A stretch of 64,000 nt of DNA from an uncultured delta proteobacterium (GTDB lineage Bacteria > Desulfobacterota > Binatia > Binatales > Binataceae). The position numbers were made by a program, and so were the translations under genes. The notes under the pieces were generated by a model. The model was given only the letters and a program-made list of their open reading frames with translations. It was not told the origin of the DNA and did not search any database. Numbering within the stretch: position 1 is the first letter of the stretch; each line of letters starts with the position of its first letter. The stretch covers positions 1-64,000 of the forward strand of contig CAVRVY010000004.1 in the NCBI GenBank assembly GCA_963724765.1. Direction: 5' to 3'. Below are positions 1 to 64,000 of the stretch, in pieces.

Positions 1-1
1 C

Positions 2-3000
2 GATGACGACTTCTTCGAACTGGGCGGCCATTCGCTGCTCGCCACCCGCCTGGTGGCGCGGATCTCCTCCGCGCTCGACGTCGAGGTGCCCCTCGGCACC
101 CTCTTCGAGCACCCGATGCTCGGTGCCTTTTCCGAGGCGGTCGATGCCCTCGCTGCGACCGGTCGTGGTGGCCCCCGGCTGCCCCCGGCCCGTCATGCCG
201 ACCGAGACCGACACCGGATCGGGCTCGCCGCGCTCGCTGACGACTCCACCGATGTCCTGGCAGCCGCCCTCGGGCACGTCGCCGACGGGCCCGGCGACGT
301 CGTCGTCTTCCCGGCCTCGTACGCCCAGGAACGCATGTGGGTCCTGGAACAGCTCGAGCCCGGCCGGGCCCTGTACAACGTCCCGGTCGCCCGACGTCTC
401 GTCGGACCGGTCGACGTGGAAGCACTCGGCCACGCCGTCCGGGCCCTCGCCACCCGTCACGAGGCCCTGCGGACCGCGGCTGGCCGACCGGGACGGCTTC
501 GTGGCACAGATCGTCCACCCCGAGGTCGAAGTGCCGTTCGCCGTCATCGACGTCTCCGACCAGGACGATCCGCGGGCGGCCGCCTTGGAGGCAGTGACCG
601 CCGATGCCCTCCGGCCATTCGACCTGTCCACGGCCCCGCTCGCCCGTGCCGTGCTGGTCAAGGTCTCGTCGGCCGAGAGCAGCTCCTCGGATGGGGTGGC
701 CGGGACCGACGAGTGGATGTTGTGCCTCACCGCCCACCATGCCGTCGTCGACGGCGTCTCGATCGACGTCCTGGTTCACGAGCTCCGGTCGGACTACGAC
801 ATCCGCATCTCCGGGGGGGCGCCCGTCGAAGGCGACAGGACCTCGATCGACTACGGGGACTTCGCCCTCTGGCAGCGGAGCCCGGAGATGGCCGAACTGG
901 AGAAGTCCGATCTGGACTACTGGCGCGACCACCTCCAAGGTGCGCCGTCGGCGGCTCCAGATCTCCCCTTCAACGCACGTCCGGCCCGCCCTGCACCGAC
1001 TGGATCGCGGTGGCTGGGACTTCCACCTGTTCTGCACCCTGCGGCGGGGAGTCACCCTCAAGGCATACGCAGCCCGTGTCAACTCGGTGACGCTCTTCGC
1101 ATGGCTGGATACCGGCCGGCTGGGGGCCATCCTCTGCCGTCGCGTCAGCGCCTGCCAGGACGGACGCGGTGAGATCGAGCCCGCAGTCCCACGGTTTACG
1201 CCTGTCCGAATTCCAGCCCGGCGGTGGCTATCTTCGTCAACACGCTGCCGCTGCGTGTCGGGTCTGGTGACTACCTGATGTTCGCACGACTTGTCCAACG
1301 CGTCCGCTCCACGTTGTTCTTCCAGGGCACGACGATTTATGGGTCCCCTTCGAGCGGATCGTTGACGACGTCGACGACCTGCGGGACCCGTCGCGTGATC
1401 CTGCGTTCCAGGCGCGCCGGCGACCCACCAGGCCGACCAGTCGATCACCGAGGCCTTCGGCGGAGCCGACGCCGTCCGAATCCCCATCGATTGGGGATGG
1501 TCGCGGTTCACCGACTTCAGCCTGGTCGTGATGGAGCACGATGACGGCATCGACCTCGGACTCGAGTTCAGTGGCGACCTACTGGAGGCGTCCACGGCGG
1601 AGCGGCTCTGCCACCATCTCGAGGGGATCCTCGCCTCCGGCGCCTCGGAGCCGGACACCCCGGTCTCGGAGCTCGGGTTCGGTGACGAGGAGATCGGGAC
1701 GATCCTCGACGTGTGGAGCGGCCGCTCCCTGCCTCCCTACCCGTCCACCAGCTGTCTCCATGAGGTCTTCGCCGAGCGGGCCGCCCGGTCACCCGACGCC
1801 GTGGCCGTCGATTTCGGCGACACCCGGCTGACGTACGCGGATCTCGACTCCCGGGCGAACCAGTTGGCCCATGCGCTCCAGGCCCGCGGGGTCGGCCGTG
1901 ACTCGATCGTGGCGATCCTCCTCGAACGGTCTCTCGAGCAGGTGGTCTCCATCTTCGGCGTGCTGAAGTCGGGGGGCGCCTATGTGCCCCTCGACGTCGC
2001 CTACCCCGACGAACGTCTGAATTCATGCTCCACGACGCCGGTGCGGCCATCGTGATCACTTCGCAGGATCTGGCCCATCGGGTCGCCGGAGCCGACAGGA
2101 GGTCCTCTGCCTGGACGCCGAGGCCGACCACCTCGACCTCCTCCCGACCGATGCACCCCCCACCGACGTCGGGCCCGACGACCTGGCCTACATCATCTAC
2201 ACCTCGGGGTCCACGGGCTACCCCAAAGGCGTGCTCGTCGGACACGCCAGTGCGGTGAACCTGGCGGCCGCCTGCGCGGAGGGTCTGAGCATCGACGCCA
2301 CCTCGCGGATGTTCCAGTTCGCGACCATCGCATTCGACGCCTCGGTATGGGAGATCTTCTCCGGACTGCTGGCCGGTGGGACGCTCTGCCTCACCACCCG
2401 TGAGGTCGTCGCCTCCCCGGAGGACCTGATCGCCTTCATGGACGAGGCACGCGTCTCCATCACGCTCCTGCCCCGTCTCTGCTGACCGCGGCACCGTTGG
2501 CCGCTCTCCCCCACCTGCGCACCCTCATGGTCGGGGGTGAGTCCGTCTCACCCGAGGTGGTCCGCAAGTGGAGCCGGCCGGGCCGTGACGTCTTCGACGT
2601 CTACGGACCCACCGAGACGACGGCGTTCGCACCTGGCTGCGCATCGACGTGGACGCCGACCGGAACGAGTCGCTGCCGATCGGGCGCCCGTTCCGCGGGG
2701 TCGAGACCTATGTGCTCGACACCCATTCGAAGCCCACACCGGTCGGCTGTCCCGGCGAGCTCTACATCGGCGGGATCGGCGTGGCCAAGGGCTACCTGGG
2801 TCGGCCCGAGCTGACCGCCGAGCGGTTCGTCCCCAATCCGTTCTCCGCGTCTCCGGAGCCCGCTTGTACCGCACCGGCGACTGCGTCCGCTGGCTCCCGG
2901 ACGGGACCCTCGAGTTCCGGGGTCGATTCGACGGTCAGATCAAGTTGCGCGGCTACCGTATCGAGCTCGGTGAGATCGAGCAGACCCTGGTCCGCCACGA

Positions 3001-3560
3001 GCGGATCCGCGAGGCGGTCGCCGTCGTCCGTGACGATGGCGACCGCCAGCTCGTCGCCTACGTGGTCTCCGCCGACGACGGCGACCTCACCTACGACGAG
3101 GTGCGCGACCACCTGCGCCGGACCCTGCCCGACTACATGGTTCCCTCCGCCGTCGTGACCCTCGACGCCATGCCGCTCGCTGCCAACCAGTTCAAGGTCG
3201 ACCGGAAGTCCCTGCCCGCACCGCCCCGTCGGTCGGCCCCGTCGACCACCTATGAGCCGCCCGAAGGTCCCGTGGAGGAACTGGTGGCCTCCGTCTGGTG
3301 CGACGTCCTGGCCATCGGGCGCATCGGGGCGAACGACAACGTCTTCGAGCTCGGGGGGAACTCCCTCGACGCGGCACGGGTGGTCTCCAAGCTCCGCAGC
3401 CAGGCCCTCGACATCTCCTTGCGCAGCGTGTTCGACGGTCCCACTGTCCGCGCCATGGCACGCGAGATCCTGGAGAGCCTCGCCGCTGACGAACCGTCCG
3501 ATCTGGAGCGAATCTCGCATCCGACGATCGGGAGCGTCCGTGATTCGGATGCGTGCTGGC
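2..3560 (+). pseudogene. NRPS, 5'-truncated by the window: T-C-A-T, broken by many frameshifts (likely sequencing errors)
   Basis: T motif DDDFFELGGHSLLATRL from nt 2; C domain ASYAQERMW and HHAVVDG; A-domain motifs [67 protein letters not shown]; second T motif DNVFELGGNSL. The pieces are spread over several frames and the 3' end is approximate. Confidence 0.9.
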
Positions 3561-3580
3561 CGTGGATGGCGACAGGGGCC

Positions 3581-5060
3581 ATGAGCAATCTCGGCGACCG
3601 TCTGGACAAGCTCACTCCGGAGAAGCGCGCACTCCTGGAGCGCCAGCTCCTGCAACGCCGGGCCGCGGTCCTGGCGGACCCCGGCAGGGACGGCAAGCTC
3701 CGCCGGCGGGGCCCGGACGACCCGCTGCTGCTGTCGTACTCCCAGCAGCAGCTGTGGTTCCTCCAGGAGTGGAACAAGGAGGGCGCCGCCTACAACGCCA
3801 GCCTCAACCTCCGGCTCGAGGGAGATCTCGACGAGGATGCACTCCGTCGCTCGTTCCAACTGATCGTCGAGCGCCACGAGACCCTTCGGACCGTCATTGC
3901 CGACGACGGCGGATACCCGTCGCCCGGCTCATCGAACAGCCGGTCTTCGACTTCCACGAGGTCGATCTCCAGGGGGAAGGGGCACGGAGCGACGAGGAGC
4001 TGGCCGTTGCCGTCCGCAGTGTGGTCCTCCAACCGTTCGACCTCAGCAAGGACCTGATGCTCCGGGTCGGTCTCATCCGGATCGGACCCGAGGATCGGGT
4101 GATCTGCATGGTGCTCCACCACATCGCCTGCGACGGTGGTCACGGGGCATCCTCTTCGACGAACTGACGGCGCTGTACATCGGGTTCACCTCCGGACACC
4201 CCGCCGAGTTGGCGGAACTCCCGGTGCAGTACGGCGACTTCGTCATGTGGCAACAGGAATGGCTGAGCGGTGCCGTCCTCAAAGGCGAGATCGACTTCTG
4301 GAGCGAGGAGCTGTCCGGGACCGACTTCGTGCTGGACCTTCCGACTGACCACGTGCGCCCGAGCGTGCTCACCTTCATCGGCGGTCGCCTGGGATTCACC
4401 ATCCCGGCTCCGGTGGCCGATCGCATGCGCAGCCTGGGAAGGGAGGAGCGGGCCACGATCTTCATGGTCGTCCACGCGGCCACCGGGATGCTGCTCAACG
4501 CCCTCACCGGTCAGGACGACTTCCTGGTGGGAAGCCCGGTGGGGAGCAGACGGTGGCCGGACACCGAGCCGCTGATCGGGTTCTTCGTCAACACGCTGCT
4601 GCTCCGGCTAAGGATGACCGGCGACCCCTCGTTCCGCGAACTCGTACGACGGTGCCGGGAGACGGCGGTGAGCTGCTACGCACACCAGGACATCCCCTTC
4701 GAGCGCATCGTGCAGGCACTGCGCCCCAAGCGCCACCCCGATCGCAATCCGCTGTTCCAAGTGAACCTCAGAATGCAGGGGCCCTCGCCTGCTCCACCCG
4801 AGCTGCCCGGACTGCGAGCCTCACGGGTGAGCGTCGGTCTCGGATCGTCCCGGTTCGACCTGGCCCTCGGGTTCGTCGATGCACCTGGCGAACTGGAAGG
4901 CTACGTCGAATACAACTCGGCACTGTTCGAGGGCTCCACCATCGAACGATGGATGACCGCCTTCATCGAGGTGCTCGCCGTGGCGTGCGAGAACCCCGAT
5001 CGGCCACTGTCCGAGTTGGCGGCGGCACTACGGGAACAGGCCGGAGTCACCCTCCCCTAG
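3581..5060 (+). CDS. Free-standing NRPS condensation-domain protein with N-terminal docking-like helix (frameshifts near 3920 and 4138)
   Basis: ATG at 3581 gives MSNLGDRLDKLTPEKRALLERQL; LSYSQQQLWFL, RHETLRT, HHIACDG, LPVQYGDF, LIGFFVNTL, HQDIPFE. Stop at 5060 with no A domain following. Confidence 0.8.
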
Positions 5061-5078
5061 CCGCCGCGACCGGCGGAG

Positions 5079-5807
5079 TCAGCCTGCCGTCACCCTGTCG
5101 ATCGCACCCGAGAGCCGGGCTATGACGGTGGGATGGAACGTATTGTCGAGCACCGGAGTGACCTGCCATGCCGGGTCGTCTTCGAAGAGTTCGGCGAATT
5201 GCGCCATGTAGTACACGAGGGTGATGTCGGCATCCGGGCCTCGCAGATTCGTCAAATGATCTTTGAACTTCTCCGTGACTTCACGATTGAATGGATTGAA
5301 GATGAAGAAGATGGTTCCATCTTCGGGAATCAGATCGAACGCGTCGCCGCAGAGGATGTCGACGTTGGGGAACCGCTCCAATCGGCGGCGGGCGAACTCG
5401 GCCCACCGCTCGTCGATCTCGATCCCGACCATGTGGTTGCGAAGGCCCCGATGGAGCCAGTAGTTCAGGACCCTGCCCTTGCCGCACCCCACATCGACCA
5501 GGACATCGGACTCGTCGATGTGCACATTGTGCTCGAGGAATGCCTTGCCGACGTAGTAGTACTGGATACTCGACGTACCGCGGTAGCCCCGATCATTCCA
5601 CCGGCTGTGATACGTCCCCCCGCAGCGCCCTCCATACTGCTCATCGATGAGAAAATCTCGAATGGTTTCGATTCCATACCGCGGCTTCGTGACTCGCAGA
5701 CTCCAGCGCCATTTGAGGTGCTCGATATCAGTGATATGGGTCAGATCACGACGGATCCGGGCCCAGGTCCATTCCCGTTGAGGCGCCCGATCAGGATCCG
5801 AAGGCAT
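5079..5807 (-). CDS. Class I SAM-dependent methyltransferase
   Basis: Motif I VLVDVGCGKGR, GIEID, CGDAF, FFIFNPF. Confidence 0.85.
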   Translation of the reverse strand: MPSDPDRAPQREWTWARIRRDLTHITDIEHLKWRWSLRVTKPRYGIETIRDFLIDEQYGGRCGGTYHSRWNDRGYRGTSSIQYYYVGKAFLEHNVHIDESDVLVDVGCGKGRVLNYWLHRGLRNHMVGIEIDERWAEFARRRLERFPNVDILCGDAFDLIPEDGTIFFIFNPFNREVTEKFKDHLTNLRGPDADITLVYYMAQFAELFEDDPAWQVTPVLDNTFHPTVIARLSGAIDRVTAG

Positions 5808-6129
5808 TGTCCTACGATAGTCAGCCGCAGTTCAATTGGGCAAGATCTTGGCTATCAATTTCCGCCATTCACGCCCTAGGTCTTTCGGACTTCATCGAGC
5901 ACGCTGAGCGGTTACCGAACAGGCCGCCTCCACTGCGAATCGAAGCCGTCACATCGGGTCAAATGTGGTCGCCAGGCACGGTTTCACCCGAACAACTGGC
6001 CGCCGCTGGCCTTCTGCGGACCCAACGGCACCAAGATTGACGAGTAATTCGACACGGTGTCCGCAGGTCGACCGATGACAGCGTGACGCTGCCTGTGGGA
6101 AGATATCGGAGGCGGAATCTCCACTCGAC

Positions 6130-9100
6130 GTGAAGGAACTACGCGGAATGTCGGACCCGACTCGGGGGGCAAATGAGGGGGCTTCCCTCGAATTTGAGGG
6201 GGTCGACTGGTGGCATGCCTATCTCCGCGGCGCCCCGGAGCAGTTGGAGCTGCCCTTCGACCGGGGTCGGCCGACGGCGCTGGGCACAGACCGGCGCTCC
6301 ATCTCGGTACCGATTGATTCACGAACCACCGGCGACGACCTCCTGTCGGCTGTCGTTGCGACCCTCTTCCGGCAGACCGGTGAAGAGGACATCGTGGTCG
6401 GCGTCGACTCGGTCGACGGCGTCCGCCCCGTGCGAGTGTCCATCGAGTCGACCACCACCGCCGACGTTCTGCGGAAGGCGGTCAGCGACGGGCTGGCCGA
6501 GGTGGCGGCACACGGGCCTCCCGAACTCGACGGGCTGGCTCGCGCCCTCGGTTCGAAGACGGACCCGAGCCATGCCCCCGTCGTCCAATTCGTCGTAGGC
6601 AGTGGTAGGCCAGGGCGGTCGGGGTTCCCGTCGACATCGCGGTGACGCTGTCATCGCACGACGGGGTACTCGCGGCTGGAGTGGGCGTACAATCCGGAAC
6701 TCTTCACCGAGACGACCATCGGTCGGATGGCCGGGCGGCTGTCCCGGGTGGTCGCCCAGATTCTGGATGACGGGAGCACCACGGTCGCTGAGCTCGAGTT
6801 GCTCGACGACGCGGAGCGCGGGTACCTCCTGCATGACCTGAACAAGACGAGCAACGGGTACGTACCGTCGACGATTGTGGCCCGATTCCTCGAGCAGGTC
6901 CGGATCCGGCCGGATGCCCGAGCAGTCCAACGGGGTACGACGTCGTTGACCTATCGCCAACTCGACGAGCGGTCGACACACCTGGCGAGCTATCTGCGCG
7001 CGCTCGGCGTGCAAACGGGTGATCGGGTGGGTGTGTTCTGCGACCGTTCGACTGACCTTCTGGTCGCGTTGATCGGTGTCATGAGGTCGGGTGCGGCCTA
7101 CGTGCCGGCCGACCCCGGCTATCCCGCCGATCGCATCGCCTACATGCTGGCGGACGCCCAGGTGGCTGCCGTGGTGACTGAGGACGGGCTGAAGGGCCGC
7201 CTACCCACACTCGAGGCACCGACCGTCCTCGTCGACGCCGACTGGGCCGAGATCGAAGCCTCGGTCCGGCACGACCTGCCGAGACGACACCCCAACCCGA
7301 CGACCTCGCCTACGTCATCTACACCTCCGGGTCCACCGGGCGACCCAAGGGCGTCATGCTCGAACATGCCGGCGTAGTCAACCTGCTCGATGAGATGGCC
7401 GGTCACCCTGGACTCGCTCCCGGTGAGGTGATGGTGGGACTCACAACACCTGCGTTCGACCTCTCCGTGCCGGACCTCTTCCTGCCCCTCGTGACCGGCG
7501 CCACCCTGGTCCTCGCCCCAGCCGACGACGCCCGGGACCCGCGCGCCATCGCCCGGCTGCTGGACGAGGTCGGTGCCGACCTGGTCCAGGCGACGCCCGC
7601 CACCTGGCGCATGCTGTGCGAATCGGGATGGGTCGGCAGGCCCGGTCTGCGAACGGTCTGCGGGGGAGAGGGGTACGGCGCCGAGCTGGCCACCGCTCTA
7701 CTCGAGCGGGTGGCCGAGGTATGGAACTTCTACGGGCCTACCGAGACAACCGTCTGGTCCGTCTCGACCCGGCTCGACCCGGACGTCACCGATCCACTCC
7801 CCATGGGTCGACCGATCGCCAACACGACCTGCTACATCCTCGATGAACAACGTCGTCCACAGCCCCTCGGGGTGCCCGGCGAGCTCTATATCGGGGGTGT
7901 CGGTCTGGCCCGCGGCTATCTCGGGCGGCCAGACCTTACCGACGAACGATTTGTCGCCGACCCGTTTACCGAGGTTGGGGACGGCCGGATGTACCGTACC
8001 GGTGACCTCGTCCGCCAGCGCGAGGACGGCACACTGGTGTTCATCGGTCGGACCGACCACCAGGTGAAGCTCCGGGGGTTCCGCATCGAGCTCGGAGAGA
8101 TCGAGTCGGCCCTCGCGGCGCAGCCGGGCATCGCCCAGGCTGTGGTCACCATGCGCGAAGACCACCCCGGTGACCGGCGCCTCGTCGCCTATGTGGTGTG
8201 GACGTCAGCAGATGCATTCGACGAAGCCGCACTCTCCGCCGAACTCGGACGCCGCCTCCCGGCATACATGGTCCCGAGCGTTATCGTGGCTTTGAACGAA
8301 TTCCCCCTGACTCCCAACGGAAAACTTGACCGCAAGGCTCTGCCCGTGCCCGGACATCGCGTGTCGAATGTGGCAGCCGTGGCGCCGCGCAATAGCCGGG
8401 AGGCGCAACTGCTCGCCCTGTGTCACGAGGTGCTCGGTACCGACGCCTTCGGGGTGACGGACAACTTCTTCGACGTGGGGTTCGAGTCGATCATGGCGGC
8501 CCGTCTGTTCACCCGGATCGAGCGTACGTTCGGCGTCGAGCTCCCCTTGGCCACCGTGTTTCAGGCACCTACCGTGGCCGGACTGGCCCAACTCCTTGGC
8601 GATACATCCGCCCTGGTGCGTGGAGCCGAGTGGTCGGCACTGGTGCCCATCGCCGGAAGTGGGACCGCCCCGGCGTTCTTCGCCGTCCACGGTGGGGCCG
8701 GCACGTCCCTGCTCTACCAGCCGCTCGCACGTCTGATGGGCGACCAGCGACCGTTCTACGGAATCCAGGCGGTGGGCCTCTACGGCAGGGAGTCCCCACA
8801 GACGTCGGTGGAGGACATGGCCTCCCGTTACATCGCCGAGATGAAGTCGGTCCAGTCATCGGGTCCCTATGCCCTCGGTGGTTACTGCTTCGGCGGTCTG
8901 GTCGCCTACGAGATGGCCACCCAGCTGCTCGCACATGGTGACGAGATCGCACTCGTTGCCATGTTCAACGCACCGTCGGCCACCTACAACCAGCGATTCA
9001 ATCCCGTATTCGACAACGAGGGTGCGTTGACCGACGACCAGGGATCGATGAAGCAGCGGGTCGATCGCTCGCTGCGCGGGAGCATCGACCGACAGATCCG

Positions 9101-9590
9101 GGAGACCGCCGGGCTTCGTATGCCTCAGAGGATCTCCGCTGTCGCACGGGCATTCGGCGAGCGAGCTTCAGTACCGCTCGGCGCTGCGTACCACCGTAGC
9201 GAGGTCACCCTCGCCGTTCGCCTTCACCGACCGCTCCCCGATCACCTCCGCGAAGCCAATGTCTTTCAGCGAATCGCACGGGGAGCCCAGGACCGCTACG
9301 TGCCACCCCGCGTCGACGTGCCCATCGTCGTCTATCGGGCCGAGGGCCTCTACTACGAGCCGGCCCTCGGGTGGGACGAGTACTCACCAACAATCCTCGA
9401 CTGTGTCGAAATAAGCGGCGAACAACCGGTTCCACGGCGTACAATGAGGGAGCCGTGGGTGTCGCAGATCTCCCAGCACCTGATTCCGCTTCTGGCTAGA
9501 CGCATTCCGGACGGACCTACGGTCACCAACCCAGCCACGGGGCACGCCTCGTCTGACCCCACGACCCAGGAACCGGCGCGCTCGTCATGA
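6130..9590 (+). CDS. NRPS: partial C - A - T - TE (frameshifts near 6620-6650 and 7285)
   Basis: C-terminal half of a C domain (WWHAYLRGAPEQLELPFDRGRP, LEWAYNPELF); A motifs YVIYTSGSTGRPKG, NFYGPTE, YRTGD, LTPNGKLDR; T motif DNFFDVGFES; TE motif FFAVHG...GGYCFGG. Confidence 0.88.
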
Positions 9591-10441
9591 TCGACATCGA
9601 CACCATCCCTGAGGACCCACCGACCGCCCTCCGATACCGCCGGAAGGTGGGCGTGATCTCCTCGTCTGTCGCCTTGTGGCGCAATCGCGAGATCGTTCGC
9701 AGCCTCACCGATCGGGACTTCCGGGCCCGCTACAAGCAGGCCGTGCTCGGGTTCGCGTGGGCGATCATCAACCCGCTGATCCTCGTGTTGGTCTTCACCT
9801 TCACGCTCGGCCGGATCACCGACGTCCATACCGAAGGGGTTCCGTACTCGATCTGGGCCTACACCGGACTGGTGGCCTGGACGTTCTTCGCCGGAGCGGC
9901 GACGTGGGCCTCCACCTGCCTCGTCAACAACCAGCCGCTCCTGAACAAGGTCAACTTCCCCCGCGAGTCGTTCCCCATATCCGCGGTCGGGCTCTCCGCG
10001 CTGGACACCTCGATCTCGTTCATCGGCTTGGTGGCCTTCTTCGTGTACTTCCGCTTCGTTCCCAAAGAGACGGTCTACTGGATCCCGGTCATCTTCCTCG
10101 TGCAACTCGCGTTCACCATCGGGATCTGCCTCATCCTCTCCATCGTGGTCGTGTATCTCCGAGACCTGCGCCAGATCACGCCGATCCTCATCCAGATGGG
10201 ACTGTTCGCTACACCGGTGGCCTATCCCATCACCCAACACATCGCGCAGCCGTGGCGCACCGTCTACTGCACACTCAATCCCATGGCGCCTGTCATAGAC
10301 AGCTACCGACGCGTCATCCTCTACGGTCAAGCTCCGCAGTGGCAGTATTTCCTCCCCGGCGCGGCGATGGCACTCTTCCTCCTGGTCGGTGGGCTTCGCC
10401 TCTTCAAGAGACTCGAAATCGGAATTGCCGACCTCATCTAA
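9587..10441 (+). CDS. wzm: ABC-2 polysaccharide export permease (Wzm/RfbA-like)
   Basis: RDFRARYKQAVLGFAWAIINPL, KVNFPRE, ATPVAYP, LNPM; about six hydrophobic segments; its start overlaps the NRPS stop (ATGA). Confidence 0.88.
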   Translation: MIDIDTIPEDPPTALRYRRKVGVISSSVALWRNREIVRSLTDRDFRARYKQAVLGFAWAIINPLILVLVFTFTLGRITDVHTEGVPYSIWAYTGLVAWTFFAGAATWASTCLVNNQPLLNKVNFPRESFPISAVGLSALDTSISFIGLVAFFVYFRFVPKETVYWIPVIFLVQLAFTIGICLILSIVVVYLRDLRQITPILIQMGLFATPVAYPITQHIAQPWRTVYCTLNPMAPVIDSYRRVILYGQAPQWQYFLPGAAMALFLLVGGLRLFKRLEIGIADLI

Positions 10442-11672
10442 GGGACACATCCGTGTCGAACGCGTATGGAAGCGCTTCCGCGTGGACCGGAAACGTCCGG
10501 AACTCGCCGAGCAGTTCGCCCTGCTCATGGGCAGGATCAATCGATCCAATCCCTGGCGGTGGGTGCTGCGCGACATCGATTTCGAAATCCAACCGGGCGA
10601 CGCCGTGGGCATCGTGGGCATCAACGGAGCCGGCAAGACCACCCTGCTCAAGATCCTGACCCAGGTGATGTACCCGACGTCGGGCAAGGTGGACCTGACA
10701 GGCAAGGTCGGGGCACTCATCGAGCTCCGGGGCGGGATGCATCCCGACCTCTCCGGTCGGGAGAACGCACTCCTCTACGGATCGCTTATGGGACTCGGTC
10801 GCAAAGAGGTCGTCCGACGGTTCGACGACATCGTAGACTTCGCCCAGCTGGCCGGGGCCATCGACCGACAGGTGAAGTTCTTCTCGAGTGGAATGCAGAT
10901 GCGCCTGGGGTTTGCCATCGCCGCGTTCATGAACCCGGACGTCCTCCTGGTCGACGAAGTCCTGGCCGTCGGTGACGCGTGGTTCCAGCAGCGCTGCCTC
11001 GACCGGATCCGCGACGTGCTCCAGCAGGGCACGACGCTGGTCCTGGTCTCCCACGACCTCGCATCGGTGGAGTCGGTGTGCCGACGGGGGCTCTGGATCC
11101 GCAACGGCATGCTCAATGCCGACGGTCCCATCCGCGACGTACTCGCCGGCTACCGGAAGTCCGTCGAGGAATTCTCGTTCGAGAACCTCAGCCACGGCGG
11201 CATCGTGCGCATCGTCGAGGTGCAGCTCAACGAATCCGGCAACCCCATTTTGGAATCACACGGATTCCTCAACATCCAGCTCCTACTCCAGGCGTTCGAG
11301 CGTGAACGCGGACGGCTCTACATCGGGGTGAGCGAGGGCCCCGGCACACCCACCTTCCTCGTCTCCACCGAGATCATCCTCGATGAGGGCGATACGACGG
11401 TCCGGTGCCACATCGACAACATTCCCCTCCCACGCGGCCGTTACTTCGTCTGGATCTGCATGGAGGCAGTCGACGACCGCAAACTGATCCCGTGGCACCC
11501 GGCGGCCACCTTCGAGGTGTTCGGTTCGGACCTCGACTGGGCCCCCCTGGGCATCGTCCGGTTGTCGTCCGTTCACGTGAAGAGCGACTGGTCCCAAAAG
11601 GCCGGCTTCCCGATAGACACCACCGTGGTCAGCGACGACGAGTCAGGGCGCCCGGCGTCACCTGTCGAGTGA
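10425..11672 (+). CDS. wzt: Polysaccharide ABC exporter ATP-binding protein with C-terminal Wzt_C-like domain
   Basis: Walker A GINGAGKT, FSSGMQMRLGFA, VDEVLAVGD, VSHD; a ~170-aa C-terminal extension. TTG start inferred, overlapping wzm. Confidence 0.88.
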   Translation: MPTSSKGHIRVERVWKRFRVDRKRPELAEQFALLMGRINRSNPWRWVLRDIDFEIQPGDAVGIVGINGAGKTTLLKILTQVMYPTSGKVDLTGKVGALIELRGGMHPDLSGRENALLYGSLMGLGRKEVVRRFDDIVDFAQLAGAIDRQVKFFSSGMQMRLGFAIAAFMNPDVLLVDEVLAVGDAWFQQRCLDRIRDVLQQGTTLVLVSHDLASVESVCRRGLWIRNGMLNADGPIRDVLAGYRKSVEEFSFENLSHGGIVRIVEVQLNESGNPILESHGFLNIQLLLQAFERERGRLYIGVSEGPGTPTFLVSTEIILDEGDTTVRCHIDNIPLPRGRYFVWICMEAVDDRKLIPWHPAATFEVFGSDLDWAPLGIVRLSSVHVKSDWSQKAGFPIDTTVVSDDESGRPASPVE

Positions 11673-11910
11673 CGGAATCGATAGTGGTGGGGACGCGCGG
11701 TGCTTCCGGCCCGTTGGCCCGCCCCGATGGTTCGACCGCGGCAGAAGCGTAGAGTGCACCACAGTCGGCGGCGAGCCGACCTGATGGACATCACAACTCC
11801 GGCTCGAGCGTGGCGCCCTACATGGTGCCGCCGACAACGGAACTGTGTCGGCACCCGCGCACATCCGATTCAGGTAGACCGGCTGACGAATCCGACGTCC
11901 ACCTTCATGG

Positions 11911-12489
11911 CTAACGGAGCGGTCGTTCGCACGTCATCACCATCCCGTGCCACAGGTAGCGCGGTATCACTTCATCACCATCGAATGCCCGCACGTTGAA
12001 GCCCTGTTCGACAAGCAGCTGCGTGAGGGTCTTTCGTGAGAAGTGCTTGATGTGGCCACCGTCCCACAACGGTGTAAGGGCCCCGTCCATGCGATTGGTC
12101 ACCGCCATCGCAACGTTCTTGACGTATCCCCAATACGGCGTGGTCACGATGAACGTTCCACCGGGCCGAAGGGCCTCACGAACTCGCGACACGAACTTAC
12201 GGGGGTCGTACAGATGTTCAATCACCTCCACGGAGATGACCGCGTCGAAACAATCCACCGAGAAAGCACCTCGGAGGTCGTCATACAGCGACGCCAGCTG
12301 GAAGTTCCCGATTCCTCGACTTCGAGCGATATCAATGCCCGTGGGCGCCAGATCCAGACCGCAGACCCGGTAGCCAGCCTCGGCGATGTCGGCGGTGAAA
12401 TTGCCATCGCCGCAGCCAGCGTCCAGAACTACGTCGACGGGAAGTGGTGCCTCTGCCAACCGCTTGAGAACCGTGTGCAGAAACAACGG
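11911..12489 (-). pseudogene. Class I SAM methyltransferase (UbiG-like fold), 5' end removed by the IS3 insertion
   Basis: VVLDAGCGDG, FDAVISVEVIEHLYDP, LRPGG, TTPY, WDGGHIKHFS. The frame runs into the IS left end at ~12490. Confidence 0.85.
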
Positions 12490-12853
12490 TGGCCGGGTCC
12501 CCGTGAGCTGATCCACCCGTTGTGCGAGTCCAATCCCCATCATGGGGGAAGGAGGACCACACAACATGAAACGACGCCGGCACACGCCCGAGCAGATCAT
12601 CCGCAAGCTGGCCGAGGGCGACAAGCTCCTCGGTGAGGGCAAGACCATCGAGGAGGTCTCTCGCCATCTCGAGATCACCGAGTCGACCTGGCATCGGTGG
12701 CGGAACCAGTACGGCGGCATGAAGGCCAACGACGCCAAGCACCTGAAGGAGCTGGAGAAGGAGAACCAGCGCCTGAAGAAGATCGTGGCCGACCAGGCAC
12801 TCGACATCGACATGTTGAAGGAGCTGAACCGGGGAAACTTCTAGCCCCGGACC
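12490..12853 (+). mobile_element. IS3-family insertion sequence, left end and orfA only (orfB and right end absent)
   Basis: TG-starting left end TGGCCGGGTCCCCGTGAGCTGATCCA; orfA; GGGGAAACTTCTAG at the orfA end resembles the IS3 frameshift window; the sequence turns unrelated a few codons later. Confidence 0.8.
12567..12844 (+). CDS. IS3-family transposase OrfA (HTH)
   Basis: MKRRRHTPEQIIRKL...TWHRWRNQYGGM...LKELEKENQRLKKIVAD; GGAGG RBS upstream. Confidence 0.88.
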
Positions 12854-12857
12854 AAAG

Positions 12858-13340
12858 ATGGTTTTGTACTTGGAGTTTGGCGTTTGGGAAGGATTTTCGA
12901 TGAGGTATTGGTCGAAGCTTCTCAAGAATCCCAAATCAATACTCCACGGCTTCGATTCGTTCGAGGGACTGCCGGAGGAGTGGAATGAAAACCATCTTAA
13001 AGGGCGTTTTGCTCTCAATGGGAAGATTCCAGAGGTTTCTGACGATCGCATCAAATTTTTCAAAGGCTGGTTCCAGGATACGCTACCTCAATACGTGATC
13101 CCGCCGCATGAGGTCCTGGTCATAAATATTGATTGCGACCTCTATTCCTCGACTAAGTACGTATTAGACCATTTCAGAGATTCTATTCAGCCTGGTACTT
13201 GGCTTTACTTCGATGAATTCGGCAGTTGGGATCATGAATGTCGGGCTTTCCGCGAACTGGTAGAAGAGACAAAAATGAAGTTCGAAGCGGTGGCTGAAGC
13301 CCGGGCTATGTGGTCAGTGGCGTTTCGCCGGACTGAATAG
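12858..13340 (+). CDS. TylF/MycF (macrocin O-methyltransferase-like) protein, probably N-terminally truncated
   Basis: YLEFGVWEG, GFDSFEGLPE, KGWFQDTLP, IDCDLYSST, FDE. Noticeably more AT-rich than its flanks. Confidence 0.82.
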   Translation: MVLYLEFGVWEGFSMRYWSKLLKNPKSILHGFDSFEGLPEEWNENHLKGRFALNGKIPEVSDDRIKFFKGWFQDTLPQYVIPPHEVLVINIDCDLYSSTKYVLDHFRDSIQPGTWLYFDEFGSWDHECRAFRELVEETKMKFEAVAEARAMWSVAFRRTE

Positions 13341-13383
13341 ACGCACGGGGCTTTTCACTACTGCTTTGGTGTGGACGACATCT

Positions 13384-13800
13384 TCAAGGAGTGGGCGTGG
13401 CCGCGGGAAAGCCCATCTTCTCCGCCGACTCCGGATAGAGCCACAAGGTCTGGCCCGACAGAGCACCGTCGAGGACGCGCACCTTGGTCGCGCCCTTTTC
13501 GCCCGGACCCGCCTCTGCGACCAGGGTGCCCGCAGGCACCATCGTCAGTTTATGGTGGTAAAAGAGCTGGCTCACTTCCATCGTGCCGAATGCGTCGAGC
13601 GTGCGCAGCGCGCCAACTCCTTCCGTATAGTCTTGCTGGCTGTCCGCGGCCACCGTTTCCTTCGCGACGCGCCACTGCTTGCCGGTGCTTGGCGCCGCGT
13701 CCGCTGGCAGGCTTTTCCTGGTAGCTGAGCCACTGAGCTTGCACGACATCATCAGCAGAGCGACGCAAACAGAAAAGATGGCGGCGGCTATTCTGTTCAC
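13384..13800 (-). CDS. Hypothetical lipoprotein
   Basis: Signal peptide ending in a lipobox-like LLMMSC; directly downstream of hisG. Confidence 0.6.
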   Translation of the reverse strand: MNRIAAAIFSVCVALLMMSCKLSGSATRKSLPADAAPSTGKQWRVAKETVAADSQQDYTEGVGALRTLDAFGTMEVSQLFYHHKLTMVPAGTLVAEAGPGEKGATKVRVLDGALSGQTLWLYPESAEKMGFPAATPTP

Positions 13801-13822
13801 AGGATCTTTTCGTAGCTCCTCT

Positions 13823-14722
13823 TCAGATGATCTTGTTGAGCGGAAACTCGATGATCCCGACCGCGCCGACTTCGAGCAGCTTGGGGAACAATTCGCGCAC
13901 GGTGTGCTCGGCGATTACGGTCTCGACCGCCAGCCATTCCTTGCCCTTGAGATTGGGCGAGGGGTAGAGCGGCGAGACGGTGGGCGCGGTTATCGAGGGC
14001 AACAGCGCGATCACTTTCTCCAGGTTCTCGCGCGCGACGTTCATTTTGATTCCGACCCGGTTCTCGGCGTCGAGCGCGCCGCGCAGAAGCATCCCGATTT
14101 GCCGAATCTTGGCCTGCTTCCATCCGACCGCCCACGCCTCGGAGTTGGCGACCAGCACCGGCGTGGAGGTCAGGAGCTGCTCGACAATCCGCAGGCCATT
14201 GGCGCGCAGCGAGGAGCCGGTCTCGGTGACCTCGACCACCGCGTCAACCAGCCCCTCGGCGGCCTTGGCCTCGGTGGCGCCCCACGAAAATTCAACTTCA
14301 ACTTTAACTTTGCGCTCGATGAAGACTCGCCGTGTGAACTCGACCATCTCGGTCGCTACCCGCTTGCCTTCGAGATCCTCCAGTCGCCGCACTGGCGAGG
14401 CATCCGGCACCGCAAGCACCCATCGCGTCGGCACCAGCGAGACCTTGGAATAGGTGAATCTTTCGACTTCCATCAACTCGACCGCGTTTTCGACAATCCA
14501 GTCGCTGCCGGTGATACCCGCGTCGAGCGAGCCGTCAGCGATGTAGCGCGGCATCTCCTGCGGGCGCAACAGGCGGCAACTGAGCGTCGGGTCGTCGACA
14601 CTTGGCATATAGGAGCGCGCGCCGACCGACACGCGCCATCCCGACTTGCGCATCAATTCGATGGTCTGGGCTTCGAGGCTGCCCTTGGGTAGTCCGAATT
14701 TGAGTACGTTGTCAGCGGGCAT
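13823..14722 (-). CDS. hisG: ATP phosphoribosyltransferase (long form)
   Basis: GLPKGSL, RPQEMP, DAGITGSD, FSWGATEAK, VTETGSSLRANGL; C-terminal regulatory domain. Confidence 0.95.
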   Translation of the reverse strand: MPADNVLKFGLPKGSLEAQTIELMRKSGWRVSVGARSYMPSVDDPTLSCRLLRPQEMPRYIADGSLDAGITGSDWIVENAVELMEVERFTYSKVSLVPTRWVLAVPDASPVRRLEDLEGKRVATEMVEFTRRVFIERKVKVEVEFSWGATEAKAAEGLVDAVVEVTETGSSLRANGLRIVEQLLTSTPVLVANSEAWAVGWKQAKIRQIGMLLRGALDAENRVGIKMNVARENLEKVIALLPSITAPTVSPLYPSPNLKGKEWLAVETVIAEHTVRELFPKLLEVGAVGIIEFPLNKII

Positions 14723-14794
14723 AATCTCTAGCGTTACTTCCGTATCGTCGGGTTATTGACGGTTATTGGAACAGTAAGGGGCGACGCGCGCAAT

Positions 14795-15247
14795 TCAAGG
14801 CACGGGCTTTGGCGGATGGCCATAGCCGGGGCCGTACTTCGCCGGATCGACCCGGCGCGTATCGACGGTCTGCCAGGCGCCGTCGCGCAGGACGCGGAAG
14901 AAGCATGACTCGAAGCCCTCGTGGCAGGCGGCGCGGTCGCCGTGCTGCTCGACCGAGAGCAGGATGGTGTCGTTGTCGCAGTCGATGCGGATTTCGTGGA
15001 CGGTCTGGTAGTTGCCCGACTCTTCGCCCTTGCGCCACAGGCGGTTGCGCGAGCGCGAAAAGTAACAGGCGTGGCCAGTCTTGAGGGTTTCCTCGAAGGC
15101 CTCGCGATTCATGTACGCGACCATCAGGAGGCGTCCGCTTTGATAGTCCTGGGTGATGACCGGGACGACGCCGCCGCCCTTTTCGAAATCTATCTGGGCG
15201 GCCGCCTGTTGCGCGGCCGACTGCTGCGATGCTGGCTGGGTTTCCAT
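14795..15247 (-). CDS. hisI: Phosphoribosyl-AMP cyclohydrolase
   Basis: [33 protein letters not shown]. Confidence 0.95.
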
Positions 15248-15561
15248 CTGCGCGCGCCGGCTTCCGTGCGCCGGCAAACTCCTTTTGCTGAACATCGAAG
15301 TATCGATTAAACTTCGGGCGGTTTCAATGCTGCCGTGGCGTGGGCGCCATCCAAATTGCGGTTGGGCGTCGCAATTTGGGGTGGGTTTAGCGCGAGGCGA
15401 TTCCAAAATCGGACCGGGCATGTATAAAGTCGCTTCGGGGACCATGAAGTATTCTCGATAGGTCTGTGAGTCGCCGGCATAGTCTAAGAGGCGAACGAGC
15501 AGCGGTGGATGGATTCACGCTCGCCCGCGGAGGGCGGCTAGCAGATGGGCGATAATCGAAA

Positions 15562-16425
15562 ATGAAGTTGCCCCGGCCGCTAAGGGGCGTGCTGGCCGCA
15601 GTGCTGATGCTGCTCGTCGCGGCCACCGGCGGCTGCCGGCGTAGCGCCAAAACGGAGGTGCGGTCGAAGCCCGCGTTCGTCCCCTTCAATTTTCAAATCG
15701 AGGTCGGCGCGGACCATTACAATATCGAAGGGTTCATCGCACATTCGCCCGGCCCGGGACGCCTGCCCGCACTGCTCGTGCTGACGGCCGGCGAGGGCAA
15801 CGCGCGCCGCTGTATCGAGCAGAGCCCCGGACTGGTCGCGATGGGCATGTTGGAGGCCTGCATCAGCATCCCCGGCTATGGCAAGTCCTCGGGTCCAAGC
15901 CGCTTCGTCGGGCCGCAAGCGGTCGAGGCGGCGCATCGCGCGGTCGACCTGATGGCGGCGCGGGCAGACGTCGACCCCGACCGTATCGCGGTCTGGGGAC
16001 TGTCGGACGGAGCGGTGGCGGCGGGCCTGCTGATGGATAGCGACCCGCGGCTGCGCGCGGTGATTTTACAGTCGGGCTTTTACGACACGCTCAAGATGTG
16101 GCCCGAAGCGCCGCTGCGCGAGAAGGTGACCATCCTGCGCCAGGTATGGCCGAGCCATCGCGTACTCGCCGAACGCAGCGTGATTGCGCATCTTCCGCCC
16201 AGGCTCGATTGCAGCGTGCTCATCATGCACGGCGAACATGACAAGAAGATGCCCGTGCAGCAGGCCAAGCGCCTGGCCGAGGAGCTGCAGACGCGCGGGG
16301 CCAAGGTCGAGACGCGCTTTTTCGATGACGGTCACGACCTCGGCGGCAAGGTCGACGGGCCGCTCAAGGAATTCCTGCGCGAGAACCTGATCGCCGCCGC
16401 GCCGCGCACGCACGCGCCGTCCTGA
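15562..16425 (+). CDS. Exported alpha/beta hydrolase (S9/dienelactone hydrolase-like)
   Basis: PGYGKS, VDPDRIAVWGLSDGA (GxSxG), HGEHD, GH; N-terminal signal or lipobox. Confidence 0.8.
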   Translation: MKLPRPLRGVLAAVLMLLVAATGGCRRSAKTEVRSKPAFVPFNFQIEVGADHYNIEGFIAHSPGPGRLPALLVLTAGEGNARRCIEQSPGLVAMGMLEACISIPGYGKSSGPSRFVGPQAVEAAHRAVDLMAARADVDPDRIAVWGLSDGAVAAGLLMDSDPRLRAVILQSGFYDTLKMWPEAPLREKVTILRQVWPSHRVLAERSVIAHLPPRLDCSVLIMHGEHDKKMPVQQAKRLAEELQTRGAKVETRFFDDGHDLGGKVDGPLKEFLRENLIAAAPRTHAPS

Positions 16426-16448
16426 GGCCGTCCGCAGCGCTGTAAACC

Positions 16449-16970
16449 TCAGCGCAGCGCCTTCACCGCCTCGACCACGGCGTCGGCGTGGCCGGCGACC
16501 TTGACCTTGGGGAAGACCTTGCGAATCACGCCCTCGCGATCGATGACGAAAGTGGTGCGCTCGATACCCATGAACTCACGCCCATAGAGCGACTTTTTCT
16601 TGTAGACTCCGTAAAGCCGAGTGACGCGGTTGTCGGCATCGCTCAGCAGCGGAAAATTCAGCGTGTGCTTGTCGGTGAACTTGCGATGGGACTCCGGCGA
16701 ATCCGCGCTGACCCCGACGACCTGCGCGCCCGCCGCCTTGAGGCGAGCCGCGGTGTCGCGAAAGTCGCACGCCTCGATTGTGCATCCGGGCGTCATGTCC
16801 TTGGGATAGAAGTAGAGCACCAGATTGCCGCGGCCGAGCAGTTCCTTGAGCGAAACGGCTTTGCCGCTGCCATCGGGAAGCTCGAAGGGCGGGGCCTTGC
16901 GGCCTTCCATCTCGTGCACGGTACCCTTGACGATTGTCTTGGCGGCGCCAGTGATGCGGGCCTTGGTCAT
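16449..16970 (-). CDS. bcp: Peroxiredoxin Bcp/PrxQ
   Basis: LYFYPKDMTPGCTIEAC, ERTTFVID; GAGGAG RBS before ATG 16970. Confidence 0.93.
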   Translation of the reverse strand: MTKARITGAAKTIVKGTVHEMEGRKAPPFELPDGSGKAVSLKELLGRGNLVLYFYPKDMTPGCTIEACDFRDTAARLKAAGAQVVGVSADSPESHRKFTDKHTLNFPLLSDADNRVTRLYGVYKKKSLYGREFMGIERTTFVIDREGVIRKVFPKVKVAGHADAVVEAVKALR

Positions 16971-17148
16971 TTTGCTCCTCGATTGCTCCCACGATTCCAT
17001 CAATTTCAGTGCGGGTAAAGTGCGCCGCGCTCCGTGGCGATAAAAAACTCCTGTGGCGCAACGGTTTTCCCCCGGATCGTAGTTGACGGCGCGCCAGTCA
17101 GCCTCTATGCTTGCGGCGGGTCTCCCAACAAAACACCTGTCGTCCTTC

Positions 17149-18183
17149 ATGGCTGCATACACTGAGCTTCACAAATCGTTCCTCGAGCAACTCGGCGACG
17201 ATTACAACCTCGGACGCATCCTCGGCGCCGTCGGCATCCCGCAAGGCTCGGTCAACAGCAACTACCTGATCGAGACCGCCAAGGGACGCTTCCTGCTGCG
17301 CGTTGACGAGGTCAAGACCGAGAGCGAGGTCAAGCGCGAGATCGACCTGCTGGCGTTTTTGCGCAAACATTCCTTTCCCTGTCCGCATCCATTGCAGGAC
17401 CGGATGGGCCGTTACTGGCGCGAGTGCGAGGGTAAGTGCGCCTCGCTCTACCGCTACCACGAGGGGCGCATTGTGCCGCCCGAGCGCCTGCGCCCGACCC
17501 AGCTCGAAACCATCGGCCGCACGCTCGGCGAACTGCACGTCATCGGCAAGGGCTACAAGAAAGGCATCGACAACCGCTTCAGCTTCGAGCGCATCGCCGA
17601 CCTTTACCTCAGCGTGCGCGGCCGGCTGCCCAACTATTTTCGCAAGATCAGCCGCACGCTGGAGGACGAGGTCGATTACCTGACGCGCTACCTTGAGGGC
17701 AAGCTGCCCAAGGGCGTGATCCACGGTGACCTGTTTGCCGACAATGTTCTGTTCCGCGGCGAGAAGCTGACTGCGGTGCTCGACTTCGACGCGGCCTGCC
17801 GCGGCAAGTTCATTTTCGACCTCGCAACCGCGGTCAACGCGCTATGCTTCGTCGACAGCCAGTACTCGCTCGACCGCTTCCGCTTTCTGCTGCACGGCTA
17901 CGAGTCGGTGCGCACGCTGTCGCTGGCCGAATGGGACGCCTTTCCCAACGAGCTGCGCTTCTCTTCGCTGCGCTTCACCGTCACGCGCCTGCACGACTTC
18001 TTTCTCCATCCGCTGGACAACAACCGCCGGGTGCACAAGGACTTCCGCGAGTTCTTCGACCGCCTGCGTATCCTGCGCCGCGAGCGCGAAGGCGGGATGG
18101 AGGCGTTGTTGATGGCGATGGCGACCGGATACGACTACCGCAAGTACCAGAAGGTGAAGGCGAACGAGCGGCTGAAGGCCTAA
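17149..18183 (+). CDS. thrB: Homoserine kinase type II (APH/choline kinase fold)
   Basis: MAAYT start, GSVNSNY, LPKGVIHGDLFADNVLF, DF, FDLA. Confidence 0.85.
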   Translation: MAAYTELHKSFLEQLGDDYNLGRILGAVGIPQGSVNSNYLIETAKGRFLLRVDEVKTESEVKREIDLLAFLRKHSFPCPHPLQDRMGRYWRECEGKCASLYRYHEGRIVPPERLRPTQLETIGRTLGELHVIGKGYKKGIDNRFSFERIADLYLSVRGRLPNYFRKISRTLEDEVDYLTRYLEGKLPKGVIHGDLFADNVLFRGEKLTAVLDFDAACRGKFIFDLATAVNALCFVDSQYSLDRFRFLLHGYESVRTLSLAEWDAFPNELRFSSLRFTVTRLHDFFLHPLDNNRRVHKDFREFFDRLRILRREREGGMEALLMAMATGYDYRKYQKVKANERLKA

Positions 18184-18313
18184 CGGCGCCCAAGCGCCGT
18201 TCGCGTTCCGCGATGAATCCGTATCCGCCTCGCGCCGCGGCGCCGGCGTCCAGCGCCGCATTTGCAAGAAACCCTTCAGGGAACTATCCAGAGAATTACC
18301 CAGGGCGCCATCG

Positions 18314-19216
18314 ATGTCCGCGTTACTAAAGCGCCTCGACGCGCACAAGCCGGCGCTCTGGCTGGAGGTCGCTCCGCCGCGCGGAATCGCCGTCGAGTCG
18401 ATGCTTACGCGGCTTGCCGCGGTGCGCGGCCACGTCGACGCAATCAATCTCGCCGACAACGCACTTGGGCGGGTGAAGCTCGCGCCGCTGGTGTTCGGCT
18501 CGATGATCAAGTCGCGGCTGGAATTGCCGGTCGTGATCAATTTTTCCTGCCGCGATCGCAACCGCTACGCACTGAAGGCCGATTTGCTCGGCGCGGGCGC
18601 GCTCGGCGTCGACGCAGTAGTGGCGCTGGCCGGTGACAAGCTTGGCGACGATCCCAACGGCGTGCGGCCCGTCCGCGACCTCGACACTTTCAGCCTGCTG
18701 GGCGCGATGAACGATCTGCGCCGCGGCGAGACCGGCGAGGGACGCCGCCTGCTCAAGACGCTTCCGCAGTTCACGATCGGTGCGGTCGCCAATCCCAATC
18801 GCAAAGCCATCGAGCGCGAATTCGAGTTGCTCGAGCGCAAGGCCGCCGCGGGCGCCGAATTCGTGATAACGCAGCCGGTCTTCGACCTTGCGGTGGCGCG
18901 AACCTTTATCGCTCGCGCGCGGCGTCATCAGCTCCGCGTCGTGCTCGGTATCCTGCCCGTCAAGCGCGAATCGATGGCCAGTTACCTGAAGGATCGCATT
19001 CCCGACCTTGCCGGGGCCCACGCACACTTCGACCGCTATGCCGGAATGGGCGAAGATGAGGCCCGGCGCATGTCGATCGACTCGAGTATCGCCCTGATGC
19101 GCGCGTTGGCGGACGAGGTCGCAGGCTTTAACATAATGAGCGGCGGCGGACCCTCGCTCGCGATCGAGCTTGCGCTCGAGTTCAGCCGCTCGCTGGAGGA
19201 TTCCGGTGCGCGCTAG
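18314..19216 (+). CDS. metF: Methylenetetrahydrofolate reductase
   Basis: [35 protein letters not shown]. Confidence 0.85.
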
Positions 19217-19853
19217 AAAAGTCAGACTGCAGGCCGCCTCGCGCCCGCCGCAACGGAAAGCCGAGGCCGCGGATGGGGAAAGTCCCGGCGGGGCTGCGGT
19301 CGAAGACGCGGTACGCCTGATCCTGCGCCACGTTGGCGAGGACCCCGAGCGCGAGGGACTCAGGCGCACGCCGACCCGGGTGCTGCGCGCGCTCGAATTT
19401 CTGACCCGCGGCTATAACGAGGATCCCAAGATCGCGATCAACGGCGCGGTCTTCTCCGAAGAAGAGTACCAGGAGATCATCCTGTGCAAGGACCTCGACT
19501 TCTACTCCATGTGCGAGCATCACCTGCTGCCCTTCTTCGGCAAGGCGCATCTGGCCTACCTGCCCAACCGCCGCATTATCGGACTCTCCAAGCTTGCTCG
19601 GCTGGTCGAAATTTACGCCCGCCGCTTGCAGGTACAGGAACGGCTGACCACGCAGATCGCGCACACCCTGATGGAGGAGATCGAGCCGCTGGGCGTGGCC
19701 GTGGTGCTCGAGGCCGAGCATCTGTGCATGCGGATGCGTGGAGTCGAAAAGCAGAATTCCTACGTTACGACCTCGGCCATGCTGGGAGTGTTCCGCACCC
19801 ACTTCGAGACCCGGCAGGAGTTCATGAACCTGCTGCGCAACGGCAAGCAATAG
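19206..19853 (+). CDS. folE: GTP cyclohydrolase I
   Basis: [46 protein letters not shown]. Start inferred. Confidence 0.95.
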
Positions 19854-19888
19854 GCCGCTCGCGGATCGAATAGTGAAACAACGAATCG

Positions 19889-20578
19889 ATGAGTGAAGCC
19901 GTCTCAGCCGAGGTGCTCGACAAGCTGGGCGCGTTTGCGTTGCGCTACGTCAAATCCGGCCAGTGCGTGGGACTGGGTACCGGGCACGCCGCCGCGGCCT
20001 TTATCCGCGCGCTCGGCCAGCGCGGTATCAAGGTGCGCGGCGTTCCTACTTCCACGGCCAGCGCCGAACTTGCGCGTTCGCTCGGGATCGAGGTCGTCGC
20101 GCTTGACGGCAAGGGCCGGCTGGACGTCGATATCGACGGCGCCGACGAGGTCGATGCGCGTCTCAATCTGATCAAAGGCTACGGCGGCGCGATGGTGCGT
20201 GAGAAAATCGTCGCCTGCGCCTCGCGCAAGGTGGTGATCCTGGTTGGCGCGGAAAAACGCGTATCCCGTCTTGGTCAGCGCCGCCGGTTGCCGGTCGAGG
20301 TCGTGCCGTTCGCGGCGCACTACGCGATGCGCCGGATGCGCGAGTTGGGACTCAAGCCGACAGTGCGAATCGGCGCTGGCGGAGGCGAGTTTTTAAGCGA
20401 CAACGGCAACCTGGTGATGGACTGTGGCGTCGGCGTGATCGCCGCGCCGGCCCGCCTCGAACGTGAGCTGCTTGCGATTCCCGGGGTGGTCGGCACCGGG
20501 CTCTTCATCGGTATCGCCAGCGTGGTGCTGGTCGCCAATGGCGACGGTTCGATCACCACGCTCGAGCGCCGCCGCTAG
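19889..20578 (+). CDS. rpiA: Ribose-5-phosphate isomerase A
   Basis: GLGTG, IDGADEVD, LIKGYGGAMVREK, SDNGN, IPGVV. Confidence 0.95.
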   Translation: MSEAVSAEVLDKLGAFALRYVKSGQCVGLGTGHAAAAFIRALGQRGIKVRGVPTSTASAELARSLGIEVVALDGKGRLDVDIDGADEVDARLNLIKGYGGAMVREKIVACASRKVVILVGAEKRVSRLGQRRRLPVEVVPFAAHYAMRRMRELGLKPTVRIGAGGGEFLSDNGNLVMDCGVGVIAAPARLERELLAIPGVVGTGLFIGIASVVLVANGDGSITTLERRR

Positions 20579-20593
20579 CAGACGGGCGAGTCG

Positions 20594-21964
20594 ATGGATG
20601 ACGTTTCTATACGCTCCGCCAACGCGTCAGTACGCCGCGACCTGACGCGCATCTACGCCGCCGCCGTTTCGGCGGTCGCACCGGCGCATTTGATCGGACG
20701 CGCGCTTGGCGGCGAGTTTGCGGGCGCGGAAAAGGTTCCGGCGCTGCTCGCGGATGCGGCGCGAATTTTCCTGCTCGCTGCCGGCAAGGCTTCGCTCGGG
20801 ATGGCGACCGAGCTTGCGGCGCGCCTGGGGCCGAAGCTTCACGACGCGCTCGCGATAGTCCCGTCGCCGCCACAAGCCGGCGGTCCCGGGCCGCATGCTG
20901 CGGTATCTGATGTGTCGCGCGATACGATCAGGATTATCGCGGCAGCCCATCCGCTGCCCGACGCGTCCTCGCAGCGCGCCGCCGAGGCCGCGCTCGAAAT
21001 CGCCAGCCGCGCGGGGCCCGGCGACTTGTTGTTGTTCGCGCTCAGCGGCGGCGCGTCCTCGATGATGGCCGCTCCGGCCGAGCCAGTCACGCTGGCGGAC
21101 AAGATTGCGATCAATGCCGCGCTGCTTGGCTCGGGCGCGTCGATTCGCGAACTCAATATCGTGCGCCGCCATCTCTCGGCGATAAAGGGCGGTGGAGTGC
21201 TGCGGGCCTGCGGCGGCGCGCGCGTGCTGAGCCTCATCCTCTCCGACGTGACGCCCAACGATCTCGCGACGATCGGTTCGGGGCCCACTGCCGCCGACCC
21301 GACGACTTTCGCGGAGGCGGTGGGCGTGCTCAAACGCCGCGGCCTGTGGGGCCGCGCGCCGGAAGCGATCCGCGACCGGCTCGAGCGCGGCGCGGCCGGG
21401 GAGATTGCCGAGACTGTCAAGCCCGGCGACCCACTGCTCGAGCGCGCCGAGAACGTCGTGATCGGCGACAACCGGGTCGCAGTTGACGCCGCCGCGGGCG
21501 CCGCCGCCGCGGCGGGCTACACGGTCGACCGATGGCGCGAACTCTATGGCGAGGCCGACGACGTGGGACGCGCGCTCAGCGCCCATCTCTCGGCGATCGC
21601 CGCCGCGCGCGTTTGCGTGGTCGCGGGTGGCGAGCCGGTGGTCACGATACGCGGGCGAGGGCGGGGAGGGCGCGCGCAGCAGGCGGCGCTGGCGATGGCG
21701 CTCGAGTTGGAACGGCTCGGTCACGAGCGCCGCGTGATGGCGCTGTTCGCCGGTACCGACGGGATCGATGGTCCCACCGACGCGGCCGGCGCGTTCGTCT
21801 CGCCGCGCACCGCGGCGCGCGCGCGCGAGGCCGGTTTCGACGCTGGCGCGGTGCTGGCGCGCAACGACGCCTATCCGCTGTTCGCCGCGCTCGGCGATCT
21901 CCTGATGACGGGGCCGACGGGCACCAACGTCTCGGATATATTCATAGGATTGGTCAACTACTGA
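20594..21964 (+). CDS. Glycerate 2-kinase (DUF4147/MOFRL family)
   Basis: GKA, HPLPD, LSGGASS, SAIKGG, ILSDV, IGSGPT, GTDGIDG, TGPTGTNVSD. Confidence 0.9.
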   Translation: MDDVSIRSANASVRRDLTRIYAAAVSAVAPAHLIGRALGGEFAGAEKVPALLADAARIFLLAAGKASLGMATELAARLGPKLHDALAIVPSPPQAGGPGPHAAVSDVSRDTIRIIAAAHPLPDASSQRAAEAALEIASRAGPGDLLLFALSGGASSMMAAPAEPVTLADKIAINAALLGSGASIRELNIVRRHLSAIKGGGVLRACGGARVLSLILSDVTPNDLATIGSGPTAADPTTFAEAVGVLKRRGLWGRAPEAIRDRLERGAAGEIAETVKPGDPLLERAENVVIGDNRVAVDAAAGAAAAAGYTVDRWRELYGEADDVGRALSAHLSAIAAARVCVVAGGEPVVTIRGRGRGGRAQQAALAMALELERLGHERRVMALFAGTDGIDGPTDAAGAFVSPRTAARAREAGFDAGAVLARNDAYPLFAALGDLLMTGPTGTNVSDIFIGLVNY

Positions 21965-22030
21965 TCCCGAGCCGTGCTGGTTGGGGATCACGCTCATTTC
22001 GGGATTGAAGAAGAGAAAAGAAGAGGCAGG

Positions 22031-23161
22031 ATGGCGAGCAGAACGGCTAGTAGCACGGCTATGTCGAGGGCGAGGACGGCAGCAAAGGCGGGCGGCAACG
22101 GTGCGCATCACGGTAAGGTGAACAGCGATGGGCGGCGCGGCGCGCGCGGCAAGGCCGCGGGGGCGCCGCGAGTGACGCTCATCCCCGGCGACGGAGTGGG
22201 GCCGGAGGTTATCGGCGCCGCGGTCAAGGTGATCGAGGCCGCCGGGGTAAAGATCGATTGGGATCACCAATTGGGCGGCGCGATCGCCCTTCGAAGATTC
22301 GGCACTCCGGTGCCCGATCAGCTTATCGATTCGCTCAAGTCCACCGGGGTCGCGCTCAAGGGGCCGCTGGAGACGCGCGTGGGCGAGGGCTATCGCTCGA
22401 TCAACGTCTACCTGCGCAAGCTCTTCGATCTTTACGCCAACGTGCGCCCGGTGCGATCGCAAGCCGGAGTGCATACGCCCTTTCGCGGCGTCGACCTGAT
22501 CGTGATTCGCGAGAACACGGAAGACCTCTACGCCGGCATCGAGCATCAGGTTGCGCCGGGCGTGGTCGAGAGCGTCAAGATCATAACCGCGCGCGCCTCG
22601 ACGCGGATCGCGCGCTTCGCCTTCGAGTACGCGCGCACCAACCATCGGCGCCTGGTGACCGCGATTCACAAGGCCAACATCATGAAGCTCTCGGACGGAC
22701 TTTTCCTCAAATGCGCCCAGCGCGTGGCCCGCGACTATCACGACATCGTGTACCGGGAGCAAATCGTCGACGCCGCCTGCATGCGGCTGGTGACCGATCC
22801 GCAGGCCTTCGACGTGCTGCTGCTGGAAAACCTTTACGGCGACATCGTCTCCGACCTCTGCGCCGGCCTGGTCGGCGGATTGGGTTTCGTGCCCGGCGCC
22901 AACTACGGCAAGCATGGCGCGATTTTCGAGACCGTCCACGGCACCGCACCCGACATCGCCGGCAAGGGCATCGCCAACCCGGTGGCGGCCATAAAGACCG
23001 GGGCGTTGCTGCTCGATTATCTCGGCCACGGCCGCGCCGGCGATCGGATCCGCACGGCGGTGAACGCGGTGCTGCGCGCAGGCCGGGTGGTGACGCCGGA
23101 TATCGGCGGCAAAGCGGGCACCACGGATATGACCGCGGCGGTGATTCGCGCGCTCAAATAG
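22031..23161 (+). CDS. Isocitrate/isopropylmalate dehydrogenase family (NAD-dependent IDH-like)
   Basis: IPGDGVGPEV, RENTEDLY, HKANIMKLSDGLF, NLYGDIVSD, FETVHGTAPDIAGKGIANP. Confidence 0.92.
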   Translation: MASRTASSTAMSRARTAAKAGGNGAHHGKVNSDGRRGARGKAAGAPRVTLIPGDGVGPEVIGAAVKVIEAAGVKIDWDHQLGGAIALRRFGTPVPDQLIDSLKSTGVALKGPLETRVGEGYRSINVYLRKLFDLYANVRPVRSQAGVHTPFRGVDLIVIRENTEDLYAGIEHQVAPGVVESVKIITARASTRIARFAFEYARTNHRRLVTAIHKANIMKLSDGLFLKCAQRVARDYHDIVYREQIVDAACMRLVTDPQAFDVLLLENLYGDIVSDLCAGLVGGLGFVPGANYGKHGAIFETVHGTAPDIAGKGIANPVAAIKTGALLLDYLGHGRAGDRIRTAVNAVLRAGRVVTPDIGGKAGTTDMTAAVIRALK

Positions 23162-23210
23162 CGCCGCCCGCTCTTTTCCGGACGATCGCGCTTAGCTATG
23201 TATTTTCGTT

Positions 23211-23816
23211 ATGCGCAAGCCGCCAGTATCCGACGAACTTGCCGAACGCGTTCCTCCAGGCTAGCACCTGGTCGACGACTTTCCCGTCCTGAGTTATGGG
23301 CCGACACCGCGTTTCAACCCGCAAAAGTGGGACTTCCGGGTCCTGGGCATGGTCGAGGAGCAGTTGCGGTTCTCGTACCAGGAATTCCGCGCATTGCCGC
23401 TTGGCCGTCAGCGCGCCGACTTTCATTGCGTCACCACCTGGTCGAAGCTCGACAACCTGTGGGAGGGCGTCAGGGTCGTCGATCTGATGACGCGCGTGCG
23501 GCTGAAGCCCGAAGCGCGCTACGTCATCGTGCACTGCGACGGCGACTACACGACCAATCTGCCGCTGGAGGAGTTCGCCGACGAGGACGTGATGCTGGCC
23601 TGGCGGCACGACGGACATGACCTCGAGCCCGACCACGGCTGGCCGCTGCGGCTGGTGGTGCCAAAGCTCTACGGATGGAAGAGCGCCAAATGGGTGCGCG
23701 CAATTGAATTCGCGTTCGAGGACCGGCGCGGCTTCTGGGAAGTGCGCGGCTATCATAACCACGCTGATCCGTGGACCCAGGAGCGCTACTCGTTCCAGGA
23801 AGATCCCGAAGATTAG
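23211..23816 (+). pseudogene. Sulfite oxidase-like molybdopterin oxidoreductase with an in-frame TAG at codon 18
   Basis: ATG 23211 gives MRKPPVSDELAERVPPG*HLVDDFPVL, continuing in frame to DFHCVTTWS, HGWPLRLVVP, YGWKSAKW, GFWE. TAG at 23262-23264. Confidence 0.85.
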
Positions 23817-23960
23817 GAAGCCTTGCGTAACTGGCGCGGCGCGATTTCGTACCTCGGCTTATTCCGGGAAAGGTCTCCGCGAGCGGCGCAGAGGTTACTC
23901 TGGATTCCGCTGCACAGGCACTTCAAGGTTGCGAAAATCGATCGCGAGACCTCTCCGTAA

Positions 23961-23983
23961 CCCTCTCCTTGGACCAGGAGAGG
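23961..23983. repeat. Intergenic palindromic hairpin (REP-like CCTCTCC...GGAGAGG)
   Basis: CCTCTCCT-tggacc-AGGAGAGG stem in the gap before glpD. Confidence 0.4.
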
Positions 23984-23992
23984 TGACCAAAA

Positions 23993-25723
23993 GTGATTGC
24001 GTCACGCAAGCGAGAAATTTGTTGGGTCACCACACTAGACGATCAGGGGGAGACGATTAGAGAACCGCGGATAGCTCCTCTGAATCGCGACGAGCAAATC
24101 GCGCGTCTTTCCCGTGAGAGCTTCGACCTCGCGGTCATCGGTGGCGGCGTCAACGGCGCCGCGATCACGCGCGACGCCGCGATGCGCGGCCTTAGCGTCG
24201 CATTGATCGAGCGCGATGACTTCGCCGGCGCGACCTCCTCGCGCTCCTCCAAGCTGATTCACGGCGGACTGCGCTATCTGCCGCAGGGTGAACTCCGCCT
24301 GGTGCGCACGGCGCTCGCCGAGCGCGAGCGCCTGCGCCGGCTGACCGCGCCGCATCTGGTCAAACCGTTGCGCTTCCTCTTTCCGCTTTATCGCGGGCGC
24401 GGCCCGGGCCGGATCGCGCTTGGCGCGGGACTATGGCTTTACGACCTGTTCGCCCGCCCGCCGCGCGCCGAGCGTCATCGCCGCGTCAACCGCGCACAGG
24501 CGCTTGCTGCGGAGCCGATGCTCAATCCCGCGGCGCTGGTGGGCGGCGCCTTCTACTACGACGCCGGTGGTGATGACGCACGGCTCACGATCGAAAACGT
24601 GCTCGACGCGGCTTATCATGGCGGCGCGATCGCCAACTACGTCGAACTCGAGCGCTTCGCGCACGCCGAGGGCCGAATAGCGGCGGCCGAGGTGCGCGAT
24701 CGCCTCGGCGGGAGGCGCCTGGAGTTGCGCGCGCGACTGTTCGTCAACGCCGCTGGACCATGGATCGATGACCTTCGCAGGCTCGACGATCCGGCCGCCT
24801 CGCCCTCGGTCCGCTTGACCAAGGGCGTGCATCTTATGATCGACCGTAAGCGTCTGCCCGTGCGCGAGGCGCTGGTGCTGGGCGACGCGCAGGGCCGAAT
24901 CGTTTTCGTGATACCGCACGGCGAAGAGGTGCTGCTCGGCACCACCGACACGGACTTCGACGGCGACCGCGAGCGCGTCGCCCCCGAACCGGAAGACATC
25001 GAATACCTGCTCGGCGTGGTTGCGCAAAGCCTTCCCGGAGCGACGCTCACGGCCGACGATGTCACCGCGAGCTTTGCCGGCTTGCGCGCACTGGCGTCGG
25101 CGAGGGATGGACGCGCGCCGTCAGCGGTCTCACGCGAAGAGGTTATCGTCGAGAGCGGCTCCGGACTGCTGTCGATCGCCGGCGGCAAGCTGACCACGCA
25201 TCGCGAGATCGCCGAGCGGATCGTGAATCGCGTCGCATCGATCCTGGGCCGCGGCGCGGGGCTCGCGCCGACCCGCGATACGCCGCTGCCCGGCGCGCGT
25301 GCGGTGGAAATCGAGGATTCCGGCGGCGCCGCACAAGCGCTCGCCGCGCTACCCGCGGATTTGCGCGAGGCGATGGCCGCACGCTATGGAACTCGCGCGA
25401 TCGTACCGGCAAGCCTCCTCCGCCAATCGCCCGACCTGGCCCGGCCGCTTGCTCCAGGATGCCCGGTCGCGGCCGCCGAGGTAATCTACGCGATCCGCTA
25501 TGAGATGGCGGCGTCGGTCGCCGATTTCATCCGGCGCCGTACAGCGCTCTCGTGGCGCCATCCGCGATGCGCCCGTGCGGCCGCCGAGGCGACGGCGCGC
25601 CTGATGGCGGCGGAGCTTGGATGGGACCGGGCGCGCGAGCAATCCGAGCGCGAGCAAGCTGAGATTGACGCGTCCAATCCTGCGCCGCCCGCGAGACCGG
25701 ATGCCGGCGCGGCGCAGCCGTAA
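23993..25723 (+). CDS. glpD: FAD-dependent glycerol-3-phosphate dehydrogenase
   Basis: IGGGVNG, TSSRSSKLIHGGLRYL, DDARL, NAAGPW, KGVHL, GTTD, GLR, GGKLTT. Start uncertain. Confidence 0.9.
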   Translation: MIASRKREICWVTTLDDQGETIREPRIAPLNRDEQIARLSRESFDLAVIGGGVNGAAITRDAAMRGLSVALIERDDFAGATSSRSSKLIHGGLRYLPQGELRLVRTALAERERLRRLTAPHLVKPLRFLFPLYRGRGPGRIALGAGLWLYDLFARPPRAERHRRVNRAQALAAEPMLNPAALVGGAFYYDAGGDDARLTIENVLDAAYHGGAIANYVELERFAHAEGRIAAAEVRDRLGGRRLELRARLFVNAAGPWIDDLRRLDDPAASPSVRLTKGVHLMIDRKRLPVREALVLGDAQGRIVFVIPHGEEVLLGTTDTDFDGDRERVAPEPEDIEYLLGVVAQSLPGATLTADDVTASFAGLRALASARDGRAPSAVSREEVIVESGSGLLSIAGGKLTTHREIAERIVNRVASILGRGAGLAPTRDTPLPGARAVEIEDSGGAAQALAALPADLREAMAARYGTRAIVPASLLRQSPDLARPLAPGCPVAAAEVIYAIRYEMAASVADFIRRRTALSWRHPRCARAAAEATARLMAAELGWDRAREQSEREQAEIDASNPAPPARPDAGAAQP

Positions 25724-25747
25724 TCCCGAGACGCAGGGGTGATCTTG

Positions 25748-26461
25748 ATGACACGCGAGTCGCGCAAAAGTCTCCTCGAGCGCACCGCGCGGATTGCCGC
25801 GGCGCTCGCCCGGCTCTATCCCGAAGCTCGCATCAGCCTCGACTTCAAGACCCCGTGGCAATGCCTGGTCGCGACGATCCTCTCCGCGCAATGCACCGAC
25901 AAGCGCGTCAACCAGGTCACGCCCCGCTTGTTCGCCGAGGTTCCCGACGTGCGCGCGATGGACACCGCGCCCGCCGGGCGGATCGAACACCTGATCCTCG
26001 ACACCGGTTTCTTTCGGCAGAAGACACGCTCGCTCAAGGGTACGGCGCGCGCAATCGTACAGCGCTTCGGCGGCGAGGTGCCATCGCGGATGGAAGACCT
26101 GGTGACGCTGCCTGGCGTCGGCCGCAAAACCGCCAACGTTTTGCTCGGACACGTTTTCGGTCAGCCCGGCCTGGTGGTCGACACTCACGTGCGCCGTCTC
26201 ACGCAGCGCCTGGGGCTTACGCACGAGATCGATCCCGACAGAATCGAGCTTGAATTACAGGCGCTGCTCAAACCCGCCGAGTGGACGCCGTTCTCGATGC
26301 GTCTAATACTGCATGGGCGAACTGTGTGCCAGGCGCGCAAGCCGCGATGCGAGGTCTGCGCGCTGGCCGCGGATTGCCCGCGTATCGGGGTCGCGGGAGC
26401 GCCGCGGGCGCGGGCCGGGACGAAGAAATCCGGGGATGACGTGGGGCGTAATCGTGTTTGA
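25748..26461 (+). CDS. nth: Endonuclease III
   Basis: LSAQCTDKRVN, HhH LPGVGRKTANV, VDTHV, C-terminal 4Fe-4S CxxxxxxCxxCxxxxxC. Confidence 0.95.
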   Translation: MTRESRKSLLERTARIAAALARLYPEARISLDFKTPWQCLVATILSAQCTDKRVNQVTPRLFAEVPDVRAMDTAPAGRIEHLILDTGFFRQKTRSLKGTARAIVQRFGGEVPSRMEDLVTLPGVGRKTANVLLGHVFGQPGLVVDTHVRRLTQRLGLTHEIDPDRIELELQALLKPAEWTPFSMRLILHGRTVCQARKPRCEVCALAADCPRIGVAGAPRARAGTKKSGDDVGRNRV

Positions 26462-26513
26462 CCTCACCTGTCGACATGTAATAATTGGCTCACACCCAAA
26501 AGCGTGATGTGCT

Positions 26514-27050
26514 GTGAGACTGCGTATCGACGAAATAACCGCCGAGGCCAGAGAGGTCTCTTTTCTCCAGTCCGAGGAGGAAGTTAACCGGCGGCTCGCC
26601 CAGGGCCCGGTGAATGAGTTCCGGGTGGGCGGCGCAATCGCGGTCGATTTGTCATATTACCGCGCCGGTATGGAGCTGTTTTTCGAAGGCCGGCTGAGCG
26701 CTCCGATGGTCGCTTCGTGCGCGCGCTGCGCGGAGGAGTTCAGCGCGCCCAACGCGCGTCCGTTTCGTTTCGTATTGGCGCCGCGCGCTGCGGGCGACGA
26801 TGACGACGGGCGGCTGCGCACGGAGGACCTGGAATTTTCGCTTTATGATGGCGACCAGATCGACCTTGCCCCGCTGGTCGCCGAGCAACTCATCCTTGCG
26901 CTCCCGAGCCGCGCACTGTGCCGCGAGGACTGCCAGGGGCTGTGCCCGCGTTGCGGGACCAATCTCAATCTTCACCGGTGCGGTTGCGAACAGCAGGCAA
27001 GCGACCCGCGCCTGGCGGTTGTGCGATCGCTCAAAGTCGAACGCTCCTGA
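26514..27050 (+). CDS. yceD: DUF177/YceD family protein
   Basis: CARC, LCREDCQGLCPRCG, DPRL; lies upstream of rpmF. Confidence 0.9.
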   Translation: MRLRIDEITAEAREVSFLQSEEEVNRRLAQGPVNEFRVGGAIAVDLSYYRAGMELFFEGRLSAPMVASCARCAEEFSAPNARPFRFVLAPRAAGDDDDGRLRTEDLEFSLYDGDQIDLAPLVAEQLILALPSRALCREDCQGLCPRCGTNLNLHRCGCEQQASDPRLAVVRSLKVERS

Positions 27051-27108
27051 AACCGCGCGATTCATTTCAAAGCCCGCGCAAATGCCAAGCGGAAGAGAGT
27101 AAACATCT

Positions 27109-27288
27109 ATGCAAGCACCCAAGCGTCGTACTTCCCATTCCAAGCGCAACAAGCGCCGTGCCCATGACGCGCTGCGCGCGGTCAATCCCATCGCCTGCTC
27201 GCAGTGCGGCGAACCTACGCTGCCGCATCGCGTGTGCCATCACTGCGGCGCCTACCGCGGACGGCAACTGGCGGAGACCGCTGAATAG
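27109..27288 (+). CDS. rpmF: 50S ribosomal protein L32 (59 aa, not in the ORF track)
   Basis: MQAPKRRTSHSKRNKRRAH...CSQCG...PHRVCHHCGAYRG, translated by hand. Confidence 0.95.
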   Translation: MQAPKRRTSHSKRNKRRAHDALRAVNPIACSQCGEPTLPHRVCHHCGAYRGRQLAETAE

Positions 27289-27306
27289 GCGGCGCAGGAG
27301 CGGTGC

Positions 27307-28692
27307 GTGAGAATCGCGCTTGACGCGATGGGGGGTGACCTCGCCCCCAAGGCGACTGTTGAAGGCGCGGTGGCGGCCGCGCGCGACTTCGGCATCGAGA
27401 TCGTACTGGTCGGTGATCTCGACCTGCTGACGCGGGAGCTCACCGATCACAAAATCGGCGGGCTCAAGATCACCATCGAACATGCGCCCGAGAGCGTCGC
27501 GATGGACGACTCGCCGATGGAGTCGGTGCTCAGCAAGCCGCACTCCTCGATTCATGTCGGGCTCGAGATGGTCAAATGCTCCGACGCGAGCGCGTTCGTC
27601 AGCGCCGGCAACTCAGGCGCCGTGATGGCGGCCGCGATGATGATCCTTGGCACTTTACCCGGAGTCGACCGCCCCGCGATCGCCTCGCTGGTGCCGGCCA
27701 GCGACGGCTTCGCCCTGCTCATCGACGCCGGCGCCAATACCGAGGTAAAGCCGCTCCATCTCGCGCAGTTTGCGGTGATGGGCAGCGTCTACGCCCATCG
27801 CGTGCGCGGCGTGCCCAACCCCCGCATCGGCATCCTGGCCAATGGTGAGGAAGAGTCCAAGGGCACCGATCTCACCCGCGCCGCGGCGGCGATGCTGGGC
27901 GCGATGCGCGAGTCGGTCGATTACATCGGCTACGTCGAAGGCCGCGACATCAACCGCGGCAAGGCCGACGTGGTAGTGACCGACGGCTTTACCGGCAATG
28001 TGGCGCTCAAGACGATGGAGGGCTTCGCCTCTTTCCTGCTCGGCAACCTGCGCGACGTCTTCAGCAGCGCCTCGGGCCGCATCGCCTACCTGCTCGTGCG
28101 CAAGCGTCTGGGCCGGATTCGCGAGCGCCTGGACCCGTCCGAATATGGCGGCGCGCCGCTTTTAGGGCTCGGTGGAGTCACGATTATCGCGCACGGCTCG
28201 TCCAATCCACGGGCCATCCGCAACGCTATCCGCGCCGCCGCCAACGAGGCGCTGATCGAGCGGGTCAATGCCGAGATCGTCGAGATCCTCGCGCGCCATG
28301 TCTCCGCGATGCCCGCCAAGTCCGCGGGCAAGGGCTTTCGCGCGTTGTTGGACCGGATGCGCGAGCGGCTGCATCGCCATCCCCGCGATGGCGCAGCGCC
28401 GCCGCCTCAATCCGCGGCTCCTTCAGCGACGCCTGCGGCGTTGCATCCCGCGAATTCAGAGCATCCGAACGCGCCCGTGGCGCAGCCCCCGGCGAACGCG
28501 AAAATCGCGGTACCCGAGCATGCTGCTCCCGAGCACATACCCATCGAGAAAGTCCTCTCGGCCAACGGTGTCGCGGGCGGCGCGTCGCATGCTGAAGGCG
28601 CGCACGACGAGCCGCACAGGGCGGGCGAGGAGGCGGCAGCCGAATTGTCACCTCAACCCGAGCCGGGGTCGCATAAGCCCGACCCGTCCTGA
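27307..28692 (+). CDS. plsX: Phosphate acyltransferase PlsX with a long low-complexity C-terminal tail
   Basis: IALDAMGGDLAP, SAGNSGA, DAGAN, DGFTGN, YGGAPLLGL, AHGSS. Confidence 0.95.
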   Translation: MRIALDAMGGDLAPKATVEGAVAAARDFGIEIVLVGDLDLLTRELTDHKIGGLKITIEHAPESVAMDDSPMESVLSKPHSSIHVGLEMVKCSDASAFVSAGNSGAVMAAAMMILGTLPGVDRPAIASLVPASDGFALLIDAGANTEVKPLHLAQFAVMGSVYAHRVRGVPNPRIGILANGEEESKGTDLTRAAAAMLGAMRESVDYIGYVEGRDINRGKADVVVTDGFTGNVALKTMEGFASFLLGNLRDVFSSASGRIAYLLVRKRLGRIRERLDPSEYGGAPLLGLGGVTIIAHGSSNPRAIRNAIRAAANEALIERVNAEIVEILARHVSAMPAKSAGKGFRALLDRMRERLHRHPRDGAAPPPQSAAPSATPAALHPANSEHPNAPVAQPPANAKIAVPEHAAPEHIPIEKVLSANGVAGGASHAEGAHDEPHRAGEEAAAELSPQPEPGSHKPDPS

Positions 28693-28774
28693 TATTCACG
28701 ATCGCGCAAAATCTCCGCTTCGAGGACAACATCACCCGGTATTCATATGAAGTTTGGCAGATGAGGATTGGCAG

Positions 28775-29731
28775 ATGAGGGTTGCATTCCTGTTTCCCGG
28801 ACAAGGGGCGCAGCGGGTCGGGATGGGGGCCGAATTGGCGCGCGAGTTTGCCGCCGCGCGCGAGGCCTTCAACGAGGCCGACGAGGCGCTGGGCTTCAAA
28901 CTGTCGAAGCTGTGCTTCGAGGGGCCGGAGGAGGATTTGCGCCTGACGGCCAACACACAACCCGCGACGCTCGCCACCTCGATCGCTGCGTTGCGCGCGT
29001 TTGAGGCTGAATATGACATTAAGGCCGAGCTTGCCGCTGGCCACAGCCTGGGCGAGTACAGCGCACTGGTCGCGGCCGGAGCGCTGGAGTTTGCCGCGGC
29101 GCTCCGCGCGGTGCGCGAGCGCGGCCGCCAGATGCAGGAGGCCTGCCCGGCAGGGCAGGGTTCGATGGCGGCGCTGATCGGGCTCGATCTCGCGGCGGTG
29201 CGCGAAGTCTGCGAGCAGGTCTCGCGCGACGGCCAGATCGCGGTGCCCGCGAATCTCAATGCGCCGGGCCAGATCGTAATCGCCGGACATGCCGGAGCGG
29301 TCAAGCGCGCGATCGAAATCGCCAAGGAGCGTGGCGCCGGAGCGTCGGTAGAGTTGAAAGTGAGCGCCCCGTTCCATTCACCGCTGATGCAGCCGGCGCG
29401 AATCGGGATGGAGCCGGTGATCGCGGCGCTCAAGGTTAGCGCGCTCAGCTTCGGAGTGATCGCCAATGTAACCGGGGAAGTGAATCGCGATCCCGAGCGC
29501 GTCAAGCCGCTGCTGCTGGAACAAATCACGGCGCCGGTGCGCTGGGAGGAATCGATGGTGCGGCTCGCGGCCTCGGGTGCGACCAGTGCGCTCGAGTTTG
29601 GCGCGGGCCGCGTGCTGGCTGGCCTGATGCGGCGGATCAACAAGGGCTTCAAGGTGCGGTCGGTGGAGGATCCGGCCTCGTTGAGAGCGTCCGGCCAGGC
29701 GCTGGCCGAGGAGGCGGCGCAGGGCGCATAA
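28775..29731 (+). CDS. fabD: Malonyl CoA-ACP transacylase
   Basis: FPGQG, TQPA, GHSLGEY, VSAPFHS. Confidence 0.96.
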   Translation: MRVAFLFPGQGAQRVGMGAELAREFAAAREAFNEADEALGFKLSKLCFEGPEEDLRLTANTQPATLATSIAALRAFEAEYDIKAELAAGHSLGEYSALVAAGALEFAAALRAVRERGRQMQEACPAGQGSMAALIGLDLAAVREVCEQVSRDGQIAVPANLNAPGQIVIAGHAGAVKRAIEIAKERGAGASVELKVSAPFHSPLMQPARIGMEPVIAALKVSALSFGVIANVTGEVNRDPERVKPLLLEQITAPVRWEESMVRLAASGATSALEFGAGRVLAGLMRRINKGFKVRSVEDPASLRASGQALAEEAAQGA

Positions 29732-30013
29732 CGCGCGCGCCGCGGGAGAGCGAGTGCCGGCAGAGCTGACGGCTCGTCGCGGGGTCCGCGAAACGAGCGA
29801 TGCAAACGTTTCCGACTTGTGTTTCGCAACTTGCCTAGTCGGAGCTAACTCCCTAAGCTGCGCTGTAACGTTTGCTGGCCCGGGGGATATGCCGCCCAGG
29901 CGCGTGCGAGCACGATCCGGCGCAGGCGGGACCGAATCAACCATAATCGAATCAATGCAACGAACGCGGCGCGCCACCCCCGGCGCAGGCCGGCAGGAGG
30001 AAATCAAACTACG

Positions 30014-30253
30014 ATGGCTGGAGAAGTCGAAACCAAGGTTCGCGAAATCATCAGCGAGCAGCTCGGCGTGTCCGCTGACGAAGTGACCCCGGAAGCGTCA
30101 TTTATCGAGGACCTGGGTGCTGATTCACTCGATATCGTCGAGTTGGTGATGGCGCTGGAGGAGGAGTACGGGATGGAGATCTCGGACGAGGACGCCGAGA
30201 AAATCCGCACCGTAAAGGACGTGGTCACCTATATCGAAGCGCACAAGGCCTGA
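30014..30253 (+). CDS. acpP: Acyl carrier protein
   Basis: [19 protein letters not shown]; AGGAGG RBS. Confidence 0.97.
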
Positions 30254-30423
30254 CCGGTCCGCAACGCACTTCCACTCTGCAAAGCTGCGAACAACGCCTC
30301 GATGCGGGCCGGCGGGCGCCCGCCGTGCATCCCAGGTGTAAAGCCCGGCGCGCATTCGCCAACCGTTCACGATCGCCCGCATCGAGGGTGCGCCGGCCAC
30401 GGCTGGCGCGCTAGACTCACTGC

Positions 30424-30960
30424 ATGAGGTGCCCGTTTTGCCGCCATCGCGGTAACCGCGTGGTCGACTCGAGGCTTAGCGGCGACGGCGCGACGATCCG
30501 GCGGCGCCGGATGTGCACGACCTGCAAACGGCGCTTCACCACCTACGAGCGGGTTGAAGAATCCGCACCGATGGTGGTCAAGAAAGACAACCGGCGCGAG
30601 CCGTTCGATCGCGCCAAAATCGTCTCCGGACTCAAGAAGGCCTGCGAGAAGCGCCCGGTCTCGATGGAGACCATCGAGCAGATCGCCGACCGGATCGAGG
30701 CCGCGGTTGCCGAGCAGGGGGGACGCGAAGTCTTAAGCTCCATCATCGGCGGCGCGATCATGAACGAACTGCATAGCGTTGACCAGGTCGCCTACGTGCG
30801 CTTCGCCTCGGTCTACCGCTCGTTCAAAGACATCGACGAGTTCATGCACGAGCTGGAGGACCTGATCCGCCTGCGCAAGGCAGCCGCCGCCGCGCCGACC
30901 GCTCCCGCGCGCGACAAAAAGGGCGAGCCCGCCTCGCGCAAGGGCGAGCCCGCTTCGTAA
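30424..30960 (+). CDS. nrdR: Transcriptional repressor NrdR
   Basis: MRCPFC, VVDSR, IRRRRMC, RFTTYE, ATP cone, [10 protein letters not shown]. Confidence 0.96.
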
Positions 30961-30966
30961 GCCGCC

Positions 30967-32145
30967 GTGCCAGCCGCTCCGGCCTCATCCGCCGATCTGC
31001 GTTTCATGCGAAGGGCGCTCGCGCTCGCGCGCCGGAGGCTCGGGCGAACCTCGCCCAACCCGGCCGTAGGATGCGTTATCGTGCGCGGCAACCGAATCGT
31101 CGGCCAGGGTGCGACCGCCGCCGGTGGCCGTCCGCACGCCGAGGCCGTGGCGCTCGCGCATGCGGGCGCAAGGGCGCGCGGCGCGACCGCCTACGTGTCG
31201 TTGGAGCCCTGCGCGCATCGAGGGCGCACAGCGTCGTGCGCGCGGACACTGGTTGCGGCGGGAGTGCGGCGGGTCGTCGTCGGATGCGTCGATCCGTATC
31301 CGCCGGTGCGCGGGCGCGGACTGGCGATTCTGCGTGCGGGGGGAGTCGAAGTAGTCTGCGGCGTACTCGAGGACGACTGCCGCCGCCTCAACCAGGGCTT
31401 CATCACCCGCGTGACGCGCGGGCGCCCGTTGGCGACGCTCAAGCTCGCGCTCTCGCTCGACGGACGAATCGCCGCCGCCTCAGGCGATTCGCGATGGATA
31501 AGTTCGCCGGCTTCGCGCGCGCTGGTCCATCGATGGCGCAGCGAGGCCGACGCGGTGATGGTCGGTGCGGGGACCGTATTGGCCGACGATCCGCGCCTGA
31601 CCTGCCGGATGGCCGGTGGACGCGACCCTGCGCGAGTCGTAATCGACGGGCGTTTGCGATCTTCGCCGCGCGCGCGTGTTTTTGTAGAGCGCTCCACGGC
31701 CCCGGCCCTGCTGGTCACGACCGTTGCGAACCTGGCGCGGGCGCGGCGGCGGTATGGCGGCGCGCGCGTCGAGGTGATCGGATGCCCGGCGCGCGGCGCC
31801 GAACGAGGTGATCAGATCGACTTGCGCGCCTTGATGCGTGAGCTGGCGCGGCGCGGATGGTGCAACGTGCTGATCGAGGGCGGCGCGCATCTGGCTGGCG
31901 CGGCGCTCGGCGCCGGTATCATCGACCGCGTGGCCTTCTTCGTCGCGCCGATCGTGATCGGCGCCGGAACTCCCGCGGTCGAAGGGCTGGGCTTTGCGCG
32001 CGTGCGCGACGCGATTGCACTGGGCGATCTCAGCGTGCGGCGGTGCGGCGGCGACCTCCTGATGGAGGCCGAAATCGTGAGCCGGCGCCGCGCGCTGTTG
32101 CGGCGGGCCGAGCCGGGCGCGCTGGTCAGCCTACGGAGGCGGTGA
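30967..32145 (+). CDS. ribD: Riboflavin biosynthesis deaminase/reductase RibD
   Basis: TSPNPAVG, HAE, LEPCAH...C, SLDG, WISS, DDPRL, LIEGG. Confidence 0.95.
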   Translation: MPAAPASSADLRFMRRALALARRRLGRTSPNPAVGCVIVRGNRIVGQGATAAGGRPHAEAVALAHAGARARGATAYVSLEPCAHRGRTASCARTLVAAGVRRVVVGCVDPYPPVRGRGLAILRAGGVEVVCGVLEDDCRRLNQGFITRVTRGRPLATLKLALSLDGRIAAASGDSRWISSPASRALVHRWRSEADAVMVGAGTVLADDPRLTCRMAGGRDPARVVIDGRLRSSPRARVFVERSTAPALLVTTVANLARARRRYGGARVEVIGCPARGAERGDQIDLRALMRELARRGWCNVLIEGGAHLAGAALGAGIIDRVAFFVAPIVIGAGTPAVEGLGFARVRDAIALGDLSVRRCGGDLLMEAEIVSRRRALLRRAEPGALVSLRRR

Positions 32146-32168
32146 TAATATTTGAGTTCGGAACTGTG

Positions 32169-33386
32169 ATGGTCACGTCGTCCAAATCGCTGGAGGAGAT
32201 TTTCAGCCGCATTCGCGCCGCCCAGATGGTCCTGATGGTGATGGAGGAGGGCGAGGAGGCGGAGGGCGATCTCGTGATGGCCGGTGAGAAGGTGACGCCG
32301 GAGCACGTCAACTTCATGGCGCGCCATGCCCGCGGTGTGGTCTCGGTGGCGTTGCCCGAGCGGCGGATGCGCGAGATGGGAATCCCGCTGGTCGCCTCCT
32401 CCCGCAGCGAGCTTGCAGAGGAGCAGGCGGGCTCGCTGGTCGAGGCGCGCGAGGGCGTGACCACCGGAATTTCCGCGCACGACCGCGCTCGCACTATCCA
32501 GGTGCTCGCCTCCGACAAGAGCGGCCCGCAGGACATCGTGATGCCCGGCCACGTGCTGCCACTGATGGCCCTGAGCGGCGGCGTCATGATGCGCCTGGGA
32601 CGCGCAGAGTGCGCGGTCGACCTGATGCGGGCGGCCGGGATGCGGCCGTGCGGCGCGCTATGCATGGTGCTGCGCGAGGACGGCGATGTCGCGCGCCTGT
32701 CCGAGTTGCGCGAGTTCGCCGAGACTCACGATCTGCCGATCCTGTTCGTCAAGGATCTGGTCTCTTATCGCCTCACCAACGAACTGCTGGTGCAGCGTGT
32801 CGCCGACCTCGATTTTCCGATCGATTCGGGCGAGCTTAAGGCGGTGGTCTTTCGCAGCACGGTCGACGGCCGCGAGCATCTGGCGCTGGTCAAGGGCAAC
32901 GTCGGCGGCGGGCGACCGGCGCTGGTGCGGCTCCATTCGCAATGCCTGACCGGCGATGTGTTTGGCTCGCAACGCTGTGACTGCGGCGAGCAACTGGCCG
33001 AATCGATCAAGCGGATCATGGCCGCCGAGGCCGGCGTGATCATCTACCTGCATCAGGAAGGGCGCGGAATCGGGCTGGCGAACAAGATCAAGGCCTACGC
33101 GCTGCAGGACCAGGGCCTCGATACGGTCGAAGCCAATTTGCAGCTCGGCTTCAAGGAGGACCTGCGCGACTACGGAATCGGCGCTCAGATTCTGCGCGAC
33201 CTCGGCGTCGGCGAGGCCAGGCTGCTGACCAACAATCCGCACAAGATCGAAAGCCTGCAAAGCTACGGCGTGCGCGTGAGCCGTGTGTCGCTCGAGGTCA
33301 CGCCGCACCTGGGCAATATCGATTACTTGCGCACCAAGAAAGAGAAGCTTGGCCATCTCTTCTCCAAGCTCAAGGTCATAACGTAG
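32169..33386 (+). CDS. ribA: RibBA-type fusion: degenerate DHBP synthase domain plus GTP cyclohydrolase II
   Basis: RibA motifs intact (RLHSQCLTGD, RCDC, QEGRGIGL, LLTNN). RibB-like N-terminus keeps GVTTGISAHDR but has altered catalytic motifs. Confidence 0.9.
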   Translation: MVTSSKSLEEIFSRIRAAQMVLMVMEEGEEAEGDLVMAGEKVTPEHVNFMARHARGVVSVALPERRMREMGIPLVASSRSELAEEQAGSLVEAREGVTTGISAHDRARTIQVLASDKSGPQDIVMPGHVLPLMALSGGVMMRLGRAECAVDLMRAAGMRPCGALCMVLREDGDVARLSELREFAETHDLPILFVKDLVSYRLTNELLVQRVADLDFPIDSGELKAVVFRSTVDGREHLALVKGNVGGGRPALVRLHSQCLTGDVFGSQRCDCGEQLAESIKRIMAAEAGVIIYLHQEGRGIGLANKIKAYALQDQGLDTVEANLQLGFKEDLRDYGIGAQILRDLGVGEARLLTNNPHKIESLQSYGVRVSRVSLEVTPHLGNIDYLRTKKEKLGHLFSKLKVIT

Positions 33387-33457
33387 CTTGCGCCGCTGCT
33401 CCCCGGGCGGAGCCTGCGCGACCGGCGCAAGTAGCGGACGACCGACGGGTTTTTCTG

Positions 33458-33913
33458 ATGGGACTCAGACATCTGGGGCGAGAGCTCGCGCTCAAAGCCC
33501 TGTACCAGATAGATATCAGCGGCGGCAGCTCGCGCGAGGAGCTCGCTCTGTTGTTCGACGGCTTCAATGCTGACGATCGCGCGCGCAAGTTCGCAGTCGA
33601 ACTGGTCGCGGGGGTCGAGCGCGAGCGAGCGACGCTCGACCAGCATCTGGCTGGCGCGCTGGAGCATTGGACGATTGGGCGACTCTCGCGGGTGGACCAT
33701 AATATCCTGCGGATCGGGTTGTACGAGCTGCTATGGATGAACGAAATTCCGGCGCGCGTCACGATGGACGAGGCGATCGAGCTGGCCAAGGCCTACGGCG
33801 ATCAGGAATCGGGACGCTTCGTCAACGGCGTGCTGGATGAGCTTGCGGGGCGGCTGGGATTCAAGCAAAAGGGTGAGGAACGTGGCGAGCGAGGCTTTGA
33901 CAAAGCGCACTAG
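33458..33913 (+). CDS. nusB: Transcription antitermination factor NusB
   Basis: RELALKALYQ, ILRIGLYEL, EAIELAKAYG, FVNGVLD. Confidence 0.95.
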   Translation: MGLRHLGRELALKALYQIDISGGSSREELALLFDGFNADDRARKFAVELVAGVERERATLDQHLAGALEHWTIGRLSRVDHNILRIGLYELLWMNEIPARVTMDEAIELAKAYGDQESGRFVNGVLDELAGRLGFKQKGEERGERGFDKAH

Positions 33914-34005
33914 GATTTGTGCTTCTAGTGCGGCAAGTTTCAAATTCGTTGAATAAAATTCTCCGTCGATCATCGCTCTTTGGCCCGTTGCGCTTTGGCC
34001 TTTTG

Positions 34006-34044
34006 TGTCATCCTGAGCGAAGGCTGCCGGAGTCGAAGGATCTC
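34006..34044. repeat. Intergenic REP-like element (TGTCATCCTGAGCG...GAAGGATCTC type)
   Basis: The sequence between nusB and holA resembles a dispersed palindromic repeat class I recall from soil bacteria. Only one copy in this window. Confidence 0.5.
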
Positions 34045-34092
34045 GCGCGGTCTTCCGCGCGATAACCGTTGGTGGCGTGAGGCGGTCAACGG

Positions 34093-35172
34093 ATGGCGGT
34101 CGAAACGGCGCTTTCCATTCTCCGTGCGGGCGAACGTGCGACGCTCGCATCGGCGATCGTAATCAGCGGCCCTCACGCGTTTTTGCGCGAATACGTCTTC
34201 GACACTGTGCGGCGGCGGATGCTGCGGCAGGGGATGAAGTACCGCGGCTTCCAGGTGGGCGGCGCAGAGGGCTTCGACGCCGCGCTCGCGGAGTTGCGCG
34301 AAGCCGACCTGTTCGCGCCGGTGCGGGTCGTCGGATGCCGCGTGCTGCGTTCGCATCGCGGCGGCGGAGAACAGAATGACGACGGCGGCGACGAAGGCGC
34401 AGCGTCCGGCAAATCGCGCTCGGGCGCGGGCGGCAGTGAAGCGGCGCTCGCCGAGGCGCTCGAGACGATGCGCGGTCCGGGAGCGCTGATCGTCGTTTAT
34501 GAGCGCGATACGGCGCCGGCCAAAATCCGCCGCGCAGTAGAGCAGGGCGGGCTTGCGATAAACTGCCCGCGCGCCTACGACAACCAGCTCATGCAATTCG
34601 CCGAAGCCTTCGCCCGCGTCCAGGATTTGCGCCTCGGACCCGGCGTCGCCGAACTGCTGATTTCGCGCCACGCCGGCGACCTCTCCGCGATCGCCAACAC
34701 GCTCGCCAAGGCCGCGATCCATCGCGAGCCCGGGGCTACGCTCAGCCCGGCCGACCTCGGCGAGCCGGCGGCGGCCAAAATTCCCGATCTGTTCGAGCTG
34801 GCCGAGGCGCTCTCGAACGGGCGTGCGGCGGCCGCGCTTGCGGTGCTGGGGCGCGCGATCGCCGCGGGGCGCGATCCGTTCGAATTGCTGGCGGTCGAGA
34901 TCGCCCCGGTGATGCGGCGGATGATGCTGGCGGCGTCGATGGCGGCGCACAAGCAGAGCGCGCCGCAAATCGCCGCGGCGCTCGGGATGTCGCCGTCAAG
35001 CCCGCTCGCGATGCGCGCGATCGAGGGTGCGCGCCGCTTCGGGATGGTGCGGCTGACTGAGGCCTATCGGCGGGTCGTGCAACTCGACGCCGACTTCAAA
35101 AACGGACGAATCAAGGAGCGCGAAGAGGCGCTGGCCGGGATGCTGCTCGAGCTGATGTCGCCGCGGGTCTAA
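34093..35172 (+). CDS. holA: DNA polymerase III delta subunit
   Basis: DLFAP, GDLSAIANTLAK, FELAEAL, DADFKNG; convergent with rpsT, the usual arrangement. Confidence 0.8.
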   Translation: MAVETALSILRAGERATLASAIVISGPHAFLREYVFDTVRRRMLRQGMKYRGFQVGGAEGFDAALAELREADLFAPVRVVGCRVLRSHRGGGEQNDDGGDEGAASGKSRSGAGGSEAALAEALETMRGPGALIVVYERDTAPAKIRRAVEQGGLAINCPRAYDNQLMQFAEAFARVQDLRLGPGVAELLISRHAGDLSAIANTLAKAAIHREPGATLSPADLGEPAAAKIPDLFELAEALSNGRAAAALAVLGRAIAAGRDPFELLAVEIAPVMRRMMLAASMAAHKQSAPQIAAALGMSPSSPLAMRAIEGARRFGMVRLTEAYRRVVQLDADFKNGRIKEREEALAGMLLELMSPRV

Positions 35173-35176
35173 GCGA

Positions 35177-35467
35177 TCAGGCTTTGGCGGCGGCGCCGTG
35201 CTTGCGATGCAACGCGCGGGAGAGCCGCGCGATCTTGCGCGACACGGTGTTGCGATGGAGCGCACCCTTGCCGGCGGCCTTGCAGAGCACGCGGGTCGCC
35301 TGGCGCAGCTCCTGCGTGGCGCTGGCGGCGTCGGTGCCCTCGATCGCCTTGACGGCCTGTTTGACTGCGCTGTGTACGCGGGTCTTTATCGCACGATTGC
35401 GGTCGCGCCGCTTGAGGCTCTGGCGATGGCGCTTCTCTGCTGACGGGTGAACTGGAATATGCGGCAT
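35177..35467 (-). CDS. rpsT: 30S ribosomal protein S20
   Basis: SAEKRHRQSLKRRDRNR, KGALHRNTVSRKIARL. Confidence 0.95.
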   Translation of the reverse strand: MPHIPVHPSAEKRHRQSLKRRDRNRAIKTRVHSAVKQAVKAIEGTDAASATQELRQATRVLCKAAGKGALHRNTVSRKIARLSRALHRKHGAAAKA

Positions 35468-35529
35468 AACCAGTCTTAGCTAACAGTGCCAGCGCGCCAG
35501 GTCAATACGCGGCGAATTTGGGTAGTGTC

Positions 35530-36029
35530 CTAATTTGAATTCTGGCGAGGCCGGGTAGGCTGTTCAGGAAGTGGGCGCAACTTATTTTCGCGCTCCTTCC
35601 GTTGTTCTGTCCGACCGTAAATAAGCGCGCCGATAAGCGAACCTACCGCGAGAATGATTGCAGCAAAGCCTTCAAGACTTCTCCCTTCTGCGAGTAAATA
35701 GACACCACCGCAGATCACAACGAGTGCGAGAATGAAGGCGAACCATTGACCTCGGCCTTGTGCTTTGCAGTTGCTCTCAACAACCGCCTTTTCAAGCCCC
35801 TGCCTGTGTGCCGACTGCCTTTCTGCCATAGCAACGACGCGCTCAGCGCAACCCAAGCGAACGCGTCGTTGTAACCTTTGAGAAGTTGAGGTGGTGGTAA
35901 AGGCCCAGAGAACTGGAAAGTTTGCTGAACTCTTAATTCGGTAGTTGATCGGCCGGATGCTTCCGCTGGCTCTGAACCCTCGTCGTCAATCTCCGGCTCT
36001 ACCGAATCGTCGTCGTCATTTTCGGCCAT
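35530..36029 (-). CDS. DUF2335-like membrane protein (frameshift near 35855), element cargo
   Basis: FSGPLPPP..L..Y in one frame, AERVVAMAERQSAHR plus two TM helices in the other. The stop lies inside the left TIR. Confidence 0.75.
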
Positions 36030-36360
36030 GCGCTTGCTTTAAGGGGGTAGCAGTTGCCCTCTTTCTGTGAACAGAATAATCAGTCGCCTTACCGCATGAC
36101 GGGCACACAGAGCGGCCGTCTATCCTTTTTTCCATATTTCCAGATTCATCTTGGTGGACCAAAAACCAAGAATCCCTAAGGGTTTGGCCAACGATGCGCC
36201 AATCGCTATAAAGCGCACGCATATCGGCCTCTTCGGTCGTCCGGCTCACGTTGTAGTCGTCAAATTTGCCCCACAGATCTAGGGCGCGGCCAACTCCCGA
36301 CCAGAACGAGGGTCGCGCATAGAGGAAATCTGCACGGACATCTCTTTCTTCATCACCCAT
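36016..36360 (-). CDS. Hypothetical protein, element cargo
   Basis: FLYARPSFWSG...ALYSDWRIVG, CPSC; overlaps the start of the DUF2335-like gene. Confidence 0.6.
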   Translation of the reverse strand: MGDEERDVRADFLYARPSFWSGVGRALDLWGKFDDYNVSRTTEEADMRALYSDWRIVGQTLRDSWFLVHQDESGNMEKRIDGRSVCPSCGKATDYSVHRKRATATPLKQAHGRK

Positions 36361-36392
36361 GTTTTATATTCTATAGGACAATACCCCTCGAA

Positions 36393-37235
36393 TCAGCAAG
36401 CAAAAGAGCCCTCCTCTCTGGCCGCTTCCAACAGGGTTTCGATAGACCATAGCCGATCCGTGACGCCAGCGGCCATTGCCGGCGTACAGCACAGCGTCCG
36501 ATGGACGCGGACGAAATTGTAATGGGCGAAGTGGAGACAGACCGCCGCTGCGTGATTCACCCGTTTCTTGCTGAAACCGTTGGTCAGCCGTGTAAATCGG
36601 CGCATCTGCATCCGCATGGTTAAATTCCGCTTAACATACGACGTTGAAATGTGCTCATCATCGGGATTGCCGATGATTGGATCGCGTTCGCACTTCATCA
36701 ATATCGACGGAGAGTAGCGGCCACGGCCAGCATTCAACTCCGACGCAAAAACCTTATGAATCTGTGCATAATCGACGTTATTGCCGAACACTTCCATGAT
36801 CGTCCCGTAATACGGCTGAAAAGCATCGCTAGTGATTTGCGGCCTGTTTACAATCCGTCCCTTCAAATCCGCGATGAATTCAGCGTTATCACTCATAGGG
36901 CGTCTTCCGACATGGAAGCTCGGCACTAGCTTGGTATCCGCATCAATGGCAACGAAAGTATAAACGTCACCAAATTCGTCCGTCTTATTGAGCATTCTGG
37001 CGGTTTTCTGCTTCATCCCGACACACGCCCAAATCTCATCAAGCTGGAGACGCTTGCAAGTAAGGCCGCGCATCACGTTGTCCATCAGCCGGTCGCAGCC
37101 GTCACCGACGCTCACCGCCAATCGCATAATGGTGTCTCTGTGAATGCCGGTCATCCTTTCGATGCTACGAATGGAGTTGCCTTCAACTAGTGCTGCAATG
37201 ACTTGACACTGGCATTCACGATCCAGCTTGTTCAT
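36393..37235 (-). CDS. IS1-family DDE transposase, probably inactive
   Basis: N-terminal HTH LVEGNSIRSIERMTG; QLDEIW; AIDADTKL; ITSDAF; ISTSYVKRNLTMRMQMRRFTRLTNGFSKK; YNFVRVHRTL..TPAMAAG. Confidence 0.88.
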   Translation of the reverse strand: MNKLDRECQCQVIAALVEGNSIRSIERMTGIHRDTIMRLAVSVGDGCDRLMDNVMRGLTCKRLQLDEIWACVGMKQKTARMLNKTDEFGDVYTFVAIDADTKLVPSFHVGRRPMSDNAEFIADLKGRIVNRPQITSDAFQPYYGTIMEVFGNNVDYAQIHKVFASELNAGRGRYSPSILMKCERDPIIGNPDDEHISTSYVKRNLTMRMQMRRFTRLTNGFSKKRVNHAAAVCLHFAHYNFVRVHRTLCCTPAMAAGVTDRLWSIETLLEAAREEGSFAC

Positions 37236-37370
37236 ACAAGCAAATATACTTGAGCGCATATGCAATATCAAGCGGATATGCTTGACCACTACTAAGAGAC
37301 AGTTGAGGAAAACTCCGAACCATGCTACAAGAATCAAAGGATCGGAATGCTCCGTGGTTGATGGTAGTTT

Positions 37371-37443
37371 CACGCCCGAGAGGAATTGAACCTCCATCTA
37401 CCGGATTCGAATCCGGTGCTCTGGCCAATTGAGCTACGGGCGC
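37371..37443 (-). tRNA. tRNA-Arg(UCG)-like gene with a 6-nt anticodon loop (pseudo-tRNA or 1-nt deletion); no encoded CCA
   Basis: Reverse complement folds as GCGCCCG-TA-GCTC-AATTGGCCA-GAGC-A-CCGGA-TTCGAA-TCCGG-TAGAT-GGAGG-TTCAATT-CCTCT-CGGGCGT-G. Confidence 0.75.
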
Positions 37444-37496
37444 AAACTCGATCCAGAACCGCTTTGGCGCTGGCACGCTGAGGCGGTTCGCTTTTT

Positions 37497-37940
37497 CTAG
37501 CTGCTATTCACAGTGCCTTCCTTACCGTTGGCTGCCAGAGTTCCCACTAAACTAGCGAACTTTACTCGGCCCTGGTCTGTCAAAGAATATGTCGTTACGT
37601 ACCGTTTATTGACATATCCCGGCCTTCGGTTAATAAGACCTTCAAAATCCAGTTTCTTGCGCTCGCACCACTTTTTGAGGGTGCGCAAGACTGGCGGTAA
37701 ACTCTTTGCTCCAATACCGAGCTCAAGGGCTAGCTGGTCGGTATTGAGGCCGGAAGTGGATTTCAACAGAGCGTTTAGGAACAGCTTGGTGGGTTCGGTC
37801 AGCTCGATAGCTTTGGGTGCTGTTGGCTTAGTCCGATCAACCGAGCGAGGTTTCTGTGTTGGCCGCCTAGATTGCAGCTTGCGCAATTCCTCGATGGTGT
37901 CGCACTCGACAACGCCGTTGGACAACATTCGAAAAGCCAT
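37497..37940 (-). CDS. Hypothetical protein, possible winged-helix DNA-binding protein, element cargo
   Basis: Basic protein; helix-turn-helix-like TDQLALELGIGAKSLPPVLRTL followed by YSLTDQG. Confidence 0.55.
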   Translation of the reverse strand: MAFRMLSNGVVECDTIEELRKLQSRRPTQKPRSVDRTKPTAPKAIELTEPTKLFLNALLKSTSGLNTDQLALELGIGAKSLPPVLRTLKKWCERKKLDFEGLINRRPGYVNKRYVTTYSLTDQGRVKFASLVGTLAANGKEGTVNSS

Positions 37941-37980
37941 ACGGAAGAAATAGCACAGTTGATGCGGGTCCGCAATCTAT

Positions 37981-38271
37981 CTACTGTGCGGTATCGCCCT
38001 TATCGGCTGTGTGTGAAGGGAGTCCTTGCTGTTGCGGACGTTTCCAGCGCGCAACGGCCGCTTTGCGCGCAATTTCCTTGCGCTTCTTGGCCGACAGCTT
38101 TTCAGCGCGAGCACGTCCGCCCTTCAACCCGCCGAGCCGTCCGAGCGCTACTGCGTTCGGATTTTTGGTTGGATCTTGTTCTTCGACAGGAAGATCACCT
38201 GAAATCGCGTCGATGAGGTTGGCCGCCATCTGGTTAACGTCCGGTTTGCCGGTTCTTGAGCGCTTAGGCAT
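37981..38271 (-). CDS. Small basic protein of the KNPxAVALGRLGGLKGG type
   Basis: KNPNAVALGRLGGLKGGRARAEKLSAKKRKEIARKAAVARW; first gene inside the right TIR. Confidence 0.8.
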   Translation of the reverse strand: MPKRSRTGKPDVNQMAANLIDAISGDLPVEEQDPTKNPNAVALGRLGGLKGGRARAEKLSAKKRKEIARKAAVARWKRPQQQGLPSHTADKGDTAQ

Positions 38272-38412
38272 CCATCAATGATGCATGGATGCCGCAATTC
38301 TGGCAAATTCAAATTAGGACATTACCCGAATTTGGGTCCCGGCGGCACGCCACTAACGATTCGTTAAAGGTTCTACCTTTAACTTGTCTAGACCGCGGGA
38401 TAAAACCTGATC

Positions 38413-38688
38413 ATGAAAGCTCGCCACGCAACCGTGCTCGTCCTGGTCGGATGGTATCTACTAAGCCCGGCATCTCCATCTGGAAGCTCCGGTTATCTGA
38501 GTAGGCTTCAAGACCGAGTGTTCGGACCGGCCTCGATCCCCCCGATGTCGGAGTGGAATCAATTGGGCGCTTTTGACACAGCGGAAAGATGCGAGGCCGC
38601 GAAAATTCAAATCGGGAATTCCGGCGGAGAGAATATCGGTCAAGCCGTTTGTATTGCTTCGGACGATCCTCGCTTAAAAAGAAATTAG
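38413..38688 (+). CDS. Small secreted protein, GWYL...C...CIASDDPRLK family
   Basis: Hydrophobic N-terminus ending GWYL, two Cys, C-terminal CIASDDPRLK; paralog at 55432. Confidence 0.7.
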   Translation: MKARHATVLVLVGWYLLSPASPSGSSGYLSRLQDRVFGPASIPPMSEWNQLGAFDTAERCEAAKIQIGNSGGENIGQAVCIASDDPRLKRN

Positions 38689-38952
38689 GGCACTCTTCTT
38701 TTAAACTTACGATAAATCCGCCTCACGGAAAAAAATCAGAACGAGGAAGCGCCACAGAGGACAGACATCCGCGCTTCCTCGCTCGCCCGTCACCCTTTCC
38801 CTCCGGCAAGACAATAGGTGGAGGGAGTCAGGGGCGCTTGACCGCTGATCTTCAGATCCCTTTTCTTGAAACAGATAGAGGTTTCAGGTCCGGGATGTGG
38901 GCGGAGCCGCGGACCGCGTACTCGCCTAAATTGGCGTGAAATATGATGGGAG

Positions 38953-39765
38953 TCAGCGGCTCTCGTCGTCCTCCAGGCGCCGCTTGGCCTCCTGCCAGAG
39001 ACTCTCCACCTGCTGCGGCTCGAGCTTCGCAAGTTCGAGCTTGCGCGCGGCGGCGACTCGCTCGACCTCCCTGAAGCGCTCGATGAACTTGTCGCAGGCG
39101 CGTCTAAGCGTCGTTTCCGCATCATGACCGACGAAACGGGGCGCGTTGGCCAGCGCGAGCATCGCGTCGCCCATCTCCTCCGCCGCATGGTCGCGGTCGC
39201 CGCGCACAAGCGCCACGCGCGCCTCCGCGATCTCTTCGTCGACCTTATCGAGCACCGCGGCCGCCCCCGCCCAGTCCATCCCGGCGCCCCGCGCCCGCTC
39301 GCCGAGCTTTTGCGCTCGCGTCAGCGCCGGCAGCGCGCGCGCCACGCCGTCGAGCGCAGAGATCGCGCCCGCTGCCGCGCGCTCCTGTTGCTTGAGCTTG
39401 TCCCAGTTCTGGATGACTTCGGCCGAGCTTTCCGCCGCGACCCCTGCGTAGACGTGGGGATGGCGCCGCACGAGTTTCTCGCGTGCCCGCCGGAGCATCG
39501 CCGCGACGCTGAGGCCCCGTTGCTCTTCGGCAATATTCGCCGCGAACATCACCTGCACCAGCAGGTCGCCGAGTTCGTCGTCGATCTCGCGATCGCCGCC
39601 GTGCTCAATTGCGTCGGCGGCTTCGTAGGCTTCCTCAACCAAATGGCGCGAAGCGGTCGCGAGCGTCTGCTCGCGGTCCCATGGGCATCGCTGCCGCAGT
39701 TCGCGGACGACTTCGAGCAGCGCGAGAAATTCTTCCGCCGCCCCGCGCGTCGCTGCATCATCCAT
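38953..39765 (-). CDS. mazG: Nucleoside triphosphate pyrophosphohydrolase MazG
   Basis: CPWDREQT, EEAYE, ELGDLL, RRHPHVY, second domain EEMGD. Confidence 0.95.
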   Translation of the reverse strand: MDDAATRGAAEEFLALLEVVRELRQRCPWDREQTLATASRHLVEEAYEAADAIEHGGDREIDDELGDLLVQVMFAANIAEEQRGLSVAAMLRRAREKLVRRHPHVYAGVAAESSAEVIQNWDKLKQQERAAAGAISALDGVARALPALTRAQKLGERARGAGMDWAGAAAVLDKVDEEIAEARVALVRGDRDHAAEEMGDAMLALANAPRFVGHDAETTLRRACDKFIERFREVERVAAARKLELAKLEPQQVESLWQEAKRRLEDDESR

Positions 39766-39784
39766 GACTTAGAATCAGCCCGGT

Positions 39785-40447
39785 CTACGCCGTGATCACT
39801 GGTTGGATGACTTTTTCCATCAGAAACGCCGACAAGTCCTTCAGCGCATCCACCGTGATCTCGTGCGCACAGTCATATTCGCGATAAGTCATTGGCATCT
39901 TGAAGGTGCGCAGGCGCTCGACTGACTGGCGCGCCTTGGTTATCTCGATCATGTTGTCGGCGCGCCCATGCTGCACCAGCGTGAGCATCTGCGCGAGCGC
40001 GTCGCGATTGCCGGCGTGCTCGGCCAGCTCCTCGGGAAACCAGGTCGAGAGCGCGACCAGCGCGGCGAAGCGCTCGGGATGGCGAACCGCGAGGTTGTAG
40101 GCCATCACGCCGCCCTGGCTGAAGCCCATCACGATGAGCTTGCGGCGGTCGATAGGGTAGCGCTCGAGCGCGGCGTCCACGAAGCGCATCAGGCGGTCGG
40201 CCGCCTGGCCCATCGCTCCCATGTCTGGCGGCGCGCCCATCCGTAACTGGTACCATCCGTAACCGTTGACCGCGCCGATCTCGAGTTCGAGCGGGCCTTG
40301 CGGACATAGCGTCAAGCATCGCCCACCCGCGATGTACGGCGCGAGACCCATCAGGTCGAGTGCGTTGGAACCCCATCCGTGCATCGCGAGAATCGCCGGA
40401 TGCGGCCCGTCGCCGGCCGGCTCGAAGGCGGCGTGAACCAGGTCCAT
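39785..40447 (-). CDS. Phospholipase/carboxylesterase (alpha/beta hydrolase)
   Basis: HGWGSN, GFSQGG, HGRAD, H; GAGGAGG RBS. Confidence 0.88.
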   Translation of the reverse strand: MDLVHAAFEPAGDGPHPAILAMHGWGSNALDLMGLAPYIAGGRCLTLCPQGPLELEIGAVNGYGWYQLRMGAPPDMGAMGQAADRLMRFVDAALERYPIDRRKLIVMGFSQGGVMAYNLAVRHPERFAALVALSTWFPEELAEHAGNRDALAQMLTLVQHGRADNMIEITKARQSVERLRTFKMPMTYREYDCAHEITVDALKDLSAFLMEKVIQPVITA

Positions 40448-40678
40448 GCGCAAAGCCTCCTCGATTCGAGTTGGAGCCATCATAGACTGCCGCCGCCGCC
40501 GCCTGCCAGTTGCGCCCGTGAGGCTATTCAAGGTGCGCCGATTCTTGCAATGCTGTGCGTCGTCGCGACCGCTTGGCCGCGCGCCGGGAATATAAGGCGG
40601 GGGGAGGAAGAGACAGTGGTGAGGTGCGATTGTGTTCCGCGCGCAAGTGCCGAGGCGCCGCGACGGATCGCCTCGCGC

Positions 40679-43663
40679 ATGCGGCGCATCGCGCCGTTGT
40701 GGATGTTCGCATCGCTGATGCTTTTGGCGCTCGCCGGCGTATGCGCAGCGGCGGGCGCGCCTACTGCGGCGCCGGCGCAGACCGGCAAGCTGCCCGGAAT
40801 GATCTCCGGCCTGCTGCTGCTCGCGCTGCTTTGCTATTCGATTTACGTCTTGGCCGCTCCGCTACTGAAGGATCGCGACCGTTCGCTGATGTGGGCGCTC
40901 GCGATTCTGCTCGCAGTCGCGATCGTCAAACTCGCGCTGCTGCCGTGGTTTGACGGCTACAAAAACGACGTCTCCAGCTACGAATCGTGGGCGCTCGAGA
41001 TGGCCTCCGGGGGCCCCGCGGGCATCTATCGCGCCGGCTACTTTCTCGACTATCCGCCCGGCTACCTCTACGCGCTGTGGCTTGCTGGAATTATCGCGCA
41101 AGCGACCGGCGCGGCGGGTGTCATGCTCAGGATGATCGTCGAAGCTCCGGCGCTGGTGGCCGACTTCGCGCTCGCTCTGCTGGTTTTTATTTTCGTCCGG
41201 CGCACCGCGCCGGCGCGGCGCACGGCGGCCTACGTCGCGATGCTGCTGGTGGCGCTGAATCCGGCGCTCGGCTTCGACACGATCGTGTGGGGCCAGAGCG
41301 ACTCGGCCCTGACCGTTGTGATCATGCTGAGCGCGGCGCTGGCGCTCGACGGCGAGTTCGAACTGGCCTGGGGCGTGGCCGTGCTAAGCGTGCTGGTGAA
41401 GCCGCAGGCGCTGATGTACGTACCCGTGCTCGGATTGTGGACGTGGCTCAAACTGCCGTACGAGCAATGGTGGCGTTCGGCACTGGCCGCCGTGGTCGTG
41501 GCCGTGGTGGGAGTGCTGCCATTTCAGTTCGGCCATCCCTGGTACTGGATTATCGAGCTGTATCATTCGACCGCGGCGTATTATTCCGAGACTTCCGTTA
41601 ACGCGTTCAACCTGATGGCGCTTATGGGCGGGCTACGCAGGCCGGACGCCGGCACCATCGCGGGCCTGTCGTATTTCAGTCTCGGAATGGGGCTGCTCGT
41701 GCCGCTCTACGCGTTTATCGGATGGCGGCTTTGGAATGAGCGCGCGCCGTGCGGCCTGATGTTCGCGATTTTCGCGGCGGTGTTTGGATTCTTCATGCTC
41801 GCGCCGCGGATGCACGAGCGCTACCTTTACGCGAGTCTGGTTTTCGCCGCGCCGCTCGCGGTGGAAGGCGCGGAAATGGCGACCGTGTTCGCGATCCTCA
41901 CGGCCACCTGCCTGTTCAACCTCGCCTATGTGCTGCACATACTCGACACCACCGTATTTCTCGATTCGCGCGACACTCTCGCGATGTTGGCGTCGGCGAT
42001 AAACGTCGTGGCTTTTGCGCTGGCGGTCGACTATGGCCTCGGCCTGGCCGATGGTGCAGGACCGCTCTGGCGGAAGCTTGTTCCGCATAGTAGCCGGCCG
42101 GACCGGCTGAGCGCGGACTTCACGGATGCCCACCCGCGCCGGGACGGGGCCTTAAAGGACGCGGCTTCAAAGGACGCCCCTTCAATCGAGCGCGCGCCCG
42201 AACCGCTGATCGCTATTCCATGGTTGCGCGCCGACACGATAGTGCTGGCGGCGCTGGTCGCCGCCGCCGCCGCGACCCGCCTTTGGCATCTCGGACATCC
42301 GGCGGAGATCGTCTTCGACGAGGTTCACTTCGTGGCGCAGGCCCGCCATTACATCCGCGCCGAGCCGTTCCTCGACCCGCATCCGCCACTGGCGAAGCTG
42401 GTGATCGCGGCCGGCATCCTGCTCTTCGGCGACCATCCGTGGAGCTGGCGGATCGGCAACGCGCTCATCGGAATTCTGCTGGTCGCGCTGACCTACATGC
42501 TGGGGCGGCGGCTGTTCGCCTCGCGCCTGGCGGGCGCGCTCGCGGCTTCGTTCATCATCTGCGACGGGATGTTCCTGGTGGACTCGCGCATCGCGGTGAT
42601 CGATATCGTCTATCTGACATTCGCCGCGTGGTCGTACCTGCTGCTGTTCCGCTTCGCCGAGTCGAGTGGTCATCGCGACCGCCGCCGCGCCCTGGCCGCG
42701 ATGGGCATTACGCTGGGACTGTGCCTGGGCTCGAAACTATATGTCCCAGGGGTGACATTCCTTTTGTGCACGGGCTTCGCAGCCTATTTCGTCATGGCCA
42801 CTGTGCGCTCCCAGCGCGCCGCGCCGCTGGCCGCGCGCACCTGGCGGGCGGCGGGTGCGCTGTTGATAGTCGGATCGTTGAGCGCGGCGTTTTACATCGC
42901 GGTCTTCATGCCGCATTTCTTGCTTGGATGGTGGGCCGGGATCGCGGACCTCTTCCACTACTACGGCGACGTGATGTGGTACGAAGCCAGCGTCAAGAAC
43001 GCGACCCATCCGTATGCCTCGCCGTGGTGGAGTTGGCCGCTGATGCTGCGGCCGATCGCGTACTGGCAAAACTTTCCGCCGCAGGGCAAAGTTGCGACGA
43101 TCTGGGGCGGCGGAAATCCACTTCTGTGGTGGAGCGCGCTGACCGCAATCACGATCACCGCCGTGCGCGCGCTGGAACGGCCGAACCCGGCGCGCACGTT
43201 CCTGGTCGTTGGCTACCTTTCGTATCTCGTGATGTGGATGCCGGTCGGGCGCACGCTGTTCCTGTATCACTATATGCCGTCGGTCTACCTGGGCTATCTG
43301 GCGCTGGCGGCGATCGTCGCCGATGCGTGGCGGGGCGAGGCCGAGATGTGGGAATGCGCCGCGCTGCTGGTAACGATGGTACCGGCGTGCCTTTTGGGAC
43401 TTGGCTTTTGGGCGGGGCTGCTGCCGAGTGCCGCGCTGGCGCTGTTGGCGATCTACCTGCTCGCTACAGAAATAGCTCCCGGCAGCCTTCCCGATTTCGA
43501 GCCTGCGCGATGGGCGCCGCGGCTGGTCGCGGTCCTGTTCGTGATCGCGGCGGTCAGCCTGTTCGTCTACTACTTTCCGATCTGGACAGGAATTTCGATC
43601 GATCGCGCGGGTTACTATAGGCGGATGTGGTTGCAAGGTCCGGGGCTGCGCAACTGGATATGA
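40679..43663 (+). CDS. Fused GT-C glycosyltransferase: GT87-like domain plus protein O-mannosyltransferase (PMT/GT39) domain
   Basis: N-terminal half DYPPGY, WGQSDS, KPQ, RMHERY; C-terminal half VFDEVHF, DPHPPLAK, HPYASPWWSWPLMLRP, GNP, FLYHYMP. Start uncertain. Confidence 0.85.
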   Translation: MRRIAPLWMFASLMLLALAGVCAAAGAPTAAPAQTGKLPGMISGLLLLALLCYSIYVLAAPLLKDRDRSLMWALAILLAVAIVKLALLPWFDGYKNDVSSYESWALEMASGGPAGIYRAGYFLDYPPGYLYALWLAGIIAQATGAAGVMLRMIVEAPALVADFALALLVFIFVRRTAPARRTAAYVAMLLVALNPALGFDTIVWGQSDSALTVVIMLSAALALDGEFELAWGVAVLSVLVKPQALMYVPVLGLWTWLKLPYEQWWRSALAAVVVAVVGVLPFQFGHPWYWIIELYHSTAAYYSETSVNAFNLMALMGGLRRPDAGTIAGLSYFSLGMGLLVPLYAFIGWRLWNERAPCGLMFAIFAAVFGFFMLAPRMHERYLYASLVFAAPLAVEGAEMATVFAILTATCLFNLAYVLHILDTTVFLDSRDTLAMLASAINVVAFALAVDYGLGLADGAGPLWRKLVPHSSRPDRLSADFTDAHPRRDGALKDAASKDAPSIERAPEPLIAIPWLRADTIVLAALVAAAAATRLWHLGHPAEIVFDEVHFVAQARHYIRAEPFLDPHPPLAKLVIAAGILLFGDHPWSWRIGNALIGILLVALTYMLGRRLFASRLAGALAASFIICDGMFLVDSRIAVIDIVYLTFAAWSYLLLFRFAESSGHRDRRRALAAMGITLGLCLGSKLYVPGVTFLLCTGFAAYFVMATVRSQRAAPLAARTWRAAGALLIVGSLSAAFYIAVFMPHFLLGWWAGIADLFHYYGDVMWYEASVKNATHPYASPWWSWPLMLRPIAYWQNFPPQGKVATIWGGGNPLLWWSALTAITITAVRALERPNPARTFLVVGYLSYLVMWMPVGRTLFLYHYMPSVYLGYLALAAIVADAWRGEAEMWECAALLVTMVPACLLGLGFWAGLLPSAALALLAIYLLATEIAPGSLPDFEPARWAPRLVAVLFVIAAVSLFVYYFPIWTGISIDRAGYYRRMWLQGPGLRNWI

Positions 43664-44571
43664 GTATGCGCGTGAAGGCCGCATTAGCTATCGTCGCCGG
43701 TATCGCGATCGAATTCGCAATCGCAATCGTTATCGCTATCGGGATGGTGCCGCTCGCGAGCACCTGTTGCCGCGCCGCCGCGAGCGCGCCGCTTTCAGGC
43801 AGCGCCCAAACGACGGGCGTCACTGCCGCGTCACCAACGGCCAGCGCCGGCGCCACGGGGGTTCCGGCCGGGCCCAATCTGCTTTCCAATGGCGACTTCG
43901 CGAAGGGCGCTGGTAAATCGCCCGACCACTGGCGCACCGGCGGATGGAACGAGTCGCCGGCGTTCACGACCTACGACTGGCTGCACACCGACGGCAGCGA
44001 GCCGGAGTTGGTCGTCAACAACCTTCAGGCCAACGACGCGCGATGGCTCCAGACGCTGACCCTCGGGCCGGGATGGTATTACGTCGGCGCCGAGGCGCGC
44101 ACCGAGGAGGTCCCGCTCAACGCCGCCGGCGCGAGCGTGAGTCTCGACGAGGACAGTATCAATTCCCCGGATCTCCATGGCGCCGCCGACTGGCAGAGGC
44201 TTGGCTTGTATCTCAAGGTCGGCGCGCACGGCGCGGACGTCGACGTCGCGCTCAGGCTCGGCGGCTTCGGCAGCCTCAACACGGGCCGCGCATACTTCCG
44301 CAAGGCGCGCGTGGTGAAACTCGACGCGCTGCCCGCGAACGCGGCGCCCGTATTCGATCTCAGCGTCGTGCGGCGGAGCCTGGTGGCGCCGCCGGTGGGC
44401 AGACCGTGGACGCTGGTGGCCGTGTTCATGCTGCTGGCGATCGTGACGGTGGTCGGATGGATTATCTATGGCGCCGACGATCTCGCGCCGGCGCCGACCA
44501 AAACCGAGCCGCCGCGACCGATGACGAGGAGCGAGCGCCGCCGCCAGGATGCTGCCCGCCGCCGCCGCTGA
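43660..44571 (+). CDS. Membrane-anchored protein with a carbohydrate-binding (CBM4/9-like) domain
   Basis: NLLSNGDF, NDARWLQ, DWQRL, RLGGFGS.NTG; N- and C-terminal hydrophobic segments; ATGA overlap with the GT gene. Confidence 0.65.
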   Translation: MSMRVKAALAIVAGIAIEFAIAIVIAIGMVPLASTCCRAAASAPLSGSAQTTGVTAASPTASAGATGVPAGPNLLSNGDFAKGAGKSPDHWRTGGWNESPAFTTYDWLHTDGSEPELVVNNLQANDARWLQTLTLGPGWYYVGAEARTEEVPLNAAGASVSLDEDSINSPDLHGAADWQRLGLYLKVGAHGADVDVALRLGGFGSLNTGRAYFRKARVVKLDALPANAAPVFDLSVVRRSLVAPPVGRPWTLVAVFMLLAIVTVVGWIIYGADDLAPAPTKTEPPRPMTRSERRRQDAARRRR

Positions 44572-44592
44572 AATTCCGTAACGCGGCTTTCC

Positions 44593-45678
44593 TCAGCCCT
44601 GCTGCGGCAGCAACGCCGCGCGCGTCACCTCGCGCCGCTCGCTCTTGTCCAGCGCTTCGGCCGCCCTCGAGAGCGGAAAGGTCGCGTCGCACAGCTCGCG
44701 GTACGGATAGCGGTCGATATGCATCGCGAGGAAGTCGAGCGACTTCTTGAGATAGTTCGGCGGATACATCACCACGCCGATTATCTCCAGCGACTTGAAC
44801 GTCACCCGCCACGGCGCGATTGGCGCGGTCAGCGCGGGCGAGATGTTGCCGATTTCGATCACCCGGCCGCCGATCGAGGCAAGTTCGAGCGCGTCGACGA
44901 ACGCCTCGGGCACACCGGCGACTTCGATTACGACGTCGGGCGCGCCGCCGATAAGCTCGCGAATCCACTTCTGGCGCGCGTCGGCCGTCGCATACTGGCG
45001 CAGATCGATCGTGGCGTCGGCGCCGAACTTTAGCGCCTCTTCGAGCCGATGCTCGACCCCGTCGATCGCGATTACGTGCGCCCCGCGCGCCTTCGCGAGC
45101 GCCATCGCATGCAACCCCAGTCCGCCCGCGCCCTGCACCACCAGGCTCTCGCCGTAACGCACGCGGGCCTTGTCCAGACCCCAGTAAACCTGCGACATCG
45201 CGCAGTTGGCCGACGCCGCGACCAGGTCGGGCACGTTGTCAGGGATGCGGTAGAAGTTCTGGTTGGCGCGTACGATGTAGTGCGTAGCGAAGGTCGAAGT
45301 GAAGTGCGGCGCTTCGCTGGGATGGCGCACGCCGAAGCCTTTGTTGGTGCACGCGGCCTGGTTGCCCACGACGCAATTCGAGCATCGGTTGCACACCGAG
45401 TAATACACCGGCGCGATGCGGTCGCCGGCCTTGACCGGCACTCCCGCCCAATCGGTCTTCACCCCGTCGCCCAACGCATCGATGCGCCCGGCCATCTCAT
45501 GGCCCGGCGCGATGCCGTGGCGCCCACCGAACTCGCCGCGCCACATGTGGACCTCAGAGCCGCAGACGTTGCTCTGGGTAACCTCGGCGATAAGACCGCC
45601 GGGCGGTGGGGCCGGAACGTCGTATTCATGGAACTCGATCTTGTGCTCGCCGGGGATAAAGGCGATTTTTCCTTTCAT
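44593..45678 (-). CDS. Zinc-binding alcohol dehydrogenase (MDR family)
   Basis: CGSE.H, GHE, CNRCSNC...C, GAGGLG; AGGAG RBS before ATG 45678. Confidence 0.9.
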   Translation of the reverse strand: MKGKIAFIPGEHKIEFHEYDVPAPPPGGLIAEVTQSNVCGSEVHMWRGEFGGRHGIAPGHEMAGRIDALGDGVKTDWAGVPVKAGDRIAPVYYSVCNRCSNCVVGNQAACTNKGFGVRHPSEAPHFTSTFATHYIVRANQNFYRIPDNVPDLVAASANCAMSQVYWGLDKARVRYGESLVVQGAGGLGLHAMALAKARGAHVIAIDGVEHRLEEALKFGADATIDLRQYATADARQKWIRELIGGAPDVVIEVAGVPEAFVDALELASIGGRVIEIGNISPALTAPIAPWRVTFKSLEIIGVVMYPPNYLKKSLDFLAMHIDRYPYRELCDATFPLSRAAEALDKSERREVTRAALLPQQG

Positions 45679-45797
45679 CTCACTGACTCCTTGATGGGCT
45701 TGGTCCGCGCGCCAGTTGCGTAGCGCGAACCGCTTGATCGTGATGTTGGGTTTCGCTTTCCCAATGAGCAATGTCAAGGGTGACGATCGTCGCGCCA

Positions 45798-46322
45798 CTA
45801 GCTCGCCGGCTTGACGTAGGTGGGGCGATGGAGTGTGGCGGCTTCCTCGGCGACTTGCTTGAGCAGACGTGCCTCGGCTTTGCCGCGCGAGACGCATTGG
45901 ATGTCGCGCGGCGGATGGAGTGGAACATAGAGCGGCGCGCTGAAGGTCGCCTGCACGCTGACGGTACTTGCCTCGTGGCCCTTGGGCTTGACCTTGAAGT
46001 AGTAGACCACGGTCGCGGCGCGGTCGGGCACGGCGGCGTATTTGCTGCTGACGCCTTTGAGCTTGCCGCAGTCGGCGTCCTCGAGCGTGAATTGATTCGT
46101 CTCGGTCTCGACGATGCCTTGGTTGGGGTCGTCGGCATTGACGCGGAGCTTGTTGTCCCTGATTACATTGTGCACGGCGTCCCAGACCAGGTCGTAAGGC
46201 TGCCCGAGTGTGATCATGTCCTTGCTCGGGGCGGGAGGCTTCTGCGTCGGCGGATAGAAACATCCGCTCGCCATTGAGGCCATCCCGAGGGCCATCACGG
46301 CCCATCGTCGTACCAGCGTCAT
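45798..46322 (-). CDS. Hypothetical lipoprotein
   Basis: Lipobox-like ASGC; CVSRGKAE near the C-terminus. Confidence 0.65.
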   Translation of the reverse strand: MTLVRRWAVMALGMASMASGCFYPPTQKPPAPSKDMITLGQPYDLVWDAVHNVIRDNKLRVNADDPNQGIVETETNQFTLEDADCGKLKGVSSKYAAVPDRAATVVYYFKVKPKGHEASTVSVQATFSAPLYVPLHPPRDIQCVSRGKAEARLLKQVAEEAATLHRPTYVKPAS

Positions 46323-46543
46323 CGTTACGGTCGCGCACTCATTCCAAATTTATTCTGGCCAAATCGGTTCTGGCCAATTCTATTCCGGCCTTTCAGCGGG
46401 CGCCCCATTTCAGCCGACGGGACGGGTCCGGTGCAACGGTTTTGGCCCGCAGGCAAATTAATGGCTCCCCCGCGATGTGCCGATGTGGTAGGCTGACGGC
46501 GGGGCGGACGGCCACGATGGGCCGCGCCCGCGGGGCGTTACCA

Positions 46544-47296
46544 ATGTCGGGTCATTCAAAATGGAGTTCGATTAAGCATAAGAAAGCGGCGCGCGACTCC
46601 AAGCGCGGCAAGCTTTTTACCAAACTTATCAAGGAAATCACTATAGCGGCGCGCCTGGGGGGCGGCGACATCAATTCGAACCCGCGCCTGCGCACCGCGG
46701 TCACCACTGCGCGCGCGCAATCGATGCCCAATGACAATATCGATCGCGCGATCAAAAAGGGCACCGGCGAGCTCGGCGGCGGGCAGCTCGATGAAGTGGT
46801 CTACGAGGGTTACGGGCCGGGCGGCGTCGCGATCATCGCCGACGTGCTGACCGACAACCGCAATCGCGTGGTCGCCGAGCTGCGCTTCATTCTCTCGCGC
46901 CACGGCGGCAACCTTGGCGAGTCGAATTGCGTGGGCTGGATGTTCAAGAAGCGTGGCGTGATTACGGTCGAGCGCAGCGCGATCGATGAAGACCGCCTGA
47001 TGGAGCTTGCGCTGGAGGCCGGCGCCGACGATGTCGTCGCTGACAGCGAAACTTTCCAGGTGATGACCGCGCCCGAGGCGTTCGGCGCCGTGCGTGACGC
47101 GCTGGACGCGGCCAGGATTCCGATGGTCAGCGCCGAGGTGGTCAAGACTCCCGAGAATACGGTGCGGGTCTCCGGCCATACCGCCGAGCAGGTGCTGAAA
47201 TTGATGGAGGAGCTCGAGGACCATGAAGAGGTCCAGAGCGTCGCCTCCAACTTCGACATCAGCGACGAGGAATTGGCGCAGTTCTCGGCGGCCTAG
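46544..47296 (+). CDS. yebC: YebC/PmpR family protein
   Basis: MSGHSKWSSIKHKK, YEGYGPGG, TDNRNR. Confidence 0.96.
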   Translation: MSGHSKWSSIKHKKAARDSKRGKLFTKLIKEITIAARLGGGDINSNPRLRTAVTTARAQSMPNDNIDRAIKKGTGELGGGQLDEVVYEGYGPGGVAIIADVLTDNRNRVVAELRFILSRHGGNLGESNCVGWMFKKRGVITVERSAIDEDRLMELALEAGADDVVADSETFQVMTAPEAFGAVRDALDAARIPMVSAEVVKTPENTVRVSGHTAEQVLKLMEELEDHEEVQSVASNFDISDEELAQFSAA

Positions 47297-47359
47297 ATTT
47301 TCCGCCTCGCGGGTAAGTGGCTCGTGCCAGCAGGTGGCTCGAGCGAAGAGCTGGTGGTG

Positions 47360-47899
47360 ATGCGGGTGATAGGGCGGGTGATAGGAGTGGACCCGGGCAA
47401 CGTGGTGACCGGGTTCGGCGTGATCGAGGGCAGCGTCGCCCATCCGGCCCATATTGCGGCAGGCACGATTCGTCCCGCGGCCGCATTGCGCGGCGGCGAG
47501 CGCCTCAAGACCATCCACGACCGCCTGCTCGACATTATCGACCAGTACGCGCCGGCCGCGATGAGCCTGGAGCGCAGCTTCGTCGCGGCCAACGTGCAAA
47601 GCGCGTTTCGCCTGGGCGAGGCGCGCGCGATGGCGATGCTGGCGGCGGCGGCGCGCGGCCTGGTGCTGTTCGAGTACACGCCCAACCAGGTCAAGCTGAC
47701 AGTCGCCGGCCACGGCCACGCCGACAAGGCGCAGGTCAAGTTCATGGTGCGCCGCGCGCTCGGCGTGGGCGAGGAAATCGCGCTCGCCGACGACGCCTCC
47801 GACGCGCTCGCGATCGCGCTTTGCCATCTGCTCTGCGCGCGTGTTACGGCGGTGGTCGCCGCGAGCGTGCAGGACAAGCACAAGGCGGGCGCCAGATAG
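47360..47899 (+). CDS. ruvC: Holliday junction resolvase RuvC
   Basis: IGVDPG, E, GHADKAQV, DDASDALAIALCH. Confidence 0.94.
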   Translation: MRVIGRVIGVDPGNVVTGFGVIEGSVAHPAHIAAGTIRPAAALRGGERLKTIHDRLLDIIDQYAPAAMSLERSFVAANVQSAFRLGEARAMAMLAAAARGLVLFEYTPNQVKLTVAGHGHADKAQVKFMVRRALGVGEEIALADDASDALAIALCHLLCARVTAVVAASVQDKHKAGAR

Positions 47900-47931
47900 G
47901 AATCAAATAATCCGATGCGGATGGACGCGAA

Positions 47932-48564
47932 ATGATTGCCAGCCTAAGCGGCAGGCTAAAGCAGCGTGACGCCGGGCGGGTGGTGATCGAAACCGGCGGC
48001 GTCGGCTACGAGGTCTTCATCCCGCTTGCGACCTACTATCGCCTGCCCTCGTTGGGTGCGCCGGTCGCGCTGGAGATTCGCCAGGTGGTGCGCGAGGAGG
48101 CGCTCACGTTGTATGGGTTTTTCACCGCGGCCGAGAAGCAGGCCTTCGACCTCCTGATGCTGGTGCAGCACGTCGGCCCCAAGCTCGCGCTCGCGATACT
48201 TTCGGTGCTGTCGCCTGATGAACTGGTGAACGCGATCGCCCGCGAAGACGTGGAACGGCTCGACGCCGTTCCGGGCGTGGGGGCAAAGGTTGCCGAGCGC
48301 GTGGTGCGCGAGTTGCGCGACAAGACCGCGGAGCTGAAGCTGGTCGCCGCCGAACGCGTCGAGGAACTTGACGGCGCGGTCGACGGCGCCGAGGCCGGAG
48401 CGTCGGAGCTCGATGACGCAGTTTCCGCGCTGGTCAACCTGGGCTACAAACCAATCCACGCGCGCCGGGCCGTCGACGCGGCGGCGGCGCGCGGCGGCGG
48501 CGCGAAGCGCGAGCTCGAAGTGATAATCCGCGAATCGCTCGCGGTGCTGGCTGGTGAGAGATAA
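47932..48564 (+). CDS. ruvA: Holliday junction branch migration protein RuvA
   Basis: [40 protein letters not shown]. Confidence 0.95.
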
Positions 48565-49600
48565 ACCAGACACGTTGGAGGCCGAGGCCGCCGAAGCGGC
48601 ACGCCTGGCGGCGGCGGGCCAGAGCGAGGAGGATCGCGCGCTCGACCTCTCGTTGCGCCCGCGCGTACTCGGCGAGTTCGTCGGCCAGGAGCGCACGCGG
48701 AAAATTCTCGGCATGTCGATCGAGGCGGCGCGCCAGCGCGGCGAAGTGCTCGACCACGTGCTTTTCTCCGGACCGCCCGGACTGGGCAAGACCTCGCTCG
48801 CCCATATAATCGCGCGCGAGCGCGGCGTCAGCATGCGCTCGACCTCGGGACCGGCGATCGAGCGAGCCGGCGACCTGGCCGCGATCGTCAGCGGCCTGGA
48901 TGAGGGCGACGTGCTGTTTATCGATGAGATTCATCGCCTCGCCCGCCCGGTCGAAGAGGTGCTGTACCCGGCGATGGAGGATTTTGAGCTCAACATCGTG
49001 GTCGGCAAGGGGATGGGCGCGCGCACGATGCCGCTGGCGGTAAAGCCGTTTACGCTGGTCGGCGCGACCACGCGCTCGGGCCTGTTGAGCGCGCCGCTGC
49101 GCGATCGCTTCGGCCAGCATTTTCACCTGGATTTCTACGAGCGCGACGAGCTGACCGAGATTGTCGCGCGCTCGGCGCGGCTGCTCGGCGTCAGGGTGAA
49201 CGACGACGGCGCGCGCGAGATCGCGGGCCGTGCGCGCGGCACACCGCGCGTCGCCAACCGGTTGCTGCGCCGCGTGCGCGACTTCGCCCAGGTCAACGAG
49301 GCCGCCACGGTGACGCGCGAAGTCGCGGTCGGCGCGCTCGAGTTGCTGGAGATCGACGCCTGCGGCTTCGACCGGATGGACCGCGCGATCCTGGCCGCGA
49401 TCATCGACAAGTTCGACGGCGGGCCCGTCGGAGTCGAGAGCCTGGCGGCGGCGGTGGGCGAGGAGGCCGACACTATCGGCGAAGTCTACGAGCCTTACCT
49501 GCTGCAGGAGGGATTTATTGCGCGCACCGCACGCGGCCGCGTCGCGACCGCACGCGCCTACAGCCACCTCGGCCGCACCCGCCGCGGCACGCTACTCTAG
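48554..49600 (+). CDS. ruvB: Holliday junction helicase RuvB
   Basis: [36 protein letters not shown]. Confidence 0.97.
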
Positions 49601-49799
49601 ATCGCCGGTCAATGGCTTTTTCAGCCGGGAGTTTTTGCAGTCGCCGGCCGCTGTGGCGAAGCCTCGGCAATGCTTTCAGCGTTGAGCTGGAAGAAAAACA
49701 GCGAAGCGGGGTAGGCCACGAGGAAGCAGCGCGACCGGTCCATACAGCCGCAATCGCTTGCCGCCGCGGACTGTCCTGCTCGGCCGTTCGTCGGCTCGT

Positions 49800-50222
49800 C
49801 TATGCCGAGGGCGCGGACGAATTGTGGCGGCAGGCCGGGCAAGGACCCTTGATCCTGACCGCCTCGCCGGTGACCGAGATCGTCGATACCTCGGTGCCGC
49901 CGACCTTCGTGGTGACGAGAATGATCGCGTCGACCTGCTGGCCCCATCGCTCGATCGCCATCTCGCGCAGTTTCTCGTTGATGTGGTCGGTGTCGATGGT
50001 CTCGCCGCTGAGCGGATCGGTGTAGCTGAGTTCGCCAAGCTTCTCGTAGGGTTCGGTGAGGTCGCTGGTATAGATCATCAGCCTCAGACGATCCTGCTCA
50101 ACGTTGATCTTGTGCTGGACTTCCTGCTGCTGGACGTAAGACTGGCACGCAGCCATCAGGAACGTCGCAATAAATATCGGCCAGAACTTCGGCAGGGCCG
50201 CACATTCGACAGGTCTTTTCAT
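49800..50222 (-). CDS. Hypothetical lipoprotein
   Basis: LMAAC lipobox; PYEKLG...DAII...GEAVR resembles a YbjQ-like fold. Confidence 0.6.
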   Translation of the reverse strand: MKRPVECAALPKFWPIFIATFLMAACQSYVQQQEVQHKINVEQDRLRLMIYTSDLTEPYEKLGELSYTDPLSGETIDTDHINEKLREMAIERWGQQVDAIILVTTKVGGTEVSTISVTGEAVRIKGPCPACRHNSSAPSA

Positions 50223-50240
50223 AGCGGCCAGCGTCTGCGC

Positions 50241-50411
50241 CTAGCGCGGCGGCTTTCCGTTACGGCTCTTGTCGCGGCGGCTGTCTATCGCTTTGTTGCC
50301 GAGGCGCAGGATCAATTGACGCACTAAGATTGCCAGCACCACGACCGCGACGATGCGGATCACCGTTGGTACGTTGAAGGTGATTCCGCCGAACTGCTGT
50401 GTTCCGTCCAT
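50241..50411 (-). CDS. Small single-TM protein (56 aa, not in the ORF track)
   Basis: MDGTQQFGGITFNVPTVIRIVAVVVLAILVRQLILRLGNKAIDSRRDKSRNGKPPR; GGAG upstream; directly precedes the lipoprotein gene. Confidence 0.55.
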   Translation of the reverse strand: MDGTQQFGGITFNVPTVIRIVAVVVLAILVRQLILRLGNKAIDSRRDKSRNGKPPR

Positions 50412-50653
50412 CCGCGATAGCTCCCGATTTTGCCGCGTCCGAAATCAGCGCCGGCGTATCCAGACTAAGTAGCGCGAAAGTGCCGCTATCGAAAGCGCCG
50501 ATGCCGCTGCGGGCAACCCCCTCGCCGCGCCACGCGCCGCCGGATGAATCGAAATGCGCGACCCCTGCGTCATCGTTAATGCTCAATCCGGGCGCGCCGC
50601 CATTTTAATCCAGCGGCAGTTCGGCTAATAAGAGCTTCAGCGGGTTTGTTCGA

Positions 50654-51205
50654 ATGACGATGGCAAACAGAGGCCGCGCAGTGCTGGCCGCGATACTGGT
50701 CGCCACTGCGGCGTCGGGGTGGGGATGTGTCTCTCCGGCGGCGGTCAATCCCCCCATCGTGAGTACGACGCCGTTGGGAGTCGCTACGCGTCCGGCCAAG
50801 CCACCGGATTGCGCGATGCCGGTGCTGGACGTCATGCCGCTTGCCGATCATCAGCAGATAGCGCTGGTCGACGCGTGGGGTGACCTTGCCGCCAAGGACC
50901 AAGATCTGCTCACGTATATCAAACGCGAAGGTTGCCAGGTCGGCGCCGATGCCGTCGTGTTGACCTCTAAGCAGACGCAACACGAGGGCGACCTTGTGGG
51001 TGGGGCCGCGCCTGGCCGCTTTGGCAGCATCGGACCCGGCTCGGGGGAGACGCCCGAGGAAGGCGCGCACCTTGCCACTGATGTCGAGGGAGGCGGAAAG
51101 AAGCATCACGCCGTGGTGGGCGAAGCAGGCCATCCCGGTCACTTCATGGGCGGCATCGCAATCGTCTACATCAAGAACGGGAGCGTCCCGGGCAGTAACC
51201 AGTAA
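50654..51205 (+). CDS. Hypothetical lipoprotein
   Basis: Signal peptide ending GWGC; GCQVGADAVVL; GIAIVY. Confidence 0.65.
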   Translation: MTMANRGRAVLAAILVATAASGWGCVSPAAVNPPIVSTTPLGVATRPAKPPDCAMPVLDVMPLADHQQIALVDAWGDLAAKDQDLLTYIKREGCQVGADAVVLTSKQTQHEGDLVGGAAPGRFGSIGPGSGETPEEGAHLATDVEGGGKKHHAVVGEAGHPGHFMGGIAIVYIKNGSVPGSNQ

Positions 51206-51358
51206 AACGAGGTGACCGCCCTAGAATAACAAATAAAGATTAATATAGACAAAAATATTGACGACTCCTCTCCCATCAGGTTAAGATCGAGCGAACATTG
51301 CAGCGTGTCGCTTGGCCCGGCAGGTTGTATGCCGGTCCGGTGCGGAGGAGGTCCAAAG

Positions 51359-51562
51359 ATGGACAAGTCTGCCGCCATTCGGGTATTGCCCGGAAGCGTC
51401 GTCGTTTTTCGCGGACGCCGTCATCAGGTGATGAGCGCCAAGGCAGGTGCACAGAGCGAGGCGCCGTTCTTTCGTTTGCGCGACCTCGGCGACGGCGCGC
51501 TGACCGGACTCATCAGCCATAGGATGGTCGAAGCGGAAACGGATAAGACGACGCAGAACTGA
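51359..51562 (+). CDS. Small hypothetical protein
   Basis: Strong GGAGGAGG RBS; 67 aa with an SH3-like pattern of beta strands. Confidence 0.5.
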   Translation: MDKSAAIRVLPGSVVVFRGRRHQVMSAKAGAQSEAPFFRLRDLGDGALTGLISHRMVEAETDKTTQN

Positions 51563-51654
51563 TCTGCGCGGACCGGTCGGCCGCGACGGCCGGTGTAAGG
51601 ATGACAAATCCTTAGATTGTGCTGCCCGAAGTGCGGGAGCACGGCGGCCAGAGT

Positions 51655-51750
51655 CTGGTTTGTGCCGCCGATAGCGAATCGCCGTCCAGGTCAAAAAAAA
51701 TCGTCGTCGCCACAGACGCTCTCCACGCCCAGAACCTCGCGCCATAGGCC
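51655..51750 (-). pseudogene. Phosphopantetheine carrier-protein (PCP) remnant
   Basis: LWREVLGVESVCGDDDFF, then after a +1 slip in the T8 run, DLDGDSLSAAQ. Confidence 0.6.
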
Positions 51751-52027
51751 GCATCTCCAGATCGTCCGCAGACAAAGACTTTTGTGCAGCGGACGCCGGC
51801 GCCAGAGGCTCGGCTGCCTGGACGCTTGCTCCGAGCGCTCGATCATCTCTTTGCTGGAGCCTTTGAAGCGCATGGAAATCCACTTTGCCGGCGACCGAGC
51901 GCGGCCATTTTCGCCCGATCCGTCCCCTGTTCTGGACTGTGCGGCTTCGCGCGAGGCATCATCTTGGCCTTAGCGCGTGAAGAGCGTTCTCGCGCGCAAT
52001 CCATCGACAGCAAAACGGAGACAAGCG

Positions 52028-52426
52028 ATGACTGCGGCTCAATACAGGGAGCGGGCAATCCGGTTCCTCGAAAATTTCAACCATCCCGACCCGCGAGTGT
52101 TCGAGGATCTGATCACTGATGATTTCAGGTTCGAGATGATAACCACGATGAAGGAGTTCGCGCCGGTGCGCGGCAAGGCGGCTTTCGCGCGGGCGGAAAC
52201 CGAGCGCCTCAACGCGCTGTTTCCCGATGGGCTCAGGATGAAGCTCGGCACGATCATCTGCGAGGGCCCCCACGTCGCCGTCCAGGCCGAGTGCGACACG
52301 GTCGCGTCAAATGGACGGCGCTACGTGCAGCGCTACCATTTTTACCTGCGCTTCGAGGGTGAGCTGATCGCCGACGGGCTCGAGTACAACGACACCAACC
52401 TGGTCCGCGAAGTCTTTCTGACCTGA
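52028..52426 (+). CDS. SnoaL/NTF2-like protein
   Basis: LITDD, EGPHVAV, NGRRY..RYHF, EYNDT. Confidence 0.82.
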   Translation: MTAAQYRERAIRFLENFNHPDPRVFEDLITDDFRFEMITTMKEFAPVRGKAAFARAETERLNALFPDGLRMKLGTIICEGPHVAVQAECDTVASNGRRYVQRYHFYLRFEGELIADGLEYNDTNLVREVFLT

Positions 52427-52737
52427 TCCGCGGCTTCACGGAAACCCCGCCGCAGCAGCGGAATCGGGCACCGGCGGCCTCACGTATCGACAATCTGTGT
52501 CTCGGTCCGCTGAGACATCGTAGTGGGGCTTGACACGGTCGCATGCGAAACCCGCGCGGCTCGGCGGTCACATCGAAGCACATTTGCGACGCTCGACTGG
52601 CGTTTCTGTATCGAGGGCAGCGCGGATGGATCGAAGCGCAACCTCGTCACTTGCGCCTGACACTTCGCGATGGCTTCAGCCTTCGGAACCATCCCCGGCC
52701 CGATTGTTGCGGTAACACCCTTCAAGAGGGCTTAGCC

Positions 52738-53136
52738 GTGAACACTGAAATTGAAATCGATCTGGGGCTGGCGAGAGTCAGCGATAGCGCTCTGGCGATG
52801 CTTGAAGCGGCAAACGGGGTTGCCAGCCTGTCCCCGAGCCTGTTCAGCGGACTGTTGGACGCGCTGGCCGAGGAGCATCTGCGCCGATTTGGTGCTCAGG
52901 GAGGTGCGGCGGCCATGCTGAAAATGCCGACGAGGACGCTTGACGCCGACGAGCTATGGCATTCGCTGCGAATGCTGGGGAACTGGCTTGGCCATAGCGA
53001 GGAGGCGTCTCGTGGCGATCCTGACTTGGAAGCCGTAAGCGAGGTTATTGCACGCATGTGGCTGGGGATGCGCGGAGCGCTCAACCTGGTCACCGAAGGT
53101 TCGACCGACGGGACGTCTGGCGAGACTATCAACTAG
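52738..53136 (+). CDS. Hypothetical protein
   Basis: Plausible helical ORF with GAGGG upstream of the GTG; no motif recognised. Confidence 0.5.
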   Translation: MNTEIEIDLGLARVSDSALAMLEAANGVASLSPSLFSGLLDALAEEHLRRFGAQGGAAAMLKMPTRTLDADELWHSLRMLGNWLGHSEEASRGDPDLEAVSEVIARMWLGMRGALNLVTEGSTDGTSGETIN

Positions 53137-53238
53137 GACCCGCAGGAGGGTTTGAGGAGCGCAGGAGTATACTCCTGCGCGTCGTACCCGCGTCCGAGCG
53201 CAAGCGCGAACTTCACCCGGCGATTTTTTGCGCGAAGA

Positions 53239-53430
53239 CTATGCGTTGGTCAGCACGGAGTCGGCTCCGCTTGCCAACGATGACACACTATTGCCTAGGG
53301 CGAGATAGGTGCCATAAACGACTATCGCGATAGCTGAAACTATCATGATGTATTCAGTCATCGTTTGTGCGTTCTGATTTCTGACCAGAACCTCGCGCAC
53401 GCGAACGAAAAGCTTCTGAGCAAATTCCAT
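53239..53430 (-). CDS. Flp/Fap family type IVb pilin
   Basis: AQTMTEYIMIVSAIAIVV; 63 aa; GAGGGGG RBS. Confidence 0.8.
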   Translation of the reverse strand: MEFAQKLFVRVREVLVRNQNAQTMTEYIMIVSAIAIVVYGTYLALGNSVSSLASGADSVLTNA

Positions 53431-53722
53431 CGGTCCCCCCTCTGTACGTTCCAATAGATTTGCGTGAAAGGATGTTAGATGAATGTACGATACGATCCAA
53501 GACTCCTTGGTTTCGAGTAGAGAGCGGTCTGGCACACCTGTTGTCAGGATAGGGCTCGATACGCTGTTGCGCAGGCGCCTAGCCAGGGTCAGTCCGTGTT
53601 TATCGCCTCGGGGCGACTGGGGCGCGACCGGCCAGCAGTACGACGCAACCAGCAACTCGTGCGTGACCGGCACGACGCAGAACGCCGGCGAGATGACGGG
53701 GAGCCCTCACGTATGATCGCGC

Positions 53723-53760
53723 AAGGCCGGGCCGCTCCACGAGCGGTCCGGCCTTTTTTT
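53723..53760 (+). terminator. Rho-independent terminator
   Basis: AAGGCCGGGCCGCTC-CAC-GAGCGGTCCGGCCTT stem ending in a T8 run. Confidence 0.8.
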
Positions 53761-53816
53761 GCGCGAATCGAAGAATTCCCCCGAGGGGGGCGGCCTTCCG
53801 CTCCCCCCGGTTCGAT

Positions 53817-54245
53817 CTAGTTGGGTTGGATACAGGTGGCGTAGGTCGTCACGGATGCGGCCTGCGCTGCGTGATTAATGACCGTAACCGACCAGCCGCG
53901 TGGACTGCTGTTCTCGGCAGTGCCCGAAAAGACCGGACCGTCATTCAACACCTTGGCCGCCACGACGTAGCCGACCTGCGCATTCTTCGGCATCACCGTG
54001 TAGCCGCCGCCCACTGCGTAGGTTTCGTCACCGTCGCAGTCAGCCTGCACGGTTACAACGTGATTAATCTGAACGAGTTCGGTCGCAGTCTCAGTGACGA
54101 TCGAGAAAGTAGGGTTGGTATCCGTCTGCCAACAATAATGTGGATTGCCTCTTTCGTCTGTACACGAATGTCCGTTCGCGCTGGCGACACCGACGGTTCC
54201 AATCAGCGCAACCGCCGCCATCAGCAATATTATCTTTGCGTTCAT
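53817..54245 (-). CDS. Secreted hypothetical protein with Cys pairs
   Basis: Signal peptide ending ASA; ADC...AVGGGY...GWSV...YATC pattern; AGGAG upstream. Confidence 0.65.
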   Translation of the reverse strand: MNAKIILLMAAVALIGTVGVASANGHSCTDERGNPHYCWQTDTNPTFSIVTETATELVQINHVVTVQADCDGDETYAVGGGYTVMPKNAQVGYVVAAKVLNDGPVFSGTAENSSPRGWSVTVINHAAQAASVTTYATCIQPN

Positions 54246-54660
54246 AATTCTTTACCTATCTCCTTGCGCCGTTACTCCTGGCTTCTCGTCCATCTCAAGC
54301 CAGCCAGTGGATTTTTGAAGAGACGCTGGACCGAGAAAAACGTGACTAAAATTGTATTAAGGAATAACTGGCACTGTTTAGGCTATAGATACTATCTAAA
54401 CATGTCTAGAGTTAGATATGACATAATTTGAATATCAAGGCATTGTGTCGCAATTTGAAGCACGAGCGGATTCTTCCTGATGGAAATGTCCAGGCAGACG
54501 TCATGTGCTCGCGCTTGCGTCGGATTCCCCTGGCGACGTTCTCTTACGCGATAGGGGTCATGGTGAATGTGATTCAAAATGGCACGCGGCCGAAAGCTCT
54601 TAGCCGAATCGAAAGTTGAATTCGGGTTAGCGAAGGGTCTGGGTAGACCAGGATTCGGAC

Positions 54661-55174
54661 TTGATCCGACCGACATCCGCTAAAACATCCAAGCTGGCTC
54701 TCTTTTTTGATCGACGTTGCGCATTCCGGCGTCCCGGCGGTGCTGGATCGGAACGCGATGGTGCGGCAAACCGGCTCCAACACTTTGTCAATCAGCGGAC
54801 GAGATCGCTTGGGCGCGCCGGTCGGAGAGATGGCGCGCAGCGTGTTGTCACAGGATTTGGCGCAGCGCATGCCGAAGGGGACTGTCATTTTGCCGAACGC
54901 GCCCTCGTCACCATCGACGGCGCATCTGGTAGTCAATATTGCGAGATTCACAGAAGAGGAACAGGGGCGTGTGCAGCTCGCGGCAAGTTGGACGCTGATG
55001 CGAGGCCAGCCCGCACAGCCTGTTCTGAATCGTGACGTGAATCTGCAATGCAGTGCCGGTGGCAACGGGGCGCAAGCGCAAGCGGCTGCCATGAGTGAGC
55101 TGCTCTCGCAACTCGCCGGTCACATAGCCACCGACGTGACGGCGAACTCGACAGGTATCAGAAATCTCGATTAG
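54661..55174 (+). pseudogene. PqiC-like ABC auxiliary lipoprotein, 5'-degraded
   Basis: VPAVLDRNAMV, VLSQDLAQRMP, LAASWTL, AAMSELLSQLAGHIA; no signal peptide or lipobox. Confidence 0.65.
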
Positions 55175-55200
55175 GTATAAACGTCTGTCATTCTCTTCGA

Positions 55201-55320
55201 CGAAGCGCCATCGAAGACAAGGCGAGCGTGCGCAGCGCGCTCGGGCGCTCACCTGACATCGCAGAAGCGCTCATGCTGGCGCTCGGCGGGCCTGAATGGG
55301 CCCTAGGCGCTGTAACCTAG
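55201..55320 (+). pseudogene. Phage terminase large subunit C-terminal remnant
   Basis: Hand translation IEDKASVRSALGRSPDIAEALMLA resembles the TerL C-terminal E.K......GRSPD.ADAL motif. Confidence 0.55.
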
Positions 55321-55431
55321 ATCGTGGAGGTGGGTCAACGGCCTCCAGTTAAAGGCACTGCTGGATGGAAACCCGCCGACGCGCCCGGCGTACTTTGGAT
55401 ACGTCCATGCCCGAGTTTCAAGGAAGCAGCG

Positions 55432-55662
55432 ATGAGTGCTGACATGAGTCCCCGGCCCGCCGCGCTCGCCCTGGTCGTCTGGTATCTGATGCGGCCGCCG
55501 CTGCCGCACCTCAACGCTCATGCCATCCATACGGAGGCCGCCGCACCCCTATCGCGATGGATAGTAGTCAGAACCTTCCCTACGCAGAAGAAATGCGAGA
55601 CCCACCGAGCCAACCCGTGGGACCGGTGCATCGCGACCGACGACCCGCGCCTCAAAAAATAA
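55432..55662 (+). CDS. Small secreted protein, WYL...C...CIATDDPRLK family
   Basis: AALALVVWYLMRPP...APLSRW...F....C...CIATDDPRLKK. Confidence 0.72.
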   Translation: MSADMSPRPAALALVVWYLMRPPLPHLNAHAIHTEAAAPLSRWIVVRTFPTQKKCETHRANPWDRCIATDDPRLKK

Positions 55663-55664
55663 GG

Positions 55665-55775
55665 CGAACAGCTTCCCTGATTCGCCGCGCTGCCGGTTAC
55701 GGTTGAGTCGGTTTTAGGCAGAAGAACTAAATACCAGCCGAGCAGGGTGAGGACGGTGACGCGAGGGAGTTTCAA
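55665..55775 (-). pseudogene. N-terminal fragment of a third GWYL-family gene
   Basis: MKLPRVTVLTLLGWYLVLLP; the frame runs into the convergent paralog without reaching a DDPRL motif. Confidence 0.45.
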
Positions 55776-55939
55776 TCCCAGGGCTTATGGACTGCGCGAA
55801 TCTCGCGCTCTTTCAAAATCCCGTTGGCGCGTTCCAAGTCTTCATTTTTGACCCCTGAAATTCGCTCGATGGGGGTATAAAGCGGGGGTAAACCGCGGAG
55901 CGAAGAATCATAGAAAGCCGCTAAGTACCTGATTTTATA

Positions 55940-55985
55940 TGGTGGGCAGGGAGTGAATCGAACACTCGACACGAAGATTTCAGTC
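55940..55985 (-). other. tRNA-Phe 3' fragment (att core)
   Basis: Reverse complement GACTGAAATCTTCGTGTCGAGTGTTCGATTCACTCCCTGCCCACCA: anticodon loop with GAA, T arm and CCA end, but no 5' half; adjacent to an integrase. Confidence 0.78.
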
Positions 55986-56051
55986 TTCAAAATACCTAAT
56001 CACGCCAGTATCTCTAGGCGCGAAGCTGAAACGCTGCGAAACCCCTAAGCC

Positions 56052-57124
56052 CTACCGCCATCAGGGCCGGCAGCGGCGATATGCGATCGGCACCTATCCG
56101 CCGCTCAGCTTGGCCGATGCCCGCGAGGAAGCGCGCAACGCGCTGGCGCGGGTCCAGACCGGCACCGACGTGGCCGAGGTCAAGCAGACCAGCCGGCAGG
56201 GTGACACGTTTGGCGAGCTGGTCGAGCGCTACGGCCGAGCACGCCACGGTCAAGAACAAACCGGGGACGCTGCGCGAGAAACGGAAGCTGGCGAAGGCAC
56301 TCGCACAGTGGGAGCACCGCAAGGCGTGCGACATCACACGCCGCGAAGTAATCGCCCTGGTCGATGGGATTGCGGCACGCGCAGCGCGCATCCGGGCTAA
56401 CCGCATGGTCGCATTCCTAAGCTCGGTGTTCTCGTTCGCGGTCGCCAAGGAGATCGTGCCCGCCAATCCCGCATTCCGCATTCCAAAACCCGGACTTGAG
56501 AATCAGCGCGAGCGCGTGCTGACCGACGCCGAAATCAAGGCCGTGTGGGCGGCGCTAGACAACGAGCCGGCGAGCACCGCGGCGATCTTCAAACTGGCGC
56601 TGTTGACCGGCCAGCGGCGCGGCGAAGTTTGCGGGATGCAATGGGCCGAATTGGACTTTGATTCGGGCTGGTGGAGCATCCCAGCCGAGCGGACCAAGAA
56701 TCGCCTGGCGCATCGCGTGCCGCTCGGCCCACAGGCTCATGCGATCCTGGCCACGCTGAAAGCCGAGGCGCAGAAGGCTTCGCGTCCTTCCGTGTTCGTC
56801 TTCCAGAGTGCGCGACACCTCGGGCAACCGCCGCTCAACATCCACAAGCCCCTAGCCCGACTGATGGCGAGCACGGGCGCCAGTTTCCGAGTCCACGATC
56901 TGAGGCGTACAGCCGCGACGGGCATGGCGCAGATTGGAATCCCGCGCATGGTCATCTCGCAGATCCTCAACCATCGCGAGGGTGGCGTGACGCAAATTTA
57001 TGACCGCTACTCCTACGACCGCGAGAAGCGGATGGCGCTTGCCAAGTGGGATGAGCGCCTGCGTCAGATCGTAACCGGCGAAGCCTCAACCAAGGTAGTC
57101 GAGCTTGACCAGTACCGCGCTTGA
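56052..57124 (+). pseudogene. P4-like tyrosine integrase, 5'-truncated and frameshifted
   Basis: Arm-domain remnant YRHQGRQRRYAIGTYPPLSLADAREEA in one frame; catalytic motifs LTGQRRGE, TKN, HDLRRT, LNH, YDRY in another. Confidence 0.88.
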
Positions 57125-58285
57125 TCGAGGCCGTGATAGAAGACCGACCGCTTGAAAATTACGGCAACCCACGACTATCAGGCGCAAAATCCGGTACTGG
57201 CCTACTTTCGCGTCGAGCGGCCTAATTTGAAAGGCGAAGTGGCTAGTTTCGGAAGGGAAGGAAACGGCGAATCGTTGGGCCAGTTGGGTGGGGCCAGTCT
57301 CTCGAATTGCCGCGAGCCTCGAGCCGAGGGGGGGTCAACGCGAAGCCTGACTGCAACCTCTCAGAAAACACTACTTCCTGTCAAAACGGAATTGTCTCGC
57401 AGAGAACCAATGCGAACGAAGCGGCGTGGCGGAGCTTCACGAATCTTTGATTTTGTAGACCCTATCCAAAGCTTTCAAAAACAGGCGCGCCCAGAAGTCT
57501 CGCTCCTCGCGTGTCCGTGTGTGCGCTGTGAATAGGGTTTTAGGGGACGGGGCAGTGGCCTAATCTGCCGGGTCGGGTCGCCCAATTCAGCCATTACCCA
57601 AAATCCTACAATTAGTTTAGTAGCGCGATGCGTCAAGCTATGAACGACAAGGCGGCGATAACTCCATCGCAGGCCACGCCGGGACGGCCGGTGTGGGTGC
57701 CGTTGCCGAGTACTGGGGCGTGGGTCCGGGGATTGATCGACGGCCTGAAATGGGACGAGGGCACGTCTGGCTACGTTGCCTGTGTGCGCATTGCGGCTCT
57801 AGGCATTGGACGTTTGTATTTCAGTAAACGGGTGACCAACCGCCCCCCCAGACTGCCAAGCTGGCTCGAAAGCGCGACGGATGGGTAGCCGGTAACCGGG
57901 CGCCGTCGGAAACCCTTGTGGCACAAGGCTTTCCGCAGACAAAATATCTTTTCCTAATTCTATGGGATTTCTGTTCTTCCGGCCGCTTGTCCCGTTGAAA
58001 GTCCGAATTCATCCAAGCTGTTGCGTGAGAGGTTTCAAAGAGCGGATAGTGAGAGCTGTCACACGTTCCCGGCTCGTACGGCGAGCACAACGGCTCCGCC
58101 TTTCCAACGTGCGCGCCTTCACCGGGGCCCCACAGGCCCCCAAACACAAATGGCTCCCCAGGCGCGGCGTCAGGTCGAGGAGATGGCCCCGTCCTTCTGC
58201 TGGAATCCTTTCGGACGGCAAGCACAACACGACATCAAACTAAAATGACGTTTAGTCTCTGAATCGTGAACGGAGTACGTAACGT

Positions 58286-58612
58286 ATGGCTGATTATTTA
58301 CTCATCGAGTCGCGTGATCCTTTCGAAAGCAACGACACGGCCTACTTTTATGATCTCGCCGAGAGCCTCGTCCGGGAAGGCAACCGCGTTTCGCTGTTCC
58401 TGATTCAGAATGGCGTCCTGCCGACCCGCCGCAGCGAGCGCTCGGCGGCGCTGTCTCGCATAGCGAAGGCCGGCGTCGAATTGCTGGCTGATGATTTTTC
58501 CCTGCGTGAGCGTGGGATCCGCAACGAAAAACTGATAGCCGATGTGCGACCCGCGTCGCTGGATTTTGTGATCGATTGTATGGCCGCAGGCCGCAAAACT
58601 CTCTGGCACTGA
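58286..58612 (+). CDS. DsrE-superfamily protein (DsrH/TusB-like)
   Basis: LFLIQNGV, ADDFSLRERGI, ends LWH. Confidence 0.8.
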   Translation: MADYLLIESRDPFESNDTAYFYDLAESLVREGNRVSLFLIQNGVLPTRRSERSAALSRIAKAGVELLADDFSLRERGIRNEKLIADVRPASLDFVIDCMAAGRKTLWH

Positions 58613-58628
58613 ACATCGAGGTTCCGCT

Positions 58629-59042
58629 ATGGCTGCGTCGAAAACTCTAACTTTCGCACTGATGGATCCACCTTACGAGAACGCACGCTCGACCACCGCG
58701 TTGCGCCTGATAGATTGCGCGCTCCGGCGCGGGCACAACGTCAACGTCTTCGCTTACGAAGGCGGGGTCGGCCTCGCGTTCGCGAAACAAGCCCCTCATC
58801 CAAACGCAATGCACGGGAGGGACGTTGCCCAGGAGGACCATCCAAATCCGAAAGATTGGATCACTGCGCTACTCAAAGAGGCGGAGCAGCGTGGGACGAA
58901 ACTCGACTGGGTGCAATGCGGCATGTGCGTTGACGAGCGCGGCGCGGGCGAAGCGGTCGCTGGGTTGCGCCGCGGAAGTCCGGCGGATCTTTGGAAGTTC
59001 GCGCAGGCCTCCGACAACACGCTTATCATTCCGAGCAAATAG
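58629..59042 (+). CDS. DsrE/TusD-like sulfur-relay protein
   Basis: PPY, VFAYEGGV, CGMCVDERG. Confidence 0.82.
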   Translation: MAASKTLTFALMDPPYENARSTTALRLIDCALRRGHNVNVFAYEGGVGLAFAKQAPHPNAMHGRDVAQEDHPNPKDWITALLKEAEQRGTKLDWVQCGMCVDERGAGEAVAGLRRGSPADLWKFAQASDNTLIIPSK

Positions 59043-59051
59043 GAGCCTTCT

Positions 59052-59438
59052 ATGCCCCGCCGCGTGCTGAACATTATCGAGAGCGCTTATCGGGCCACGA
59101 TCGAGGAGCAGGATGACACGATCGTTTGGCTAAGCTACATGCTGCGAGACGCGGGTGCGGAGCTCAGCGTTCTGCTCCGAGGCAACGCCGTCAACTACGC
59201 TGTCAGCGGACAGGACTGTTCCGGGCTTTCATTTGGGGAGCGACGACAAACGCAGCCGCCGCGCCTCGATCCGGATCTCGTAAAGCTGATGGAAAAGGGC
59301 GTACCAGTCCTCGCGGTCGCAGAAGATCTGACGGAGCGCGGCATCGACTCGCAGGATCTCGTGGGCGGAATCAAGACCATAGCCCGATCCGGTGTGGCTA
59401 AGTTATTCGATTCCTACGACCTGGTCTGGCACTGGTAA
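59052..59438 (+). CDS. DsrE-superfamily protein (DsrF/TusC-like)
   Basis: LLRGNAVNYA, EDLTERGI, YDLVWHW. Confidence 0.78.
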   Translation: MPRRVLNIIESAYRATIEEQDDTIVWLSYMLRDAGAELSVLLRGNAVNYAVSGQDCSGLSFGERRQTQPPRLDPDLVKLMEKGVPVLAVAEDLTERGIDSQDLVGGIKTIARSGVAKLFDSYDLVWHW

Positions 59439-59523
59439 ATCACCGCGCCCAACTGCGGCGTGCCGCCGATGCCCGCTGGCGGGCGCGGCTGACGCCGAAC
59501 GTTAAACAAATCGCATAAAACGT

Positions 59524-61067
59524 TCAGGCGGCAGCCTTGGCTGCTACGTCCTTCCGCAGGCGCGTCCATTCGCGCGGCGTCAGCTCCAAGACCAGCCGCG
59601 CCGGATGCGTCGATACCCGCTCGATGACATCGCGCAGATACACGAACGGATTGATCTGTAGGTGCTTGCAGGTCTGCACCAGCGAACACAGGATGGCGGT
59701 GCGATGCGCCGCGGCTTCGCTGCCCGCAAACAGCCAGTTCTTGCGGCCCAACACGATCGGTCGTAGCGCCTGCTCCGCCCCGTTGTTGTCGATCTTGAGC
59801 CGTCCGTCTTCGGCGTAGCGCGTCAGGGCGACCCAGTTGCGCAGCGCGTAGCCGATGGCTGCACCGAGCGGGCTCTTCGGCAACGCCGCCGCCCGCTGCT
59901 CCTGTAGATACGCATGAAGTTTCTCCAGGATCGGCCGCGCCTGCTCCTGCCGCAACTGCTGTCGTGCGGGCGCATCGAGATGCCTGTCGCTGGCCGCCCG
60001 CTCGATCCGGTAGAGCTGCCCGATGATCGCCAACGCCTGCGCGCACGGCACCGCCGCCGTCGGCAGCGCCTCCTTGAAGTACCGGCGGGCGTGCGCCAGC
60101 ATCCGACTTCGATGATCCCGGGATATTGCGCAAACACGTCGTCATAGGCGGGCGCCGCATCCACCTGGAGATACCCACGGTAACCGGCCAGCATCTTCAG
60201 CGGCCCGTCTCGATTACGTGACCAGGTGAAGTCGTAAACCACCTCGCCCAACTCACCCCGATACACCCACAGATGGCCGGTCCGAATCTCTGGCGCTCGA
60301 CTCGGGTCCTGCACATCCAGGGTCGTGTCGTCGCATTGAATCCACGGTGACTGGCATACCTGCTCCCGGTGCATGGCGCGCACGATCGGTTCCAGTAAGT
60401 CTGCCACTGCCCCGTTCCACTCCGAGAGCGTGCGCCGGGTGATCTGCACTCCGTGGCGCTCGAAGATCTGCTCCAGCCGATACAACGGCAAATGGTCCGC
60501 GTACTTGGAGCTGACCACGTGCGCCAATAACCCCGGCCCCGGTCGTCCCTTCTCGATGGGACGCGCCGGCAGGGCGGCTTGCACCACGCCTTGTTGGCAG
60601 CGCCCGCAGGCGTATTTCGGTCGCACATACTCCCGGATTACAAACGAGGCCGGCACGTAGTCCAGCTCCTCGGTGATGTCGGCACCGATGCGCACCTTCG
60701 CGGTATCGCAGTTCGTGCAGTGCCGCGCACTGGCCGGGGGCACTACCTCAATGCGTTCGCGTGGCAGATCGGCTGGCAATCGACGCCGGCCGGGGTGGCG
60801 CCGACGGAGTGATGCAGGTTCGGCGGTCTCGTCCTGTCGTGACTCGTCCGTGGTTTCGGCTTGTACTGGCCCCGCTGCTGCGGGCTCCAAGGGCAGCACC
60901 CCTTGCTCGATTACCGGCACGCCCTTCTCGCTGCGCCGCCCGAACAGCCGATGTGTCAGCAACTGCACCCGCTGGCGCAGCGCCGCGTTCTCTTTGTTGA
61001 GCCGATCGATCTCGTTGCTGAGTTCATCGAGGACTGCCTGGGTCTCTGCGCCGCTTGCCGTCGCCAC
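59524..61067 (-). CDS. tnpC: IS66 transposase TnpC (frameshift near 60100)
   Basis: LFGRRSE, KYADHLPLYR, CDDT, VGC/AHARR, IDNNGAEQALR, GRKNWLFAGS. Confidence 0.92.
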
Positions 61068-61134
61068 GTTCCACCACCACCCGAAGATGCTATTACCACA
61101 GTGTATGTGGAATAGCTATTCGCACTGAGTATCG

Positions 61135-61473
61135 TTACCCACCGATGGCTAAGCGAGTATAGCGTCGACGCTCGCGCACGACCTCGATCCCTTCCAGCAA
61201 CAGGTACAGCTCCCGGGCGTTAATCTCATCGCGCTCCAGCGCCGCGAAGGTCCCAGCCTCGAGGCGCTTGTACAGCAGCCAGAACCCGTCCCGCTCCCAC
61301 ACCAGCATCTTCACCCGATTGCGTTGGCGGTTGAAGAATACAAACACGTGGCCTGACAACGGGTCCTGGCGCAGAACCTCCTGCACCTGTGCGCTCAGCC
61401 GATCGAACGACCGGCGTAGGTCGGTAGCGCCGCGGGCGACGAAGACCCGCACCGACGCTGGTAGCGTCAGCAT
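61135..61473 (-). CDS. tnpB: IS66 accessory protein TnpB
   Basis: TDLRRSFDRL, DPLSGHVFVFFNR, WERDGFWLLYKRLEAGTF. Confidence 0.93.
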   Translation of the reverse strand: MLTLPASVRVFVARGATDLRRSFDRLSAQVQEVLRQDPLSGHVFVFFNRQRNRVKMLVWERDGFWLLYKRLEAGTFAALERDEINARELYLLLEGIEVVRERRRYTRLAIGG

Positions 61474-61821
61474 GCCGTCTGCAGGGCCTGGAGCACCCGC
61501 TGCAGCGTGTCGGTATCGGCTCCCGCCGGCACCCGCACAACATGCCCGCTGTGCAGGACGATCTCCAAAACCGCTGGTGTCCTTCGGAACGCTCGCCGGT
61601 GGTGGCACTTCGGTGAACACTACCGCGTTCTCCACCGCTGCGCCGTTCCCATCCTCATCGCCGGCATACCGGAAGACCCGCCGCCACCAGCTCAGAGTGC
61701 TCAGTGGGATTCCGCGTTTCTCCCCAAACTCGCGCAGCGTCAACCCGCTACGCTGCCAGCCCGCCAACACCCGGCGCATCTGCCGTGCCCGCACTGATGT
61801 CGTCGACCCCAGGCTCCCCAT
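61467..61821 (-). CDS. tnpA: IS66 accessory protein TnpA (frameshift near 61580)
   Basis: WQRSGLTLREF..RGIPLSTLSWWRR, then LEIVLHSGHVVRVPAG...AC* in a shifted frame. Confidence 0.82.
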
Positions 61822-62635
61822 CGACCCGTACCTCTGAATCCATTCTGCGCTATCGACCGCTCGCCGGGGGAGATGTAATTGGTCACCCAGTTACGTATTT
61901 CACTTTCCCTCTCCGGCAGCTCCGGGCACGCGATCCGAATTGTGACGGACGCGACAAGCCGGAAGCTAAGACGTGATCCTGCCAGACCGGGAGTGAAGGA
62001 AATCTGGCGAGGCAAGGTGTGCGCGCGGGCAGAGGATGGATTAAGGCAACATGGCCGTAGCGCAAGCCCTTTTACTCCTGGCGGGCGATTGCGCGCCGGG
62101 AGCGTGACATTTCGGGGTCTGAGTTACCTAGTTGCTACCTATTCCCGTCCGCCTGCCGCAAAGGGAGCAGCAATCAAGGGCTTTTAGGTAGTAGGTAGGA
62201 AGACAACGAATCAGCGATGCGCGTCTGGGGAGACGCACGATCCGCAGCAAGTATCCTTCCCCCGGTTTTCACACAGCAGGGAATAGGGGGTCCTGCCTCG
62301 TCTGGCTGGTGGTTGTCGATGGGATGTGTCATCGGCGGGATTTTAGAATTGTTTGTCGAACTGTGCCTCCATCGTCTCCAACGTCTCCGTCGTCGGTATC
62401 TCGGCAAAGATGGGCTTCGGTTCGATGGGGCCCCAGCCTAGAGATCCCTTGGGGCCGGGGGTCCCCCCGACCCGCCGAAAAGAATTCCCGCACCTGCGTC
62501 GTGTCTGCGGGACGAGACGCGCAAAATTTCCTATCGCGCGACGAAAACTCAATGGGGCCCCAGTATGGGGGACACCTAAATCCGGGCCCCGTGAGCATCA
62601 AGGGAGCATCTGCAATTGAGTCCAGATTCTAAAGT

Positions 62636-62684
62636 CGTGGCTCCTTCGGAGGGCGAGATTCCAAAACCGTGGCTCCTTCGGAGG
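62636..62684 (+). repeat. Two 17-bp direct repeats
   Basis: CGTGGCTCCTTCGGAGG at 62636-62652 and 62668-62684. Confidence 0.85.
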
Positions 62685-62758
62685 TGAAGTTACGAATTGG
62701 CGAGTAGGTCCTGTCTGTAGGGCCGGCGCGAACTCGCCCTCCTAAAAGGTGCGGATTT

Positions 62759-62865
62759 CATCGTCACCATCGTCACTCGTTGTGATTTGCGCCTGGTTTT
62801 CGCGGATTTCATTGGGATTTTTCGGTGACGATGAACGCGCACCTCCATCGTCACTCCATCGTCAC
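62759..62865. repeat. Five copies of CATCGTCAC (four direct, one inverted), iteron-like
   Basis: Copies at 62759, 62768, 62846 and 62857; inverted copy GTGACGATG at 62825. Confidence 0.8.
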
Positions 62866-63070
62866 CTCCCCATTGGATCCCGCTCTTGCGGCCCGATTCC
62901 GGGAGGGTGGATCAGTTGAGGCTCGCGCCACCGATCGAAGTCGACTCCACAGATACAAAGTGAGGAATGGGATAGGGGGTCCCATGTCGGGGGTAGGAGC
63001 GATTTTGGGTGCTGCCCTAATTCGAGGATGAGCGTGTTCCTAGTTTGAAAGGTGGGATGACCTAATTTCC

Positions 63071-63289
63071 CTATTTCCGACCCCCAAGCTCGCGCGCAAT
63101 CCGTTCGATAGCGTCGTCGCATACTTTGAGGCGCTCTTGCGGCGTCATCTCAGTCGGGAGAGCCCCGAGCTTGGCAATCGTCGATACCGCGCCCCTCAGA
63201 GCATCGACCAGTTGCCCGACATCACGCCTGGTGGACGCGCGTGAGGCAATCTCGTCGAGTTTCTCGGTAATTTTCTCGATGGTAGTCAA
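63071..63289 (-). CDS. Small hypothetical protein
   Basis: 72-aa amphipathic helical ORF in tandem with the next gene. Confidence 0.45.
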   Translation of the reverse strand: MTTIEKITEKLDEIASRASTRRDVGQLVDALRGAVSTIAKLGALPTEMTPQERLKVCDDAIERIARELGGRK

Positions 63290-63292
63290 GTC

Positions 63293-63544
63293 TCACAGCG
63301 ACGCGGCCCAGATTACTAGGCGCGCAAGGCCATAATAGAAACTCGCGCTGAACAGCAACATCCCGGTCCACACACCAACCTTCTGCAAAACCGCCGTCAA
63401 TTTTGCGGTATCGGAGTACTCGCAAACAGTAAGATGAGCCAGTACCAGGTGGCCGGGTTCTCCAGACATCGCCTCTTGTCGGAGGTTCACTTCATATGCT
63501 GCCGGCTGCTGCCGGATTTCTTGCGTCCTGGCCAATTCCTGCAT
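63293..63544 (-). CDS. Small hypothetical protein with a C-terminal TM segment
   Basis: 83 aa with a hydrophobic C-terminus; GAGGG upstream. Confidence 0.5.
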   Translation of the reverse strand: MQELARTQEIRQQPAAYEVNLRQEAMSGEPGHLVLAHLTVCEYSDTAKLTAVLQKVGVWTGMLLFSASFYYGLARLVIWAASL

Positions 63545-64000
63545 ATTTACAAAGCCCTCGGATTAAAACACTGATCCCCACTTACCACCTACACCACCAA
63601 CGCGTGACAGAGCAGGATTGATGCCCGGGAGTTTTTCTAGCGCGATTCGCAATATTATCTTTGGATTCCTTATGGTTCTCGCCCACTCTCCTCTACATTG
63701 AGTTGCGCTTCTGCAACGCTCACCCGTACGCGAGCAACGAAAGCGCCAAAGCGCGACGGCGGAATTGCCGGCGGGTGGCCCGGACGGCCAGGGCGGTCTA
63801 CGAAACAGACCTTGCCACTCAGCCGCTTCGATTCAACTACCTTGTTTGATTCTTTCGGCAAGCCATTCGAGCGCGTCCCTGCGCATAGCCTGCGGATCGG
63901 TGAGGCCGTTGTCGGATAACTCCTCTAGGCCGATAACGTCAGGCTCGCTCCTTCGGTAATCGGCGAGCTATTGTCCTTTGCGGCGAGCGCGCACGTAGCC

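What the first reader, a model, noticed from the sequence alone, without database searches (positions are those of the whole stretch)
35513..38334. Fully delimited IS1-family cargo transposon carrying a tRNA-like gene and four passenger ORFs
Seen: 21-bp TIRs (20/21 identical, GGTAATG/GGTAGTG ends) and an exact 8-bp target duplication CGAATTTG enclose, all on the minus strand: small basic protein, wHTH-like protein, tRNA-like gene, transposase, hypothetical protein, DUF2335-like membrane protein. It is inserted just upstream of rpsT. Known: IS1 ends begin GGT(A/G)ATG, make 8-9-bp duplications, and usually encode only a transposase. Inference: a transporter-IS class with a central transposase, a dedicated accessory protein and variable cargo on both sides, here including an RNA gene. 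This is the best candidate for an undescribed system in the window.
Basis: partly seen in the sequence, partly recalled or inferred. Interest (0 to 1): 0.8.

Follow-up and report, generated by a model that had tools for sequence, protein, structure and literature searches.

The report
IS1-like cargo transposon with tRNA slot
This is a complete jumping-gene element of a large, little-described family related to IS1. Many members of that family carry a tRNA or tRNA-like gene just in front of the transposase gene, but the copy here carries a version that can no longer read codons.

Summary
A 2,806-bp element (35521-38326) has 21-bp inverted ends matching at 20 of 21 positions and an exact 8-bp duplication, CGAATTTG. 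All its genes lie on the minus strand, and it sits 53 bp upstream of rpsT.

It is a single-copy, low-GC member of a very large IS1-related transporter-IS family:
- 85 of 170 homologous loci are bounded by GGTAGTG... ends plus 8- or 9-bp duplications.
- These bounded elements are 2.1-5.4 kb long; none is a bare IS.

The tRNA-like gene derives from tRNA-Arg(UCG), but its anticodon arm has collapsed to a 6-nt loop (7 bp plus a tetraloop in the minimum-energy fold). Contigs from four public runs show the same sequence.

The main new result is at family level. In 45 of 170 loci a tRNA or tRNA-like gene sits on the same strand within 700 nt upstream of the transposase, and none is antisense there. 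About 30 belong to a covarying tRNA-like RNA that no Rfam family matches at its gathering score. It has an invariant G3·U70/A73 acceptor, and 27 of 30 copies carry a UUA or CUA anticodon.

Of the cargo, only the small basic protein recurs widely (49 of 170). The DUF2335 gene is frameshifted.

The closest precedent is the allo-tRNAs of Mukai et al. I rate it a new variant of a known kind. What the slot does is unresolved.

The parts
35513..35520 (.). Target-site duplication, left copy (CGAATTTG)
   Evidence: Identical to 38327-38334.
35521..35541 (.). Terminal inverted repeat at the window's left (GGTAGTGTCCTAATTTGAATT). This is the end downstream of the transposase.
   Evidence: The same 17-nt terminus occurs in relatives. 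Contigs of other elements in metagenomes diverge exactly at 35520/35521 (loose ends).
35530..36029 (-). DUF2335-family membrane protein gene, disrupted by a frameshift. The ORFs are 35715-36029 and 35530-35856, in two frames.
   Evidence: Pfam DUF2335 E 2.7e-7 on the C-terminal ORF, profile positions 15-50 of 50. The N-terminal part, including ...FSGPLPPPQLLKGYNDAF, lies in the other frame. An identical contig occurs in another run (X2 record 10).
36016..36360 (-). 114-aa protein of unknown function (p114), cargo unique to this copy
   Evidence: No family hit above noise. No homologue in the other 169 loci.
36393..37235 (-). Single-ORF DDE transposase, 280 aa, distant IS1 family
   Evidence: NCBIfam NF033558 E 1.5e-8 (34.8 bits, cut-off 100). 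25 of 25 relatives hit it, and 24 of 25 hit Pfam PF03400. The first search scored 8000 candidates and all matched. The start is fixed by invariant M1 and L4.
37243..37271 (-). Transposase promoter TTGATA-17-TATATT. It ends 7 nt before the ATG, so the mRNA is nearly leaderless.
   Evidence: 10 of 12 matches. The same TTGACA...TATAAT...ATG layout aligns in a cluster of 51 relatives.
37371..37443 (-). tRNA-Arg(UCG)-derived tRNA-like gene with no 7-nt anticodon loop and no encoded CCA
   Evidence: Rfam tRNA 60 bits. ARAGORN gives a 6-nt loop, 'cg'. 81% identical to the host tRNA-Arg(UCG). In the minimum-energy fold the anticodon arm is 7 bp plus a UCGA tetraloop, z -3.9. No indel in contigs of 4 runs.
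37456..37489 (.). 14-pair hairpin between the p147 stop codon and the tRNA-like gene. It reads as a terminator only on the + strand.
37497..37940 (-). 147-aa protein (p147), weakly winged-helix-like
   Evidence: Pfam HTH_34 E 0.0028, below cut-off. One distant homologue (28%, E 1e-14) occupies the same position in L121, with the same weak HTH_34 hit.
37981..38271 (-). 96-aa basic helical protein (p96), the recurrent accessory gene of one lineage of the family
   Evidence: Homologues in 49 of 170 loci, always upstream of the transposase, 36 sense and 13 antisense. Conserved motif ...LGRxGGLKGGxARA..LS..KR..IA.KAA.ARW. AlphaFold model pLDDT 69 with three helices.
38278..38306 (-). Promoter-like site TTGCCA-17-CATCAT. 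It begins at the inner edge of the inverted repeat and ends 6 nt before the p96 ATG.
   Evidence: 9 of 12. The region-wide count of such sites equals the shuffle expectation, so this site is only suggestive.
38306..38326 (.). Terminal inverted repeat at the window's right (reverse complement GGTAATGTCCTAATTTGAATT)
38327..38334 (.). Target-site duplication, right copy (CGAATTTG)

Best explanation
What it is. Window 35521-38326 is one complete, single-copy member of a widespread IS1-related transporter insertion sequence family.

How it moves (inferred from the IS1 family, not assayed). The 280-aa single-ORF DDE transposase is expressed from its own near-leaderless promoter. It binds the 21-bp GGTAGTG/GGTAATG ends and integrates with an 8-bp stagger, giving the CGAATTTG duplication 53 bp upstream of rpsT.

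What it carries. Ahead of the transposase, on the same strand:
- p96, a small basic helical protein that recurs in one lineage of the family. It is probably a DNA-binding regulator; that is a guess from its size, charge and position.
- p147, which is weakly winged-helix-like.
- A tRNA-Arg(UCG)-derived gene.

The tRNA slot. That gene occupies a family-wide slot directly upstream of the transposase. In relatives the slot holds structurally intact tRNAs, or a conserved Ala-identity tRNA-like RNA, mostly with stop-codon (UUA/CUA) or otherwise unusual (ACU, UAU) anticodons.

This copy. The RNA here cannot decode:
- Its anticodon arm has closed into a palindromic hairpin.
- It has C where the host tRNA-Arg and relatives have A in the D-loop, at the position I recall as the A20 arginine identity base.
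- The last gene, DUF2335, is frameshifted.
I therefore read this copy as an old insertion whose cargo is decaying. The tRNA-like gene is a relic of a formerly chargeable cargo tRNA, or at most a structural or processing RNA.

Family level (inference). The slot tRNAs are most likely aminoacylated modifiers of decoding, that is nonsense or missense suppressors carried as cargo.
For: Shown for the element:
- Ends, duplication and gene order.
- One full-length copy in the genome.
- Foreign base composition.
- The junctions and the tRNA-like gene are present without indels in contigs of four runs; one of the four shows a single substitution (37374 G>A) in that gene.
- IS1 is the best transposase family.

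Shown for the family:
- 85 of 170 loci are bounded by the same termini plus 8- or 9-bp duplications, 2057-5448 bp, median 3121.
- Record titles name more than 8 phylum-level groups.

Shown for the slot:
- 49 tRNA or tRNA-like features in 45 of 170 loci lie on the same strand within 700 nt upstream of the transposase. None is antisense there.
- All 25 such features in delimited elements lie inside the ends.
- The five tRNAs within 700 nt downstream have ordinary anticodons. Both of those in delimited loci lie outside the element.

Shown for the tRNA-like RNA family (model R1):
- G1-C72, G2-C71, G3·U70 and A73 are invariant in 30 of 30.
- The acceptor and T stems are 99% paired, with compensatory changes in 8 of 12 pairs.
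- Anticodon loops give UUA in 22 and CUA in 5 of 30.
- 25 of 27 such rows sit in one run of 29 leaves of the transposase tree, although the transposases are as low as 43% identical (median 66%).

For decoding:
- UUA also occurs on long-variable-arm, Leu- or Ser-like scaffolds (L064, L094, L151).
- From established knowledge (recalled), Ala, Ser and Leu are the identities whose synthetases ignore the anticodon.

For decay of this copy:
- 6-nt loop, or 7 bp plus tetraloop.
- GGCC where the host tRNA-Arg, L112, L015 and L138 have GGAC and L163 has GGAT, so all five keep the A.
- The DUF2335 frameshift.
- An end remnant at the homologous site in genome G005.
Against: - No transposition, expression or aminoacylation data exist. 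No RNA run holds the stretch.
- The tRNA-like family has C at position 37 in 28 of 30, C rather than U at position 33 in 10 of 30 (the CCTTACA and CCCTACA loops), G at position 8 and a reduced D-arm. These are unusual for working tRNAs.
- No in-frame stop codons that would need suppression were found in the transposase (20 loci with the tRNA-like RNA, 1 internal stop) or in the recurrent cargo genes c3 and c6 (0 stops in 67 best matches).
- The element genes do not avoid TAA/TAG stops.
- Most relatives (125 of 170) have nothing detectable in the slot. In the window's own clade only the window, L015 and L112 do. The module is therefore dispensable for transposition.
- The acceptor, D and T arms of the window's RNA are still perfect. 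That could mean selection for a non-decoding role rather than decay.
- Mukai et al. found six allo-tRNA(UAU) variants inactive in E. coli (section 16).
Confidence: 0.6

Rival explanations
1. The slot holds a cis-acting RNA processing or insulation module. Any tRNA-shaped RNA placed before the transposase gene is cut out by RNase P and 3' processing enzymes. This separates the transposase message from transcripts coming from the upstream cargo or from outside, and decoding is irrelevant. The window's RNA, with intact acceptor, D and T arms but no anticodon loop, would then still be functional.
For: - Strict same-strand, upstream position: 49 features against 0 antisense.
- The scaffolds are interchangeable: Arg-like, Ala-like, and long-variable-arm Leu- or Ser-like.
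- The tRNA-like RNA ends only 21-68 nt before the ATG.
- The window's RNA keeps a tRNA fold (z -3.9; 60 bits) although the anticodon loop is lost.
- All genes upstream of the tRNA-like gene in the window are co-oriented with the transposase.
Against: - Invariance of G3·U70 and A73 in 30 of 30, and restriction of the loop to YUA in 27 of 30, are not needed for processing. A G·U pair would be free to become G-C.
- In the window and in 51 relatives the transposase has its own promoter downstream of the slot, with the ATG 6-9 nt after the -10 box. A processed co-transcript is therefore not required.
- 125 of 170 loci lack the module.
Confidence: 0.25
2. The window's tRNA-like gene is a chance capture of a host-type tRNA-Arg gene that has since decayed. 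It has no function, and the family-wide pattern has no functional meaning.
For: - 81% identity to the host's own tRNA-Arg(UCG), with an identical acceptor stem.
- The anticodon arm is degenerate here and in L112.
- Only 3 members of the window's clade carry a tRNA.
- Other cargo in this copy is unique or broken.
Against: - 45 of 170 loci carry something in the same place and orientation, always inside the ends where these are known.
- The ACU anticodon recurs in 4 slot tRNAs, with a fifth (L184) 824 nt upstream. UUA recurs on at least three different scaffolds.
- A tRNA-like RNA is retained across transposases that have diverged to 43-66% identity.
- tRNAs outside the elements carry ordinary anticodons.
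Confidence: 0.1
3. The slot RNAs are regulatory or protective non-coding RNAs tied to toxin-antitoxin or defence biology. For example, they could be decoys or targets for anticodon-loop nucleases or tRNA-modifying toxins, rather than translators or processing signals.
For: - The loop sequence UACA is invariant at positions 35-38 in 27 of 30 tRNA-like RNAs. That looks like a recognition sequence more than an anticodon context.
- Cargo in relatives includes GNAT acetyltransferase genes (L045/L051; only the L045 member was scanned in Pfam, and only Acetyltransf_1, at 21.5 bits against 20.7, passed its cut-off). A RES/Xre toxin-antitoxin pair sits next to a relative on an Acidiphilium plasmid.
Against: - No toxin gene is consistently linked. 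The recurrent partners c3, c6 and p96 match no family in Pfam or PADLOC.
- The window element has no recognisable toxin.
- The link between UACA and endoribonuclease specificity is my recollection and was not tested.
Confidence: 0.08
4. The element, or its odd tRNA-like gene, is an assembly artefact or chimera.
For: The genome is a 4-contig assembly with 5.16% estimated contamination, and the element's GC differs from its flanks.
Against: - Contigs of three further runs bridge the left junction (X1 34921-35712, X2 35394-35586, X3 35381-35655) and one bridges the right junction (X3 38029-38379), all identical to the window.
- Four runs cover 37370-37444 with no inserted or deleted letters.
- The best holder may be the sample of origin, so at least two or three of these are independent.
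Confidence: 0.01

Closest known systems
IS1 family insertion sequences (classical IS1 and its single-ORF subgroups)
   Same: - DDE transposase whose best profile matches are IS1 (NF033558, PF03400).
- N-terminal helix-turn-helix (HTH_29).
- Ends beginning GGTAGTG/GGTAATG, and 8- or 9-bp target duplications.
That IS1 ends begin GGTRATG and make 8-9-bp duplications is recalled, not tested here.
   Different: - All profile scores are far below the curated cut-offs (34.8 bits against 100 for the window protein).
- A single ORF with no InsA/InsB' frameshift arrangement.
- Every delimited member is 2.1-5.4 kb rather than about 0.8 kb, and carries extra genes.
- I recall that ISfinder lists an IS1 subgroup (ISMhu11) with lengths up to about 4.6 kb.
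Transporter insertion sequences (tIS), i.e. IS derivatives carrying passenger genes
   Same: Passenger genes lie inside one pair of IS ends with a single transposase (definition from PMC9330008, passages).
   Different: - No bare IS form was seen among the 85 delimited members.
- Part of the content is recurrent rather than free cargo: p96 or c3, mutually exclusive at 49 and 49 of 170, and the tRNA slot.
allo-tRNAs and other irregular tRNAs of soil Acidobacteria (Mukai et al. 2017, NAR, PMC5389517)
   Same: - Soil, peat and sediment origin.
- tRNAs with non-cognate or stop anticodons (UAU, UUA).
- G3:U70 Ala-identity members that insert Ala.
- Pseudogene-like members.
[quoted passage not shown]
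- Three slot tRNAs here carry UAU on long-variable-arm scaffolds (L089, L147, L162).
   Different: - allo-tRNAs are defined by 8/4 or 9/3 acceptor/T branches and a long variable arm. The tRNA-like family here is 71-74 nt, 7/5, with no long variable arm and a reduced D-arm.
- The window's RNA is an ordinary 7/5 Arg-type cloverleaf.
- The passages I read do not name the transposon family, its ends, or a fixed position before the transposase. Their figures and supplements were not visible to me.
tRNA-like domain of tmRNA and other tRNA mimics (mascRNA)
   Same: An Ala-type acceptor stem with G3·U70 plus a canonical T-arm. Rfam gives only weak matches of the tRNA-like RNA to tmRNA (30.4 and 20.1 bits, gathering 47), mascRNA (30.9 and 26.1, gathering 42.5) and tRNA-Sec (26.1, gathering 47).
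   Different: It has an anticodon-like arm with a 7-nt loop, lacks the mRNA-like part, and sits inside an IS. It reached the gathering score of none of the 4227 Rfam families in the 8 loci scanned.
Suppressor tRNAs carried by phages with recoded stop codons
   Same: A mobile element carrying a tRNA whose anticodon matches a stop codon.
   Different: - In phages the tRNA serves in-frame recoded stops in the phage's own genes (recalled).
- Here no in-frame stops were found in the element's genes, and the carrier is a 2-5-kb IS.

Membership tests
IS1 family | DDE transposase homologous to IS1 InsB (Pfam PF03400 / NCBIfam NF033558) | tested here: inconclusive
   IS1 is the best-scoring family. The window protein scores NF033558 E 1.5e-8, 34.8 bits against a cut-off of 100. 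25 of 25 relatives hit NF033558 (best 9e-15) and 24 of 25 hit PF03400 (best 9.6e-6). The window protein itself does not reach PF03400 at E 0.01. No curated cut-off is reached.
IS1 family | Terminal inverted repeats beginning GG(T)nnTG (recalled definition) | tested here: met
   GGTAGTG and GGTAATG. 85 of 170 relatives have GGTAGTG-type ends.
IS1 family | 8-9-bp target-site duplication (recalled definition) | tested here: met
   Exact 8-bp CGAATTTG. 8- or 9-bp duplications in 85 relatives.
IS1 family | Two overlapping ORFs joined by a -1 frameshift (classical IS1 only) | tested here: not met
   One uninterrupted 280-aa ORF carries both the HTH and the DDE parts. This fits only the single-ORF subgroups (recalled).
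Transporter IS (tIS) | Passenger genes inside a single pair of IS ends with one transposase | tested here: met
   Four protein genes (one broken) and one RNA gene lie between the ends.
Canonical tRNA | Cloverleaf that reaches the Rfam tRNA gathering score | tested here: met
   RF00005, 60 bits against 29. Fold z-score -3.9.
Canonical tRNA | 7-nt anticodon loop presenting a triplet | tested here: not met
   The loop is 6 nt, UUCGAA. The minimum-energy fold closes it to 7 bp plus UCGA. No indel in four runs' contigs.
Canonical tRNA | 3' CCA encoded, as in most tRNA genes of this host | tested here: not met
   The gene ends ...GGGCGTG followed by AAAC. Of the 6 host tRNA-Arg genes extracted, 4 are shown ending in CCA. 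CCA can be added enzymatically, so this alone is not disqualifying.
Canonical tRNA | Arginine identity elements (A20, C35; recalled) | tested here: inconclusive
   The D-loop reads GGCC where the host tRNA-Arg, L112, L015 and L138 read GGAC and L163 reads GGAT. C35 cannot be assigned without a proper loop.
allo-tRNA (Mukai et al.) | 12-bp acceptor branch split 8/4 or 9/3, with a long variable arm | tested here: not met
   The window RNA has 7-bp acceptor and 5-bp T stems and a 4-5-nt variable region. Some slot tRNAs of relatives (for example L162 UAU, drawn 8 + 3 by ARAGORN) may qualify; I did not test this further.
Ala-identity tRNA-like RNA of this IS family (model R1, defined here) | Match to covariance model R1 (G3·U70, A73, YUACA loop) | tested here: not met
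   No R1 match in the window at E up to 1. The window's RNA is a different, Arg-type occupant of the same slot.

The most novel reading that the evidence does not exclude
IS1-like elements, and at least some IS1595-like elements, are vehicles for a mobile decoding-modifier module. The module is a chargeable tRNA or tRNA-like RNA built on scaffolds whose synthetases ignore or tolerate the changed anticodon (Ala G3·U70, Ser/Leu-like, Arg with C35/U36). These RNAs read stop codons (UUA, CUA) or codons not normally given a tRNA of their own (ACU, UAU). They are kept directly in front of the transposase gene and spread across many soil phyla. If they are active, insertion sequences would be spreading low-level nonsense and missense suppression horizontally, or using it to tune their own expression. 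The 71-74-nt Ala-type RNA would be a new natural suppressor class.
Probability: 0.3. Interest if true: 0.85.

Novelty: new variant of a known kind. Interest (0 to 1): 0.6.

Why it matters
Insertion sequences are normally thought of as a transposase between two ends, with any passengers incidental. This family is found in at least eight phylum-level groups of soil, peat and sediment bacteria and on plasmids of cultured rhizobia and Acidiphilium. It is never seen bare among the delimited copies. It repeatedly keeps an RNA gene of the translation apparatus in one fixed position.

If those RNAs are charged and decode, mobile elements would be moving suppressor activity between genomes. The unexplained link between irregular tRNAs and transposons noted in 2017 would then have a defined carrier.

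If instead they act as processing signals, this would be tRNA punctuation used by a bacterial transposon to control its transposase.

Either way, the covariance model built here gives a handle for finding an RNA class that no Rfam family matches at its gathering score. Annotation pipelines currently label these 2-5-kb units only as 'IS1 family transposase'.

For this particular window the practical message is modest. It holds one old, single-copy element next to rpsT, and its cargo is partly broken.

Tried and rejected
Empty site.
- Searches with both flanks in 20 relatives (12 of the same genus) and alignment of 7 loci found no uninterrupted CGAATTTG site.
- Homology on the rpsT side stops at about 35510, 3 bp before the duplication.
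- The first 366 nt to the right of the element (38327-38692) match only in G005 (79% identity), and no genome matched 38693-38720. There a degenerate right-end-like sequence and a duplication-like octamer sit at the homologous place.

Suppression targets.
- I looked for in-frame stops in the transposase (internal stops in 1 of 20 loci with the tRNA-like RNA, and in 3 of the others) and in the c3 and c6 cargo (0 stops in 49 + 18 best matches).
- I looked for avoidance of TAA/TAG (none in c3 or c6).
- Transposase genes of loci with the tRNA-like RNA end in TAA/TAG in 24 of 29, against 73 of 138 elsewhere. Kin are not independent, and part of this comes from a TAG inside the conserved end. I draw no conclusion.

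Cargo function.
- Pfam, NCBIfam, PADLOC, PHROGs and PDB sequence searches of p96, p147, p114, c3 and c6 gave nothing above noise, except phrog_2384 (unknown function) for p96.
- The p96 model (pLDDT 69, pTM 0.29) was too weak to send to a fold search.

RNA evidence. No RNA holder was listed for the stretch.

Solo ends in the own genome. Seven further sites lie within 3 mismatches of the 17-nt terminus. My own estimate of the chance expectation is about 12 for 3 or fewer mismatches and about 0.8 for 2 or fewer, so only C3:433039 (first 15 bases exact) looks real. I first miscalculated this expectation and then corrected it.

Model R1 in 151 Acidobacteriota genomes. Most hits of about 45 bits are ordinary host tRNA-Lys genes, so scores below about 46 bits are not specific.

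Literature.
- Seven full-text searches found no paper describing a tRNA or tRNA-like gene as a fixed part of an IS1-family element. One search was badly framed and gave only generic transposase papers.
- 'ISMhu11' occurs in no held paper.
- Two attempts to open the 2014 FEMS review of insertion sequences failed because it is not held.
- Supplementary files of Mukai et al. (Figures S5, S6) and their Figure 4A were not visible. They may already show this transposase next to allo-tRNAs.
- ISfinder and TnCentral could not be queried.

Rows dropped and caveats.
- The tree uses 162 of 170 transposases. Eight were left out because the ORF from the predicted start is under 230 aa, including L043 and L044, which carry the tRNA-like RNA.
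- Near-duplicate loci (for example L043/L044, L045/L046, L052/L056, L071/L154, L040/L138, L080/L081) were not removed from any count.
- The window itself (as L005) is one of the 170.
- Clade support in the tree was not examined. I report only leaf order and the minimum number of changes (17 for presence or absence).

Full report
1. WHAT IS IN THE WINDOW

Ends and duplication. The sequence shows CGAATTTG at 35513-35520 and again at 38327-38334. Immediately inside lie GGTAGTGTCCTAATTTGAATT (35521-35541) and, at 38306-38326, the reverse complement of GGTAATGTCCTAATTTGAATT. These match at 20 of 21 positions. The repeat finder reports the pair as 27-nt arms, 93% complementary.

Genes. Everything between the ends is on the minus strand. 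In transposase orientation the order is:
- p96 (37981-38271), a basic 96-aa protein.
- p147 (37497-37940), with only weak winged-helix hits below cut-off.
- A tRNA-like gene (37371-37443).
- The transposase.
- p114 (36016-36360).
- A DUF2335 gene.

Transposase start. The ORF is open up to 37397, inside the tRNA-like gene. The alignment of 25 homologues has invariant M1 and L4 at the ATG of 37235, and a TTGATA-17-TATATT promoter ends 7 nt before that ATG. The protein therefore has 280 aa.

DUF2335. The gene is broken. The motif ...FSGPLPPPQLLKGYNDAF is in one frame, and the Pfam-matching ...GCAERVVAMAERQSAHRQ... continues in another.

Context:
- rpsT is at 35177-35467 (-), so the element begins 53 bp upstream of its start codon.
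- GC is 0.48-0.56 inside the element and 0.63-0.73 outside.
- The 5.4-Mb genome holds one full copy. The other matches are partial: two distant transposase relatives and the host tRNA-Arg.

Independent sequence support. Contigs of four public peat, soil and sediment runs from four studies cover the element. Three bridge the left junction and one bridges the right junction, with identical sequence. All four cover the tRNA-like gene, and no inserted or deleted letters are listed anywhere. Contigs of other organisms in the same runs share the terminus and diverge exactly at 35520/35521 (loose ends). That marks the true boundary.

2. THE FAMILY

Transposase relatives.
- The first search scored 8000 candidates and all matched. 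The sources that name them call them 'IS1 family transposase', several from Candidatus Binataceae.
- IS1 is the best profile family for 25 of 25 relatives (NCBIfam) and 24 of 25 (Pfam PF03400), always far below the curated cut-offs.

Loci examined. I collected 170 loci: the window and 9 from related genomes, 80 metagenome contigs and 80 genome contigs whose titles name more than eight phylum-level groups.

Boundaries. A script that looked for GGT(A/G)nTG-type inverted ends on either side of the transposase found end pairs in 95 loci. In 85 of these the ends are flanked by an exact 8- or 9-bp duplication. Lengths are 2057-5448 bp, median 3121. No delimited member is the size of a bare IS.

Position of the transposase. 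In many members it ends 12-27 bp from the right end, and the extra DNA lies upstream. In the window another 875 bp (p114 and DUF2335) follows it.

Cultured carriers. Plasmids of Mesorhizobium loti, Acidiphilium multivorum, Hoeflea and Methylocapsa carry 43-46% identical genes, three of the four annotated only as 'IS1 family transposase' and the Methylocapsa one as a helix-turn-helix protein. In M. loti a small 'histone H1' gene lies upstream in the p96 position. I did not test whether it is a p96 homologue.

3. RECURRENT AND UNIQUE CONTENT

- p96 homologues occur in 49 of 170 loci, always upstream of the transposase (36 sense, 13 antisense). The gene is often the first after the end, 55-85 nt in.
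- A different ~100-aa protein (c3) occurs in another 49 loci, usually antisense, and in 15 of them together with a ~270-aa partner (c6, found in 18 loci in all). The two sets do not overlap.
- None of these proteins matches a described family. The p96 model is three helices at modest confidence.
- p114 and DUF2335 were found in no other locus. p147 has one distant relative, in the same position in L121.

There is therefore a recurrent accessory gene, but it defines a lineage rather than the whole family, and most of the window's cargo is private.

4. THE tRNA-LIKE GENE OF THE WINDOW

- Rfam scores it as tRNA (60 bits; gathering score 29), with one position missing in the anticodon loop.
- ARAGORN draws a 5-bp stem with a 6-nt loop, UUCGAA.
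- It is 81% identical to the host's tRNA-Arg(UCG), with the same acceptor stem. Relative to that gene it lacks one loop base and has a G-to-A change.
- GGATTCGAATCC is a palindrome, so the minimum-energy fold closes the arm to 7 bp with a UCGA tetraloop. The rest remains a clean cloverleaf (-32.1 kcal/mol, z -3.9).
- The D-loop reads GGCC where the host gene, L112, L015 and L138 read GGAC and L163 reads GGAT. I recall that this A (A20) is an arginine identity element.
- CCA is not encoded.

This RNA can probably still be processed like a tRNA, but it cannot present an anticodon.

5. THE FAMILY-WIDE tRNA SLOT

Occupancy. ARAGORN and a covariance model of my own found 49 tRNA or tRNA-like features in 45 of 170 loci, on the same strand as the transposase and within 700 nt upstream of it. 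None is on the opposite strand there.
- All 25 of these that lie in delimited elements are inside the ends.
- The five tRNAs within 700 nt downstream have ordinary anticodons (Arg-UCG, Lys-CUU, Ser-UGA, Asp-GUC, Arg-UCU). The two in delimited loci lie outside the element.

Anticodons of the ARAGORN-called occupants that are not R1 matches: ACU x4, UUA x4, UAU x3, and one each of CGA, UGC, CAA, GCU, GUA, UGG and the window's defective loop. Only the window's loop is not 7 nt.

The largest group. This is a 71-74-nt tRNA-like RNA that ends 21-68 nt before the ATG (one copy 349 nt, and one weaker match 336 nt, before it).
- From 18 copies I built alignment A3 and model R1.
- R1 recovers 14 further copies, 13 of them upstream of the transposase on its strand (the fourteenth, L063, lies antisense about 1.1 kb upstream).
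- On the 30-row alignment A4, which is fitted to the model, the acceptor and T stems are 99% paired. 12 of 17 pairs show changes on both sides. No shuffle of 500 and no slid register comes near this. The hand alignment A3 gives the same picture.
- G1-C72, G2-C71, G3·U70 and A73 are invariant in 30 of 30.
- The 7-nt loop is NYUUACA or CCCUACA: UUA in 22, CUA in 5, others in 3.
- CCA is encoded in 12 of 30.
- Rfam gives only sub-threshold matches to the tRNA-like ends of tmRNA, to mascRNA and to tRNA-Sec.

Inheritance. On a FastTree of 162 transposases, 25 of the 27 rows that carry this RNA lie within one run of 29 leaves, although their transposases are only 43-100% identical, median 66%. The RNA has therefore been inherited with the transposase over long divergence. 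It goes with the c3 lineage (21 of 27).

The window's clade. Only the window, L015 (ACU) and L112 (loop UUCGAAA, degenerate stem) have an occupant. Rfam scans of 17 loci of that clade found no other tRNA upstream of the transposase.

Outside this family. Scanning 151 Acidobacteriota genomes with R1 gave, besides ordinary tRNA-Lys hits, two further Ala-type stop-anticodon RNAs. Both lie next to IS1595-family transposase genes.

6. HOW IT MOST LIKELY WORKS

Mobility follows from the anatomy and from the IS1 family. A DDE transposase acts on the inverted ends and integrates with an 8-bp stagger. This is inferred, not assayed.

Expression.
- In the window and in a cluster of 51 relatives, the transposase has a consensus-like promoter with the ATG 6-9 nt after the -10 box. 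Its mRNA is therefore nearly leaderless and independent of the slot.
- A promoter-like site that begins in the right end and stops 6 nt before the p96 ATG suggests the same for p96. This is weak, because the total number of such sites equals the shuffle expectation.

The slot: three readings.
- Decoding cargo. Supported by the invariant alanine identity set, the restriction to stop anticodons, and the recurrence of UUA on Leu- or Ser-like long-arm scaffolds. It is also supported by the recalled fact that Ala, Ser and Leu synthetases do not read the anticodon, and by the experiments of Mukai et al. They showed that G3:U70 allo-tRNAs with wild-type GCG or UUA anticodons insert mainly Ala in E. 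coli after conversion to CUA (PMC5389517, passage).
- Against decoding: C37, frequent C33, G8 and the reduced D-arm. In addition, I found no in-frame stops to suppress and no avoidance of TAA/TAG in the element's genes.
- Processing or insulation signal. This explains the strict position and strand, the interchangeable scaffolds and the intact non-anticodon parts of the window's RNA. It does not explain the identity elements or the loop sequence.
- Decoy or regulatory role linked to toxin-antitoxin biology. This is possible but rests on weak hints.

For the window's own copy I favour decay of a former cargo tRNA. The insertion is single-copy, its last gene is frameshifted, and genome G005 keeps a degenerate right end at the homologous place, which suggests age. 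My odds:
- Element and family assignment: about 0.95.
- The slot as a real, selected family feature: about 0.8.
- The window's RNA as a non-decoding relic: about 0.55.
- Decoding function of the slot RNAs in general: about 0.35-0.4.

7. COMPARISON WITH WHAT IS KNOWN

- Transporter ISs are an established class (PMC9330008, passages). I recall that ISfinder lists long members in an IS1 subgroup, but could not verify it.
- Mukai et al. 2017 (abstract, section 16 and passages read) and a 2020 review (PMC7609411, passages) describe irregular tRNAs of soil Acidobacteria. These include UAU and UUA species, Ala-identity members and pseudogenes. [quoted passage not shown]
- That is the closest precedent. 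It does not, in the text I could see, identify the carrier, its ends, the fixed position before the transposase, or the 7/5 short tRNA-like class found here.
- Seven literature searches found nothing closer.

I therefore rate the finding as a new variant of a known kind. The element itself is a new member of the IS1-related tIS. The tRNA slot and the Ala-type stop-anticodon RNA are the new aspects.

8. LIMITS

- Kin are not independent, and duplicates were not removed.
- Metagenome contigs are often truncated, so only 85 of 170 loci are delimited.
- Absence of a slot RNA in 125 loci rests on ARAGORN defaults and one model.
- The tree was not tested for support.
- ISfinder, supplementary files, the earlier-findings tool and the protein atlas were unavailable.
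- No RNA data exist for this organism.

Noticed in passing
window 38335-38952: The 618 bp between the element and the mazG-like gene are low in GC (0.52-0.54). They hold a 91-aa ORF (38413-38688) with a hydrophobic N-terminus. The first 366 nt right of the element (38327-38692) match only G005 among the 12 same-genus genomes searched (79% identity). The segment looks like a second, older indel next to the IS.
   Followed up: partly
window ~38720-38845: A stretch of about 100 nt here matches dozens of places (74-93% identity) in G000 and in 9 of the 12 same-genus genomes (query 393-518). It behaves like a dispersed short repeat (MITE- or REP-like).
   Followed up: no
L110 (G005:C18), homologous to window 35440-38420: Upstream of rpsT, G005 has a degenerate copy of the element's right end (...CCAAATTAGGCCAGTACC) followed by GAAGTTTG and the same right flank. 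A second end-like fragment lies about 50 bp before it. There is no transposase.
   Followed up: partly
G000 C1:1040721-1040913, C2:392592-392672, C3:1323593-1323688: ARAGORN lists other odd tRNAs in the same genome: a 95-nt 'tRNA-???' (2-nt anticodon 'ta') next to a tRNA-SeC(tca), a 'tRNA-???' with a 4-letter anticodon (ggaa), and a second tRNA-SeC(tca). They could be allo-tRNA-like genes.
   Followed up: no
G000 C1:1070029-1070856 and C2:54564-55310: Two further transposase genes of the same superfamily lie in the genome (45% and 49% identical). No T-loop motif lies within 700 nt upstream of them and no ends were found in the loci fetched.
   Followed up: partly
G000 C3:433039 (+): A sequence matching the first 15 bases of the element's terminus exactly (GGTAGTGTCCTAATT...) stands alone here. 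It is probably a solo end of a related element.
   Followed up: no
L117:2669-2740 (+): A 69%-identical relative from a deltaproteobacterial-labelled MAG carries, inside its ends, a match to the Rfam motif DUF3800-IX RNA (RF02968, 52.1 bits against a gathering score of 36.8). This is another structured RNA travelling as IS cargo.
   Followed up: no
L198:1501-1570 and L200 (reverse strand, ~1501-1572): Two Acidobacteriota genomes hold Ala-type (G3·U70) tRNA-like genes with CUA or UUA loops directly beside IS1595-family transposase genes (Pfam PF12762 E 1.9e-42 and 1.7e-14) rather than IS1-like ones.
   Followed up: partly
L024:2765-2914 and L034:3860-4024: Two elements carry two tRNA-like genes in tandem in the slot. 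In L034 the upstream one has the loop GUCAGCA (CAG) on a G3·U70 scaffold.
   Followed up: no
L206 (Acidiphilium multivorum plasmid) 4883-5721: A RES-domain toxin gene and an MbcA/ParS/Xre antitoxin gene lie immediately downstream of the IS1-like transposase gene. Whether they are inside the element's ends was not checked.
   Followed up: no
window 36407-36543: Summed contig depth in three of the four metagenomes laid jumps to 150-320 over the 3' part of the transposase gene, against about 2-5 elsewhere (8 in the fourth run, X2). Many related transposase genes in those communities share this conserved stretch.
   Followed up: no
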